The position numbers and the translations under genes are program-made. 64,000 nucleotides of DNA from an uncultured virus (IMG/VR IMGVR_UViG_2061766007_000697) (Duplodnaviria; Heunggongvirae; Uroviricota; Caudoviricetes): the IMG/VR virus record IMGVR_UViG_2061766007_000697; one strand, given 5' to 3'. This document shows, piece by piece, positions 1-64,000 of the stretch. Positions within the stretch are counted from its first letter, which is position 1. Each line of letters begins with the position of its first letter. The notes under the pieces were generated by a model. The model saw nothing but the letters and a program-made list of their open reading frames with translations, was not told where the DNA came from and made no database searches.

Positions 1-318
1 ACCATTACAAAAACCGGTGTAACCTGTGATATCTGCCCAACAGATATAGTTGGATACTACAGATTTAGCGGCACAGAACAGCATCCTGTGACAACTGCGG
101 ATGTATCTGTAACAGTACCTTCCAACACAAGCACTAACATCTATTTGCATGTTATGGGAACAAACTCTGCTGAAATTAATACAACAGCAACACCGACCGG
201 CACACCGAAACCATATACAGTCTGGCTCGGGCGGATAACAAAGGATGCAGACGGTGTTGTAACCCATATTGATCAAATCCATTATGGTGAAGTATATGTA
301 GACGGTCGCTGGATGTAA
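1..318 (+). CDS. Tail/structural protein, C-terminal part (5' truncated)
   Basis: Frame open from base 1; Thr-rich; ends IDQIHYGEVYVDGRWM, similar to the C-terminus of the 3571-6964 gene. Confidence 0.55.
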   Translation, partial: TITKTGVTCDICPTDIVGYYRFSGTEQHPVTTADVSVTVPSNTSTNIYLHVMGTNSAEINTTATPTGTPKPYTVWLGRITKDADGVVTHIDQIHYGEVYVDGRWM

Positions 319-373
319 TCGCTTTGACCTCTACCTTTTCATAAAATAGAACGAACTAACTGGAGACTTTTCT

Positions 374-3300
374 ATGGTCGTTTATGATTATATTGCCGGT
401 GAGGCCTACGTCCCGACTAAAGTTAAGCTGCACGATCCTGCTGGTGAAGGTGCAAAATCCCTATATCCAGTAACCGTGCTCGGTGCTATCGTAGCCGGCC
501 TGGATACAGAAGATGCCTTAGCCACCAATATCGCTAATCAGTCCAATCAGATTAAGTATAAATACCTTGAGCCTTTCTATCAGTCCGGCAACCAGGGTAA
601 GATCTATAATGACTATCTGAATATTGCCTTTACAGCCGGAACTAACAAGATTGATTCCTCCAGCTTGAACATCTTCAATGGTGAAGGTAAGATCATGTCC
701 GATCTGTTGCCTAGTTTCGTTGACGATGTCGTGGAGGTGCCTGTTCTTGGCGGCACTGGATATCCAGATGCCAATCTCTTTATCCGCGTAGGCGAGAATG
801 ATCAGGGCGTAACAACTTATACGTTCTATACAAAGGGTGACAACAATAACTGGGTCNNNNNNNNNNNNNNNNNNNNNNNNNNNGCGGTGTTGGTGACGGT
901 TCTATCTACAGATGTGTAACAGGCTCAACCTCTACAGCGATCAAGATCTCCGAGAACCCATATGCCATAGACCAGACCGCAACGAACGGTGTTTCTCTTA
1001 GCACAGACAATGGCAACCTTAAAGCGGTTGCTGATAGTGCAACCTATGGCCGGTTCGGTACAGTCAGAATCAGCAACGCAGCTACGAACAACGTTGCCCT
1101 GACTTGCACAGATGGTATTGTAGCTGTATCGGCCGGTGTCGGTGCTGCTACGTTGCCTNNNNNNNNNNNNNNNNNNNNNNNNNNNNNNNNNNNNNNNNNN
1201 AATGAGAATGTAGGCGCTGGTGCGCTTGCTTACACTGTTCCTACTGCCGGTTACATGCAGTCGTATGTGAGTTCTGTACTGACCGGCATTGACTTCGCTA
1301 CATCCAGCATCCCCGGTATTGTCCAGATAGGCAGCAACATTGATGTAGGGGCTTCTGGCCTCATCAGTGTTAATTCTGCTGCTAGTGAGCGTTATGGTGT
1401 TGTAAAGATCATTGATACTATAGCTGATACTGCTGCTGGTAATACAGGCAATACAGATAAAGCAGTTACTCTTGGCGGTATTTCCAGTTATATTNNNNNN
1501 NNNNNNNNNNNNNNNGAAAGTGCTCCTTGAGGGACCTGGTGTTAATATCACTGCAACTAACACCGGTGATGTCATCAGCGTCGATGCAGAGGCGCCCCTT
1601 ACTTTTACGAATGATATCCTTGCAGGTAATCAGAAGCTGACTATCAACGATGCTACCACAGGTGCCCGAGGCGTGGTTATCTATACAGGTGACTATGCAG
1701 CCATAGAAGACAGCATCGTGTCAGACGCAAACGGACATCCTATTGTTGTCAATGCCAAGGCTGTCCATGATTATGTGCAGAACCTGGTTGCAGGCTGTCC
1801 TATTCCTACAGATTCTGAGCGAGGTGGCATTCGCATCTCTGCTGCACAGACAGGTCTTAGTCTTACAGGAAATCCTGGCGATATTCTTAAGATCAACAGA
1901 ACAGCGCCTCTGTATGTTGATGACAATAATAACCTGGCTATTTCCAGTGGTACGCTTGCTGGCAGTGGTGCTGTTAATGTTGTTTCTACCGGCGCACAGA
2001 TGGAGACCGAGGATTATGCCACTTATGTTCCCCAGAATCGGGCTGTACTTGATTATATAGCAGGCCTTACATTTGGTACCACTTACGAATTCACAAGTGG
2101 TACTACAGAGATAAATGGTGTGGTTAAAGCTGTTGTCAATGCTACAACATATCCCTGGATGGTACTGGACGCTAATGGTGTTGGTGTGAGTTCGGCTACG
2201 GATGGTGGTTATGGTGTTGCAGCTCTGGCTATAGATGCTACTGCCATAGGTACAGTTACAGCGGCCAATTCGACTTATGTGCCTACGGTTAAAGCGGTAA
2301 GCGGATATTTAGCAACGAATTACCAGCCTAAAGGCACCTATCAATCTGCGCTGTCCTTTGAGAGCGGCGTAACAAGTGCCAACAATACAGTTAAGGCTGT
2401 TGTCAATGCTACAACATATCCCTGGATGGTTCTCGGGGCTAATGGCATTGGTGTAAGCTCGGCTATGGATGGTGGTTATGGTGTTGTAGCACTTGCTACG
2501 ACATCTGGTGGTATTTCTTCGTTTGATGCGGCAACGTCGAATTATGTGCCTACTGTTAAAGCGGTCAAAGGCTTCGTTTCTACCTATGTCGCAGAAGCAG
2601 GCGCACAAGGGGCTCTTACGGAGGGTCCTGGTATCTGGATCGGTGATGTAACAGAAGGTGCTGTTACTACCAGCAACGTGATCAGTGCTAGGGTTTATGA
2701 TGGCTCTGGTGGTATCACGTTCGATGAGAACAATCTTGTTCTGCGGTCTGCTGCTTATGTGGATACCTCTAACGGGTCTGCGCATAATGATACCTTTGTT
2801 CCTCTTGGCGGTGTTAGGGTTTACTCTGGAGGTGGACTGCTTGTAAATAATGGCGTTATGGCCCTTGCTGTTGGCAGCGGTAGCCTTGGCGGTGTCATCG
2901 TTCCTACGACAGCTAACACATCCTCTGGTGTTCATGTTGATGCAAGCGGCAACCTTAAACTGAACGCTGCGACAGCACAGTACCTGGGTGGTATTAGACT
3001 CGCCGATACTAAAACAGGCCTCGCTGTAAGTGCAAGCGAGATCCTGCGCATCGATGCAACACTACCGCTTGACATAGACGCCAATAATAAGCTTATTGTC
3101 AGTAAAGCAGCCGGTGTTACCAGTTCGGGTGTTGTTACTGTTCTGAGCAATACCACACAGATAAATGCCTATTCAGCCACCACTGCAGCTGTTCCAAACG
3201 CTGCCGGTCTTATTGATTATGTTAGCAGTGCTATTACAGGCACTGATATAGTGACGCTAGATGGCGATGGTTTATATTGGAGTGGTACAACGCTTAATGC

Positions 3301-3551
3301 CGGTGCAACTTATCCTTTGGTTGCAGCTGCTGATGCTATTGGTGTTCACACAGCTGCTGCTGAGCATGGCACCACACTTACCAGCGGTGCCCTTGGTGTT
3401 GTCTATGTGCGTGATGCCANNNNNNNNNNGCACGCTTGAAGCCAATACTGTTCCAAATGAAATGGCTGTCAGAAAACTCGTTGATAGCACAAGCACATCC
3501 ATCATAACCGAGATGGACAACCGGATGTACATAACCTATACTGCGGTTTAA
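374..3551 (+). CDS. Long tail fibre/adhesin-like protein (joined across N gaps)
   Basis: Gly/Ala/Thr/Val-rich with repeated AT..xxGxV/GGI motifs typical of phage fibres; ORF pieces 374-919, 1153-1530, 1472-3439 and 3431-3551 are separated only by N gaps. Confidence 0.65.
2090..2580 (+). repeat. Internal tandem duplication in fibre gene (267-nt / 89-aa period)
   Basis: gctgttgtcaatgctacaacatatccctggatggt occurs near 2129 and 2396; protein VKAVVNATTYPWMVLxANGxGVSSAxDGGYGV...YVPTVKAV is repeated. Confidence 0.9.
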
Positions 3552-3570
3552 TATAGCAAAGGAGTTCTAA

Positions 3571-6500
3571 ATGGCAACTTCTACTTTCATTAGTAGCAGC
3601 CTTGTATCCAGCAATGTATACCTTTGGGATAAATATGGATCCAATGCTTACCTGAACGGCGGTATTGCTCTTACCAGAAAAGCGGCGGCCGATGCANNNN
3701 NNNNNNNNNNNNNNNNNNNCAGATTTACCAATACAGCTACGCCTAAACTGTATGATCCTATCTATGCAACCGCAGCCGCGACTGATCAGACTGTAGTTAC
3801 GTCTGTTACATCTGTTGGTGCTACTGGCATTTATGCTGGTGGCAGCGGCTTGCTTCTAGCGCCCACNNNNNNNNNNNNNNNNNNNNNNNNNNNNNNNNNN
3901 NNNNNNNNNNNNNNNNNNNNNNNNNNNNNNNNNNNNNNNNNNNNNNNNNNNNNNNNNNNNNNTCTCGTCAAGGTTTCAAGTGGAGAGCCTACACCGATGA
4001 CATATGAGCTGACCAGCACGATGTATGGCAATATGTTCTCGCCAAATGCAAGCGCTGAGGTTGAATCTGTTGGTATCAGTACAGGTTATGGNNNNNNNNN
4101 NNNNNNNNNNNNNNNNNNNNTGTTGTGCCTACGATAAGAGCAGAAGTGCCGCCCGGAGCTTTAACTATCCCCAGTGAATCTGCTGCAGCTATAGCTCTTG
4201 CATACAAGCAGGATAAACTCACTGTTGTAGGCGGCGGTGAGATGTTGCACATAGATAGTAATAGCTATTTACACATCTCAAGTACAGGAGCCATTGCGCT
4301 AACATCTTCAGCCGGCTGGGATCATAAGATACCGTCAGAGATGGCTGNNNNNNNNNNNNNNNNNNNNNNNNNNNNNNNNNNNNNNNNNNNNNNNNNNNNN
4401 NNNNNNNNNNNNNNNNNNNNNNNNNNNNNNNNNNNNNNNNNNNNNNNNNNNNNNNNNNNNACCTATAATAGTGAGGGTATGATAAGACCTGTCCTTGGCG
4501 GCGGTCTTGTTATAACAGATGCTGCGCATGCAGACCTCTCTGTAGCTAGTGCAACATCTGCGGTGTTCGGTGGCATTCGCCTCGGTTCCAATTTTTACAC
4601 AACTTCTAGAACAGTGGAAGTGGATCATGTTAGTGTACTGGTTTCACACTGCCTAACACTGTCTGCAGCGACAACCGATGTCCTTGGCGGTATCACGGTA
4701 CCGACAGGAAATGGCGGCCTCGTATTATCAAGTGGTGCTTTGTCACTCAATGTAGCATCTTCTTATGAAGATTACACAGTTGCTGCTGCAGGCACATATG
4801 GTGGCGTAAAAGTCGTGAGGACAATTGCGGGCACAACTGTGAATAATTATCTTTATTCTGGTTATGTTCCCAGCGTTCAGGCTGTGTATGACCATGTGTC
4901 TGGTTTATTGACTTCTTATACAGATACAGTTACGCTAAATGCCAATTTTGCGTCAAAAGCACCACCAAGCGACCAAAATGCTGGTATCATTATTCCAGGT
5001 TCCGGGCTCGATCCAGATGGTTATGTGGTCAATTTAGCGGCAGCANNNNNNNNNNNNNNNNNNNNNNNNNNGGCTAACTGTTGGAACTGGGGGAACACTT
5101 ACCCTATCGAAAGCGCCAGTCTCATCGACGTTCGGGGCAGTAAGTACGACTTTGACCAATAGCGCCATTGGCGGTGTTGTCGTTATGATGGGGGATCTTG
5201 GTGCCTCTGCAGGAAATTGGTCAGACATAGCCCAAGATGCCCCAGTCGTTCCTAATATAAGCGCCATGAAACAGTACACAGCTGCGAATTATGTCAGTAA
5301 AACCGATTATGCTACCACTACAAGTGCCGGTATAGTTCAACCATCTACTGGTTTAGCTATGACTGCAACTAGTAAATTAGTGCTACAGCCAGCTACTGAC
5401 AGCGTTATAGGTGGTGTATCTGTGCCAGCCTATGCTGGGCTTGATATTGGAGCCGCAGGAGAGTTGGGCTTAAATGCAGAGCAGATAGACGAGTGTAGAA
5501 TCACGACCAATGTGATGTATGATGCAAATACACGTCGTGTCAAGATAAATAAAATATTGGTTGTGGATCCAAGTGGAGCCATTTTAGCATATAGAGATAG
5601 CTATCTAGCTAATTGTACAGCATCCACAGACAAAACTATCTATGTCTCTGTGACGAAAGATGCCAGTAGAACATATACTTACTATGCTACATCTGGGAGC
5701 GGTTATCAGTGGAAATCTGGATCTACGTCTTGCTATACTAAAGAGAGAAGCCCATTAGTGGGATCATTGATATACAATGATAATAGTCTGACAATTGTAG
5801 CTGGACAGATTACATCAATTAGTGGTAGTACATCTATAACTGCTACTAAACACACAATAAGTGTAGGATCGTCGTATTATGCACCGACAGCAACTACAAC
5901 CTATTTCCCTATAGCTCGGGTGTTAACAGATGCTTCATATAATACAACTATATATCAGATACAGGGTGGGCCTATTATAAGTGGCCTAGAAACCGGTGGC
6001 CTTGAAAGTTTTACAGTATCTCCAGGCACAGGAATTAATATAACAGGCTCATCTGCAACAGGTTGTACTGTATCTCTAGCTGGAGAGGTTGCTGGCAGTT
6101 ATAACGGACCATTCCAAGTATCCTCAACGGGTACTGGTGCTAATAATGCACTGACTGTTAATCTTAAAGATGGTTTATACACGTCTACGATAAGTCCTGG
6201 CACGGCAGATGAACAAACTGTGTATGGTGCTGGTATTGTTAGCTGCCTGGATGACAGCTATTTGATACGTGGAGCAACCTTTTCTGATNNNNNNNNNNNN
6301 NNNNNNNNNNNNNNNNNNNNNNNNNNNNNNNNNNGGCACAGTGACCGGTGTTGTGCCACATACTGCCAAGTTTAATATAGGTGCTTCCCCAGAAGCATAT
6401 GCCACCGATGCCGGTGGTTTCGCTACACTGTTAGCAAAAAATTCTGGAGGGAAACTTATACAGATACAATACGGGGATATAACCAGCAATCACTGGGGCG

Positions 6501-6964
6501 ATGACTATAAACTAGACTATACGATTAGTCGTGTTCCGATAACTGGAGCACCTGTGGGTTATTTAGGCTATAGATTTATAGTTTATAATGGCGGTAAAAT
6601 TATNNNNNNNNNNNNNNNNNNNNNNNNNNNNNNNTAAAATATCCAAAGAATGCAGATGTAAATTCGTCTGATTCCTTGTATTATAACAGATCTGTGCACA
6701 CAGGCGGTTATATGGAAGTCTGGCTGAATATCTGGAGTGGGANNNNNNNNNNNNNNNNNNNNNNNNNNNNNNNNNNNNNNNNNNNNNNNGAACCCAACTG
6801 CTTCAGCATGGCGCTATGTGTGTGACTCGCTTTGTTACGAGATGGATACAGCCAGAACATACGCAAAGAATGCATATTCAATACAACTCGCTTATATAAC
6901 GAATAATGGAGCTCCAATACAGATACAAAAAGGAGCAATAGACGTTAGAGGACGGTGGGCATAA
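3571..6964 (+). CDS. Second tail fibre-like protein (joined across N gaps)
   Basis: RBS aaaggag before ATG 3571; ATxxxxGGI repeats; C-terminus IQIQKGAIDVRGRWA. Confidence 0.6.
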
Positions 6965-9793
6965 TGGCAGTTAACCCAAATAAGAACGGCANNNNNNNNN
7001 NNNNNNNNNNNNNNNNNNNNNNNNNNNNNNNNNNNNNNNNNNNNNNNNNNNNNNNNNNNNNNNNNNNNNNNNNNNNNNNNNNNNNNNNNNNNNNNNNNNN
7101 NNNNNNNNNNNNNNNNNNNNNNNNNNNNNNGACAGGTTTATCGTGGGTGCCAGAAGCCCAGGACGCGCAAGGTATCTATTCTTCGAATGCTGCGAATGCG
7201 ACGCAAACGGAAAAAGTAGCTAATAATATAGCCACACACGGTGGTGTATCTACTATCTTTACCTCCGTTAATGATCCTACTATGACTGTTCCGGGTACGG
7301 CAGCNNNNNNNNNNNNNNNNNNNNNNNNNNNNNNNNNNNNNNNNNNNNNNNNNNNNNNNNNNNNNNNNNNNNNNNNNNNNNNNNNNNNNNNNNGTCAATT
7401 ATTCTTTTACTGATCTGGCAGCAGATGCCAAGGTTCGCGCTGGCAACGATATAGCATATACCCCGTCTTTCGGTGGCGCTAATATAAAAGGTACTATGGT
7501 AAATGCCTATCCAGTAGAGTGGGCTAAGGAACGTAAATGGATGCTTGATGAATTAAAATATACAACACAGGAATCCGCATATACAAAGCCAGATGCTTTA
7601 GGCAGGAATATAGAGTTTACAGAGACCGGATCTAGAACGCCTGTGGCATCTGTTGAATCTTGCAGAGCGTTCGAGTACTCTAATGCTAGTTCATCTACTA
7701 ATCCAACCTATGCGNNNNNNNNNNNNNNNNNNNNNNNNNCAAACAGGTATAGGTCGTTGCTTTTATACTATAATGACTGCAAAAACAACTAGTGGATCGG
7801 ATGAATCTACACATAGAGAGACGTGGCAACTAGATGGCTGGAGTCCTCGCTATTATGACTATGGGGATGAGGGTGATACTTACTCATGGTTAAAAGAAGG
7901 AGACAACACAGTATGGACAGTTGTTCCTAATGACCCAAAGATTTTGAATAAAGCTATAAATATTTCGGTATTGTTCGGGCAAGGAACTGTACTAAAGAAT
8001 GACTACCAAAGCTATAGTTATAGCTCTGCAATAAGCGGACATATTATATCTGGAACAACAGCAGTCACAGGAGCTAGTACAGACACGAACCATGTGAGCT
8101 ATGAGGTTAAATCTGGAGGGACATTGACTGTACCTTCTGGTCAACAACCATTTGCTATAGTAGTAAGTTCTGGTGGCACGGTACAAGTCAACAACGGTGG
8201 ATTGATTCANNNNNNNNNNNNNNNNNNNNTCCAAATGTTATGAACCTAAGCATGAGCGGTTTTTATCCAGATGCCCCTAAGATTACGACTATACAGTGGC
8301 CATTTGGTAATGCGTATGCCAGTGCATCTGTTGTAAATGCTGGGGTTTCTTATTCTTCTAGTATAGCCGCTACGCCCTATAGTACGAATTTAACTGAAAA
8401 AGATTATTATATAAGTGGCGCTACATTCAACTATGCTGTAGCAACCGGTGGTACGACAGAAATAAATGCAGAAAGCTGTCACTTTATAGTAGAAAAAGGC
8501 GGAACTTTGACTTTCGGCGGTGTAGATTCCGATGCTACCGCGATAATAAAGAGTTCGTTTATAAAGGTGTTGTCTGGTGGCGTGGTTGAGATGCGAGACT
8601 ATTCTAAATTANNNNNNNNNNNNNNNNNNNNNNNNNNNNNNNNNNNNNNNNNNNNNNNNNNNNNNNNNNNNNNNNNNNNNNNNNNNNNNNNNNNNNNNNN
8701 NNNNNNNNNNNNNNNNNNNNNNNNNNNNNNNNNNNNNNNNNNNNNNNNNNNNNNNNNNNNNNNNNNNNNNNNNNNNNNNNNNNNNNNNNNNNNNNNNNNN
8801 NNNNNNNNNNNNNNNNNNNNNNNNNNNNNNNNNNNNNNNNNNNNNNNNNNNNNNNNNNNNNNNNNNNNNNNNNNNNNNNNNNNNNNNNNNNNNNNNNNNN
8901 NNNNNNNNNNNNNNNNNNNNNNNNNNNNNNNNNNNNNNNNNNNNNNNNNNNNNNNNNNNNNNNNNNNNNNNNNNNNNNNNNNNNNNNNNNNNNNNNNNNN
9001 NNNNNNNNNNNNNNNNNNNNNNNNNNNNNNNNNNNNNNNNNNNNNNNNNNNNNNNNNNNNNNNNNNNNNNNNNNNNNNNNNNNNNNNNNNNNNNNNNNNN
9101 NNNNNNNNNNNNNNNNNNNNNNNNNNNNNNNNNNNNNNNNNNNNNNNNNNNNNNNNNNNNNNNNNNNNNNNNNNNNNNNNNNNNNNNNNNNNNNNNNNNN
9201 NNNNNNNNNNNNNNNNNNNNNNNNNNNNNNNNNNNNNNNNNNNNNNNNNNNNNNNNNNNNNNNNNNNNNNNNNNNNNNNNNNNNNNNNNNNNNNNNNNNN
9301 NNNNNNNNNNNNNNNNNNNNNNNNNNNNNNNNNNNNNNNNNNNNNNNNNNNNNNNNNNNNNNNNNNNNNNNNNNNNNNNNNNNNNNNNNNNNNNNNNNNN
9401 NNNNNNNNNNNNNNNNNNNNNNNNNNNNNNNNNNNNNNNNNNNNNNNNNNNNNNNNNNNNNNNNNNNNNNNNNNNNNNNNNNNNNNNNNNNNNNNNNNNN
9501 NNNNNNNNNNNNNNNNNNNNNNNNNNNNNNNNNNNNNNNNNNNNNNNNNNNNNNNNNNNNNNNNNNNNNNNNNNNNNNNNNNAGGAGTGAGCCGGTGGTA
9601 CTGCTACTGCTATCTCGATGTCATCCGGCGAACGCCTTGCAATGGTTCCGGGTTCTGGTGAGCTTATTTTGGACACGACATTACATATGCTATTTGTTGG
9701 TGATGGGACTACTGTTGAAGGTATTATGGTAGAAGGTGGTGGCTCTGGTGGAGACTTCACAAGTGTAACATTCTGGCAATCTGCAACAATTTA
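6964..9793 (+). CDS. Putative tail/adhesin protein with AIDA-like VSSGG repeats (gapped; may be more than one gene)
   Basis: Segments EVKSGGTLTV, VVSSGGTVQVNNGG, KVLSGGVV; ~1 kb gap inside. Confidence 0.45.
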
Positions 9794-9804
9794 AGGATAA
9801 TATT

Positions 9805-10020
9805 ATGATTGATTACGTCTATTTGAAGAATATCAACGGAGAGCTGATCAAGCCGGTTACTGATCTGGCTGCCATCAACCTTACCACGATCAATGGAGTC
9901 GTCGTACAAGGAAATACTATCGGCATCATGAGTGATTACATCACCAGTTGCTATCACGATGAAATGGTTGTACACACGACTGCTGGACAGGTAGTGAGCT
10001 CTGGTGCTGTACCATCGTAA
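9805..10020 (+). CDS. Small tail-associated hypothetical protein
   Basis: RBS aagga; 71 aa; N-terminal YLKN..ELIKPVT resembles the N-terminus of the 374 gene. Confidence 0.55.
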   Translation: MIDYVYLKNINGELIKPVTDLAAINLTTINGVVVQGNTIGIMSDYITSCYHDEMVVHTTAGQVVSSGAVPS

Positions 10021-10055
10021 GACCCACAGTAAGATTCTATCGGCAGTATATAGTT

Positions 10056-10085
10056 AAGGCCTCCTGAGTTGGAGGCCTTTCTTTT
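10056..10085 (+). terminator. Intrinsic terminator after the tail operon
   Basis: aaggcctcc-tgagtt-ggaggcctt followed by tctttt. Confidence 0.75.
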
Positions 10086-10236
10086 GCGCATTACTGCTAT
10101 TTGATTACTACAGCGGAAACCTGTCAAGAAGACAACCAAGGCTATGAATACGATAATCATGAAATACAGAAAGACAGCTCAGCCAGATCGTCGAAGTCTT
10201 TGGGTTTATCGGATTCATCATATAGTCGTGCGACTC

Positions 10237-10668
10237 CTACCGGATACCCGTTGCTGCGCTTTTAGTCNNNNNNNNNNNNNNNNNNNNNNNNNNNNNNNNN
10301 NNNNNNNNNNNNNNNNNNNNNNNNNNNNNNNNNNNNNNNNNNNNNNNNNNNNNACCAAGCGCTTTTATATCGGACTTGATAATCTTGATAGCCTCTGCTG
10401 CTACTATTGCCGTATCAAAGATCATCCCGATATCGTCCGTCCTGAAATAACAGTGGCCAGGCGTCTCTTCTTCCGGCAGCTCTTCCATCTCTGCCACAGA
10501 GCATATATGGCTAAGCCTGTATTTAGGCACAGTAGGATCTTTCGATTTCGGCAAAGTCTCGATCGCGAACACTTTAGGCGACAATGATTCGCTCGTAGTG
10601 GTCATGTGCACATATATACTACCTGCAATCGTTGTCGTTACTTCCACTTTAATTGTTATATAAGCCAT
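10237..10668 (-). CDS. Hypothetical protein
   Basis: RBS (gagga) upstream on minus strand; protein-like composition. Confidence 0.6.
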   Translation of the reverse strand: MAYITIKVEVTTTIAGSIYVHMTTTSESLSPKVFAIETLPKSKDPTVPKYRLSHICSVAEMEELPEEETPGHCYFRTDDIGMIFDTAIVAAEAIKIIKSDIKALGXXXXXXXXXXXXXXXXXXXXXXXXXXXXXTKSAATGIR

Positions 10669-10675
10669 ATTATCC

Positions 10676-10909
10676 TCATTTAATCAATACACCGCATATA
10701 ACAGTCGGCAACGCAAACAATTTGCTGCAGTGTTCCACAAACTTAGGGTCGTTCATGTATTTGACTACCGCTATACGCAGCAACTGATGCGCCTTCGCCT
10801 GTTTACCTGGGCAGACGCCGCATCTTTTCAACGCCGCTGACGCAGCGCTTATTAAAGGGTAGCCTGCAGGAGGATTGTTCAATAGCGTTATTGCATCTTT
10901 GGTAAGCAT
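10676..10909 (-). CDS. Hypothetical protein (CxxC)
   Basis: 77-aa ORF with agga RBS, in tandem with the downstream gene. Confidence 0.55.
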   Translation of the reverse strand: MLTKDAITLLNNPPAGYPLISAASAALKRCGVCPGKQAKAHQLLRIAVVKYMNDPKFVEHCSKLFALPTVICGVLIK

Positions 10910-10957
10910 GTTATCCTACTGCTACGTTAAATGTTGTCAACCGAAAGGACATATATA

Positions 10958-11896
10958 ATGGAACCGTTAAGCAAAGAGTGTTTTGCAGACCAGTACAACT
11001 GCAAGTATCCTATACACACTAAAGAAGCCGCGTATAACTCTTTTCAGGATTACTGCAAGGAGAAGAGCTCTATCGCAGCTGAACTGAAGCCAGAAATCGA
11101 AGCCAATTTTCAGAAAGCCGCCTCTTTCCATGAGATTGAACTGGCTGAACCTGTCGTTAAAAAAGCCAGCCGCGAGATGCATACACTTGCAGAGGAAGGC
11201 GCTGAAGAGGGTGTCTCTATGCCTATTATCTCCTCAGTAGAAGAGCTTAAGCAGTGCAAGGACTATATTCTTGAGAAACGAGCCTCTATGAGCTGCAAAT
11301 CCCTTAGAGAAGCCTCCAAATACCTTCTTTGGGGTGCTGCTAACTCCGACAGCGACCTTTCTGATCCGGATATGCGCAAAATCGCTATGCTGGCTGGTGT
11401 TGGCGTCGGCGATAAGGAAGAAATCCTTGAACAGTTCGATAAGAGAGCCACTCTGATCGAGCTTCCTGTGGATCAGCAAACTGGTTTCTGGGAGTTTTCG
11501 CGCAAACTGCACGATATTTCTGATGAAGAGTTCTATAAAGAAGCCACTTTGACCAAAATCTGCGATACGATGGATGAAATCGACCGCATGTATGGTCTTA
11601 ATACCCGATATGGACAGAAAGTGGGCGATTCCACGCTGATTGCACCCGAACAGGTATGTTTTGGCCAGAATATCGACGATCTGACCAAAGAAGCGGCTGA
11701 TATGCTTCATGTGGCGTCTATTGACACTGTTTTGAGCAAAAAGGCCGTTCTGGAGCGCAAAAAAGCCATAAATGGCTTCTTTGACAGCTATTTTGGCGAT
11801 GATCCGGTCGAAATTGATGCTGATTTGCTAGAAAAAGTGGCTACAATGGACAAAAATACCGCTAATGCGCTGCTGAAAGAGCTCGGAGAAGAGTGA
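10958..11896 (+). CDS. Hypothetical acidic protein with repeated K-x-A motifs (possible virion/head protein)
   Basis: aaagga RBS then ATG 10958; long ORF. Confidence 0.6.
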   Translation: MEPLSKECFADQYNCKYPIHTKEAAYNSFQDYCKEKSSIAAELKPEIEANFQKAASFHEIELAEPVVKKASREMHTLAEEGAEEGVSMPIISSVEELKQCKDYILEKRASMSCKSLREASKYLLWGAANSDSDLSDPDMRKIAMLAGVGVGDKEEILEQFDKRATLIELPVDQQTGFWEFSRKLHDISDEEFYKEATLTKICDTMDEIDRMYGLNTRYGQKVGDSTLIAPEQVCFGQNIDDLTKEAADMLHVASIDTVLSKKAVLERKKAINGFFDSYFGDDPVEIDADLLEKVATMDKNTANALLKELGEE

Positions 11897-11907
11897 AAGG
11901 AGCTCAA

Positions 11908-12528
11908 ATGAGCGATTTTCCACTTAATAGTCAGTGTTTTGTCACTCCTCTGGCCCTTACGGCTATCAAGTCGTTGGGGCTAGAGAGCCTTGAATGGGAG
12001 CCTGAAATCNNNNNNNNNNNNNNNNNNNNNNNNNNNNNNNNNNNNNNNNNNNNNNNNNNNNTCAACTGCGGTTATATGCTTATTGGAACCGATGCTTTCA
12101 GCTCTACAATCGAAGGATTCCTGTCTGCAACCGCCATTATGAACAATTTGGTGTTCGCGGAGGACGAAATTCCCTATTGTTCGCTGGATATGTGTGCTTG
12201 GAGCGTCTGGGAATATGGCCTTTTGATGGGAGAGCTGGAGGAAGGACGTTCCACAGCTGAATTTTCGCCCGATATTATCACCTATATACAGGAAGTAGGC
12301 AGAACTAACGGCGTTTATCAGTTCCCAAAGTGGCTCGAGTTCGCTAATCCACCTAAAGATGCGCTTCCAGACCTTACAGGAGACGTTGATTTGTTTGGCG
12401 CTTTCACCAAAAGACAGGAAAACTACATCAGCGATCTCAATGGTTTTGTCACCGAAANNNNNNNNNNNNNNNNNNNNNNNNNNNTTCAGCTTTTGCAGGA
12501 AAAGGGCATTTTAGGCCAAAAACCTTAA
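11908..12528 (+). CDS. Hypothetical protein
   Basis: aaaggag RBS; ORF continuous across gaps. Confidence 0.6.
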   Translation: MSDFPLNSQCFVTPLALTAIKSLGLESLEWEPEIXXXXXXXXXXXXXXXXXXNCGYMLIGTDAFSSTIEGFLSATAIMNNLVFAEDEIPYCSLDMCAWSVWEYGLLMGELEEGRSTAEFSPDIITYIQEVGRTNGVYQFPKWLEFANPPKDALPDLTGDVDLFGAFTKRQENYISDLNGFVTEXXXXXXXXXXQLLQEKGILGQKP

Positions 12529-12735
12529 AAAATAGCCTACTTATTGGCATAATAAGATGAGTGAAAGTTAAGCTTCACTCAACACCTGCAATCGGTGTAT
12601 AAAAGATTGCTCCTCGGGTCATGGATTAGTTGGCCCGGCGATTGCTTTTATTATTCACTCACAATAAGTGTTTGTTTATGTTAAAGGGACTGCAATTGCC
12701 TTTCTAACAATCAATCCAACCAAAGGAGGACAGCT

Positions 12736-13328
12736 ATGTATGCTGGCATCTTTATCGCAGTCGCAGCGATCCTTTATGTCAGATGCGACAACCCCATTGT
12801 TGGAGCAGTGCTGTTCTCTGTAGGCCTGCTGTCTTGTTTGATCTATCAGGCGAAACTCTGTACAGGCTTGGCTAATTCCCCGTGGCACCAGCTTTATAAG
12901 CCCTGGAGAAAAGATGCCAGATTACAGTGCTGGCTTAAAGAACAATCCGCGTGGCTTCTGTTATATGTGATCAACTGCTTCTTTGCCATGTGGCTAGGCT
13001 GTTGCGCGCGTATATGTATAGATGTAGATAGAGCAGTAGACATTGTACAGACCAAAGTAAGTCATCCTTGGTATTGGATTCTGTTCATGGGATTGCTCTG
13101 TGGTATCTGCATCCAGTGTGGTGTACACGCATTCAAGAAGAGTAGAGAGTATTGGCCTTTTGTCGTGCTCTGTGTAGCAAGCTTCCTTATGATGGGAGCA
13201 GAACACTGTGTAGCCGATGCAGCCNNNNNNNNNNNNNNNNNCTGGAGTTCGGCTTTAAGTGTGCAGAGCTTATCGGCGTGTCTGGTTTAGGCAACTTGCT
13301 TGCCGGTGCGCTATTTTATAAGTTGTAA
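12736..13328 (+). CDS. Formate/nitrite transporter (FNT) family channel
   Basis: Hydrophobic; motifs AGIFIA, LFSVGL, LCTG, GLLCG, F..GAEHCVAD typical of short FNT proteins; RBS ggagg; C-terminus follows a gap, end approximate. Confidence 0.8.
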
Positions 13329-13341
13329 CAAAGGAGCTTCT

Positions 13342-13614
13342 ATGCAACCACCAGCACATTCTGCAGAATTCGTGAGAAGACTTTACTTGTCGAATGCTGC
13401 ACCAATAAAGTCAGGTGTGTTGCGTGTTATGCTTATCGAAGCCGGCATCAAGGAAGCAAAGTGTGAGATCTGCGGATTATCTGAGTGGATGGGAATGCCT
13501 ATACCGTTAGAGCTGCACCATAAGAACTGTAATCATTTCGACAACTCAGAGGATAACGTCATGATATTGTGTCCAACATGTCATGCGCAGATAACAAGAC
13601 ACATATCAGAGTGA
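13342..13614 (+). CDS. HNH endonuclease (zinc-binding)
   Basis: CEICG...LELHHKNCNHFDNSEDNVMILCPTCH; RBS aaggag. Confidence 0.9.
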   Translation: MQPPAHSAEFVRRLYLSNAAPIKSGVLRVMLIEAGIKEAKCEICGLSEWMGMPIPLELHHKNCNHFDNSEDNVMILCPTCHAQITRHISE

Positions 13615-13652
13615 GTTACTATAGTGGTGGCTCATTGACAAGCGAAAGAAAT

Positions 13653-13911
13653 GCAAACTCAAGAAATGTTGGCTCAGAGGCAGCCATCATCTAAGGAGTG
13701 CGGGGNNNNNNNNNNTGATGCCTGCTGCTATGGCATATAAATGATCAACTCTAGAGCTCTGATCTATTAAAGTCATATGTCAGGTATGTGTCTATGATGT
13801 GCTGCTGGGAACAACGGGAATAAGTGAGGTTAAAGACCTCCACGTAGGTTAGAAGGTGGCCACCTACTATGACGTAGCCTGCTTTGGCGTAATAGCACAT
13901 CAAGAGTTTGT
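13653..13911 (+). ncRNA. 23S rRNA H43-H44 (L11-binding, GTPase-associated centre) mimic with ~187-nt insert
   Basis: ATGTTGGCTCAGAGGCAGCCATCATCTAAGGAGTGC ... GTAATAGCACAT aligns to E. coli 23S nt ~1057-1104; closed by gcaaactc/gagtttgt stem. Confidence 0.75.
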
Positions 13912-13920
13912 TTTAGTTTT

Positions 13921-14008
13921 GGCGTCTTGGCAGAGCACTCGATTGCAGACGGTCTGAACCCGTCCGTGGGTAATACCACCGCGTGTGGAAATCACGCAGA
14001 CGCCGCCA
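13921..14008 (+). tRNA. tRNA-Ser(UGA), atypical loops
   Basis: Acceptor GGCGTCT/AGACGCC, discriminator G, CCA; anticodon stem GACGG/CCGTC with loop TC-TGA-AC; long variable arm. Confidence 0.75.
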
Positions 14009-14016
14009 ATGATTTT

Positions 14017-14092
14017 TGCAGGCTATAGATCCGGTGATCTTGCCAGGTTCATACCCTGGAAAGCAGCGTTCGACTCGCTGGCNNNNNNNNNN
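14017..14092 (+). tRNA. tRNA with CAU anticodon (Met/fMet/Ile2); 3' end in gap
   Basis: CCAGG-TTCATAC-CCTGG anticodon arm; CAGCG-TTCGACT-CGCTG T arm. Confidence 0.75.
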
Positions 14093-14113
14093 NNNNNNNN
14101 NNNNNAGTCATAA

Positions 14114-14190
14114 GGAGCTGTATTTCAATTGGTTAGAAAAGCAGTCTCATAAACTGCAAGTTGCAGGACCGTACCCTGCCAGCTCCACCA
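14114..14190 (+). tRNA. tRNA with CAU anticodon (Met or Ile2)
   Basis: GGAGCTG/CAGCTCC-A-CCA; GCAGT-CTCATAA-ACTGC. Confidence 0.85.
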
Positions 14191-14197
14191 ATTTCAT

Positions 14198-14305
14198 GCG
14201 TGTCAGCCAACTGTTGGCTCCGCCGATGCCTGGTGCGATCTGCAATAGTGCCAGGACAGGTACCCATCGGCCTGACGCTGGGTTAGAATCCCAGGGCACG
14301 TTCCA
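14198..14305 (+). ncRNA. tRNA-like RNA with greatly extended anticodon arm (Cys-like)
   Basis: GCGTGTC/GGCACGT-T-CCA acceptor; CTGGG-TTAGAAT-CCCAG T arm; nested GCCGATG/CATCGGC and CCTGGTGC/GTGCCAGG stems capped by CTGCAAT. Confidence 0.6.
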
Positions 14306-14315
14306 TTTTCGATAT

Positions 14316-14462
14316 GGGTAGTTACAACGGTGTAGAATGGGCTTTTGCAGTAAGCCCAGGATTATCCGAATGTAGCCTTGACAAGCACTTACAGCATAGA
14401 ACACGTGACAATGTGCTGCGGAGGTTCGGAGAGGCACTGGTGAGACCCCGGTACTACCACCA
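14316..14462 (+). ncRNA. tRNA-like RNA with ~75-nt variable region
   Basis: GGTAGT/ACTACC-A-CCA; ACTGG-TGAGACC-CCGGT T-like arm; TGGGCTT-TTGCAGT-AAGCCCA arm. Confidence 0.55.
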
Positions 14463-14467
14463 GTTTT

Positions 14468-14543
14468 GGGCGGTTAGCTCAGTGATTAGAGCGTTTGCTT
14501 TACACGCAAAATGTCGGGGGTTTGAACCCCTCACCGCCTACCA
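14468..14543 (+). tRNA. tRNA-Val(UAC)
   Basis: Canonical cloverleaf; TTTGC-TTTACAC-GCAAA; CCA end. Confidence 0.92.
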
Positions 14544-14548
14544 TTCAT

Positions 14549-14677
14549 GCACCGTGCACTACCTGATCAGTAAAGTGCGCCATATGCAGATAGAACAAGC
14601 TGCGCTCTGTACTAGTTAAAGAGCGTGAAAAGCACTGGAGTGCGGATACGTAGGTAATGACCTATGGCGGTGCACCA
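14549..14677 (+). ncRNA. CCA-ended tRNA-like RNA (129 nt)
   Basis: GCACCGT/GCGGTGC-A-CCA acceptor; CGTAGG/CCTATG T-like arm; internal GCACT/AGTGC and CGCTCT/AGAGCG hairpins. Confidence 0.5.
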
Positions 14678-14693
14678 TTTAATACGAGGACAT

Positions 14694-15062
14694 ATGCCAG
14701 ATCCAAACGAAGTAAAGATCAATCCGTCTATAGATACACACGGGCTCTCTGAAAAAGATTACATGGAGTCTATTACTGCTTGGCGTGATGCTGTAATGGG
14801 TAGAACGGATGCAGTCCATCTATCAGAAGGGCTCTGTAGCCTACCAGAAGATGAGATGTCTACAACAGCACAGGAAGCTTTCGATAATTTCATACAACAG
14901 CTACAAGTCCCACAGGAGCCCATATTCATCGGCACCCCAAGAGGGCGCTCATTCTTAGACGTTTTTACCAATGCCCCTATAGAGATGCCAGAACATCTAG
15001 TCCATTGGCATCAGCGCGTCGATGATCCCGATAACATCGACAGTAACATAAACGAAATATGA
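14694..15062 (+). CDS. Hypothetical protein
   Basis: gagga RBS before ATG (MPDPNEV...). Confidence 0.55.
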   Translation: MPDPNEVKINPSIDTHGLSEKDYMESITAWRDAVMGRTDAVHLSEGLCSLPEDEMSTTAQEAFDNFIQQLQVPQEPIFIGTPRGRSFLDVFTNAPIEMPEHLVHWHQRVDDPDNIDSNINEI

Positions 15063-15072
15063 AAGGCTAATC

Positions 15073-15257
15073 ATGAAACATCTGATTACGCTGGCTGCCA
15101 TTGTAGCTCTCCTCACTGTGTCCGCTTGCAAGAAGGCTGACAAGACCGAGGAACCAGCTACNNNNNNNNNNNNNNNNNNNNNNNNNNNNNNNNNNNNNNN
15201 NNNNNNNAGCAGCCCAGACCATCGTTGCTACGCCTGTGGAAGAAGCCAAGGCTGAAT
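15073..15257 (+). CDS. Small lipoprotein
   Basis: Signal peptide with lipobox LTVSA-C. Confidence 0.7.
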
Positions 15258-15440
15258 AAGCCACAAGACAACAGATCTATGCGCTAAAGGAGATTGGCAC
15301 CTTGATGACGCATAGACGGCGGGCTTACTGTTTAAGTCAAAGCGATTCCTATAGGCCGTGCCTAGGCCAGGGTCTCTAATATCGCACCAGTGCTGCTTGN
15401 NNNNNNNNNGCACCATTAACGCTGAATAAAGGATTTCAAC

Positions 15441-16013
15441 ATGAAATACAAAGTCTTCATCGTATCCCTCGTCCTCTTCTCGTTTGCTCTTCTGGTTACT
15501 GCATGCGGACACAATATTGCTACACAGACCAAAGGCATCGGTATTGATGTCAGCTGGACTGGTAATAGTTATGTGCCGAATCTGAAGCTCGGTTACTGGG
15601 ATGACAACAATGCTGTTGTCCGTGGTAATACTACAGTTTCATCCAGCACTGCTAGCGGTGGTAATGTTATCGGTGGCGGAGGCGGTACTTCTCAGACGCT
15701 GCAGATAGCTACCGGTACACAGGTGAATGAGGGTTACATCAAGGACATTTTGACGGATCCTAATCTAGATACTGTGACTAAGGTGGCATTTGTGGAAGCG
15801 CTGACGAAGCTGCAGCAACCACAGACGGCTAACGCCTATAACCAGACCACATCGACTGCAAGCGGTATTACTAAGGAGACTGTTGAAGTGCCTGATCCGG
15901 AACAGCAGATCAAGGATACCGAGCAGGAGATCGAGGTACTTATTAAGAAGCTGGAAACACTTGAGAGGAGTGCCGATGCTCCAAAGGCTGTACCAGCTGC
16001 GGAACAGAAGTAA
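15441..16013 (+). CDS. Lipoprotein
   Basis: Signal peptide with lipobox LVTA-C; aagga RBS. Confidence 0.75.
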   Translation: MKYKVFIVSLVLFSFALLVTACGHNIATQTKGIGIDVSWTGNSYVPNLKLGYWDDNNAVVRGNTTVSSSTASGGNVIGGGGGTSQTLQIATGTQVNEGYIKDILTDPNLDTVTKVAFVEALTKLQQPQTANAYNQTTSTASGITKETVEVPDPEQQIKDTEQEIEVLIKKLETLERSADAPKAVPAAEQK

Positions 16014-16021
16014 GTGAACAT

Positions 16022-16096
16022 CTGGGTGTAGCTCAGAGGCAGAGCGCGTGCTTTGGGAGCATGAGGTCGAGATTTCAACATTCTCCACCCAGACCA
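16022..16096 (+). tRNA. tRNA-Pro(UGG)
   Basis: CTGGGTG/CACCCAG-A-CCA; CGTGC-TTTGGGA-GCATG. Confidence 0.9.
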
Positions 16097-16105
16097 TTAA
16101 TATAT

Positions 16106-16195
16106 GCCCAGGTCGCAGCACGGCCGACGCAGCACCCTTGTAATGTGCCAAAGGATCTAAAACATCCGAAGTGAGTTCGACTCTCACCCTGGGCT
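16106..16195 (+). tRNA. Type II tRNA, Tyr-like body with ambiguous anticodon loop (GUA or UGU)
   Basis: GCCCAGG/CCTGGGC; GTGAG-TTCGACT-CTCAC; long variable arm; GCAC-CCTTGTAAT-GTGC; no encoded CCA. Confidence 0.6.
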
Positions 16196-16206
16196 TGACC
16201 TTTTAT

Positions 16207-16283
16207 GCTCGTGTAACCGAATTGGCATAGGTATCAGAATTAGAATCTGAGTTTTGAGTGTTCGACCCACTCCACGAGCACCA
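16207..16283 (+). tRNA. tRNA-Leu(UAG) with short variable loop
   Basis: GCTCGTG/CACGAGC-A-CCA; TCAGA-ATTAGAA-TCTGA. Confidence 0.85.
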
Positions 16284-16319
16284 TCCTTTACCACCAACCA
16301 TTAGTAAGGAGACAACACT

Positions 16320-16721
16320 ATGAAAAAGTTTTTGATTACTACTATTCTTTTCATGTTGGCGCTTACTGTGGTTGCCAACGACGAGCTCTATAAGATGGTT
16401 TACCAGATTCCGCTCGATCTGTCGATAGGTATAGAGCAGCCGAAGGAAGCAAAGCTAAACGATTTCACAGCTGTTATGGCACCTGTAGCACCTGTCAGGC
16501 TTGTTACATCGTCCGGTGCAGGAGAACATATAGATGAGCATTTCAGTGACTGGTACAAATACGATTTTGCAGAGGAGCCATTTGATGGTCGTCTGGAGAT
16601 GCTGGTAATGGGCGAACCGTTGCCCACACCTCTAACGACGCTGCTGGTCGCTCTTGGCACCATCGGCATAATATTAATGAATAATAACAGGTGGTCTAAA
16701 CAGGACAAGACGCTGCGATAA
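16320..16721 (+). CDS. Secreted protein with C-terminal PEP-CTERM-like sorting signal
   Basis: N-terminal signal peptide; GEPLPTPL + TM helix + basic tail. Confidence 0.65.
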   Translation: MKKFLITTILFMLALTVVANDELYKMVYQIPLDLSIGIEQPKEAKLNDFTAVMAPVAPVRLVTSSGAGEHIDEHFSDWYKYDFAEEPFDGRLEMLVMGEPLPTPLTTLLVALGTIGIILMNNNRWSKQDKTLR

Positions 16722-16756
16722 GCGGAGATACTGGTTCGAGCCCAGTCTTGTAACTT

Positions 16757-16779
16757 GCCGTCCATATGGGCGGCTTTTT
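16757..16779 (+). terminator. Intrinsic terminator
   Basis: gccgtcca-ta-tgggcggc-ttttt. Confidence 0.7.
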
Positions 16780-16794
16780 CGTATAAGGAGAAAC

Positions 16795-17218
16795 ATGGAA
16801 AAGTTAATAAACCCAATTGTGCTCTTCTGGTTGTGTATGCTGCTGCATCTTATAGCGGACTACACAATGCAAGGAGTGCTGGCCTCACTTAAGCAAAGGA
16901 AGTGGTGGGCAGAAGAGCTTAAGAAGATAGCCTACTCTACGAAAGAGCCTAAGAGGCCAGAGGAGCAGGAGTTTATCTTCAGCCATTATAGATACGATTA
17001 TTTGGCAGGTCTGGCATGTCATGCGATGATGTGGTCGAGCATGATGTGTCTACCGTTATTGATGGTGTGTACGCCAAGTNNNNNNNNNNNNNNNNNNNNN
17101 NNNNNNNNNNNNNNNNNNNNATGATCTGAAGGCAAACCTTTGCTGCATTAATTTGTGGCAGGATCAGTTGCTGCATATTGCACAGATAACGGTAACTGTC
17201 GGTATATTAGCTTATTGA
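16795..17218 (+). CDS. DUF3307-like membrane protein
   Basis: LHLIADYTMQG ... HAMMWS ... DLKAN...WQDQLLHIAQ motifs (joined across gap). Confidence 0.7.
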
Positions 17219-17229
17219 TTGCGAATTAC

Positions 17230-17463
17230 GTGGGTGGTTCACCCACAGGGAACTATTGGCAAGAGATAAAAGAAAGAGCGCTTTATTGCGAACGAGTAAC
17301 CCCATTCGTCGGCGAGATTGGTCTCGCCGACGACTCGGCCACTCTCTGCAATAAAGTTGTCACCGAAAGGATTGGATCCAGATCTTGAATGAAATCTGGA
17401 TCCAATCCTTCGTCTCTAGTCTCAACCCGGAAGCACACATCTGAACCTAGTGTGCTTCCGGGT
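17230..17463. repeat. Cluster of perfect inverted repeats
   Basis: 12 bp (17306-17333), 17 bp (17367-17410), 14 bp (17425-17463) and 7 bp (17230-17246). Confidence 0.85.
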
Positions 17464-18160
17464 NNNNNNNNNNNNNNNNNNNNNNNNNNNNNNNNNNNNN
17501 NNNNNNNNNNNNNNNNNNNNNNNNNNNNNNNNNNNNNNNNNNNNNNNNNNNNNNNNNNNNNNNNNNNNNNNNNNNNNNNNNNNNNNNNNNNNNNNNNNNN
17601 NNNNNNNNNNNNNNNNNNNNNNNNNNNNNNNNNNNNNNNNNNNNNNNNNNNNNNNNNNNNNNNNNNNNNNNNNNNNNNNNNNNNNNNNNNNNNNNNNNNN
17701 NNNNNNNNNNNNNNNNNNNNNNNNNNNNNNNNNNNNNNNNNNNNNNNNNNNNNNNNNNNNNNNNNNNNNNNNNNNNNNNNNNNNNNNNNNNNNNNNNNNN
17801 NNNNNNNNNNNNNNNNNNNNNNNNNNNNNNNNNNNNNNNNNNNNNNNNNNNNNNNNNNNNNNNNNNNNNNNNNNNNNNNNNNNNNNNNNNNNNNNNNNNN
17901 NNNNNNNNNNNNNNNNNNNNNNNNNNNCAGTAACTAAAGAGTAGCAGCGCGAAGTCACCGTTATAGCTGGAGGCGTCCTGTCAGTGAGAAGCTCCGTATT
18001 CTAGAAACTTTTGTGTTGAATCGCAGCTGGTTCAGTTGCGCCTTGACTAAAGCGTCAGGATTTTATCAATACACTCAGAACACAAATTAATACAGATTTG
18101 ATATTGTGTCCGATCCGGGCACAGTTGCATAATTGTAAACAATTTATCAAACAATGCCAT

Positions 18161-18270
18161 TATGCAACGATCAATGTATGATCAACTACGCCTTATACAT
18201 TGCATTTGATGCTTAATCGCACAATTGCAATATATAAGGACTAAGTTGATCATACATTGATCGTTGCATA
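18161..18270. repeat. Long inverted repeat (27-bp perfect arms plus inner 13/14-bp arms)
   Basis: tatgcaacgatcaatgtatgatcaact / agttgatcatacattgatcgttgcata. Confidence 0.92.
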
Positions 18271-18695
18271 GCATAAGAAATCTNNNNNNNNNNNNNNNNN
18301 NNNNNNNNNNNNNNNNNNNNNNNNCGGTTCGATTGCGCATGGCTCAGTGAACATCTACATTAGAGACCAAATCGATGTACGCAACCACGAGCTTAACACC
18401 ACTGATGCCACTCGCTGCGCTCACCGCCGACAAGTGGTATTACAGGTTACCATCCGCTATTCTTTTTGTTAGCCTACCCGAGCCCCGCGCTTCGCTAGGC
18501 TCGCTCGACACCAAAAAGAGCCGCATCCTGGTAACCTGTAATACAGTCGTCTTGGCACCAGTGGTGGTACCATCTCTTAAGAAACAGTTAATGCAGTTGA
18601 TAATGCGGGTGGTTCACTCGCACATACGTTTTGTATGATATCAATAAAGAATCTGCAAATTCCGCTAATGCCAAGTCTCGCGTCGCCACACAACG

Positions 18696-19457
18696 CTAAA
18701 GCAACTTACGGATGCATACGCAGCTAAAGCTTCTCCTGCATCCGACCGTTGTAGCTNNNNNNNNNNNNNNNNNNNNNNNNNNNNNNNNNNNNNNNNNNNN
18801 NNNNNNNNNNNNNNNNNNNNNNNNNNNNNNNNNNNNNNNNNNNNNNNNNNNNNNNNNNNNNNNNNNNNNNNNNNNNNNNNNNNNNNNNNNNNNNNNNNNN
18901 NNNNNNNNNNNNNNNNNNNNNNNNNNNNNNNNNNNNNNNNNNNNNNNNNNNNNNNNNNNNNNNNNNNNNNNNNNNNNNNNNNNNNNNNNNNNNNNNNNNN
19001 NNNNNNNNNNNNNNNNNNNNNNNNNNNNNNNNNNNNNNNNNNNNNNNNNNNNNNNNNNNNNNNNNNNNNNNNNNNNNNNNNNNNNNNNNNNNNNNNNNNN
19101 NNNNNNNNNNNNNNNNNNNNNNNNNNNNNNNNNNNNNNNNNNNNNNNNNNNNNNNNNNNNNNNNNNNNNNNNNNNNNNNNNNNNNNNNNNNNNNNNNNNN
19201 NNNNNNNNNNNNNNNNNNNNNNNNNNNNNNNNNNNNNNNNNNNNNNNNNNGTCTCGCTGGCCATTACGACCGCGTAGAATAATCTCACCAGATATAGCCT
19301 CGAGTAAACCTATGCCATCAAAAGACATGATAGCATTCGATAGTCCGGCGTACATATCGGCGCCTTTATCGGTCTTGATGTCTTTGATCTTACCATATGC
19401 ATCGGTTTCTGGTTCTGGAATGGGGGTATTAGAAAGGATAATATCTTCTTCAGTCAT
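18696..19457 (-). CDS. Hypothetical protein downstream of terminase (mostly gap; end uncertain)
   Basis: aaggag RBS before ATG 19457. Confidence 0.5.
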   Translation of the reverse strand: MTEEDIILSNTPIPEPETDAYGKIKDIKTDKGADMYAGLSNAIMSFDGIGLLEAISGEIILRGRNGQRDXXXXXXXXXXXXXXXXXXXXXXXXXXXXXXXXXXXXXXXXXXXXXXXXXXXXXXXXXXXXXXXXXXXXXXXXXXXXXXXXXXXXXXXXXXXXXXXXXXXXXXXXXXXXXXXXXXXXXXXXXXXXXXXXXXXXXXXXXXXXXXXXXXXXXXXXXXXXXXXXXXXXXATTVGCRRSFSCVCIRKLL

Positions 19458-19485
19458 GTTATCTCCTTGTTTGTATTAATGTATA

Positions 19486-22400
19486 TCAATAGAAGTCATC
19501 ATAATCTTGTGTTACAACTGCGCAGTTCATACTGATAGCATCCTGGAAACGCTCAAAGTCACCACGAGGCCCATAAACTTCAGGTATCTCCTCTTCGTAC
19601 AGCGGTTCCAGTCTAGATGTGTCATAACGTCGGCCAACAGGCAGGTATGCGCCAAAGGTATCACCAATCTGTGTGCAGGCAAAGTTAACCGCATGTGCTA
19701 AGTCGTCGCTTTGACAGGCTTTGCGACCTATCAATATAACAACTTCGCGCCCTCTGATGTCTCTAGGATCTTCTACAAGCGCTAAGAAGTCACGTATTGG
19801 CTCAGACTCGTCATCGTGATTAAATCTGCGTACACGTATACGTTTGGCCTTGATGCCCGCGATACACATAGCCAGAGAACGACTCTTATCTGTTATATAA
19901 TAGCTAAGGTCTGNNNNNNNNNNNGACGCATCACATCACCACCACGAGGAGGCCCATACTGTTGAGGAATTACTTTGAGTCCTTGTATATCAGACAGACC
20001 TTCATGTTTCATGATCTCTGTTCTCACGAAACCAGCTCCACCATTATCGAAAGTAAAGGCATTAGCCTGGGTACCAACAATCCACGACATCAATATCTTG
20101 GCTTCTTCTGTGGGTGATACACCTTTGGGGATTCTCTCGCTGTAGAGAACATCCATAACCTGATTGTCTTTGCGTAATCCAACTACAGCAAATGCAGTAT
20201 AAGAATCACTGATAGCAGATCCACCGCCCCAGTCACACCCTATAGAAATATAAGAATAGTTTAGTGCAACCTTTCTTACATCGGCTGGTGNNNNNNNNNN
20301 NNNNNNNNNNNNNNNNNNNNNNNNTCGAATTCTGCATTAATAAGATCTGATAGTGTTAGCGGACTGGTTGCATCATCATAGGGCCATCCAAAGATTTCAT
20401 TTTGGAGGGTCACAGTAGGCAGTGTTTCCGTCTTATGGAGTAGTTTTCTCCACTTCATATCATTTATACTATGTATAGCATGAACGACTTGTGCCAAATG
20501 ATAAGATGGAAAAGTGAGTGATTTTTCAGGATATCCATGAACCCATCCGCCATGCGCTATTATTAGAGGTTTGCCGCATTTAGCACAAATAGGGCCATGT
20601 TTACCAATCATCTTTAGAAGATGCTGTTCCGGATTAGGAATATTAAAGAAGCCACAGGCATCGCAGCGAATAACCCACTCTGCCTGTGAGCTCATACTCC
20701 AAAGTCTTGCCAGTGTGTTGTCTGTTGTTTTGGGTGTTCCTGTGTAGATAGAGAAACCCCAGTTAATAGACGCAGACATGCACTCTTCAATAATAGGGAT
20801 AAATTCCCAATTCATATCTTGGCAGTTCTTAGAAAGAATACCGCTACCGAGAACATAGTTGTGTGTGCCCTCGACCTCTATATCATAGCCGGGGAGCACA
20901 CCAACATATTCAATGTTTACGATTCTGTCGAGGAAGAAGTCTCCAACCCATTCTGCATCTGCTGGTACAGGGCCCATGCTACAGGATCTTTCTGGATCAT
21001 CTTCAGGCGATCCTCCGCATGCTCGATTGCATAGATGTGAATGAACTCCAGCTGCTGCTCGCGCTTCATACTCTTCATCTTGCCAAACATATCCCTCCAG
21101 CAGATCCTCCGAGCAAATTCTTCCGGTTCGTTNNNNNNNNNNCTTTGCACGATAGGCTTTCTCTTGTGCTTTGCGTTCCGGTTTCTGTCGAGCAATCTTC
21201 TGCAGTTCCAGTGTGCGCTGATAACGCTCCGGGTCTTGTTTCTTGCGCTGATAATAACGAGAGCGTTCCTCTTTCAGCTGTGCCTCGTATTCCGGATCGC
21301 CCTTCTTGCTCTGGCGCCACTCCCGCTTCACAGCATTGATGTGATCCCTGTTGGCTTTCTGCCATGCGGCCATCTGTGCAGCTCTGTGGGCCTTCTGCTC
21401 TTCGGTCAGATTGGCACGATAGGCTGCCCCAGCAGCACGTAACTGCTCTCTGTGCGTCTCGCGGTACGCTGCTGCCTTGGCAAGAATCTCCTCCAAATGC
21501 TGCTGTCTGTATTCCAAGTAGTATTCGTGCTTGTTGGCTTTCGCATAAGCCTCTCTGCACTCTTTGCTGCAACATGGGGAACTGCCATTCACAGTAAATA
21601 CCTTTCCACAGTTTGGACACGTCTTCTCCACTACCTTCACCTTGTATTGCATGCATTCTGGAACAAAAGGTGAAATCAGGTTTGCTAGTGTAATATAGCC
21701 ATTCCTCGGAAGAAGAATTATATGGCTGAGATTCCCGGTACTGCTGTGTTTCACCATACATGGTTTTGCCTCGATTCCCCAACGAACAGTCAGCCACTGA
21801 CACAGAAGATTCACTTCCTCTTCCGAGAAGCTGTTTGTTGAGATTGCTCCTCCGTTCCTGTCTTTCCCACGACTCCCGTCGTCCATGAACCACCATGCGA
21901 GCGCAATCGGATGTGTGATCTCGTTCAAGTATTCCACAGTGGCTGNNNNNNNNNNNNNNNNNNNGGTGTACAAAGAGTGAAATATCGGAAGTGCCTTCAA
22001 AGTCAACACGACCCAGAAGTCCCCGTAACCTGGATTCTTTGTCACGAACGGAGGACGCGTAGCGAACTCTTGTAAGACTTCGTACTTGTGAATCACGTAG
22101 TCCTCTTGCACTTGACCATGATTCCAGCGAATTGACTGTGTGTGATCGCTGCTCTTGCGAAGAGAGGCATCTCCCAGAAGACTGCCCATGATCGCATTCA
22201 CCTGCTCCTCGGTCATCCCGATTGCAGCCGCTTGTTCTACTATAGATGTCATCTATAATATCTCCAACACGCATCGGACCATGGTCAGTAGGCAGAACGT
22301 GATCTGCCGTGCAGGTCAAAGAACGACCTGATTTGGTAGTGACTTTGAAGTAGTTTCTATAACCGTGGAAAGATGCGTTTTTTGTCACCACACTTATAGT

Positions 22401-23029
22401 AGCACTTCCATCACAGAAATTACACGATAGTATAAAATCGCCAGCCTTCACGTTTTTGACAGGAACCTTATTTAGTGTGCCAGACCACTTATCTATTACA
22501 TAAATAGGTTCATTCTCCCACACCGTTTCGTCCACGTAGACGGCAGAGGCTCCCGAAATGCCTCTCAAGCGATCTGGTGACATAAAGGCGTGCTCCATGA
22601 ATGTCATGGAGTTATTCTTGAACACCTTTAGTGTCATCTTACTCAATTCCGTAGATGTGATAAAGTTGTTTATAATCGGACAACTTCTTAAAAGCGGTTG
22701 ATAGATAGTATTATTCAATCGCTTGATCATCTCAAACTGGGGTTGTACTACAACGATATGATAATTAGGAATCAACATACTGCGCAAACCTGCGGATCCA
22801 CAAAGACTTACGCTCTTGCCATTCTGCCTCGAAAGCATAAAAAGAAGCTGTTGTGGCTGCACAACATTGAACATAGGAGCTAACTGNNNNNNNNNNNNNN
22901 NNNNNNNNNNNNNNNNNNNTTAATTTCAAACATAGGAAGGAGAGGAATCAACGTCTTCAATTCGCCAGTCTTTATTTTCGTATAAATTTCAGCGAACTGT
23001 TTCATTAAATATTTTGGTAAGGTGATCAT
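19486..23029 (-). CDS. terL: Terminase large subunit, intein-containing (joined across gaps)
   Basis: Walker A SRQNGKS; DRLRGIS; Walker B VYVDE|CQD; TGTPKT; CxxC zinc motifs; RNase H-like IGCDWGGG and DDLAHA. Confidence 0.9.
20825..22526 (-). mobile_element. Intein in terminase ATPase, just after Walker B
   Basis: N-terminal TVWENEPI...VKNVKAGD, block B TCTADH, C-terminal YDIEVEGTHNYVLGSGILSKN|C. Confidence 0.88.
20917..22252 (-). CDS. LAGLIDADG homing endonuclease with zinc finger and helical tail, in an alternative frame inside the intein
   Basis: IMGSLLGDASL and LAWWFMDDGS motifs; CPNCG...CCSKEC; own GGAG RBS and ATG. Confidence 0.85.
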
Positions 23030-23255
23030 AAATAACTTCCATTTACGTGTTTGATGCTTCTCCTAAAGTAACATAGGAGGATCAAGCATGTATTTTGTTA
23101 GTGTGATAAAGTTCTTGAGAGATAAAGCGATCGTACAGCCGGACCGATATCTGCGTAAAAATGCGTATGCCACAGGCGCCACACAAGAGCGCCGCAGGCC
23201 TGATCGCACAGATGTGGTACCTGCTAGAATCCGCAATAAGCCACTCTAAGGACTA

Positions 23256-23861
23256 ATGAAACATCCACTTCGCNNNNNNNNNNNNNNNNNNNNNNNNNNN
23301 NCCTTCTTTTTCGTAAACCCCCTAATCGTAGGCTCTGTGTATATCGCCTTGCTGATCATACGCTCTGCCTCCAAATGCATCAGCGACCTACCCTCACGCT
23401 TCATCTGCATGTCAATAGCGTGTCTGTCGCTGGCGTTCATCGCACCTTTCTTCTTCGTCGCATTTCCAGGATTCGCTGTATGTGCATTATTCGCGTTCAT
23501 ACTGATATGGTCGTTCGCATGGCACAACAAGGCACCGGCTAAGAAGCCACTCAAGCAGGAAGATNNNNNNNNNNNNNNNNNNNNNNNNNNNNNNNNNNNN
23601 NNNNNNNNNNNNNNNNNNNNNNNNNNNNNNNNNNNNNNNNNNNNNNNNNNNNNNNNNNNNNNNNNNNNNTCCGCGCACATTATGTCAGACGCAACATTTG
23701 AGTTGCTGGACAAGCTACACAAAGCTTACCGAGATATAGATTTCTTCAACTACGAAAAACTAGTGAGTGATGCCATTACCCATGCGGCTGCGCTCACTAA
23801 CAAAGGAGACACAAATGAACCAACCCCAGAAAACACTAGAAGACCTTCTCAGCGCAATTAG
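23256..23861 (+). CDS. Hypothetical membrane protein (gapped; possibly two genes)
   Basis: Hydrophobic helices; aagga RBS. Confidence 0.45.
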   Translation: MKHPLRXXXXXXXXXXFFFVNPLIVGSVYIALLIIRSASKCISDLPSRFICMSIACLSLAFIAPFFFVAFPGFAVCALFAFILIWSFAWHNKAPAKKPLKQEDXXXXXXXXXXXXXXXXXXXXXXXXXXXXXXXXXXXSAHIMSDATFELLDKLHKAYRDIDFFNYEKLVSDAITHAAALTNKGDTNEPTPENTRRPSQRN

Positions 23862-24054
23862 ATCCCTTGTACTGCGTGACATCTTCGACGATATCATGGA
23901 CGCAGACACAGCCGACATCTATGATGTGATCTACACATTCAAGAAGGTGTATCCCGACCAGTACCAGGAGTGCGTGAATGAAGCTATTGACATGGCAATC
24001 GAAGAAGGCGCCACAGATGAGCGTATCGCAATCTCAGGATACGAGAAGGCATGA
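23815..24054 (+). CDS. Hypothetical protein
   Basis: aaaggag RBS before MNQPQK. Confidence 0.6.
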   Translation: MNQPQKTLEDLLSAIRSLVLRDIFDDIMDADTADIYDVIYTFKKVYPDQYQECVNEAIDMAIEEGATDERIAISGYEKA

Positions 24055-24195
24055 ATAAATTCGCAACCGATGAGGACCGCAGACTTGCTGAGCACATGTT
24101 TAACAGGTCCATGCGACGGCTGATCAATCATTATAGAAACGACGACTCTATATCACAGGATATTGTAGAAGTCATAAACAATTATGAGAACTTAA

Positions 24196-25637
24196 ATGGA
24201 AAGGCCGAAAATGAAAACGACGAATACTAAACAAAAACACATCTGGGAAATCGACGACGTTGTATACTATCTGAACGAAACAGACAAAGCTGGCGATGTT
24301 CCTGAAATCAGCAAGGGTTACGTAGAGGAGATCAGACGTGACAGCATCCGTGTAAAGGAGATCTACAGCAACGGAGACTACAATCTCACATGGATTCCTA
24401 GAGAAGCGGCATGTACTGATATAAACGATCTCTGTAATTATGTGATCAACAACATCGAAGAACAGCGTCGCAAGTTCCTGAAGAAAGCATGACTGACTGG
24501 CATGTTGGTGATTTCGTCACCGTAGAGGTGCCTGTGGCAGGCGGCATAGAATATGCATATGGCTATATCAGAAGACTGTCTCCATACTCTATAGACGTGC
24601 AGATAAAGCGCGGTCTTGATTATGGTGAATCTGTTGTTCGTGTTCCATGGGGCGCCGTTTCACACTGCGGTGTGCCACAAGCGTTACAGGACGAATCTGT
24701 AACAATAATCCATGACCTTGACTGGATGAACAGAGATGTCAAACGATAAGCTATCACCGGGTGATCGTGTCGCTGTATTTTGCTATGATGGCGGCAGACT
24801 CTTTGGANNNNNNNNNNNNNNNNNNNNNNNNNNNNNNTGTGCAACCGTAAGCATTAATGTTGTACATCTTTCAGAGATACCTCATCATGAAGAAGATCCT
24901 GTAGTGGACATCATGGACAACATTCGGAGGAAAAACAAGTGCCAACAGAACGAGAGATCACACAAGGAAGCCGTGTCCGATTAACCGAAGCCTGGTGTGA
25001 TCTGTTTTAAACCAGGACTTATAGGATATGCCAGCACGATACGCGGTAGCCAATGCTATGTNNNNNNNNNNGGCTGGTGGTTTCCTGTCAGGATACTGGA
25101 ACTGTTGCCAGACGCTCATGGAGAGGTCAACATAATAGAAGACCTTAACGCCATCAATAAAGGTAAGATGCCAAATGAGTGCGTTTAAAGCCGGTGATAA
25201 AGTTGTAGTAAACAGCAGCTGGGGCAGATTTATGGGTATCATCGATGCTATAAATGCCTCCAATGTTCTTGTGTCATATATAGCAGAGAGTGGTGATGTG
25301 TGCAGCACCTGGTTCAATCTTGATCAAATAGCGTTGTATGATCCGCCTGAATTTGGTATCATAGGTGAGCATCATGCATAACTACAAGGTTGGCGAAGAG
25401 GTGCTTGTAATGCACAACAACGTCTTCAAGACACCTCTCTGGTATCCGGGCATAGTGATATGTATCAGTGATGAGCCTGACGATAAATGCCCCATACATG
25501 TACGAGTCCAGATATCACAAAATCCGCCAGAGTGTTATACGTGCTGGATGCCGCTGTATCGTGTCCAACCTAAACCAACATTTGAAATCATGGGAATGAC
25601 AAATGAAACCGTTAAAACAAATCATCCACATCCTTAA
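24196..25637 (+). other. Tandem array of six small SH3/KOW-like genes
   Basis: N-termini WEIDDVVY, WHVGDFVTV, LSPGDRVAV, FKPGLIG, FKAGDKVVV, YKVGEEVLV; mostly overlapping start/stop junctions. Confidence 0.6.
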
Positions 25638-26208
25638 TGCACTGGCTGACAATATTGCAGCAGAACAGCGCTGTATATTGCAACTGACTAAAGCAGTGGA
25701 GCGTTATATGGACCAGATAGACAAAGAAGCCTTCAGTCCTGAACTGGGTGATGAGGGCTTCTCTCCTATCGAGGCATTGAAGAAGCTGGTAACACCTAAA
25801 CCGGAATGGCCCGTAGGCAAAACCATAATGACAGAAGAGGATGCTAAGAAATATGGGCATCCTGTATGGTCAACGCTGGAAGTCAGGAACTGCTATGGTG
25901 AAATATGGGCAGAGCCCTGTTGTGCACATATACCAAGTAATGTTGCCTGCCCTAAGAATAATGCCGGTGAACTGAGGGTAGCGCCTGAACCCAATGATAT
26001 GGATATCAGGCCGGTGCAACTGGGCATCAACGGTAAGGACACGTATTTTGTGCCTAACACACATAAGGACAGCCAGGGAAGACAGCTGGGTGTGTTTTGT
26101 GACAACAGATATGGCATTAGCATCATAGGCGATACGATCAGCGCTTATCAGCACAACTATCCCAGTGAAGAGATCGAATCTATTACCAAAGAACTTCACA
26201 GGAAATGA
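25603..26208 (+). CDS. Hypothetical protein
   Basis: 201-aa ORF in operon context. Confidence 0.55.
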   Translation: MKPLKQIIHILNALADNIAAEQRCILQLTKAVERYMDQIDKEAFSPELGDEGFSPIEALKKLVTPKPEWPVGKTIMTEEDAKKYGHPVWSTLEVRNCYGEIWAEPCCAHIPSNVACPKNNAGELRVAPEPNDMDIRPVQLGINGKDTYFVPNTHKDSQGRQLGVFCDNRYGISIIGDTISAYQHNYPSEEIESITKELHRK

Positions 26209-26349
26209 TCACAGACGAAGAAATCGACGCAAAGGCCCTTCTGGCGTTTAGAAACAGCAAACCCGCCCAGACACCCATGTAAAACGCTAACCTAGGTTTA
26301 AATCGCTTGGAAATGCGTTGTATGGTGCCTGGCATATAAAAGGAGATGT

Positions 26350-26856
26350 ATGTACCAAGCATATATTAAACCGGACAGGCAGACATACACAAGACAAAAA
26401 GATCTGCCAGACATTAAATCACAGACACAAAGTCATGTGATCTACGATGAGAAAACCACACCAAAGACGCCGAGGCTGTTCAACAAGTTCAGAGGTCAAG
26501 CACACTATGTGCGTCGCTATATAAGGAACCTTGATGTGTTCACCAATACCAAATACAATGTCGCATCCACAAAGGGCGTTGTAGAAGGCTGTAGAGTGAA
26601 TGTAAAGGGTGTCTTGGAGGTAGCCATGTGTGGAAGCGCCTCGCAGGTCACAGTCTATGGTACACTCATAGTCGGACCAGGTGGTCATGTTGATGATGTC
26701 GTACTGAAGGGACATGGCAGACTTGTCGTGGAGCCAGGTGGAAATGCCAAGCGCGTCTATAAAGACGGCACCGATTGCAGCATCAGATGCAGTGATCAGG
26801 GTCATGTCACAGAAGCCAAATACAACAGAGTTTCCGGTTTTCCTATTAATATATAG
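26350..26856 (+). CDS. Hypothetical protein with beta-helix-like (AIDA-like) C-terminus
   Basis: aaggag RBS; GTLIVGPGG, GRLVVEPGG repeats. Confidence 0.55.
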   Translation: MYQAYIKPDRQTYTRQKDLPDIKSQTQSHVIYDEKTTPKTPRLFNKFRGQAHYVRRYIRNLDVFTNTKYNVASTKGVVEGCRVNVKGVLEVAMCGSASQVTVYGTLIVGPGGHVDDVVLKGHGRLVVEPGGNAKRVYKDGTDCSIRCSDQGHVTEAKYNRVSGFPINI

Positions 26857-27412
26857 ACGCGCCCGCGCGCAGAATTAGCTACTATAGTAGCTTTGAAATG
26901 AAAATACCACAAATGCCAAGAATACGCCCACTTGTGACTAAAGTCACAACCGAGTAACCGAACAGCTTTACACGCGTGTGTAATATTATATAGTTCCTTA
27001 TTAAGTGTNNNNNNNNNNNNNNNNNNNNNNNNNNNNNNNNNNNNNNNNNNNNNNNNNNNNNNNNNNNNNNNNNNNNNNNNNNNNNNNNNNNNNNNNNNNN
27101 NNNNNNNNNNNNNNNNNNNNNNNNNNNNNNNNNNNNNNNNNNNNNNNNNNNNNNNNNNNNNNNNNNNNNNNNNNNNNNNNNNNNNNNNNNNNNNNNNNNN
27201 NNNNNNNNNNNNNNNNNNNNNNNNNNNNNNNNNNNNNNNNNNNNNNNNNNNNNNNNNNNNNNNNNNNNNNNNNNNNNNNNNNNNNNNNNNNNNNNNNNNN
27301 NNNNNNNNNNNNNNNNNNNNNNNNNNNNNNNNNNNNNNNNNNNNNNNNNNNNNNNNNNNNNNNNNNNNNNNNNNNNNNNCAAAGCTATCCTATTGAAAGG
27401 TAACAACTTACA

Positions 27413-28739
27413 ATGAAAATAGCTAACAATCCAAACAGGCAACATGTTGTGACTACTGTCTTTGATTCAGACGGGGCTCATGAAACNNNNNNNNNNNNNN
27501 NNNNNNNNNNNNGACCCGGTGTACAGGAAACTTTCGATACAGAGAAGGAGGCTATGGCATCCTATGCAGAACAGAAGCCAGATCCTAGAATATTGTTTGT
27601 TGCCGACTGTCATATGAAACGCAGAACATGGACCAATTCCACTCTGCTTCAAGGAGATGCAACAGCTGCTCTGTCTTCTGTAATCACTAATGCTATGGCA
27701 ATAGGCTCAGATCCTGTGCGTACTATGGTGGTGGGCGGTGATCTGTTCGATAACAACAGGCCATCTTCCCAGGACCTTTGGGATGTCTCCAGGCTTCTGG
27801 CAATGTTCTACAATACGTACTACATCAGAGGAAATCATGACTCTGTGGTGCCTTCTTATCTGGAAGCCATAGAACGGCCTTCTGAATCTGACTTCATCTT
27901 CGGCAAGGTGACAGAATTATCAGTCGAGAGCTATAAAGACCATTGGCTGCCTTCATTCCATCGCTTGTCGAATCATGCCTATATCGCAGGTATTTCATGG
28001 ATGCCCTCTGNNNNNNNNNNNNNNNNNNGCAACAGTGGCCAAGTGGATCGCAGAGCGTGATGAGGAAGACATCCTGTATCTGGTGCTGCATTGCTCGTTC
28101 AAGCATTTGCTGGGATTCGATGGTGCCTATCAACTGGATGCCGATATGATCAGACAGCTTTGCGGCAACGAGAGGATCAACATACTGGTGGGTCATATCC
28201 ATACCAGAGATACGCTGGTTTATAATGATGTAGGCGCATATATCCACAGCCCGGGATCGTTGTATCCATTGTCGGCTGATAAGATGAACACTCCTTGCTA
28301 TGGGAGTCTTATCAGTGTGGACACAGGTCATATCATCGGCATACCCTGTAATGTCAGGCGCTATGTAACGATCAACATCAAAGAAGTCGATGACATCATG
28401 GGCTATCTGACGGAGAACAAGCTGCTTCCTGAAGACTGGAGGGAGAAGCCTACGTTCGTCACTGTGGTGGTGCCTGAGGATTATGATCAGCAGGTGGTGC
28501 TGCCGGAAACAGAGGATGCCGTATTCAAGATCGATAGAAGACTTGCAGCCAGGACTGTAACTGTACAATCTGTCAACAACGTCTATACTATCCGGGATGC
28601 TGTTAGGGAGGAAATCCAAAACGAATCCAACAGGGATATGATTCTCGAGATGGCTGAAGAGCTGCTTGCGTCTGATGACCCTGTGGGGACGCTGGATGAG
28701 TGGTTGACATTCTGGCAAGTGAGGAAAGCACCATGCTGA
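27413..28739 (+). CDS. sbcD: SbcD/Mre11-family nuclease
   Basis: Metallophosphoesterase motifs ADCH, GGDLFD, RGNHD, LH, GHIH, SPGS. Confidence 0.88.
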
Positions 28740-30774
28740 CTGTAACAAGACTGAAGCTTAGCAACATCTGCCAATATGACGAGATCGATATTCCTATCGA
28801 AACGGGGCTTATGGCAGTTTGCGGTCGTAATGGCTCTGGCAAGTCAACGCTTCTAAGGGGTTTGATGTATGGCCTTACCGGATTGGTCGATGGTTCTTGG
28901 GGTACGCAGGCTAATCTGCAAAAGGATGGTTGTATCACTCCCGGTTATGTCGTGGTCACCCTAAAGGACGATCAGACTAACAAAGAGTACATCGTGAAGC
29001 GTTATTCTACTGCTGGTAACAAATTTGCCGACAGCGTTACAGAGTTCCAAAATGGTGAATACCAAGAAGTGGCCACCAGACGTAAGACTGTGGATGCTTA
29101 TCTTGGAGAGCTGTATGGGATATCGTGTGCCTTGTTGTTCCAGTTGTGTTGGGGCAGACAGGGGCAGCTGGATATGCTTCTGACAGCACCAGCCGCGTAT
29201 GTCAGCACCTTCTTATCGGGTGTCTGGAATACGAAACACCTGGAAACGCTCAGAGACAGACTCAAGACAGCTATCGATCAAGTGGCAGTAATGGCTGATC
29301 CCATGCAGGATATCACCAATGCTGCTGTTGAGAAGCACACGCTGGAAACAAAGCTCAAGGATCTGGTGCCGAGCATCGCCAGTCTCAGAGAACAGCACAA
29401 AGATCTGGAAGCTGAAAAGGAAACCTATGAATCCGAAGCCAGCAAAAATACGCTTGAGGATGCAAAGAAGGTAGCCACACTCACAGAACGACTGGCAGTT
29501 GTTGAGAGCAACATCAACACATGGCTGCAAGAACTCGAGAACGCAGATCTGGACGCAGTTAAGGACCTGACCGAGCAAGAACTCACGCAGGCCTTTAACG
29601 TGGCTCAGAAGGCCCTGGAAACGCATTCTAGGACGGCTTCTGAATCGGTGGTGTCTTTGAATTCGCTGAATGTTTCTATACAGACGGCAAAAGCCACCAT
29701 AGCATCGCTTCAGGAAGAATATAACCGTGTAGTTGATGAGCACACCAGAGTTCTTAACCTTATCGGCAGCGAATCCGATACTTGTGCGTTCTGCGGACAT
29801 CACCTTGACAATAAAGGTGCCTATGTGCAGAATACGCTTATGGTGCTCGGCTACTACGACGAGGAGACGGCTACGGACACTTTCAGCCAGAAAGAGGAAG
29901 ACCTCAGACAGCAGATCGATGCCACAAACCGTCGTATCGGCGATCTTGAAGCAGGCCGCGAGCAAATACGCAAAGAGCATGACAGCGCCAAACGAATGGC
30001 CGAGCAGGATAGCGCGCAGCTGGAATCCATCAACAGCAAACGCTATACAGTGCAATGTCTTACCAAATATGCTGCAGTTATTGATAAGCGTGATGCGCTG
30101 AAGGCAGAGCTTGATAAGTATGCTAAAAATGCAACTTCCGATGAGCTGAGTGCTAATATAACACGAGTTAGCCTTGCTATCTGTGATGTGGAAGACCTGA
30201 TCAATGTCAAAGAAAAAGAGCGCGTGTCTACTGAAGCACGTATACAGGCACTCAACGAGATCATCAACAGGCTTGAAGCAGAGAAGGAACAATACGACGT
30301 CAATTGTTCAGCTCGCTCTATGCTGGTGTTGCTTCGTGATGTGTTTTCTCAGCAGCGTGCACAGGCTCGTTATTTTGCGTCTAAGGCTGGTGAATTGAAT
30401 GAGCATCTGGCTGCTTTTCTGGAGCTTACTGGTATGCCATTTAATCTGCGGCTTGATCCAGATACTAGACTATTCAGTTATACGACCGAAGGCGGCTTTG
30501 AGCATCCTACCGCACATTTGTCTGGCGCACAGAAGAACATTTCTGCTGTTGCCTTGCAAATGGCGTTGGTGGAGGTTATTCGGCCTAATATCAATTTGTT
30601 CTTGTTCGATGAGCCAAGCGAGAGTTTGGATGTGGAAAACAAGATCGTTATGGCGGATCTCTTCAGGCGCATGAATCGTATGCTGCNNNNNNNNNNTCCA
30701 GAGATGAGCAGCTTATCGAGAGCTGCGAAAACGTAATAAATATTAACTCCAAAGAGGAGAGCAACAATGACTAA
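28733..30774 (+). CDS. sbcC: SbcC/Rad50-family ATPase
   Basis: GRNGSGKS, coiled coil with CAFC zinc hook, LSGAQ signature, LFDEP. Confidence 0.93.
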
Positions 30775-30957
30775 AGACAAAGTAATAGTTAAACCATTTA
30801 AGGTTACTGTCCATGAACGTGGCGGTAAGTACGACTGCATCGAGGTGACAGTTAAATGCCCGTATTGCGGTGAAGAGCACACGCACGGTTTTAGCACTGG
30901 CTATAGAGCCACAACGTGCAAGAAGCAGGGCCAGCCTGATTATTGGCTCGATTGTGA
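30767..30957 (+). CDS. Small zinc-binding protein (end in gap)
   Basis: CPYCGEEHTHG; gaggag RBS. Confidence 0.55.
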
Positions 30958-31036
30958 NNNNNNNNNNNNNNNNNNNNNNNNNNNNNNNNNNNNNNNNNNN
31001 NNNNNNNNNNNNNNNNNNNNNNNNNNNNNNNNNNNN

Positions 31037-32518
31037 CAGGATCGGCGAATACACACTGAAGTTGCGCAAGACACCCGAGGAGATGAAGGCAGAGAAGGAA
31101 CGACTACGTGCTCGATTTGGTGGTAAGCCCAAAATCAATCCTATGAAGTACGAAAAAAGCACTGTCATAGAGCATGATGCAGATGATCCAAATACTGTCT
31201 ATTTCCTGCCTGGATTATGGCCACGAGTTAAGAAGTGGTTTGAGGATCACAATGTCGAGTATGAGATAACTGCTGACAATAGGGATCCAAAGATAAGACC
31301 TCCGATTGATGTCGAAGCCATAAAGGATGTGCAGTTCCGTAAGGCGCAAGATGTTGCATTGGCTTTGATAGCTACTTCGGATTGTGGAATAATTGAGGCT
31401 CTAACGGGTTTTGGCAAGAGCTATTTGTTCGGTGTTATATGCAAAGCATTTCCAACTTTGAACATTTTGATCACAACAGATTCGACCTCCGTGATCCAAA
31501 CAATCTATACATATCTGTGTCAGCAAGTGCCCGGTCAGGTAGGTATATTGATGGGAGGGAAGAACACAACACACGGAAAACGTATAGTTGTGAGCACTAT
31601 CAAGAGCCTTTGTAAAATCTCAGAAACCTCTGTCAATCTGTTACTTGCAGATGAATGTCACTGTGTCAATGCGGGTACATATGGCAAAGAAATCATGCGT
31701 TTCTGCTGGGCCAGAAAGTTTGGGTTCTCTGCATCACCTATACGTAATGATGGTAGTCAGCTGGTGCTTGAATCGATATTCGGGCCAACTGTGCTGAAGC
31801 TTGATTATGACGAAGGTGTTGATGAGGGCATGGTGGTACCAATGCGTTATGCTATGCTGCCGTGTAATTGGGCTCCATCTATCTGTAATAAGGAAGGCCT
31901 CAATGATGTGCTACTCAAGCGATATGCTTATTGGCGCAACAAGGTACGAAACCAAGCAATAGCGGACTTTGTTAAACACTTGAATAAGGTTGCTCCGGAT
32001 GCCCAGGTGCTCCTGATTTGCAGCACGCTTGAGCATTGTATTGCGCTAAATATGATGCTTCCAAACTACAAGGTACTCTATTATGGAGCTACCAGTATGG
32101 CAGATATGGANNNNNNNNNNNNNNTCCAAACCTTGATCTCACACAGTATAAGATGACACAGAAACAACTGGATATAGGGAGAAATGCCTTTGCCAAAGGA
32201 ACATTGAAGAGGGTTATTTCAACTATGATCCTTAAACAGGGTGTCAATGCCCCAAATCTAAGAGTCCTTATTCGATGCGATGGTGCCACATCAAAAATCC
32301 TAGGAATCCAGATACCGGGAAGATTAGCACGATTAGCAGAAGGCAAGGACTGTGGTTATCTTATAGATGTCTCTGATGGTGGCAGTCCATGGACTAAACG
32401 CAGGGCTGATTGCCGCGAGGCATTATATAAGGAACAAGGTTGGACCAAAATAACACCAGAGGATGTCCTCCATGATTTCATCGGACAGGCTACGACAGAC
32501 AATACAGAGCATACTTGA
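31037..32518 (+). CDS. Superfamily 2 helicase (UvsW-like; start in gap)
   Basis: TGFGKS, ADECH, SAS, QIPGRLAR. Confidence 0.88.
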
Positions 32519-32996
32519 TGGAGTGGTGCCAAAGAACCTCAATGCTGATAATGTTGCAAGTCAACTAGAGGCATTGGAGACGTCTAATGGTGTTGCTCTT
32601 AGCGAGTATGGCTATGTTATGTATGTTTTGGAGCATGCTGGAGTGGGTGGTATTTATCATGGCCGATTATCAGATTCACAGCTGATGGATGGTTATGCGC
32701 AGGCTGCTAGGAAACATAAAGAAGATATGCCTGGTTTGTTGGTTAATGCCAAAAATTATGCAGAAAAGGTCTTCAATGTGATACAAGAGCCTTCGTTATT
32801 GATGCCACGTTTAGAGGGTATGTCCTTCCCATATGTATTATATGTGTTGTTCTCTGCACTCGGCCAGCCAGAGATGGTTGAATCCTATAAGACAGAGACA
32901 CAAGAGCTGATGGCACGCTATCCAGGCACTCTGGATATGCTACCAGAAAATCTAAAGAACAAAACAATGGAGGCGCTCAGTGCAGACATTGAATAA
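32472..32996 (+). CDS. Hypothetical protein
   Basis: ORF bridging the two helicase genes. Confidence 0.55.
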   Translation: MISSDRLRQTIQSILDGVVPKNLNADNVASQLEALETSNGVALSEYGYVMYVLEHAGVGGIYHGRLSDSQLMDGYAQAARKHKEDMPGLLVNAKNYAEKVFNVIQEPSLLMPRLEGMSFPYVLYVLFSALGQPEMVESYKTETQELMARYPGTLDMLPENLKNKTMEALSADIE

Positions 32997-34446
32997 TGCT
33001 GAGCTCGCCCTTCTCTCTATCCTTTCTTATCCAAAACTTGCTGTTAAATCCTTGAAACTGTATAGCAACAACGCTGTACTGTTCCCTAAAGCAGTTTGGG
33101 CTCATTTGGACCTTCTCTGGGAGGCCTATATGCGTACACTGGCTACTAACAGGGACAAGGGTTTTGCAATAAGTAAGGATGTTATCGCAGCAAATCTGTC
33201 GGAGGCTGTACAATCTGATCGCTATATGACAGATGATGGGCTTGAGAAGTGCGACTACATATTGCAGCGTTTCCTGAGTGGAGATGTACCGACTGAAGAG
33301 GAAGGTGTCGTCTTTGTTCAGAAGGTTGCACAGCTAGATGCCGGCAGAAAGTTAATGACGTCGATCAGTCAGAATCAGGACTTCGCACAGCTTGAGAAAG
33401 TCATCAGCACAGCCAAGCAGCAGGTTGAGGAAATTGCTCCAAGGAATGACGATAACACAAAAGTTGTCTACAGACCCTTTCAGGAGATAATGGATTTGAC
33501 TCCAGTTTCCCCGAAAATTCCTTGTGGGATCAATTGGCTCGATGAACTTACATCAGGTGGTGGAAGAGAGCAAGAAATCTGGCTTATCCTGGGAGGTACT
33601 TCAGGTGGAAAGACGGCCCTCACTGTGCAATATGCCGTATCTCAGGCACTTATGGGCAATCACACTGTCGCTGCCTCATTCGAGCAGAGTCTCACAGGCG
33701 ATATTGCAGAACGAATCATCTCGAACGTAACAGGTGAGAGCCTGGATAAGATCAGAGATAAAGGTTTTGTCAATCTGCCAGAGGACCTGCAAAGAAAGTT
33801 CTGGGCCTCTGTGGCGGGTGCTGATCAAAAGTACATCGCACTGGACATGACACACAAAGTAGCAAGTCCCTCCATCGATCCACAAGACAACGGTGGAGTC
33901 TATTCTGTGTGGCAGGAAGTCAAGAAACTCAAGGCACAGGGCTGCAACGTAAAGACGGTCTTGATCGACTGGCTCGGCGCTATGCTTGAGATCATCTCTG
34001 CATGCACAGGTAGGGAGCTTGAGAATGCTTTCCAGTTCATGGCTCAGCATGAGATCAACATTGCCCGCCAGATGGCGAAAGAGGAAAAGCTGCTTGTTAT
34101 CATCTTCCATCAGACAGATACCAAGACACAGCATGCAAAACCAGTGTACATACCAGATAAAACATGTGCGCTGAATATGCATTCTCTTTCGAACTTTTTC
34201 GACCTCTGTATTACTCTTGGCAACAAAGACTCGCATAATATTATGTGGGCCAATGGAGCCAAGGTCAGAAAGGGCAATAACATCTGTATGACAGTTAAAC
34301 TGGCTGGTGAGTACAGCAAGATCATACCGGCTCCAGGTTGGTACCCAAATACAGATGGTCAGTTCTACAACCCTGCTGAAGTGCAACTAGCGCCCCAGCA
34401 GCAACCAGAGAACGAGGTAACACCCTTCTCAAGGGAGATAGGATGA
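32980..34446 (+). CDS. DnaB-like replicative helicase
   Basis: LGGTSGGKT, SFEQ, VLIDW, FHQ motifs; upstream of primase. Confidence 0.8.
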   Translation: MQTLNNAELALLSILSYPKLAVKSLKLYSNNAVLFPKAVWAHLDLLWEAYMRTLATNRDKGFAISKDVIAANLSEAVQSDRYMTDDGLEKCDYILQRFLSGDVPTEEEGVVFVQKVAQLDAGRKLMTSISQNQDFAQLEKVISTAKQQVEEIAPRNDDNTKVVYRPFQEIMDLTPVSPKIPCGINWLDELTSGGGREQEIWLILGGTSGGKTALTVQYAVSQALMGNHTVAASFEQSLTGDIAERIISNVTGESLDKIRDKGFVNLPEDLQRKFWASVAGADQKYIALDMTHKVASPSIDPQDNGGVYSVWQEVKKLKAQGCNVKTVLIDWLGAMLEIISACTGRELENAFQFMAQHEINIARQMAKEEKLLVIIFHQTDTKTQHAKPVYIPDKTCALNMHSLSNFFDLCITLGNKDSHNIMWANGAKVRKGNNICMTVKLAGEYSKIIPAPGWYPNTDGQFYNPAEVQLAPQQQPENEVTPFSREIG

Positions 34447-34838
34447 CCCAAGACCAATTCGATAACCTTTATATGTTGATCCGAAAAGGCTGGACGAAAA
34501 AGCATGGCATTGTTGTTAGACTACAAACAGCAGAAGACGACAGACACCCTCTTCTGCTCTGCGTTGGCAGCTTATCCAATCCAGGACTTATAGCGACTAA
34601 CTGTAAGGTCTGGTGCGGTGATGATCTGCTATACGACGGTAAACTCAAAGACGCCAAACTGCTGGAGCTTCTTACTGATAAAGGAATTTGTCATGCCGAA
34701 GTTTCTACAGTCAGGCGCCTTGATGTAAGCAACGGTGTTTATACATGTCTTGGTGATCGCACGCTCTGTCAGAAACAGTGCAGCCTGCGCAAATCCAAGA
34801 AAGTCCAAATCGGATCGGTAGATGTGTTGATAAAGTGA
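34443..34838 (+). CDS. Hypothetical protein
   Basis: ORF coupled to the helicase stop. Confidence 0.5.
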   Translation: MTQDQFDNLYMLIRKGWTKKHGIVVRLQTAEDDRHPLLLCVGSLSNPGLIATNCKVWCGDDLLYDGKLKDAKLLELLTDKGICHAEVSTVRRLDVSNGVYTCLGDRTLCQKQCSLRKSKKVQIGSVDVLIK

Positions 34839-34842
34839 CACT

Positions 34843-35921
34843 ATGCTAAATCAACAACTATATGATGCCCTCCTCAAGATATTCGGCAAGGTCGAGGTCG
34901 CTAACGAGGGTATTCACTCACAAATCTATGTCAACCCAAATGGCACAGGTGACTGGTCAGTAGCTAAGGATGGCGAGGGCGGCGAAGAGTACCGCGTTAA
35001 CTGCCCTTTCTGCAGAGACCACAAAGGTCACTTGTATATTAGCCACATGTCCTACGCAGCACCAGTGGTGAATGGTATGCGTTTGCAGGTAGGCAGACTT
35101 CTTGCACACTGTTTCAGACGTGAATGTCTCAAGGACCCCAACAACAGGGACATCCTAGAAGGCAGGATCGGTATGGCAATGGCTGGTGAGGGGTCTGCAC
35201 CTGTTGTGGATATGTCGGCGCCTGATGAGGTTGAGATGGAACTTAATCTGTCTAATGAGCTGACACTAGAGGGTTTACGTACATGGATCCCGGACTGGCA
35301 GCTTATAGACGACAAAACAGATCCAGCAATACTGGAGTATCTGGAAGAAAGACGAATAACACAGGCCGATATTGACTGGCTCCATATCGGGTGGGGCCCA
35401 ATCAAGTCACTGCGCACTGGCGGATATCTGAATCACGGACATCCATGGGTGCTGTTTCCTGTGCTGCGAAACGGAAAGCTGGCTGGCGTACAAGCTAGAT
35501 GTCCTTCGCAATTCCTTGAGGCTGATGGAATTAAATATTACTTTCATCCGGCTTGCAGGAAGAAAACAATCGTCTTCAACCTTGATATAGCCAGACAGAT
35601 AGGAGTCGGTGTGCTCTGTGAAGGCGTGTTCGATGTTGCAGCTATAGGGAAACCTGGTGTCTGCATCTTTGGCCACACACCTAGTCTTACACAGAAGCGT
35701 CTGCTGGCTGCCNNNNNNNNNNNNNNNNNNNNNNNNNNNNNNNNNNNNAAGTAGCTGAATGGAATGCTGCTGGCGTGTTTCCCAAGGGTGCCCATGTGGT
35801 TACGCTGCCATTGAAAGATGCTGGCAGCATGACAAGACAGGCAATCTGGGAAACGATCTTGCAACAGGTACCGCCTGACATGCAGGAAACACTGCTGAAG
35901 GATGCGGTGCCAAAACTGTGA
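34843..35921 (+). CDS. DNA primase (zinc finger + TOPRIM)
   Basis: CPFC..H, CFRREC, LCEGVFD, KDAG. Confidence 0.85.
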
Positions 35922-35932
35922 AAGGAGGATGT

Positions 35933-38900
35933 GTGGAATCACTCGCCACCACTGATGTTCACATCAAGAACGTGTTCGACGGGCCGGTAGAAGTCAAGTT
36001 ATGGACCAAAGCCGACCCGTTTCCGCCACTTGGTACCGAAGTTGGGGTCGATACCGAGACTGAACTGATAACAGAAACTAACTTGGCGCCTCCATTGGTA
36101 GTGCTCGGAGTTTTCGATCCGCAAAGCGCTACATGCTGGATAAGCTATTGGGAGGACGCTGCAGTGTTCATCAATCAGTTGAGTAATATGGAAGTACGGC
36201 AATATTATTTCAATCTCGGCTTTGATGAACAGGTCCTTGATAATGAGGACAAAGACAAGGCCCTTATGGACGCAATAGAATACGGTCGTGTCCGCGATAT
36301 GCAAATACGGACGCAGCTGTATGATATTGCTACCATAGGGTNNNNNNNNNNNNNNNNNNNNNNNNNNNNNNNNCTTGATAAAGGTGAGAAAGATGATCCT
36401 GAATCACATCGTCTTACTTTCAGGAGAGGGACGCCAATAACAAAGAAACAGGCTGTCTATCTGGCATGGGACTGCATCTCTACGTATAGCATAAGTAAAG
36501 CTGTAAGTGAGCAGCCTACTGAAGTCCAACATACAAAAGGAATGTGTGTTCTGGCACACATCAGTGCTAATGGCTTCCCAGTGGATATGCGTGTGTTTAA
36601 TGCCTTTGAAAGGAAACTGCAAGCGCAGAAGGATGAATATCGTCTTAAACTGCTTGACTTCGGCTTCCCGGATCCATACGGTAAGAACCGCGACGAAAAC
36701 GGAGAATATAAAGAGTTTGTTTCCGTACAAGCAGAACAATTTATATCTTTGGTAAAGAATCGTGGAGAATTCGGTCAACTCAATCTATGCAAAGGAAACA
36801 TCCGTATGGCGTTGCTGTACATGTACAACTTTGCGGACGATAACAAGCATTGGGCGGACTTTGAGGAGAGCTGCGCGTACTGGCTCACCTGCGATAAGCC
36901 CAAGGCACTGAGGAAGGCTGAAAAAGAGTTGTTCAACAAGATGCTGGATGAGATAGACGGCTTTGAGTCTTATTTCGCAGCAGGTAAGGAGATCGTAATG
37001 AATGCGCTGTTGGGACACGTTCTTGAAGATCTACTTACCCAACAGGAGACCAAGGCAGAGAAAGGCTACGATTTCAAACAGGCAGCTGCACATGCCGCAG
37101 AGGTCATAGACGACAATTCACACTGGTTGAACAACGAAAAGCAAGTAGGTCCAAAAGTATTTCTTCAGCAACATATCGAAGGGCTACTAAAACAAAACCC
37201 AAAGCTAGTCCTCGAGAAAACAGAGAAGTCTGGTGAGTACAAACTGACTCTCAAGGACATGTGGCGCTTAGATGATTTAGGAATCAAGGATCCGTTCATC
37301 GATTGTCTGACTCATTTCAAGCACGCAGAAAAGCTGTTAAGCACCTACTTGAACAAAGAATATGTAAAAGAGGATGGCAAGATACATTCGCACTTCCAGA
37401 ACCTGATGCGAACAGGCCGCACCTCTTCCAACTCACCCAANNNNNNNNNNNNNNNNNNNNNNNNNNNNNNNNNNNNNNNNNNNNNNNNNNNNNNATATAA
37501 GGATAAGCCTATGATTCCTAGACGTAAATGTGAAATTTGCGGGTCTTCTATAGATCCGGACACTGTTCGCACAAGAAAGCGTGCAGGTAAAAGCATAATA
37601 TGCAGAAACTGCATAGATGTTGAAAGAGCGTTGCAGAGAGCATATAGAATAGTGTTAAAGAAAGAGGCTCTTAGTAAGAAGACCTGTGTTATATGTGGTG
37701 GTCCTATACCGTGGAAAGACATGTATGACAGGAAGTCAGAAAAGTATTGGCCAGAGACTTGTTCGCCATATTGCCATGNNNNNNNNNNNNNNNNNNAGAA
37801 TAAACTCAAAGAATATCTGTTACAGGTAGGTCACCCTTGTACACACGATCAGGCATTACATGGATCGCATCTTGCTAGTAAAGTCTTAACAAAGCTAGGT
37901 GTAAGTATATTAGCGGTACAAAAAGAGCTGTTTGGTTTACAGGTTGATAGAGTGCACGCGGATATCAACCAGGTTGAGCCAATAACAGCTCCGGAACTGC
38001 AGGATCTTGTTGCTAAGTATGGTATAGATGCTTGCTCATATGCTGAGTTTTGTGATAAAGTAATAACTAAGCACGAAACCGACAATTATGCAATAACACC
38101 AGGTCTTGTAGAGGACCTCTATTTATCTTATATAGGACATGTCGGCCATTATGTTCCTAAAGTGGTCATTATAAAGGGATTGTTCCATGATAAGTGGGCA
38201 GTAAGGAATGCAGCTATAAATATAGATTCCATTAGCATTAACTGGAAAATGGGCTACAGGGATCCAAAGAGATCCTGGTATGAGATAGAAGCTGGTTTAT
38301 ACTTAAGGAAGCTGTTTGGGCATAAAAATGTAAGCGCAGAGCATACATTCACTGACTGTAGATCTAATAAGAACTTTCCATTGCGGTTTGATTTCTATGT
38401 ACCATATCATAGACTTCTGGTAGAGATTGATGGAGAGCAGCACACAGATAAGAACAACGCTTTCTATACAGAACAGTTAGCTGCAAATGACAGAATAAAG
38501 AAGGATTATGCAGAGCAGAACGGGTACACACTGGTTCGTGTACCTACAATGCCTAGATTCACATTTACGTCAAGATTAGAAAAGGCAATTATGGATGTTG
38601 TAAAACCCGCTGAATTGCTGGAACCCCTAACGGAGAATGCCGAGGGCAATCAGCAGCCAAGATCAGATGATGAGTTCGACGTGCAGCCGGATCTCGGATT
38701 TTGATAAGGCTCAGAGACCATCGAAAAGCGCTTATAGCGAACCCAGTAGAGTAGGCAGTAACGGCTGTCGAAGCGGCGGGGGCATTATGCCAAGATATGG
38801 TCCGGCACTCCTGGAAACAGGAGGCTAAATACGTAATAGCAAAACTGTAAACAGAATTTGCCTAGTAGGGATGCTACATTCCCTATCAAGAACATATTCA

Positions 38901-40114
38901 GAGCTCCGGAAGGGGNNNNNNNNNNNNNNNNNNNNNNNNNNNNNAAGCATGTTACAGCAGATTCGGATTTTCTGTGATGAGGGATGTTATTAATGCCGGG
39001 CTGGATCCACATAGATGGTTTGCCGGTGTTATGAATAAAATCATCACACCAGATCTCAAAAACAAGGATGACCCAGAGTGGGTAGATAAAACATCAAAAT
39101 TCTTGAAGGAAAATGTTACCTCTGAGCAGAGGCAGCATGCCAAGGCTAAAATCGTTGGCCCTTTAACTAGAGATAGTTATAGCAAAGAAAGTGGAGTGCA
39201 AGGAAGCCTAAACAGTAATGCATGGTTACTTGCAGCCGAGCCTATAGATGGACAGATCGCCCGNNNNNNNNNNNNNNNNNNNNNNNNNNNNNAGTCCATA
39301 CGGACGTACACACAAGCGTGTGGAAGCACTCCTGCTCAGGAATGGGTAGATTACATAGTCGATACACATATGAAAGTATGTGCAGGATATTCCTGGATAC
39401 TGCGTAGCGAACAGTATTAAATGTATAGGCAAATTTCGGTTTTCCAGGCGCGATGGGGGCTGTTACTTTCTATAAAAATTGTAGAGAGTCCGGCCTAAAA
39501 ATAACTTTGGCTGATGCCGAGGCAATGNNNNNNNNNNNNNNNNNNNNNNNNNNNNNNNNNNNNNNNNNNNNNNNTTCAAGGAGATGTCGTTACATATGCA
39601 GGCGCAACCGGCAAAGAATATAGGTTTGGCAGCAAAAATGTACGGCATAGGTAGACAGACCGACTCAGACGAGGAGGAAGAAGACCCGGCAGAAAGGGGT
39701 AAACAAATATATTGTGCTCAACTGGTTTGCGGGCAGCTCAGAAATCGCTGTTCTTGGAACTCAGCGGCCAATTTTCATTTTCAGGCGTTAACCGCGCTTT
39801 GTGTGAAGCAGGCAGGATGGAACCTTATGTATAATGGTTATGCAGACAGGCTTCTTAATCTGATTCACGATGAATATGTTTACTGGCTGTGGCCCAATGA
39901 GTTACAAACTCATATTCCTATCATTGAGTCGCTAATGTTAGATGCAACTCACGTTTGGATGCCAGACATTCATGTAAGTCTGGAAACATCTGTAATGAGG
40001 CATTGGGATAAGCATGCTACGCCCTATGCCGAGCTGCAGTTCTCTGAAAATGGCTCACCTCTAATAGATGAGCCCCCGTTTGTGAAAGAACTATTAACCA
40101 AGAAAGGTGCCTAA
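35933..40114 (+). CDS. polA: Family A DNA polymerase split by two group I introns
   Basis: Exo VDTETE; RTGRTSS..P(N)..QNLP; motif B RQHAKA|ANFG; motif C IHDE. Confidence 0.9.
37441..38850 (+). mobile_element. Group I intron 1 in polA carrying an endonuclease ORF (boundaries approximate; 5' site in gap)
   Basis: P gaattgctggaa (~38612), Q aatcagcagcc (~38648), R ctcagagacca (~38710), S aagatatggtcc (~38792); polA resumes QNLPSR. Confidence 0.88.
37511..38704 (+). CDS. Intron-encoded PD-(D/E)xK (Vsr/DUF559-like) homing endonuclease with CxxC fingers
   Basis: CEICG, CVICG; LRFDFYVPYHRLLVEIDGEQH...D..K..YA...GY.LVR. Confidence 0.8.
   Translation: MIPRRKCEICGSSIDPDTVRTRKRAGKSIICRNCIDVERALQRAYRIVLKKEALSKKTCVICGGPIPWKDMYDRKSEKYWPETCSPYCHXXXXXXXNKLKEYLLQVGHPCTHDQALHGSHLASKVLTKLGVSILAVQKELFGLQVDRVHADINQVEPITAPELQDLVAKYGIDACSYAEFCDKVITKHETDNYAITPGLVEDLYLSYIGHVGHYVPKVVIIKGLFHDKWAVRNAAINIDSISINWKMGYRDPKRSWYEIEAGLYLRKLFGHKNVSAEHTFTDCRSNKNFPLRFDFYVPYHRLLVEIDGEQHTDKNNAFYTEQLAANDRIKKDYAEQNGYTLVRVPTMPRFTFTSRLEKAIMDVVKPAELLEPLTENAEGNQQPRSDDEFDVQPDLGF
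39148..39428 (+). mobile_element. Group I intron 2 in polA (no ORF), in motif B
   Basis: Removal joins AAG GCT|GCA AAT TTC GGT (KA|ANFG); exon U at 5' site, terminal G; P gtgcaaggaa, Q tacttgcagcc, S acatagtc. Confidence 0.88.
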
Positions 40115-40120
40115 CATCAA

Positions 40121-41525
40121 ATGTATGAGGCATTCCAACAACCGGCCCAACGGTCTTACACACCGTGGCTCTCATTTGTGAAACAGAAGTATCGTAAGGG
40201 ATATGACATCCCTGGTCTCGCCTACCAGACAAACGGCATCAAGTCGTTTACCTGCTGGAACACCAAGCCCTCTGTGCTCAGGATCCTTCCTGGCTACAAC
40301 CCGGCCACCGGTGAGATCTTCCCGCAAAACGTGAAGTGCAACGAGTATTCCACCGATGGTTCTTATGCCGACCATCTGTCAGATACCTTCATGACGTCTT
40401 CCATGGTGGTCAACTTCGGCCAGCAGGGAATGACTTTCCTCACCTCCTACGCGCCAGGTTCTCCTGATGCACAGAAGTGGGGTGGTTCCACTGTATTCAA
40501 GATCTTCACCAAGAACATCTCCAATTCGGTCATGGCTGCCTCAAACGGTAAGAAGGCGCGCTTTGGCGTGACTAATGAGATGCGCCAGTGGTGTGATCCT
40601 ATGCACGGCCCGCTGAAGTATGATCACATGGGTCTGCTTATGCAGGCGCTGGTGTTCACGATCAACGGTCGTGACAACAACGATGCCGAAGGAAGGCCGC
40701 TGCTTGACAGCGAAGGCAACCCGCTGCCTGTGCTTGCTGTCGTGGCCGTGGATAACAAGTCGTCGATCGCTGCACTTATGCAGGCGCTTGTCGAGCCGAT
40801 GAATCCTGGGCTTCCGCTTGATCCGGCAACTAACAACCGTTACGGGGCCATGGCTGCACTCGACGCCAATGTTTTGTACCTGAATCCCGTTGACAACCCC
40901 AATGGAAAGGGTCATATGCTGCGTCCGTCTGTTCAGGGTGCTGGCAAGGGATGGACTCCTACGCCGTTCCCGCTAACAGCTGAAGATGTAAAGTCGCTGT
41001 GGATTCCCTGGGACGAGCTTCTCCAGTATATGACTGCGGAAGAGCAGCTCAAGTATCTGGCGGGTGAGTTCGGTGCTGACAGTGTGAACTATTTCATCGG
41101 TACCGATCCAATCTTTGCAGGCAAGCTTGAAATTCCGGCTGAAATCGCTAATGCAGGCTTCGGTCGCTATCAGCAGTTTGTAAATGGTGAAAAGGCATCG
41201 CGTCCTGCTCCGCTTACTTCTGGCTTCTCGAGTGCTGCGCCTGTGAACAGGGCTGCATTTGGTATCCCTAAGGCTGCGGTGGCGGCTGTAAAGACTCCTC
41301 CNNNNNNNNNNNNNNNNNNNNNNNNNNNNNNNNNAGTCGAAACCTGCTGGGCTGTCTGGGCTGCGTCCCAATAGCACGATTGACCAGGACAAGCTGAAAG
41401 CTGCACTGTCCGGTATTCGCTCTGCAACGGGCCAGAGCAACCAGGCATCTATGGCAGCGAACCTCCTGAACGACACGGATCTCGGTGATTACCAGGATCC
41501 GCTGCCTGATGAGGAAACGTTCTGA
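40121..41525 (+). CDS. Putative ssDNA-binding protein
   Basis: Between polA and recA; VLRILPG; low-complexity linker and acidic tail ending DEETF. Confidence 0.5.
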
Positions 41526-42788
41526 TGGCAATCTCAGCAATTCACAACATGATCGAGGGCCTGAGGAAAGCCGACAGTTCTGGTATCATGGTCACAGTGA
41601 AAGAGCTCAAGNNNNNNNNNNNNNNNNCTCGCTCACTATGCCCAGCAGTATCTGTTCGGCAGCACAGGTCTTCGTATCAAGGTCTTTAACAGCATCTCTG
41701 GCCTGCCACAAGCATGTAAGTCACCGCTGCTGTTCGATCTGATGGGTCACGTGTGTGCATCACCAGAACACGGCGGGCTTGGTGGGCTTGGCTTCCTGTA
41801 CGAGCTCGAGGATAAGATCAGTCCGACTCTGCTGGCCGGTGTGATGGCAAACTATGGAGAAGACGTGTATGAGCGCTTCAATGTAGTGAAAGATCGCACT
41901 CTGGATCAGGCGTTTGAACATCTGTGCAAGCAGATCATTCCTGCCTATCGTAAGAACCTTGGTGCCTGTGAGTGTCCCATTATCATCGGGTTTGACTCTA
42001 TCGGTGGTGCAGCAGCANNNNNNNNNNNNNNNNTGTCGGTAAGGGCTTCCACGAGAAGGCACACTGGATGAAATATTTCTGCGAGAATGCATCAGCTCTC
42101 ATCGGTAACATCCCAATGGTGATTGTTTGTATCAACCAGGAAAAGGAAGCTGCAGCAGCTGCTTATGGTCCTCCTCAGAAGACGATCACTGGTGGTAAGT
42201 CTCAGGTCTTCAAAGACGGCCACATGATTTCCAGTAGTTATAAAACACTGGCTTCTGGAGACGGCAAGCTTCTGACNNNNNNNNNNNNNNNNNNNNNNNT
42301 TCAGTGATGCGCGCAAGATCGAAGTCGCATTCCGTTGGAACAAGTATGGTGCGACTGATCCTGATACAGACGCCTACAATCATCACTTTGAGTGGGCGCT
42401 TGCATCTGCAAAATGTATAGCAGATCCTGAAAAGGGTGTAGGTGAGATCCGTGATATCTGCGATGTAAAAGTGGCAGACAGTGGTCTTGTGACATGTCCT
42501 ACTTTCGGACTCAGAAGCGTACCAGCAGAAGAGTTTGAAGCAGCACTCTTTGACAGCGCCAATGAAAAGACGCTTAATGCACTTTACCAGTACCAGAAGA
42601 TCGAAAAGATCAAGGATCTGGAGGCATACAAGGCATTCGTTAAGAGCCGCAAAGATGGTACATTCCATGCAACGCCAGAAGAACAGCCTACGGTGACTGT
42701 GGCCAAACGGCGCGGAAGAAAACCAGCAACCTCCAATGATGCTGCAGATGAGACTCCTGCACAAGAGCCTCAGTCAGAAGAAGCATAA
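41525..42788 (+). CDS. recA: RecA/UvsX-like recombinase (joined across gaps)
   Basis: GLPQACKS Walker A-like, ELE, IGFDSIG, CINQ, ITGG. Confidence 0.75.
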
Positions 42789-43297
42789 TGGAAGGTCTTC
42801 AAGGTTTTCTTGGCGATATCGGTGCGGCCTATAAAGAACAACGCAGACAGCAAAGAAGTAACGACATCATCGACTTCATTGTCGCCAACTGGAAGTTCTT
42901 CACACCGACACGTGCAGCCATGAACGCCCTTGTTTCCCAGCTGGGCCAGCAGGTTCCATATACTGTGGATGCCCTCTGTGACCGGCTGGGTTTACCTAAT
43001 AACGTTTATTTCAAGCGTTCGCCGGTAGCAGACATTGGCGGCACACTGTTAGACTTTGAGAAGAGTAAACTCTTTGAGCTGTTCCAAGGTTGTCTTAAGA
43101 ATCACCGTGAAGCCTGTCTCTTTGTAGTAGCAGGCAAGAAGTCAGTTGTAATCACCAATATGCAGCTGCACTTCGAGACGGTGAAGTATGACTTCCGCTA
43201 TTGGGATGGCGATCACGAGATCCATATTTTCAAAGCATCCGAAGCAGCCGAAAGGTTGCCTAACCTGTTTAATCCAAAGGAAAGTTCTTATGACTGA
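42788..43297 (+). CDS. Hypothetical protein
   Basis: Translationally coupled ORF. Confidence 0.55.
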   Translation: MEGLQGFLGDIGAAYKEQRRQQRSNDIIDFIVANWKFFTPTRAAMNALVSQLGQQVPYTVDALCDRLGLPNNVYFKRSPVADIGGTLLDFEKSKLFELFQGCLKNHREACLFVVAGKKSVVITNMQLHFETVKYDFRYWDGDHEIHIFKASEAAERLPNLFNPKESSYD

Positions 43298-44291
43298 AGC
43301 AGAACTCGTTCCCGATGAGGTTACAGACATTACTGTCGCTACATCGGCTGACATTGTGTTGGCCGNNNNNNNNNNNNNNNNNNNNNNNNNNNNNNNNNNN
43401 NNNNNNNNNNNNNNNNNCAGAGTATTCGGCGGCTTTACTTACGATGACACCACCGACTACAGCAAGGAATTCAAGGATCCAGAAGAAGTGGCCGATTATG
43501 CAGATGATTGCCTCGGACAGATCAAAGATGTCCAGACACAGGGCACAGCTGTTAAGCTGACCAAATCCTCTGCAGCGCTGGCTTATTTCTGGTTCCTTGG
43601 TGCTAAGATTAACAATGTGCTTGAGCATGCTAAATACGGCAACGGCGCAGTTAACAAGATCGCAGCACGAATGAAGAAATCGGTTCCGTTCGTCTATCAG
43701 ATCCGTGCTGTAGCAACCAATCTTACAAGGCAGGACGCATATCTGCTTGGTATGCGCGAATGCTGCAGCACTACGACGTTGCGCAAGCTTGCACAGATCC
43801 GTGACGCAGATCGCAGACGCCAGATCATTGATGTCTTCATTAATGAGACCCAGGACATGGCTGATGCTACCAGAATGGAACGTGCAGTTAAAGCGTTCCG
43901 TATGGCCATCAATGAAGCTCTTAAGCATGTTGACACCATCGAGCAGGATACAACTAATCCCGAAGCAGTGGTGGACAGCGATGCTGAGCTGGTCAATGCC
44001 TCTTATGCGGCAGCTATGGAAGCTATCAGACTTCTGAACGGTGCGACCAAGAAGCTGGCTGCAGAAGAGACTGTGTTCAAGGTCTGCGATGCTATGGGTG
44101 ATCTGGCTATTACAGAGACTGTGCCTAATGCAGATGATTGGCTTGCAAGGATTAAAGAGGAGATCACTGCAGCCAAGGATCAAGCATTGACAGCCAAGTC
44201 GAATATCGACGATATGCTTGTAGAGCTTGACAGCGCGCTCCAGATCGAGGTGCTCAGAAATGAGACCACCGACGGCGAGCTCGATATCTAA
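43290..44291 (+). CDS. Hypothetical helical protein
   Basis: aagga RBS; long ORF. Confidence 0.6.
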   Translation: MTEAELVPDEVTDITVATSADIVLAXXXXXXXXXXXXXXXXXXRVFGGFTYDDTTDYSKEFKDPEEVADYADDCLGQIKDVQTQGTAVKLTKSSAALAYFWFLGAKINNVLEHAKYGNGAVNKIAARMKKSVPFVYQIRAVATNLTRQDAYLLGMRECCSTTTLRKLAQIRDADRRRQIIDVFINETQDMADATRMERAVKAFRMAINEALKHVDTIEQDTTNPEAVVDSDAELVNASYAAAMEAIRLLNGATKKLAAEETVFKVCDAMGDLAITETVPNADDWLARIKEEITAAKDQALTAKSNIDDMLVELDSALQIEVLRNETTDGELDI

Positions 44292-44982
44292 ACGGCTGGC
44301 TTTGTGTAAAGAACAATTGCAGTCATTGGCTGGCAAGATGTGTGACAAGCATGTCTTGTCAGCCTTCTGTAACTACATAATAGCGGCTTGCACAAAGCAA
44401 AAGCTTGAACAGCAACAGCTGGCAGCACTTGAACAGTCAACAGACCACCTATTAAACCAGGTTCTTACACAGGAACTCATAGATGCCAATACATATAGGG
44501 TGCTGGCTAACTGGCACTTCATTATGGAGGGCATGGCGATACCTGTGTGGACTGGTGAGCGCACAGATGCAGAGGTGTTGTTCTTGGGGGTTTCTAAGAA
44601 GCGTATAATGGCCAATAATAAGTTATATCTTCAAGTGAGCCTCAAATTAAGAACAGGCTTGGCAGCTGGCATAATATATAGGGTCCGTTTCACGCCCAGG
44701 CAAATATCCTTCTTTCTAGGTAAACACTCTGGAACCAAAAAGCTGAATTGCGCTATCGAAGAAATAAGCGGCATGAAAGCATCTTTGGTGATAGAGATGC
44801 AGGGAGATGAGATATCGGTCATTGATTGGAAGTGCACAGCAGACCAGAAGACATATAACAGGAAGCTGGCAGAAGCAAGAAGGGATGCACGCAAATGCGC
44901 CACATTCATTCCTTGCAATACCTGCCCACAGACGACCCAGCAGTGTAACCTGGCAATCTGGCTTCCAGAAGAGGTTTCGTAA
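44260..44982 (+). CDS. Hypothetical protein with C-terminal Cys cluster
   Basis: ORF ending CATFIPCNTC...C; start uncertain. Confidence 0.55.
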   Translation: MRPPTASSISKRLALCKEQLQSLAGKMCDKHVLSAFCNYIIAACTKQKLEQQQLAALEQSTDHLLNQVLTQELIDANTYRVLANWHFIMEGMAIPVWTGERTDAEVLFLGVSKKRIMANNKLYLQVSLKLRTGLAAGIIYRVRFTPRQISFFLGKHSGTKKLNCAIEEISGMKASLVIEMQGDEISVIDWKCTADQKTYNRKLAEARRDARKCATFIPCNTCPQTTQQCNLAIWLPEEVS

Positions 44983-45723
44983 ATGGGAGAAGAACCAACA
45001 AAATTACATTTTACAAGAGTTAGAAGTAAGGGTGATTCGTCCTTCTATGATCCGCAATCCGACATCAGAGTAGTTCTGCCAACAGCAGCAAAGATGACCT
45101 TAGATGTTTTAATGCAGGTGACTAAGGACGACTGGATGAAGAGGGAGTTCAGCTATCTTGCCAAGTGCTATGCCATTTATCAGATCCGTCTGGCAGAGGA
45201 CAGCACCAATCTCGTACAGCAGGAAGTCGAGTTCTCACAGGCAATCCAGAAAGCTTCACCTAGAGCAAAGATGTTGTGGATGCATACCATGTTCATTCTG
45301 CTCAATGCGGTTTATGGGCTCTTTACAAGAAGAGATACCAAGACCGATGGAGCAGCGATCAGAGGTATGCTTAATACAGCACAGCAGGCGGCTTTACTTT
45401 CAGTTGTCACGCCGGAACAGGCAACCGAGATCATCAATAAGTTCCGAGAGCAAGGAGAGCTCTATGAGGAAGCTCCTAACATCGACATCAATGGCGTTGC
45501 AGTTTGCATCGAGAACGATGAGGTTATCCAGAACATCAAGCAGCTGGCGCATGTTTTCATCGACCACTCCGGTGCGAATGACTGGAACAGCTTGTCCAAG
45601 GCTTGTGACGATTACTTCCTCAGTGCAGACGCTGACAAGCTGGACAAGAAGAGCGCGGTGGCAGTAGCTCTTGCTTATCCTTCATACGAACGCCCCTATC
45701 TCGAGGCAGAGACTGATAAATGA
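44983..45723 (+). CDS. Hypothetical protein
   Basis: 246-aa ORF. Confidence 0.6.
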   Translation: MGEEPTKLHFTRVRSKGDSSFYDPQSDIRVVLPTAAKMTLDVLMQVTKDDWMKREFSYLAKCYAIYQIRLAEDSTNLVQQEVEFSQAIQKASPRAKMLWMHTMFILLNAVYGLFTRRDTKTDGAAIRGMLNTAQQAALLSVVTPEQATEIINKFREQGELYEEAPNIDINGVAVCIENDEVIQNIKQLAHVFIDHSGANDWNSLSKACDDYFLSADADKLDKKSAVAVALAYPSYERPYLEAETDK

Positions 45724-45764
45724 TCAACCTCCACGAGAAAATGACAAAGCTGAGATGTTTGGAT

Positions 45765-47591
45765 TCATTAGAGTCCCTTTGAGCAGTAATGATCATAGCA
45801 AAGAAAGTTAATTGCTGGAAAGCTAAACTCAGTATAAAAAATGAGCATGCCAATCAGCAGCCGAGGCGTATGGCGAGAGNNNNNNNNNNNNNNNNNNNNN
45901 NNNNNNNNNNNNNNNGGAAATACTCTCTCCTAGGAATGGGAGAATGATGTAGTCAGTGCCATATCGAAAGATATGGAGTGGTCTGGGTAACTACCAGAAA
46001 CCTGCCGAGCCCTAGCGAGGCTTGGTGAACAGAACCATGGAACTTGTTCCATGGAGATATAGTTATTTACGTTTGTGCTACTATAATGGTAGCAACTATT
46101 GGAAACAAAAATGAAACCAGATACATTCAGTATAGCACACAAGATAAAAGCAGAACCAACCTTGGCACAGCAACCGTGGCTAAACCTGTTTTGTGGGCAT
46201 AAAAGGAAAGCCTTTAATGTGCTATATGATGTTGAGAGTTTCTGGTACAGACAAGCTAGAAACGGCTTGCGCCCCTACCCAGTAAAAGAANNNNNNNNNN
46301 GGATAAAAAGTCTTCCTGAGTTTGCTTATCTTAATGAAGCTCCATCTTGCGTGCTACAGCATGCTATTGTAGATCTTTGGAACGGTATACAGAAAGTCCG
46401 CAGGAAACAAGCCAAAGCACCAAATCACAAACGAAAAGATGATTATAAACAATCGTTTTATATAGCAAACGATAAGGGATCGATCATCTATAGAGGAGCT
46501 CAGGCATACTTTAAGTGTCCAAGACTTAAAAAGCTTTGTGGAAATGGGCTGATCTCACTTGCCGAAAAGCCCCGCTTTGAGGGCAAGATCATGTCTTACA
46601 CAGTTACCAGAGAGGGCGACAACTGGTATGTCACGATTACTTTCGAGCTTGAAAGCAATCCTCACACATGCCAGAATCCTGCTTCTGTTTGTGGTGTAGA
46701 TGTGGGTATAAGCACTCCGGCTATTTGCAGCGATGGAACAGAGCTACAAATGCCCGACACTTCCAGAGAAGAAGCCAAACTCCGCTATTACCAGGCAAAG
46801 ATGGATCGTTCGCGTAACGCGAACGGCCGTCGCCAACNNNNNNNNNNNNNNNNNNNNNNNNNNNNNNNNNNNNNNNNNNNNNNNNNNNNNNNATAACAAA
46901 CGTAAAGATGCCATACATAAGTTCACTCACATGGTCACCAATAACCACGGGACCGTTGTGATTGAATCGCTGAACATTAAACAGCTTATACGGAAGATGC
47001 CAGGACGCGGTGCTCGAAGAGCAGCCGCTCGTTCTGGCATGGGAGAGANNNNNNNNNNNNNNNNNNNNNNNNNNNNNNNNNNNNNNNNNNNNNNNNNNNN
47101 NNNNNNNNNNNNNNNNNNNNNNNNNNNNNNNNNNNNNNNNNNNNNNNNNNNNNNNNNNNNNNNNNNNNNNNNNNNNNNNNNNNNNNNNNNNNNNNNNNNN
47201 NNNNNNNNNNNNNNNNNNNNNNNNNNNNNNNNNNNNNNNNNNNNNNNNNNNNNNNNNNNNNNNNNNNNNNNNNNNNNNNNNNNNNNNNNNNNNNNNNNNN
47301 NNNNNNNNNNNNNNNNNNNNNNNNNNNNNNNNNNNNNNNNNNNNNNNNNNNNNNNNNNNNNNNNNNNNNNNNNNNNNNNNNNNNNNNNNNNNNNNNNNNN
47401 NNNNNNNNNNNNNNNNNNNNNNNNNNNNNNNNNNNNNNNNNNNNNNNNNNNNNNNNNNNNNNNNNNNNNNNNNNNNNNNNNNNNNNNNNNNNNNNNNNNN
47501 NNNNNNNNNNNNNNNNNNNNNNNNNNNNNNNNNNNNNNNNNNNNNNNNNNNNNNNNNNNNNNNNNNNNNNNNNNNNNNNNNNNNNNNNNNN
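45765..47591 (+). mobile_element. IStron-like element: group I intron fused to IS605-family tnpB (3' end in gap)
   Basis: P1 GGAT|tcattagaGTCC with U-G pair; P aattgctggaa; Q aatcagcagcc; S gatgtagtc; then tnpB; interrupts an ORF starting at ATG 45720. Confidence 0.8.
46111..47048 (+). CDS. tnpB: TnpB RNA-guided endonuclease (C-terminus in gap)
   Basis: WYVTITFE, GVDVGI RuvC-I, VVIESLNI RuvC-II; TATAAT at 46082. Confidence 0.9.
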
Positions 47592-47601
47592 TCGTGATCT
47601 G

Positions 47602-48060
47602 ATGACAATCATTTCCGGATCGGCAAGGGCAGGTATCAATGTGATATCCAGCATGCTGAAAGATGGAGAAGAGGCTGCACAGACGCGCTATTGTGAATGG
47701 CGGGTGGTGGATGCCGATCATTGCCCCCAATGGCTCGAGAATAGAATTATGTCAATGGCGACTGGTACAATCTATCATGCATATCAGATGCGTTTGCCTG
47801 AGATGTTTCGTATCAGCAGAAAGCCGGAGACACTGAAGCCTATATTCTCTGCTAACTTGATCAAAGCTATCGGAGGAGAAGCTAAAGACAACACAGAAAC
47901 CCTAACCAAGAAATTCCACCAGAACCTTAAGCTGTTTGGTGAGTTTCATGACGATGGATATANNNNNNNNNNNNNNNNNNNNNNNNNNNNNNNNNNNNNN
48001 NNNNNNNNNNNNNNNNNNNNNNNNNNNNNNNNNNNNNNNNNNNNNNNNNNNNNAGTGTGA
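47602..48060 (+). CDS. Hypothetical protein
   Basis: TGATG overlap with the preceding ORF end. Confidence 0.5.
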   Translation: MTIISGSARAGINVISSMLKDGEEAAQTRYCEWRVVDADHCPQWLENRIMSMATGTIYHAYQMRLPEMFRISRKPETLKPIFSANLIKAIGGEAKDNTETLTKKFHQNLKLFGEFHDDGYXXXXXXXXXXXXXXXXXXXXXXXXXXXXXXXV

Positions 48061-48111
48061 TAGGCGTCATTGGCAAATAGCCACAACCGTTAACACGGAG
48101 ATCCCTAAGAA

Positions 48112-48726
48112 ATGAAATGGGGCGAATTTATTCAATCCATCATACAGAAGCCGATTATACTGTTCTCAACTGCCACTACAGGCGTGAACAGNNNNNNNNN
48201 NNNNNNNNNNNNNNNNNNNGCCAAATTAGGAACAGGAAACCCTCAGACAGGTACTTTGTTCTACAGCGCTCCAGCAGAGTGCGCATTGCGTGGTGTTGAG
48301 TATCATAAGATCACTATGCATACCTTGAACACGCAGGGCTTGTCTATGCGAGACTTCAGCGACGCTGTCAACGAATTATTCAGAGAAGCAACGCCGATGT
48401 CGTATAATCCCGCGTTCCAAACAATGGCACTGACTGAAATGGTAGAATGCGACTTTGTACACGTCGCAGATCTTCCCCTCTTATTCAAGCTGGCACAGTC
48501 CAAGATGGCTCTTCAGGCAGAGGAGCTTGATAAGCTGACTAATATTGTCGGGCTTGAAAAGATGGCAGAAAGCATGGTTCACACACCTCCACCTCTTAAG
48601 TGTCTCATGCGCGCTAACAATATCGTTATAGACCCATATACGGACGAATTGCCGCTCGTTACGAACGTGCAGGTTTTGCTCCGCCTTTGGCAGAAGCTAG
48701 CAGATATTGAGGTGGTAACTTACTGA
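48112..48726 (+). CDS. Degenerate DEDD/DnaQ-like exonuclease
   Basis: ILFSTATTG (cf. FDTETTG), YHKIT, SYNPAFQ (cf. HNAxFD). Confidence 0.5.
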   Translation: MKWGEFIQSIIQKPIILFSTATTGVNXXXXXXXXXXAKLGTGNPQTGTLFYSAPAECALRGVEYHKITMHTLNTQGLSMRDFSDAVNELFREATPMSYNPAFQTMALTEMVECDFVHVADLPLLFKLAQSKMALQAEELDKLTNIVGLEKMAESMVHTPPPLKCLMRANNIVIDPYTDELPLVTNVQVLLRLWQKLADIEVVTY

Positions 48727-49210
48727 TCTCTTTGGCAATGGCATTGGTAGTCACAGTGTCATAGATCAAGGCTGCTCTACTGCAGCGACTAATAATGGGT
48801 TTGTTATCATCGCCGACAGACAACTCCACGTGTTTGTCTTTGGCATTAACAAGCACATGCTTAGTTCCTTTCTTGACTAGCAGCAATACCATGCCGTTCA
48901 CGCCGCAGGGATCAATAAGCCCGAAGCTGTCTTTGTTATAGCAAAGCTTCCAGTTAGCCGGATCGACAGCAATAACAACATAATCCTTGGACTCTGTGTC
49001 CTTCTTTCCCGTCTCCTTCAAAAAGGACAAGCTGTTCTCGGAGACGCTGTTCAGGCTCTTGTCATTGTCTGGCTTCAGAATCGGTACTATTTGCAATACA
49101 GCTTTCTTTAACAGCGTCGTGGCTGGGTCCACGACAATACTCTCGAATTCGTCGACTTGGATACCTTCCACGACGTTGTCTTTTACTGTGTAACAATGCA
49201 GGTAATCCAA
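48659..49210 (-). CDS. Hypothetical protein divergent from the RT
   Basis: Open frame with protein-like composition; AAGGA 7 nt before TTG at 49210. Confidence 0.5.
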   Translation of the reverse strand: MDYLHCYTVKDNVVEGIQVDEFESIVVDPATTLLKKAVLQIVPILKPDNDKSLNSVSENSLSFLKETGKKDTESKDYVVIAVDPANWKLCYNKDSFGLIDPCGVNGMVLLLVKKGTKHVLVNAKDKHVELSVGDDNKPIISRCSRAALIYDTVTTNAIAKEISKLPPQYLLASAKGGAKPARS

Positions 49211-49211
49211 A

Positions 49212-50321
49212 ATGCTATCCTTATATGATCTAAAACATGTTTCCAGAGAATGGCGCCAAGCACAAATACCGAAGAAATCCGGTGGGATGCGAACGCTGAC
49301 CATTCCGAATGATGACCTTAAAGTAGTGCAATCCGATATCCTTCAATATCTCTACGCATTGGTAGGGCAGCGTAAATTGAAAGTTTCATCGGTTGCACAT
49401 GGGTTCGTCCCGTACCATGACACTATGACAGCGGTTATGCAACATGACAGGAATTCAGAAATTTTCCTGTGCTGTGATATGGAAAAGGCTTTCGACAGCT
49501 TGCTTCCTATGTTCCCGCTGGCAAAGTTATTGGACGCAGGTGTACCGGCTGAGTACGCCAATGAGATCATCGATGTCTGCACCTATAATGGATGTCTTCC
49601 TCAGGGTGGACCAGCAAGTCCGTATCTGCTGAATATCGCCATGTATGATGCAGACTGCATGATCGCAAGCTATGCTAAGAAGCATGGTTTCCATTATACC
49701 AGATATGCCGATGATCTGGTGTTCTCTATTAGAACCGCAGACCCTAAAGCGCTTGAGACTATCAGGCAGAATGAGGCTAAGATGCTGGCAGAGATCAATA
49801 AATTGAAACCTCTGCCCGATGAGCCTACTAACAGACAGCTCAAAGCCAGAGAAAGGACCATTGAAGCGATACATGAAAAGTATCGCAGCAGAAACCCATT
49901 CCTGTGGTTCCTGTTCGGGGTCGATACGATCCTGAAGAGCAACGTCGGCATGCATCTTAATCATAAGAAAGATCACATCATCTTCCGTGGTTCTAGATGC
50001 AAACCGCTCATTCTTGGAATCACAATTCGTCAGGACGGACACGGCTACAATGCCGACAAGCGTTTCCGCATGGAAGCTAGAGCTGCTGTGTGTAACTTCT
50101 ATCACAAGATCTTTAATGACCAGGGCGGCATTACCTCAGAAGCAGATGCGCTGGAGTGGTTGAAGATTAAGGGCAGAGTCGAGTATGCTGATAAATGCAG
50201 AAAGACCTCTGATGAAGGCTACAACGCAGACGATCCGGCCATCCAAGAAAAATATTACAATCCCTTAGCGAGGAAATTCAATGAATTATCAGGAATCGCT
50301 GCTGCTTGCACTCCAGGCTGA
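49212..50321 (+). CDS. Retron-like reverse transcriptase
   Basis: IPKKSGGMRTL, AHGF, CCDMEKAFDS, LPQGGPASP, YTRYADDL, ILG. Confidence 0.92.
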   Translation: MLSLYDLKHVSREWRQAQIPKKSGGMRTLTIPNDDLKVVQSDILQYLYALVGQRKLKVSSVAHGFVPYHDTMTAVMQHDRNSEIFLCCDMEKAFDSLLPMFPLAKLLDAGVPAEYANEIIDVCTYNGCLPQGGPASPYLLNIAMYDADCMIASYAKKHGFHYTRYADDLVFSIRTADPKALETIRQNEAKMLAEINKLKPLPDEPTNRQLKARERTIEAIHEKYRSRNPFLWFLFGVDTILKSNVGMHLNHKKDHIIFRGSRCKPLILGITIRQDGHGYNADKRFRMEARAAVCNFYHKIFNDQGGITSEADALEWLKIKGRVEYADKCRKTSDEGYNADDPAIQEKYYNPLARKFNELSGIAAACTPG

Positions 50322-52215
50322 AAAGCGGTATTACGAAGATGACAATCCGATTATGTCCGACAGCGCTTATGACGCACTCATCAGGCAGCTGAAAGAATAT
50401 GAGGAGGCGCATCCGGAAGAGAAATACCCAAACAGTCCTACGACACGTGTAGGTGGCAATCCAACAAGCTCTTTTGATAAGATCAAGTTTCCTGTAAAGA
50501 TGTTGTCGCTGAAGAATGCATTTACCGATGAGGAGGTGTACAACTTCATGAACAACACCAAAGCCGGTAATGTCGGTTATATCGTTCAGCCTAAGCTGGA
50601 TGGACTTACATTGGTACTTTGGTACAGGGATGGTTTTATTGTGAGAGCTGCTACTCGCGGTAATGGTGAAGTTGGCGAGGATGTTACTGCCAATGCCATG
50701 TTTATCCACGGTATTCCCAAGGTCGTTGAGGATAAGGAAGAGTTTATGGTGCGTGGCGAAGTTGTTATGCACCATGATGATTTCAAACACCTTAATGCAG
50801 CCAGACAGGAAGCAGGCAAGCCCTTGTTCGCCAACGAACGAAACGTCGCTGCAGGGTCAGTCAGGCAAAAGGATGCCGCAATCACAGCTTCCCGTAGTCT
50901 GCACTTCTATGCCTATGATATACCGGGCTCTGATAAGTTTACTACTGAAGCAGAGATGCTGGGATATCTGGCAGAACAGGGCTTCACTACACCGAGATCT
51001 TATAACGTCAGCACCACAGATGAGTATCTGCCGACTGTTCTCATGGCTAGAGTCAAGGACATCAAACGCTATGAGGACAGACTCGATTATGCGATAGATG
51101 GTGCTGTTGTAAAGACCAACTCCAGAGGAGCGTGTCGTAAGCACCTTGGTGAAGGAACGCATGATCCTAACTGGTCTATTGCATTCAAGTTCACCCCTGT
51201 GAGCTCTATTACGAAGCTGCTTGCAGTTACTTGGCAGATCGGACGCACAGGTAGACTCACTCCTGTTGCAGTGCTGGAGCCTGTTGATCTTTGTGGCACC
51301 ACCGTGGAGCATGCAAGTCTCCATAATGTAGAATATATCAGAGAGCTTCAGCCACATATTGGCGATATGGTCTCTGTATATAAAGCAGCAGAGATAATTC
51401 CGCAGATCGATTGTGTTGTGGAGTCTATGGGAGGCGACCCTGTGATATTCCCGTCACTGTGTCCTGACTGTGGTGCAGAGCTCGTTATGGATGGGCCTAA
51501 TCTCGTGTGCAACAATGAAGACTGCAGATCTAAGATCAAAGCAGAGCTCCGTTATTTCGTTGCACGCCAGAACATGGACATTCAGCAGCTCGGTTCATCT
51601 ATTATCGAGGAGCTTGTTAACAATGGTAAGCTCCATTCACCTGCAGATCTCTATAGGCTTAAAGAAAAGGATTTCATCATTCCTGGAATGGTGGCATACA
51701 ATAAAGCAAGGATTCTGTTGGTCAATATCGAGAATTCCAAGACACAGCCTTTCTACAGAGTGCTTGCATCTCTTGGTATCGATCAGGTTTCTATTACCAC
51801 AGCCAAAGTGCTTGCAGCCAAGTACGGATCTATGGAAGCACTAAATGCAGCATCTGTGGAAGATCTTGCTACTGTCGATGGTATCGCAGGCATAACAGCC
51901 TCTGTTATCAGACACAGCCTTCATAGTGAGAAGAAACAGGAGCTTATCCAAGAGTTGACTGATCTCGGTCTTAAGNNNNNNNNNNNNNNNNNNNNNNNNN
52001 NNNTGGAAGGCAAGGCCTTCTGCATCACAGGCGCGCTCTCTAGACCTAGAGAAGAGGTCAAGAAGCTGATCGAAGACCATAGCGGCAAAGTTCTTTCGTC
52101 TATCACAGCACATACAGATTATCTGGTTGCCGGTACAGGCGGCGGACAGAAACGCGCAAGAGCTGAGAAATTGGAGGTCCCTATTATTACTGAAGAGCAA
52201 CTTATGGAGATNNNN
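50281..52215 (+). CDS. ligA: NAD-dependent DNA ligase
   Basis: MSDSAYD, KLDG, RGNG..GEDVT, DGAVVK, GRTG, Cys4 finger, HhH, BRCT; end in gap. Confidence 0.96.
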
Positions 52216-52234
52216 NNNNNNNNNNNNNNNNNNN

Positions 52235-53141
52235 TTCCACAATCCCTGTTGGCATCACACATATCATCGATAGAGCAGATAATGTGTGTCAGCAGCATGG
52301 AGGTGTTGTAACGGCTGTGCAGTTTGACAAACTCGAAGAGATGGCTCTTGATAAATTCCTCTCAGAGATCGTCCCGACTATGCAGTCCAATAACGACAAG
52401 TTTATTGTGATCAAGGATACTGTTCGCCAGAACATGTACAGGATTCTGAAGGACAATGTAGCTATCTATCACATTACAGGTATGCAGGATGTGTTTTTCG
52501 ACACGTTTATCGACAACCTTATGAGTGACAGGCCGCTGTCTATTACACCGAACCTGACATATCCTTTGATTCATTACGCAACAACCAAGAACGGTGAGAA
52601 GATCATCGTAGCCTCTATTCCGTCGAAGCAGTTCACGTACCACTCTTCACAGAGAAGCATTCCTCCTTTTGTGGTATGGCACCCTCCGCTCTGGCTGCGT
52701 GTTAAACTGACACCTGCAAATATCCCGTCAGCTGTCATGATCGGTGTTGTGCTCGATCGTGCAGATGATCCCGCAGATGTCGATGTTTATCATCTGCCTC
52801 TGCCGAATTGCTATAACGATGGCAATATCTGCTTTGGCGGTACCAGATTTAACAACCCTAATCCGGATAAGCCGCTCACAGAAGCAGCGGCTATTGAGCT
52901 TACTTATCAGCGCCTGTTCAATTCCGAATTCAATCTGGATCTTGTGTCCAGCTCTGAGTATCAGGAATATCTCAGGGTATGTAAGACTTTGCCTGATTAT
53001 GACAAGTTCAAGGATTCGGTTGAAACTGGAGGAGATTTCTCGAAGTATGCCAATCGTGTTAAATATGGTTGGCGTGATCCGTCTTCGATCTACAAGTTCA
53101 ATTATCGCCGCATGTGTGATGGAAGGAGATTTCTGTCATAA
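52235..53141 (+). CDS. Prokaryotic E2 ubiquitin-conjugating-like protein (Prok-E2 family D / PRTRC protein B-like; start in gap)
   Basis: VYHLPLPNCYNDGNICFG with E2-type Cys; ..FNSEFN.. downstream. Confidence 0.8.
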
Positions 53142-53356
53142 TGCGCGGCGGACCTGTTAAACGTAAACAAAGAGTGCAGCATTACTGGCAGCACATGATC
53201 CTGGAAACAAGCAGTGGCGAGGTACCTTGGGATGGTATGAGCAAGCTGAGAGGGGCTTTCATCAAGTCCCTTCCTATGACAAAGCGTTGGGCTATGTCAG
53301 TGGATTTCCAAAACAATGTGAGCGCAGCGCTTGCACGGGAGAAAAACGAGACGTGA
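53141..53356 (+). CDS. Small hypothetical protein within the Ub cassette
   Basis: Coupled at both ends (TAATG, GTGA). Confidence 0.5.
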   Translation: MRGGPVKRKQRVQHYWQHMILETSSGEVPWDGMSKLRGAFIKSLPMTKRWAMSVDFQNNVSAALAREKNET

Positions 53357-54664
53357 AAGATTATGTTGTGGGCACCGATAAGGTGCTGGCAAAACTGGAC
53401 AGCCCTAATCNNNNNNNNNNNNNNNNNNNACTCAAGACATATGCTAAGAAGCCGGTTGACAGGGATAAATTTCCTACTCCGGTATGGAAAGGCAGCAAGT
53501 TCCCGGCAGCACTCATGAAGCAGGTGCTGGGTACGATCCATGAGTTTCCAAGANNNNNNNNNNNNNNNNNNNNNNNNNNNNNNNNNNNNNNNNNNNNNNN
53601 NNNNNNNNNNNNNNNNNNNNNNNNNNNNNNNNNNNNNNNNNNNNNNNNNNNNNNNNNNNNNNNNNNNNNNNNNNNNNNNNNNNNNNNNNNNNNNNNNNNN
53701 NNNNNNNNNNNNNNNNNTTCTGGTCAGGCACAGATCTCAATGATCAGACAAAGAAGCACGGTATTCATTTTGTATTCGGGCTTCATGATGGCCTTGTCCG
53801 TTATAGCAAGGTAACTGTCTTCACACCCACAGAACAGTTCGATCAAGACATCCATAATGTTGTGGAAGAATTTGATTGGGCTCAGGTTTATCCTGCTGTT
53901 CCTGAATGGGTTGAGACGATCAAGAAGCAGTCCTACCACCGCATTTATGTCGCACCTACTCAGAGCAAATGGTATGGTGGCTATTCTCCTGCCAAACGCC
54001 AGACAGTCGCTACTGGGCACTATGGGCATGAGCGCACTATGCACGAGGACTATGAGGACTTCTGGAGTTCCGCATGGGACGGATACTATGGTTCCACATC
54101 CTTTATCGATAACTATAGGTATACGCCGCGTGATTATACGTCTGGTAACTATACTTATGTGGATGCCGATGAATACGATGAGCAGACCGAGAAGTACCTC
54201 AAGATCATCGATGGTGCGGTCAGCAATACGCATAAGGGCGAATCCTTTCGTCTCGCGTTGCTCGATCCTGAACACCGTGGAGAACTTGAACAGCAGCTCG
54301 ACATCATCTTCGTCGACAGCGGGGACAAGGGGGAAGTTCTTGCCGGGTTCTCCGAGCTGGTTGCGGTTCTTCCGCAGATTGAAAAGACTACTAACGAGGA
54401 AGAAGCCCAGGTAATCTCCAATGTCCTGGATGCATTCCCGAACTGTAATCTGATTGATCCTGCTGACCCCGCTTTCAGGAATTCGTCCAATGTCGAGAAC
54501 ATCATCAATCTGATGGATGGTTTGGTTGACTCCTATGTGACGAATCCGGACTGCATCGATCCTCAGGACATCAACGTGCTTCTTACCAATCTTAAGGGNN
54601 NNNNNNNNNNNNNNNNNNNNNNNNNNNNNNNNNNNACATCGCAGCCGAGGATGTTGAATGCTGA
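53353..54664 (+). CDS. JAB/MPN-domain peptidase with acidic C-terminal extension (joined across gaps)
   Basis: After the gap FWSGTDLNDQTKKHGIHFVFG, the JAB SxxD motif; the HxH part lies in the gap. Confidence 0.72.
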
Positions 54665-55572
54665 GGTTGTATGTCATCGGTTGTGGTGGCATAGGCGGGT
54701 ATCTGACGGATCTTCTCCCGATGTGTATCACCAGTATTGGTTTGGACTTCCTGGCCAAGAACAAGCGTGATATCACAACCTATTTGACAGATGCAGGTAA
54801 CTGTGTGCTGCCATCAATCGTAGAAAGTCTTACGCTGATCGATGGTGATATCTTCGACCCGCGTAATGCCATTAGACAGGGTGCTGGTGCTGGTAACAAA
54901 CTGGGCCAGCGTCTTTATGCGATCAACAACTCCATGGTAAGACAGACCTATTTAAGGAATGTGCAGGTCGGTGGCTTCCCAACATACATCCGCCCTGATA
55001 ACATGGAGCTTATGATCCCGCACACCAGTCCTGGTAACAAAGAGAATTCAGAGGCTTTTGAGAAGCTGCCTGATAATTACTATGTTACCAGAGACACATT
55101 TTATCAGTGTGACTTCCCAGTCATCTTCATCTGCGTTGACAATGTCAAGACTCGCTATGAGGTTTCCAAGTACGCAGAAAGCTTCAACAATGTCTTGGTA
55201 TTGAACGGAGGCAATGAGAAGACCACAGGACAGGTAACTGTTTACGAAAGGAGGGATGGAAAGGCTCTTGACCCCAACATCGACGAGCTCTTTTCCAATA
55301 TCCGGCCTGACGTAGATAAGCGCCCGGACGAGGTCTCATGTACGACTGTTGCCCCTAAGCACGATCAGGTCGCAATCACCAATGCGATGATCGCCAACGT
55401 TATGATGGAACTGTTTACTCACTGGGCGGCGAGTGAGACTCTTAGCGACTTTGTCGTTAGAGGGAAGCCCTGCCGCAGAAACGAGGTTGTCCTGGACATC
55501 GAAAAACTGTCCATGACACCTATCACCCACCAAATTGCTCAACCCAACACCACAGAAGGAGGTACGCATTGA
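54658..55572 (+). CDS. E1/ThiF-family activating enzyme
   Basis: VIGCGGIGG, IDGD....N..RQ, CVDN...R, NGGN, EVSC. Confidence 0.92.
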   Translation: MLRLYVIGCGGIGGYLTDLLPMCITSIGLDFLAKNKRDITTYLTDAGNCVLPSIVESLTLIDGDIFDPRNAIRQGAGAGNKLGQRLYAINNSMVRQTYLRNVQVGGFPTYIRPDNMELMIPHTSPGNKENSEAFEKLPDNYYVTRDTFYQCDFPVIFICVDNVKTRYEVSKYAESFNNVLVLNGGNEKTTGQVTVYERRDGKALDPNIDELFSNIRPDVDKRPDEVSCTTVAPKHDQVAITNAMIANVMMELFTHWAASETLSDFVVRGKPCRRNEVVLDIEKLSMTPITHQIAQPNTTEGGTH

Positions 55573-55952
55573 GCAGAACGGTTTCGTTCGTCATCAAGCA
55601 GACCGATGCTAAGAAGCTGCGCGTCGCTGATGGCACCACTGTCAGAAAGCTCCGTGAAATCGTCGCCAACCTCGGCTACGATGTCATCGGCACTGACACC
55701 AAGATTAGGATTGTCCGCGATGGTACGGCTGTTATCGGCCATATCAAGGATGNNNNNNNNNNNNNNNNNNNTGTGTTTGAAAACAACGCTCTTCGTCTCC
55801 AGGTCAGCCCTGAAGTCTACGAGAGCTACAAGGAGCCTGCACCGGCAGTCAATCCGTGCAGCCCTGATTGCTGTGAAAGCCGCGTTGATTCCGTCAAGGA
55901 AACTATCGCCAGAGCTTTGCAGCAGGCCCTTCAGGTCATTGAAAACGCCTGA
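55570..55952 (+). CDS. Ubiquitin-like (beta-grasp) protein, putative
   Basis: TVSFV...LRVADGTTVRKL pattern; ggagg RBS. Confidence 0.55.
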
Positions 55953-56053
55953 TCTAGTTTATTCGTTCCAACTTGTGTTACATTAATAACACTAAAGATT
56001 CACGTATGGTAGACAACCACATTACTAACACAACCTATAAGGATTCACACGCT

Positions 56054-56639
56054 ATGTCTATCTCCATCCGCTTCTACGACGCTAACGACACCCTCACCAC
56101 CTTCGTTGCCAACGAGGGCGAAACCTTTGAGCAGATCCTCGGACACGACGATGTCCAGGAATGGTTTGACAACTCCGACGCCGATTGCGACGACGAAATT
56201 GTCGACTGCATCAGCTCCATCAATGGCGCCGATGTCGNNNNNNNNNNNNNNNNNNNNNNNCCGCGCCACTGCGCAGAACGACGACGAAATCAGCTTCAAC
56301 TTTGTCGTTGACAACGATGAAAACGAAGACTTCGATGCTGCCATCAATCGCGAAGGAAACGGTGCCACCGCTGCTGGTGCTTCTGGTGTCGTGATCGTCT
56401 CCATCGCCGGCGGCCTCCAGACTGCCCGTATTAACATCACCAATGGTACCACCACGCTCCGCGACGTTATCTTCAACGATACTGTTCGCGCTCGCTCTGG
56501 CATGTCTGATGCGCAGCTCAGCGAAGCCACCATCCAGTACAAGGGCACTTGCTATTCTGGTCAGCAGCTCAGCAACGTCTATGTGAACGATGCCGATATC
56601 ATCGAGCTCGCTCCCCGCGTTGCCGCCACCAAGGGCTGA
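56054..56639 (+). CDS. Tandem ubiquitin-like domain protein ending in Gly
   Basis: Two beta-grasp-like units (ISIRF...EGETFEQIL...NDDEISF; VIVSI...GTTTLRDV...DADIIEL) and C-terminal ATKG. Confidence 0.7.
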
Positions 56640-56657
56640 TCTATAAGGAATTGATGC

Positions 56658-57137
56658 ATGACTGAACCGCAGAGCTGGCACGTTGTAATACCGATTCGAC
56701 CAAAAGCCGTCCAATCCTCCAGAGGCGACCGGGGACACTTCCACGTCGACCCTAAGGTGCGTAGATGGAAAGAGTCGATCAGGCCTTATATTGTGCAAGC
56801 ATGCGACGGGCGACCAGCGTCTAAGCTCCCGATTCAGGTTGTCGGTTTGCGTTATTACTACCGTTTGCCTAAAGCGGCTAAGAAGAGCGTAGTCAAGTAT
56901 GTGCAGGACGGAGGGATTATCCCTTACCTTGCACCTGCTGACATTACCGATAACCTGAATAAAGGAGTTATTGATGTTTGCAAGGGGCTAGTTTTTGAAG
57001 ATGATGCTCAGATATGGATCATAGATGGTGTCGTTACCAAACAGTACGCACTTGAAGACCGTATCGAACTTGACTTCATCGAGACGCCTGATGTTATGCT
57101 GATTGACGGCAAATTAGCAAGTGAGTCGACGGACTAA
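56658..57137 (+). CDS. rusA: RusA-like Holliday junction resolvase
   Basis: DITDNLNKGVID...FEDDAQI. Confidence 0.8.
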   Translation: MTEPQSWHVVIPIRPKAVQSSRGDRGHFHVDPKVRRWKESIRPYIVQACDGRPASKLPIQVVGLRYYYRLPKAAKKSVVKYVQDGGIIPYLAPADITDNLNKGVIDVCKGLVFEDDAQIWIIDGVVTKQYALEDRIELDFIETPDVMLIDGKLASESTD

Positions 57138-57506
57138 TTTCCACGTTACTGAAGAACTGCTAATAGAGCGCGCCTCGCTGCATGCTTTGGTGGACTATTT
57201 CTGGAAGGTTCTTCCCAATACAAGGGAAGAGATCTACAAGGAGTTGTCCACCTTACTTTGTCTCAGCGATGCGCACATATCAGATCTTAATTCCCGGCAA
57301 ATAAAGACTGTAGCTGAAAGATTCCACGAAAAGTTACATTTGTTGGCTCCCTGTGCGGACTGTGCATATTGCCATAAGACAAGTTATGGCTTGTGTTTGT
57401 GCAATNNNNNNNNNNNNNNNNNNNNNNNNNNNNNNNNNNNNNNNNNNNCAACCACAAAGCGCTTTAGCAGAGAGGTGTACGCTTTATGCTCCGGAACATA
57501 TTTCCA

Positions 57507-57974
57507 ATGAAGAATGATTCGCCTGATCCAGAAAAGCGCATTGACTGTGGTGAGCCATCGCTCCTAGAGCTCTTAACAGGACGTCAGCAAATAGCTTTTG
57601 CCATCAAGGGTAAAGCCTTATTTCAATTCGAGCTTTGTTTCAGACTTTACCAGAATCAGCTTCTGACATATGTCGAAACGCTCAAAGAGGAATATCCTGA
57701 AGCGCAGTTCTCAGTCAACGCAAATAAACTCACTGTGACTTTGCAAATCCCGTATCTTTGCGACACGTTCCCGGTCACTACCTCATTGACATCCACGACC
57801 TATACGCATAACCAGACATGGATTGAAGTCAGAAAAGCAACCGCCATGGTTGATGACATCTATTCCAGGGTTCTGGCATTGCATATAGAACGCGCAGCGC
57901 TGGAAGGGCGACAATATGGAACAAAAACAATTGCTTCGACAACTGTGGGACATAGAGGCGAGCCGAACGACTAA
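57507..57974 (+). CDS. Hypothetical protein
   Basis: ORF in operon context; start uncertain. Confidence 0.45.
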   Translation: MKNDSPDPEKRIDCGEPSLLELLTGRQQIAFAIKGKALFQFELCFRLYQNQLLTYVETLKEEYPEAQFSVNANKLTVTLQIPYLCDTFPVTTSLTSTTYTHNQTWIEVRKATAMVDDIYSRVLALHIERAALEGRQYGTKTIASTTVGHRGEPND

Positions 57975-58580
57975 CGGCAATGCCTGCCGTCTCCAGTTGC
58001 AGACCGAATCGGGGCCTACTGAATTTCTGGTGTGCTCTAAAGCGGTCTTGATGGATTATGCACCATCAAAAACTCTAGAAGCCGGCAAGCTTTACACAGT
58101 AAACAAGCTTCCATTGAAAAAGCTGGAAGATATCTCAAGAGNNNNNNNNNNTCGCTTAACATCACCAAGGATGATTACATCGAAGACTGCTTTATGCCAC
58201 TGAACAACTGGCATGAAATAGGAATGGGTGTATTCTCTAAAGATGATGAGAAGGTTGTTCTAGAGTCAGTCCTGCCTTATCTTAAGTCAGGAAGTTTCCA
58301 GTTCGCCGGTCTGGCATTACACTACATACCGGACGAGGTGCGCTGGGAAATCAATAAGAACAGCTCGTTGACTGCACTGAATGCACGTATCGGCAAGATG
58401 CGTACAGGTCCAGTCCTCGTGCTGCTCCTGTCGTGTGACACAGCTTTGCTTGTAGTCACGTTATCCAAAATACCACAAAACAAGCCGCAGAACAGCAACA
58501 TNNNNNNNNNNNNNNNNNNNNNNNNNNNNNNNNNNNNNNNNNNNNNNNNNNNNNNNNNNNNNNNNNNNNNNNNNNNNNTT

Positions 58581-59074
58581 TAGCCAATCCCGTAAAGCGC
58601 AAGGAAGAAGCGCCAGCAGAGGTTGTGCATGTGCCTGAGGAGAATCCTCCGATCCAGGATGCGCCTGCTGCAGAACCTCAGGTTGAGGAAGTTCAGCCCG
58701 AACAGGCAGATGAAATCGCAGAACAGGCTCCTGAACCTGTTGGTGAAATAGACCGTAACGGCTATACGGCCCCTCCTGCCTCCAAGATCGGTACAGAGCC
58801 TAGCGCTGATCCCGGTGATGCGCCCAAGAAGCGCACCCGCACGAAACGTGTTGCGGTTGCTCCGTCTGCCAATGCGAGCAAGTTGATCGATGATCTCATC
58901 ACCTATCTCGGCTCTCCTGTTGCTGATAGTATGACCTCTGATCAGATGCAAGAAGAGGTTCGCAAACTCCGTGACCTCGGCGTTGTGCTCGTTCGTCGCC
59001 AGAGCAATCTCTTCACAGCTGCCACCGCTTCCGAAAAGAAACTTCGGGATGTCCTTCGTGGCGTCCTCGGATAA
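58581..59074 (+). CDS. Hypothetical Pro/Glu-rich protein (start in gap)
   Basis: Low-complexity N-terminal region with helical C-terminus. Confidence 0.5.
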
Positions 59075-59130
59075 TAGAGGATCGTCACCCCTGNNNNNNN
59101 NNNNNNNNNNNNNNNNNNNNNNNNNNNNNN

Positions 59131-60217
59131 AACTCAATTAAGAGCCGTACTGTCGCATCAGAAGGGTCTGCTGCTTAAACAGATCGATGACTCACTTGCA
59201 TATGCTGCCACCAGAAACGTTAACTCTATCAGAGGCACAGTCGAGGGCGACGGTAACGTAACAAACAGCTTCATCCTTGGCAAAGTGACTGTAGCCAAGG
59301 ATGCTGTTGTTGCAAATTGTATCATAGATGATAGCGTTGATCTGACAGTAGAGGAAGGTGCTGTAGTCTGTGATTGCAGTATCCATCCTTCTATGATAGG
59401 TAACGTTCGATGCCCTGTTACTGTACATGTTGGTAAGAACTCTATCCTGTTCAATGTGCAGTCTGCCGAATATATCACAATGGGTAATGACAGCATCATC
59501 TGTTATACACAGCTTCATGAAGTCGGTAACTCCTATGAGACCGTGCAGGCACATGGTGTGCGTGTTGGCAACAACGTCTTTATTTATGGCTGCTATCTCA
59601 GATCTTATGAAGAGGTTGCTGCAAATGCGAGTAATGCCAAAGTGTGTATAGGCGATGGCTCTGTACTGTGGCTTTCCAGGCTTGTAGCAAGCGACGGTAT
59701 ATTAGATATCGGCCCTAATGCCACTGTATGTGATTACAACTATGCGTTCAGGGTCTGCAGAAAAGGTGAAGGCATAACAAACCCGCCTAATGCAAACCAT
59801 GACAACGGGCATACCCCACTGGCTACTTTCCTTGGCAATATGCAACAGTACGCGCAGCTGGAAGTCTGTCAGACCAAGCTCGAGGCTGCTGGTGGTCTTT
59901 ACATCGGCGCAAGTGTAACATTTAATGGCGCCTTTGAGAAGATCCCGAACAGCAAGGTAAGTTTGGGCAAAGATAATGTAATCATAAATACCGCTCACGG
60001 TAATTCACATGAGCATGCCCAGTCGTTCAATATACATACACTGAAGACGGGTGACAGGGTTACGTTCTGTTGCGATGGCGACAACTGGTATTCCAATCGT
60101 GAACCGGAGCGCTTTGTAGAAGTGGGTTCAGATGTTACGCTATTGATTAATACCAATGGAAATCATTTCAAGGGTATGGACAAGCGCGTGCCATCTAACA
60201 CACGGGCAACATTATAA
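59131..60217 (+). CDS. Left-handed beta-helix (hexapeptide repeat)-like protein (start in gap)
   Basis: VGKNSIL, MGNDSII, VGNNVFI, IGDGSVL, IGPNATV repeats. Confidence 0.7.
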
Positions 60218-60227
60218 GGAGACACTA

Positions 60228-60793
60228 TGTCTTTAACACAAGAAGCGATCAGCAGCCTTAAAGCTAAGATTGAGCCAAGAGATCCGACTACGATTACTGA
60301 GACGGGTCTGGCAAAGCTTGCCAATGGTACACTGATTGCAAGGCACTCAACTAAAGAGGGCTTCAGGGATGCTGACGAAGTGCAGCAGGCAATCAACAAT
60401 GATGCTGACATGGTCGCAGAACTCGAAGCCTTGAGAGAGCAGCAGACAGCGAAGTCTAAAAAGAAGGGCAAGAAGAAAGCTGCCGAGGCTCCTGCACCTG
60501 TTGCACAACCTAAGCAGCCAGAGGCAAAGGCTGTTACGGTCCGACTTGATGGGATTGGTGAGATCCCGACACAATACGCCAATATTAATTTTGGTGAGAA
60601 CGGTGTCGCACTTTTGGGATTGACTAAGATGTCGTTTATTCCGAAGATCACGGATCCGACCAGTGATGAGCCTCCTACGCTCTTTGAACTCAGTCCGCGC
60701 CCTGGTACGAAATTCGTCTACTTGGGCAACACAGTAACACTTGACAATGGCGTGAAACAGCTCGTTCTTTACGAGGCGCCAGAAGAGGAATGA
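60228..60793 (+). CDS. Hypothetical protein
   Basis: aaggag RBS. Confidence 0.6.
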
Positions 60794-62134
60794 TTATGGA
60801 TAAGAATAGTGCAGAACACAAGCCCTGTACCTATTGCAACAATGACGCGCTTCCGGATACCGATCCTCCGGTTTGCGCCGAATGCCAGAACACTAAGCAC
60901 GCATCTGATGATTCCGAGCCTGCTACGCTGAAGGAGCTCCAGGCCCGTGATTGACATGAGAAAGCTGCTGCTTAAAGCGGCTTCCNNNNNNNNNNNNNNN
61001 NNNNNNNNNNNNNNNACGATAGAAGCGAACCGATCTGCTTTTGCTCCAATGATCCTACATATATAAGATCACGAAAAGCAAAGCTGATTACGCCTGGTGA
61101 GTTTCTGGCAAATTCGCTCTACAGCACACCGACTATGATGCGACTGGATGCGATTACCAGACCCACCTTCCCCATAGAGGATACGGATGCTTTAATGGCA
61201 GCGTTTCTTCCTGGTATGGGCGCGGGACATCCTTCATTTTCCTGGCAGGATACACCAGGTCAGATGTTGTGGGATCTCGCTGGTTCCTGGCATCAGGTCA
61301 ATCGTTTTCTTGCCACAGGTAATGAGCCGGTCTTAACAAAGCTGCGGCATAACAAGCAACAGCCTGGGTATGTTCCTGCAGCAGAACGGCCTGATCCTGT
61401 GCCCGGCATTGACACAACGTTTGATCATTTGTTGCCTAGAATGAGCCATGGTACCAGACGCTCGGCTTTGCAGGTCAATGACATCTATGAGGACTACAGA
61501 GACGATGTGCTCTGGATGTGCAGGGCTATCTATGAGATGCTGCCCGTGTACGGTTATCATAGCCTGGTCATTGGTAATACAAGATGTTCCAGATCAGGTG
61601 AAGGTAGCCTGGAAGAGACATTGATGATGCCTCTTTGTGCTACGGATACATCTGTACGCAGGCTCATGGAAGTAGAGATGGATATCTTGTCAAGAGCAAT
61701 AGAGATCGGCTATGACTATTGTGAAACGCCGCTTGCTTACTATCTGGAAAGGAGCGTCTCTATGGCAAAAGCCTCAGGCAACTGGTATGGCTGCCCAAGC
61801 ATCAACCTCTCTGATGCCTATTNNNNNNNNNNNNNNNNNNNNNNNNNNNNNNNNNNTCTTAGGGTTGCAGAGATCTCTTATGCGCAGAACCTGTTCAGGT
61901 CTTTGTCGCATATGTGCACGATCACAATAGACAGTCATACGCCAGAGATTAGAAGACGTCTCGCTGCAGTGCACGATAATGACGCATTGGCAGAATTGCT
62001 TACAGGTGTCTGGAACCAAGAACAGCAGGAGGTCTAATGGGCTTTATCTTATTCATTTTCGGTATTCTGGCGGGTGCAGCTGTGTGGTCTGTGCCTGCTG
62101 CCATCATTGGGCTTTTTACAAGAGGTAACCGCAA

Positions 62135-63187
62135 ATGATCGAAGTAATCAAGCAGTCTGCAAGGTTGCTCACTCACAGTGACCCCCTTGAGATGGTAGAG
62201 CATGCTGCCAGGATCTGCTATGACTCAGTTGATAAGATGAAACCAGGAAGCGCAGAGCCAATGGTCAGAAGTCTTATTAAGCTGGGTCATTTCACTCCGC
62301 TGGAACACGCACATGTTGATCTTTATATAGATAAGGTGGCTGACAAAGAAGCCAGAAGTTATGTCGAGAATCTGTATCAATTTGCTGCACCAATGGATTT
62401 TGCATTTTGTGATAGAAAGCTGACGCGCGGGGCCTTCTATAAGGGTGCAAATGAAGCAGGCAACTTCGTTTCAGGTAATCTCAGAGATATCGTCTGGTAT
62501 CTTGGACAGCACACCGATCCTATAGAGATCATTAAACAGGCAGCTGTTCCTACGCCTAAATATGCAGTATTGGAGCTCATAACGGATAGAGGCATCGCCA
62601 CAGAGTTCTTCCGTCATCGAACTATGTCATATGACGACAACGGAACAATGTGCGGAACAATATCACTTGATGTTGACTTTGTTCCGGAACCGAGCGTAAA
62701 CCAGCAGTCAACACGTTATGTCAACTTCGATAAGAAGGGCGCATTCTTGATACTGCCGGAGCCTGCTGACTGGGCATATGACAGCTCCAAATGGGAATAC
62801 CTTATGTGGAAGCAGACATGCATCTATTCGATCCAATGCTATATCGATATGGTGCAGAACAAAATGCCTCCAGAGTATGCACGCAACGTTCTGCCGCTTA
62901 GTCTTGGTACCAAAGTGGTAATGTCTGGTTCTCTTATTAATTGGCTCTATGTCTTGAATCTGCGGTTGCCTAAAGGAGCGCACCCACAGGCGAGAGTCTT
63001 GTCGGCGCACATCTGGGATGCTCTTATGGCTGATCCGTATAACAGCAGCTACATTAACAGAGTCCTGACAGAAGGCAAACTGGATCATCAATTCCAGCAC
63101 ATCGACTTTGCCAGCGAAGTAGCAGCCATCAAAANNNNNNNNNNNNNNNNNNNNNNNNNNNNNNNNNNNNNNGCAGACGCCCGTTAA
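62135..63187 (+). CDS. thyX: Flavin-dependent thymidylate synthase
   Basis: GHFTPLEH, DRGIATEFFRHR, QQSTRYV, EYARNVLP. Confidence 0.92.
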   Translation: MIEVIKQSARLLTHSDPLEMVEHAARICYDSVDKMKPGSAEPMVRSLIKLGHFTPLEHAHVDLYIDKVADKEARSYVENLYQFAAPMDFAFCDRKLTRGAFYKGANEAGNFVSGNLRDIVWYLGQHTDPIEIIKQAAVPTPKYAVLELITDRGIATEFFRHRTMSYDDNGTMCGTISLDVDFVPEPSVNQQSTRYVNFDKKGAFLILPEPADWAYDSSKWEYLMWKQTCIYSIQCYIDMVQNKMPPEYARNVLPLSLGTKVVMSGSLINWLYVLNLRLPKGAHPQARVLSAHIWDALMADPYNSSYINRVLTEGKLDHQFQHIDFASEVAAIKXXXXXXXXXXXXXADAR

Positions 63188-63954
63188 TCAGAATGCACCC
63201 AATACTGTTAATGCTACGCAAAGGCAGCAGGATGCGAAAGACAACGAAAGCATAAAGGAAAAGATCCTGCAACTCGAAGCAGATGTTGCAGATCTCAAGA
63301 AGGCTGTTGATCAGCTGACAATCGACGCCTACCGTCGCTAACACTCTACCAACGGTATAGAATCCAGGGCGGCTTCGGTCGCCCTTTTTGTTGTCCATGG
63401 AAAGACATAGACTACACAGAAACCTAGTCCAAGGCATACTGCTGCTGGGGCTGTCTCCAAGAGAGATTTCGGATGCCTTTCAGATATCGACAGTACAGGC
63501 AAATAAGATACTGAATGGCAGGCCCGTCTTCTTGGAACAGCAACAGCTGGANNNNNNNNNNNNNNNNNNNNAACCAGCTGCAGTATGCGTTATCGGCGCG
63601 TGTGGAAAGGCTTATGAACAACGAAAAAACCCGAAAAAGTTTCGTTGCCTGGGTACATTCGGCGGCACTCATGATGGACATCTATGATGGTATGCAACCC
63701 TATGCGGATCAGTGTAATTTTCTGAATCCGATGGACCCGTTCCTGACAGGGTTGTATACAGTGGATGCAGNNNNNNNNNNNNNNNNNNNNNNNNNNNNNN
63801 NNNNNNNNNNNNNNNNNNNNNNNNNNNNNNNNACTGGAGACCTTTCAAGGGGTCGATTTTGGCAATTCCAGAGACCGGGTTCCGGCGTCTATTGATATCT
63901 TTGCGTTATCTCCTGAAGACGCAAAGAGAAGGGAAACTTTAGTAAGGAGTAACA

Positions 63955-64000
63955 ATGAACATTATTAAACGAGATGGCAGCGTGGCGGAGTTTGATAGAA
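63955..64000 (+). CDS. Start of ATP-cone protein (likely ribonucleotide reductase)
   Basis: MNIIKRDGSVAEFDR; aaggag RBS; truncated by window end. Confidence 0.7.
   Translation, partial: MNIIKRDGSVAEFDR

Follow-up and report, generated by a model that had tools for sequence, protein, structure and literature searches.

Why would a bacteriophage carry, just ahead of its tRNA genes, a short piece of DNA that reads like ribosomal RNA? The question is raised by positions 13653-13911 of a 64,000-nucleotide stretch of DNA from an uncultured virus of the Caudoviricetes (IMG/VR IMGVR_UViG_2061766007_000697); we refer to this whole stretch as the window. Few parts of the ribosome are as conserved or as well studied as the GTPase-associated centre (GAC), whose 58-nt core can fold and bind uL11 by itself. 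An earlier note on the window, made from its letters without database searches, had read the locus as a free-standing copy of this centre. The window itself is phage DNA: it encodes a terminase, an SbcC-like protein, helicases, a primase, a DNA polymerase, an NAD-dependent ligase and a thymidylate synthase. At the head of the tRNA genes we find a 259-base RNA whose two ends together rebuild the uL11-binding part of 23S rRNA. We conclude that 13653-13911 encodes a stable non-coding RNA belonging to a large family carried by phages.

How close is the resemblance? The letters quoted in the earlier note were found at the positions it gave. Against a true enterobacterial 23S sequence (L121; L001 was also used as a true 23S comparison), 30 of 36 bases are identical over 13666-13701 and 10 of 12 over 13889-13900, and a degenerate pattern for the 36-mer at 13666-13701 matched the window once and 0 of 100 shuffles. 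The note had placed the break between the two halves at 13701|13889. This was wrong: the family alignment gives 13699|13887, the GC at 13700-13701 opens the stem of an insert, and the real equivalents of G1091 and C1092 are 13887-13888. The copy of 23S H43-H44 therefore consists of 13666-13699 plus 13887-13900. Nor are the 187 nt in between a gap, as had been supposed; they hold a variable domain (37-334 nt) that defines the family, followed by a UUUG linker.

Read along the + strand, the RNA opens with the 5' strand of a closing helix (13653-13665), the equivalent of the top of H42, in a register common to 64 other members: GCAAACUC at 13653-13660, the AA of an internal loop, then G13663 (1054), A13664 (1055) and A13665 (1056). 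GCAAACUC pairs with GAGUUUGU at 13904-13911, which bears out the proposal that the element has a closing stem of its own. Further in, past a 2x2 A/A loop, the helix continues with G13663-C13901 and A13664-U13900, which stand in the register of 23S pairs 1054-1105 and 1055-1104. There follows AUGUUGGCUCAGAGGCAGCCAUCAUCUAAGGAGU (13666-13699), which comprises the H43 equivalent (13666-13690; 23S 1057-1081), a CUAAG turn equivalent to 1082-1086 and closed in the window by a C-G pair (13691-13695), and the family-conserved GAGU equivalent to 1087-1090, the 5' strand of H44 (13696-13699). A1067 corresponds to 13676, and the H43 equivalent has C1066 together with G1070, as does one true 23S (L058). 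The inserted domain of 183 nt (13700-13882, with 13706-13715 masked) lies between U1090 and G1091, in the 5' strand of H44; GCGGG at 13700-13704 pairs with CCUGC at 13878-13882 as its base stem. After it comes the UUUG linker (13883-13886), which is specific to the family and missing from rRNA. The strand ends with GGCGUAAUAGCACAU (13886-13900, its first G being the last linker base), CAA and GAGUUUGU. This last part holds the H44 tip and 3' strand (13887-13898: G1091, C1092, the loop GUAAUA with the A1095 equivalent at 13891, G1099, C1100, A1101 and C1102) and the 3' strand of the closing helix (13899-13911: the A1103 equivalent, U13900, C13901, the AA loop and GAGUUUGU).

The tertiary-contact nucleotides U1060, A1088, G1071, C1072, A1084 and A1085 and a pair of the G1055-C1104 type are all present in the window. 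So are the H43 stem with its 9-nt loop, the closing pair of the 1082-1086 turn, the GUAAUA tip closed by pairs 1091-1100 and 1092-1099, and the H42 three-way junction. Of the 32 pairs scored, 29 form in the window (all 17 in the core and insert stem, 12 of 15 in the closing helix). The rebuilt GAC, consisting of the top of H42, H43, the 1082-1086 turn and H44, is self-closed, and the locus is almost certainly a true family member with the GAC fold. The equivalents of A1067 and A1095 are kept, as the note had stated. Its list of compensatory changes stood in part: the C1082-G1086 and U1090-A1101 equivalents are there, but U1090 is usual in many bacteria (true Firmicute-type 23S reads GAGUGC...GCUCAC), and the special base in the element is A1101.

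Perhaps the locus is nevertheless simply a fragment of a 23S gene? A real 23S has an uninterrupted H44 hairpin with U1101; here a 183-nt insert and a 4-nt linker break the hairpin, and the base is A1101. The LSU rRNA model (Rfam RF02541) had no match at its gathering score in the window, nor any at E<=10 in 13300-14300. Rfam matches in the window were limited to three tRNAs and one group I intron (38549-38824), and at 13653-13911 there was none even at E<=10, which agrees with the claim that no other rRNA lies nearby. The flanks of the element are unrelated to true 23S flanks, and 23S sequence does not continue beyond H43-H44.

We scanned IMG/VR with the H43 loop word, which gave at least 119 loci. 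Both halves were scored as present where the 5' half was followed, 37-334 nt later, by the word (U)UUGGCGUANNAGCACAC. At least 69 of 120 loci examined (119 of them from the H43-word scan) carry both halves, and the scan provided at least 64 distinct IMG/VR copies in addition to the window. The rest of the 120 were true 23S (L001, L058, L061, L113), chance matches in coding DNA and copies without an identified 3' half. A second scan, with the 3' word alone, returned 120 loci with 106 distinct pattern matches, at least 80 of which have the 5' half in fixed register.

Cultured phages carry the element as well. Scored with the family model described below (R1), it is complete in Pseudomonas phage pf16 (100.9 bits), where it lies between tRNA-Asn and tRNA-Pro, in Xanthomonas phage XacN1 (98 bits), where it follows a protein gene, in Aeromonas phage 4_4572 (95.5 bits), 20 nt before tRNA-Met, and in Cronobacter phage GAP32 (85.9 bits); none of the four is annotated. 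The XacN1 copy begins 7 nt past a gene annotated as a 2'-5' RNA ligase (L372 830-1737). A match in Paenibacillus phage Pd_22F (58.1 bits) proved to be true 23S with 23S flanks and was not counted; this genuine 23S lies in an unannotated gap of the record (L371, ~1440-1620) and is either host DNA or a real capture. Among bacterial genomes (596 Gb) the 3' word had 114 matches, about 39 of them mimics, mostly in MAG bins of many phyla. The 15 that we read of the other 74 were chance matches in coding DNA, plus one CRISPR spacer. This spacer, on a Thiothrix fructosivorans contig (L257, 701-718 and flanks), contains the family 3' word and the bases that follow it, with regular repeats GTTCACTGCCGGATAGGCAGCTTAGAAA on both sides. 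Hence a host took a spacer from a phage GAC-mimic gene.

In megablast and blastn searches of the window against cultured phages only tRNA and HNH pieces matched, a neighbouring 321-aa protein had no relative in IMG/VR, and two window-specific patterns had no match in JGI metagenomes. The closest blastn matches of the window insert among the family loci were 19-21 nt long. Rfam 15 has no model for the family, as judged from the window and seven family loci; the best match was a partial LSU hit of 28.5 bits, with a cut-off of 50. A phage GAC-mimic RNA was likewise not described in the literature searched, the main texts of papers open without subscription, and we know of no mobile-element RNA class that is a base-for-base, self-closed GAC copy under purifying selection in phages of many host phyla. 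The family was found in no database or paper and appears undescribed.

Is the shared structure maintained by selection? We aligned 65 sequences with MAFFT (alignment A1) and scored 32 pairs. Paired cells made up 83.0% of the total, compared with 63.5% in shuffled alignments, and none of 500 shuffles reached 83.0%. The covariation score was 0.489, versus 0.149 when shuffled and 0.08-0.18 with slid partners. Across the 65 sequences, pair 1058-1080 is UA in 30, GC in 23 and AU in 7; pair 1082-1086 is UA in 29, CG in 25 and AU in 6; a closing-helix pair (col13-633) is GC in 18, UA in 18, AU in 13 and CG in 8; and the first pair of the insert stem (col102-611) is GC in 27, AU in 25 and UA in 11. 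Given 25 short members, RNAalifold arrived unaided at the closing helix, at H43 and at the stem of the insert. A covariance model (R1) built from these 25 members, with the window left out, matched the window once, at 83.4 bits (E 4.4e-25) and over model positions 1-182 of 182; true 23S scored 50.5 and 49.8 bits. The proposal of a selected, structured, stand-alone RNA is upheld by these results, and the covarying homologues in phages whose existence the earlier note had wished to see checked exist in 64 other members, with strongly covarying stems.

Which bases does the family hold constant? Part of the invariance is forced by the search patterns, namely in the H43 loop for the first set and at G1071, C1072, A1084 and G1087-G1089 for the second. 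Unforced by the search, G1059, U1060, G1063, U1066, C1075 and C1079 are each present in 80 of 80 sequences of the 3'-word set, and A1077 in 79. Position 1061 varies in this set (U50/A20/G8/C2), as it does in real centres; an excerpt of PMC6239185 describes it as variable there. A1067 is conserved in 68 of the 80 (85%); the others have G (8), C (2) or U (2). In the H43-word set, A1088 and G1089 occur in 65 of 65 and U1090 in 64 of 65; G1087-G1089 are present in 80 of 80 of the 3'-word set, for which the script required GAG. A1101 is found in 65 of 65 members, versus U in all true 23S inspected. At the H44 tip, G1093, U1094 and A1098 are invariant in 65 sequences, partly because the pattern required them, and A1095 occurs in 61; position 1096 reads A49/G15/U1 and 1097 reads U36/C23/A5/G1. 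Hence compact-fold positions are kept more strictly in the family than the exposed A1067.

The insert is as regular a feature as the core, being present in 65 of 65 sequences at lengths of 37-334 nt. The linker is U in 64, U in 64, U in 63 and G in 62 of the 65, and its first two U lie outside the search pattern. With an insert after U1090 on a base stem, the UUUG linker and A1101, the window matches these family traits. RNAalifold also offered an alternative pairing, in which a linker U and the G pair with A1103 and C1102, replacing G1087 and undoing the rRNA-like lower part of H44. Covariation cannot decide this alternative because all of the bases involved are invariant; the modelled pairing leaves room for two alternative RNA states. 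Taken by itself, the window insert has an unremarkable folding stability (z = -0.84; a fold at least this good was reached by 43 of 200 shuffles), and short-word blastn of the 65 inserts against full 23S gave chance-level words only. Nineteen of the 65 inserts (for example L013, L014, L100 and, in pf16, L369 1633-1655) share a CACCCC-hairpin-GGUAAGG module before UUUG, with a GNRA-like hairpin and one covarying pair; the window insert is without it. One insert (L043) has, ~223 nt in, a hairpin GCAU-AGUACGGGAGGAA-AUGC with 12 of the 13 bases of the sarcin-ricin loop, a likeness seen in 1 of 65 inserts where ~0.1 would be expected by chance per set.

Close by, upstream of the element, an HNH homing-endonuclease ORF (13300-13614, +; phrog_14736, E 6e-19) ends 39 nt before it, and downstream ARAGORN calls six same-strand tRNA genes (13921-16283), of which the first, tRNA-Ser(UGA) (13921-14008, +), starts 10 nt past the closing helix. 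The placement on the strand of the tRNA cluster, directly before tRNA-Ser, is as the earlier note had described, and the family repeats it: in the flanks examined, 33 of 64 members have tRNA genes, which lie on the same strand as the element in 33 of 33 loci. A tRNA is found within 100 nt in 23 of the 64, often at 4-14 nt; 31 have no tRNA in the examined flank. A conserved protein neighbour was not found, the largest cluster covering 4 of 64 loci; two neighbour clusters reach that size, one of them homing endonucleases. A promoter-like site on the + strand (AAGACA-18-TATAGT, 13596-13625), 28 nt before the element, is a weak lead and not evidence by itself, because shuffles give as many: 5 such sites occur in the region versus a mean of 5.0 in shuffles, which is chance level. 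Further along, 14198-14300 resembles a tRNA in its fold: it has an acceptor stem and a T arm (CUGGG-UUAGAAU-CCCAG), while its anticodon region is enlarged by a long insertion. It is called by neither ARAGORN nor Rfam; a contig from an RNA library extends over 14196-14349. Homing elements abound in this phage. Its DNA polymerase gene (35918-38824) is interrupted by the group I intron at 38549-38824, with an HNH domain in the preceding frame, and its terminase large subunit (20276-22252) has a LAGLIDADG endonuclease-like N-terminal part.

The stretch is contained in cattle-gut metagenome runs, and one 986-nt contig, from a DNA run that belongs to a different study, extends over 13300-14043; outside the masked run it differs at a single letter. 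As an independent DNA run spans the locus, the element is genuine phage DNA and is not joined to a 23S gene, the kind of link by which the earlier note would have recognized a chimera. RNA libraries hold related sequence. Contigs of 181, 168 and 194 nt that carry the insert came from three metatranscriptome runs of two studies; they cover 13716-13884, 13716-13820 and 13716-13898 and differ at 5 of 169, 2 of 105 and 8 of 183 letters. These contigs show that close relatives of the phage-specific insert are present in RNA libraries, possibly as DNA, with ends and strand not given by the contigs. The HNH ORF and tRNA-Ser had no RNA-library contig, and this missing cover carries no weight. Depths of ~58,000 and ~40,000 over 13666-13702 in two RNA runs of study-P12 (X18 and X19) were attributed to true rRNA contigs because the loose ends of those contigs continue as 23S. 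One contig of run X19 runs from 13904 to 13663, joining one element's 3' end to another's 5' start with 17 other letters between; it may reflect tandem copies in a relative, a circular form or an assembly artefact. A contig of run X20 joins 13701 and 13880 in a relative with the same ends, where a 221-nt insert replaces 178 nt. Hence inserts are swapped between close lineages.

Could the locus be something less than a functional rRNA copy? High rRNA identity would be expected of an assembly chimera or a dead scrap of captured host rRNA, and Pd_22F shows that phage records can contain true 23S. Yet a contig from the independent DNA run reaches across the locus, non-rRNA sequence lies on both sides, compensatory changes occur in the closing helix, and the family model fits the element better than it fits true 23S; we find this explanation hardly credible. 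Almost as improbable is a self-splicing intron, whose removal would leave a contiguous GAC copy of ~75 nt. As at group I splice sites, the last base of the 5' flank is U (13699) and that of the insert with its linker is G (13886); a true group I intron lies elsewhere in the window, and an insert-less stand-alone form is known (L076). However, no intron model (RF00028) matches at E<=10, although the same library finds 38549-38824 at 63.2 bits; inserts are as short as 37 nt, some of them plain hairpins (L025, L031, L093); and no joined-form contig was reported, though contigs can miss rare forms. Both of these readings were tested and are unsupported. The rRNA ancestry might instead be incidental, the element serving as a structural or processing module of the tRNA-array transcript, such as a nuclease-resistant cap or a point where enzymes enter or stop. 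The strict same-strand association with tRNA genes, often within 4-14 nt, speaks for such a role. We nonetheless give it little credence: nearly half of the members have no tRNA in the examined flank, the XacN1 copy follows a protein gene, and a generic hairpin would not need the tertiary-contact nucleotides base for base.

What, then, might the RNA do? The earlier note had proposed a decoy or sponge for L11, stringent-response factors or defence toxins, a role that is still hypothetical. In the reading we favour, the RNA would be transcribed with the tRNA array and freed by tRNA-processing nucleases, with RNase P perhaps cutting at tRNA-Ser, 10 nt downstream. The freed RNA would adopt the tertiary structure that the 58-nt uL11-binding domain forms autonomously, and imitate the uL11 site away from the ribosome. 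We regard such action off the ribosome as an evenly balanced proposition. The favoured ligand, which we name only tentatively, would be host uL11, bound through its C-terminal domain, and the consequence may be titration of the stalk-base protein or of whatever recognises uL11-bound RNA. In 36 mimic-bearing phage records of >=100 kb (19 of them >=90% complete), L11, L10 and RelA/SpoT domains were found in none; any such ligand would therefore be the host's. An L12 C-terminal-like domain occurs in 4 of the 36 carriers, 2 over the cut-off, a count made with no control set and from which no enrichment is claimed. A 518-kb record (G035) encodes a 129-aa protein (L365 1498-1887, - strand) with a bL12 C-terminal-like domain (37.8 bits) and an unrelated N-terminus, and a second, weaker bL12-like match lies ~2 kb from its mimic.

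We favour uL11 because the nucleotides that build the fold are near-invariant while the factor-facing A1067 is relaxed. The U1060-A1088 pair, G1071 and C1072 we take to have tertiary-contact roles in the GAC fold, and A1067 is presumably the exposed adenine that meets factors and thiostrepton. The degree to which A1067 is kept would fit fold and uL11 recognition better than contact with a GTPase or thiostrepton. The uL11 C-terminal domain presumably sits near A1077, right after which, in the 3' strand of H43, 9 of 65 members have a second insert; in these it may clash with uL11 binding. Passages of PMC6239185 report that the isolated centre folds autonomously and that L11 binding needs this fold, and junction triples of the GAC are named in a part of PMC1919483.

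Two other readings also have the RNA imitate the centre. In the main rival, which we consider unlikely, it is a decoy for an enzyme or toxin that modifies or cuts H43/H44, so that ribosomes the phage needs are spared; candidates are an abortive-infection or interbacterial effector with, for instance, ADP-ribosyltransferase, RNase or methyltransferase activity. Phage tRNA arrays probably help against attacks by the host on the RNAs of translation, and the element shares their niche. Toxins directed at the GAC exist, Tre23 being an example: according to a passage of PMC8661411 it ADP-ribosylates 23S H44 within 1095-1098 and blocks the GTPase of EF-G. The H44 tip is kept in the family. On the other side, positions 1096 and 1097, which lie within the stretch targeted by Tre23, are free to vary, A1067 is relaxed, a decoy has no obvious need of the extra domain of 37-334 nt, and no anti-phage system against the GAC was found in the literature searched. 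A sponge for a stalk-base factor (a translational GTPase or RelA), with or without uL11, which would mute the stringent response or retune translation, strikes us as improbable. It draws on the contacts of the GAC with translation factors, on the retention of A1067 and A1095 in the window and on the sarcin-ricin-loop-like hairpin of L043. Against it, A1067 is non-A in 12 of 80 members, the hairpin is confined to that one insert, and RelA/SpoT domains are missing from all 36 carrier phages; translation factors, moreover, bind the whole ribosome site and not the isolated centre.

A wider proposal returns to uL11. An exapted rRNA domain might serve as a counter-measure in phages across many bacterial phyla, the uL11-loaded RNA forming an off-ribosome pseudo stalk-base that intercepts factors which the host directs to the GAC during infection, such as an abortive-infection toxin or RelA, with the insert and UUUG linker as an on/off switch. 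We consider this proposal unlikely.

How does the element compare with known systems? It has the helix order and junction of the bacterial 23S GAC (E. coli 1051-1108, the 58-nt uL11/thiostrepton fragment), with H43 and the H44 tip near-identical in sequence; the same compensatory pairs vary (1058-1080 and 1082-1086), 1061 is variable in both, and the tertiary-contact bases are kept. Unlike the GAC, it is a separate phage gene with a closing helix of unrelated sequence, a domain between 1090 and 1091 followed by UUUG, A1101 in place of U, and an A1067 conserved at 85%; it also lacks the kink-turn-bearing H42 stem and the surrounding rRNA. If the ligand is uL11 or the stalk, the principle would be that of r-protein mRNA leaders such as the L10 leader, in which an r-protein's rRNA site is imitated off the ribosome. 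Those leaders, however, are cis-acting, lie upstream of r-protein genes and usually resemble rRNA loosely, whereas the element stands alone beside phage tRNA genes and is a near base-for-base copy. We know of no r-protein leader that mimics the uL11 site. Rfam leader, GOLLD and ROOL models match neither the window nor seven family loci, and the genes downstream in the window are tRNAs.

GOLLD and ROOL, large structured RNAs of phages and prophages, share the niche of the element, in or next to phage tRNA arrays; a passage of PMC6582537 places GOLLD inside a mycobacterial tRNA cluster. They have no sequence or structure in common with the element, which is defined by its rRNA-domain copy. 6S RNA imitates open promoter DNA, and it and the YrlA Y RNAs are likewise stand-alone RNAs that imitate a nucleic-acid ligand of the gene-expression machinery. 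Bacterial Y RNAs (YrlA) carry a tRNA-like module (PMC4201824). Both differ from the element in imitating tRNA or open promoter DNA and not an rRNA domain, and neither is homologous to it.

If the RNA does bind uL11, or absorbs a factor or toxin, it would represent a new viral way to manipulate or protect translation, and it might draw attention to host defences aimed at the stalk base. Cultured carriers (pf16 on Pseudomonas putida, XacN1, GAP32 and Aeromonas 4_4572), together with standard binding assays, make the question testable.
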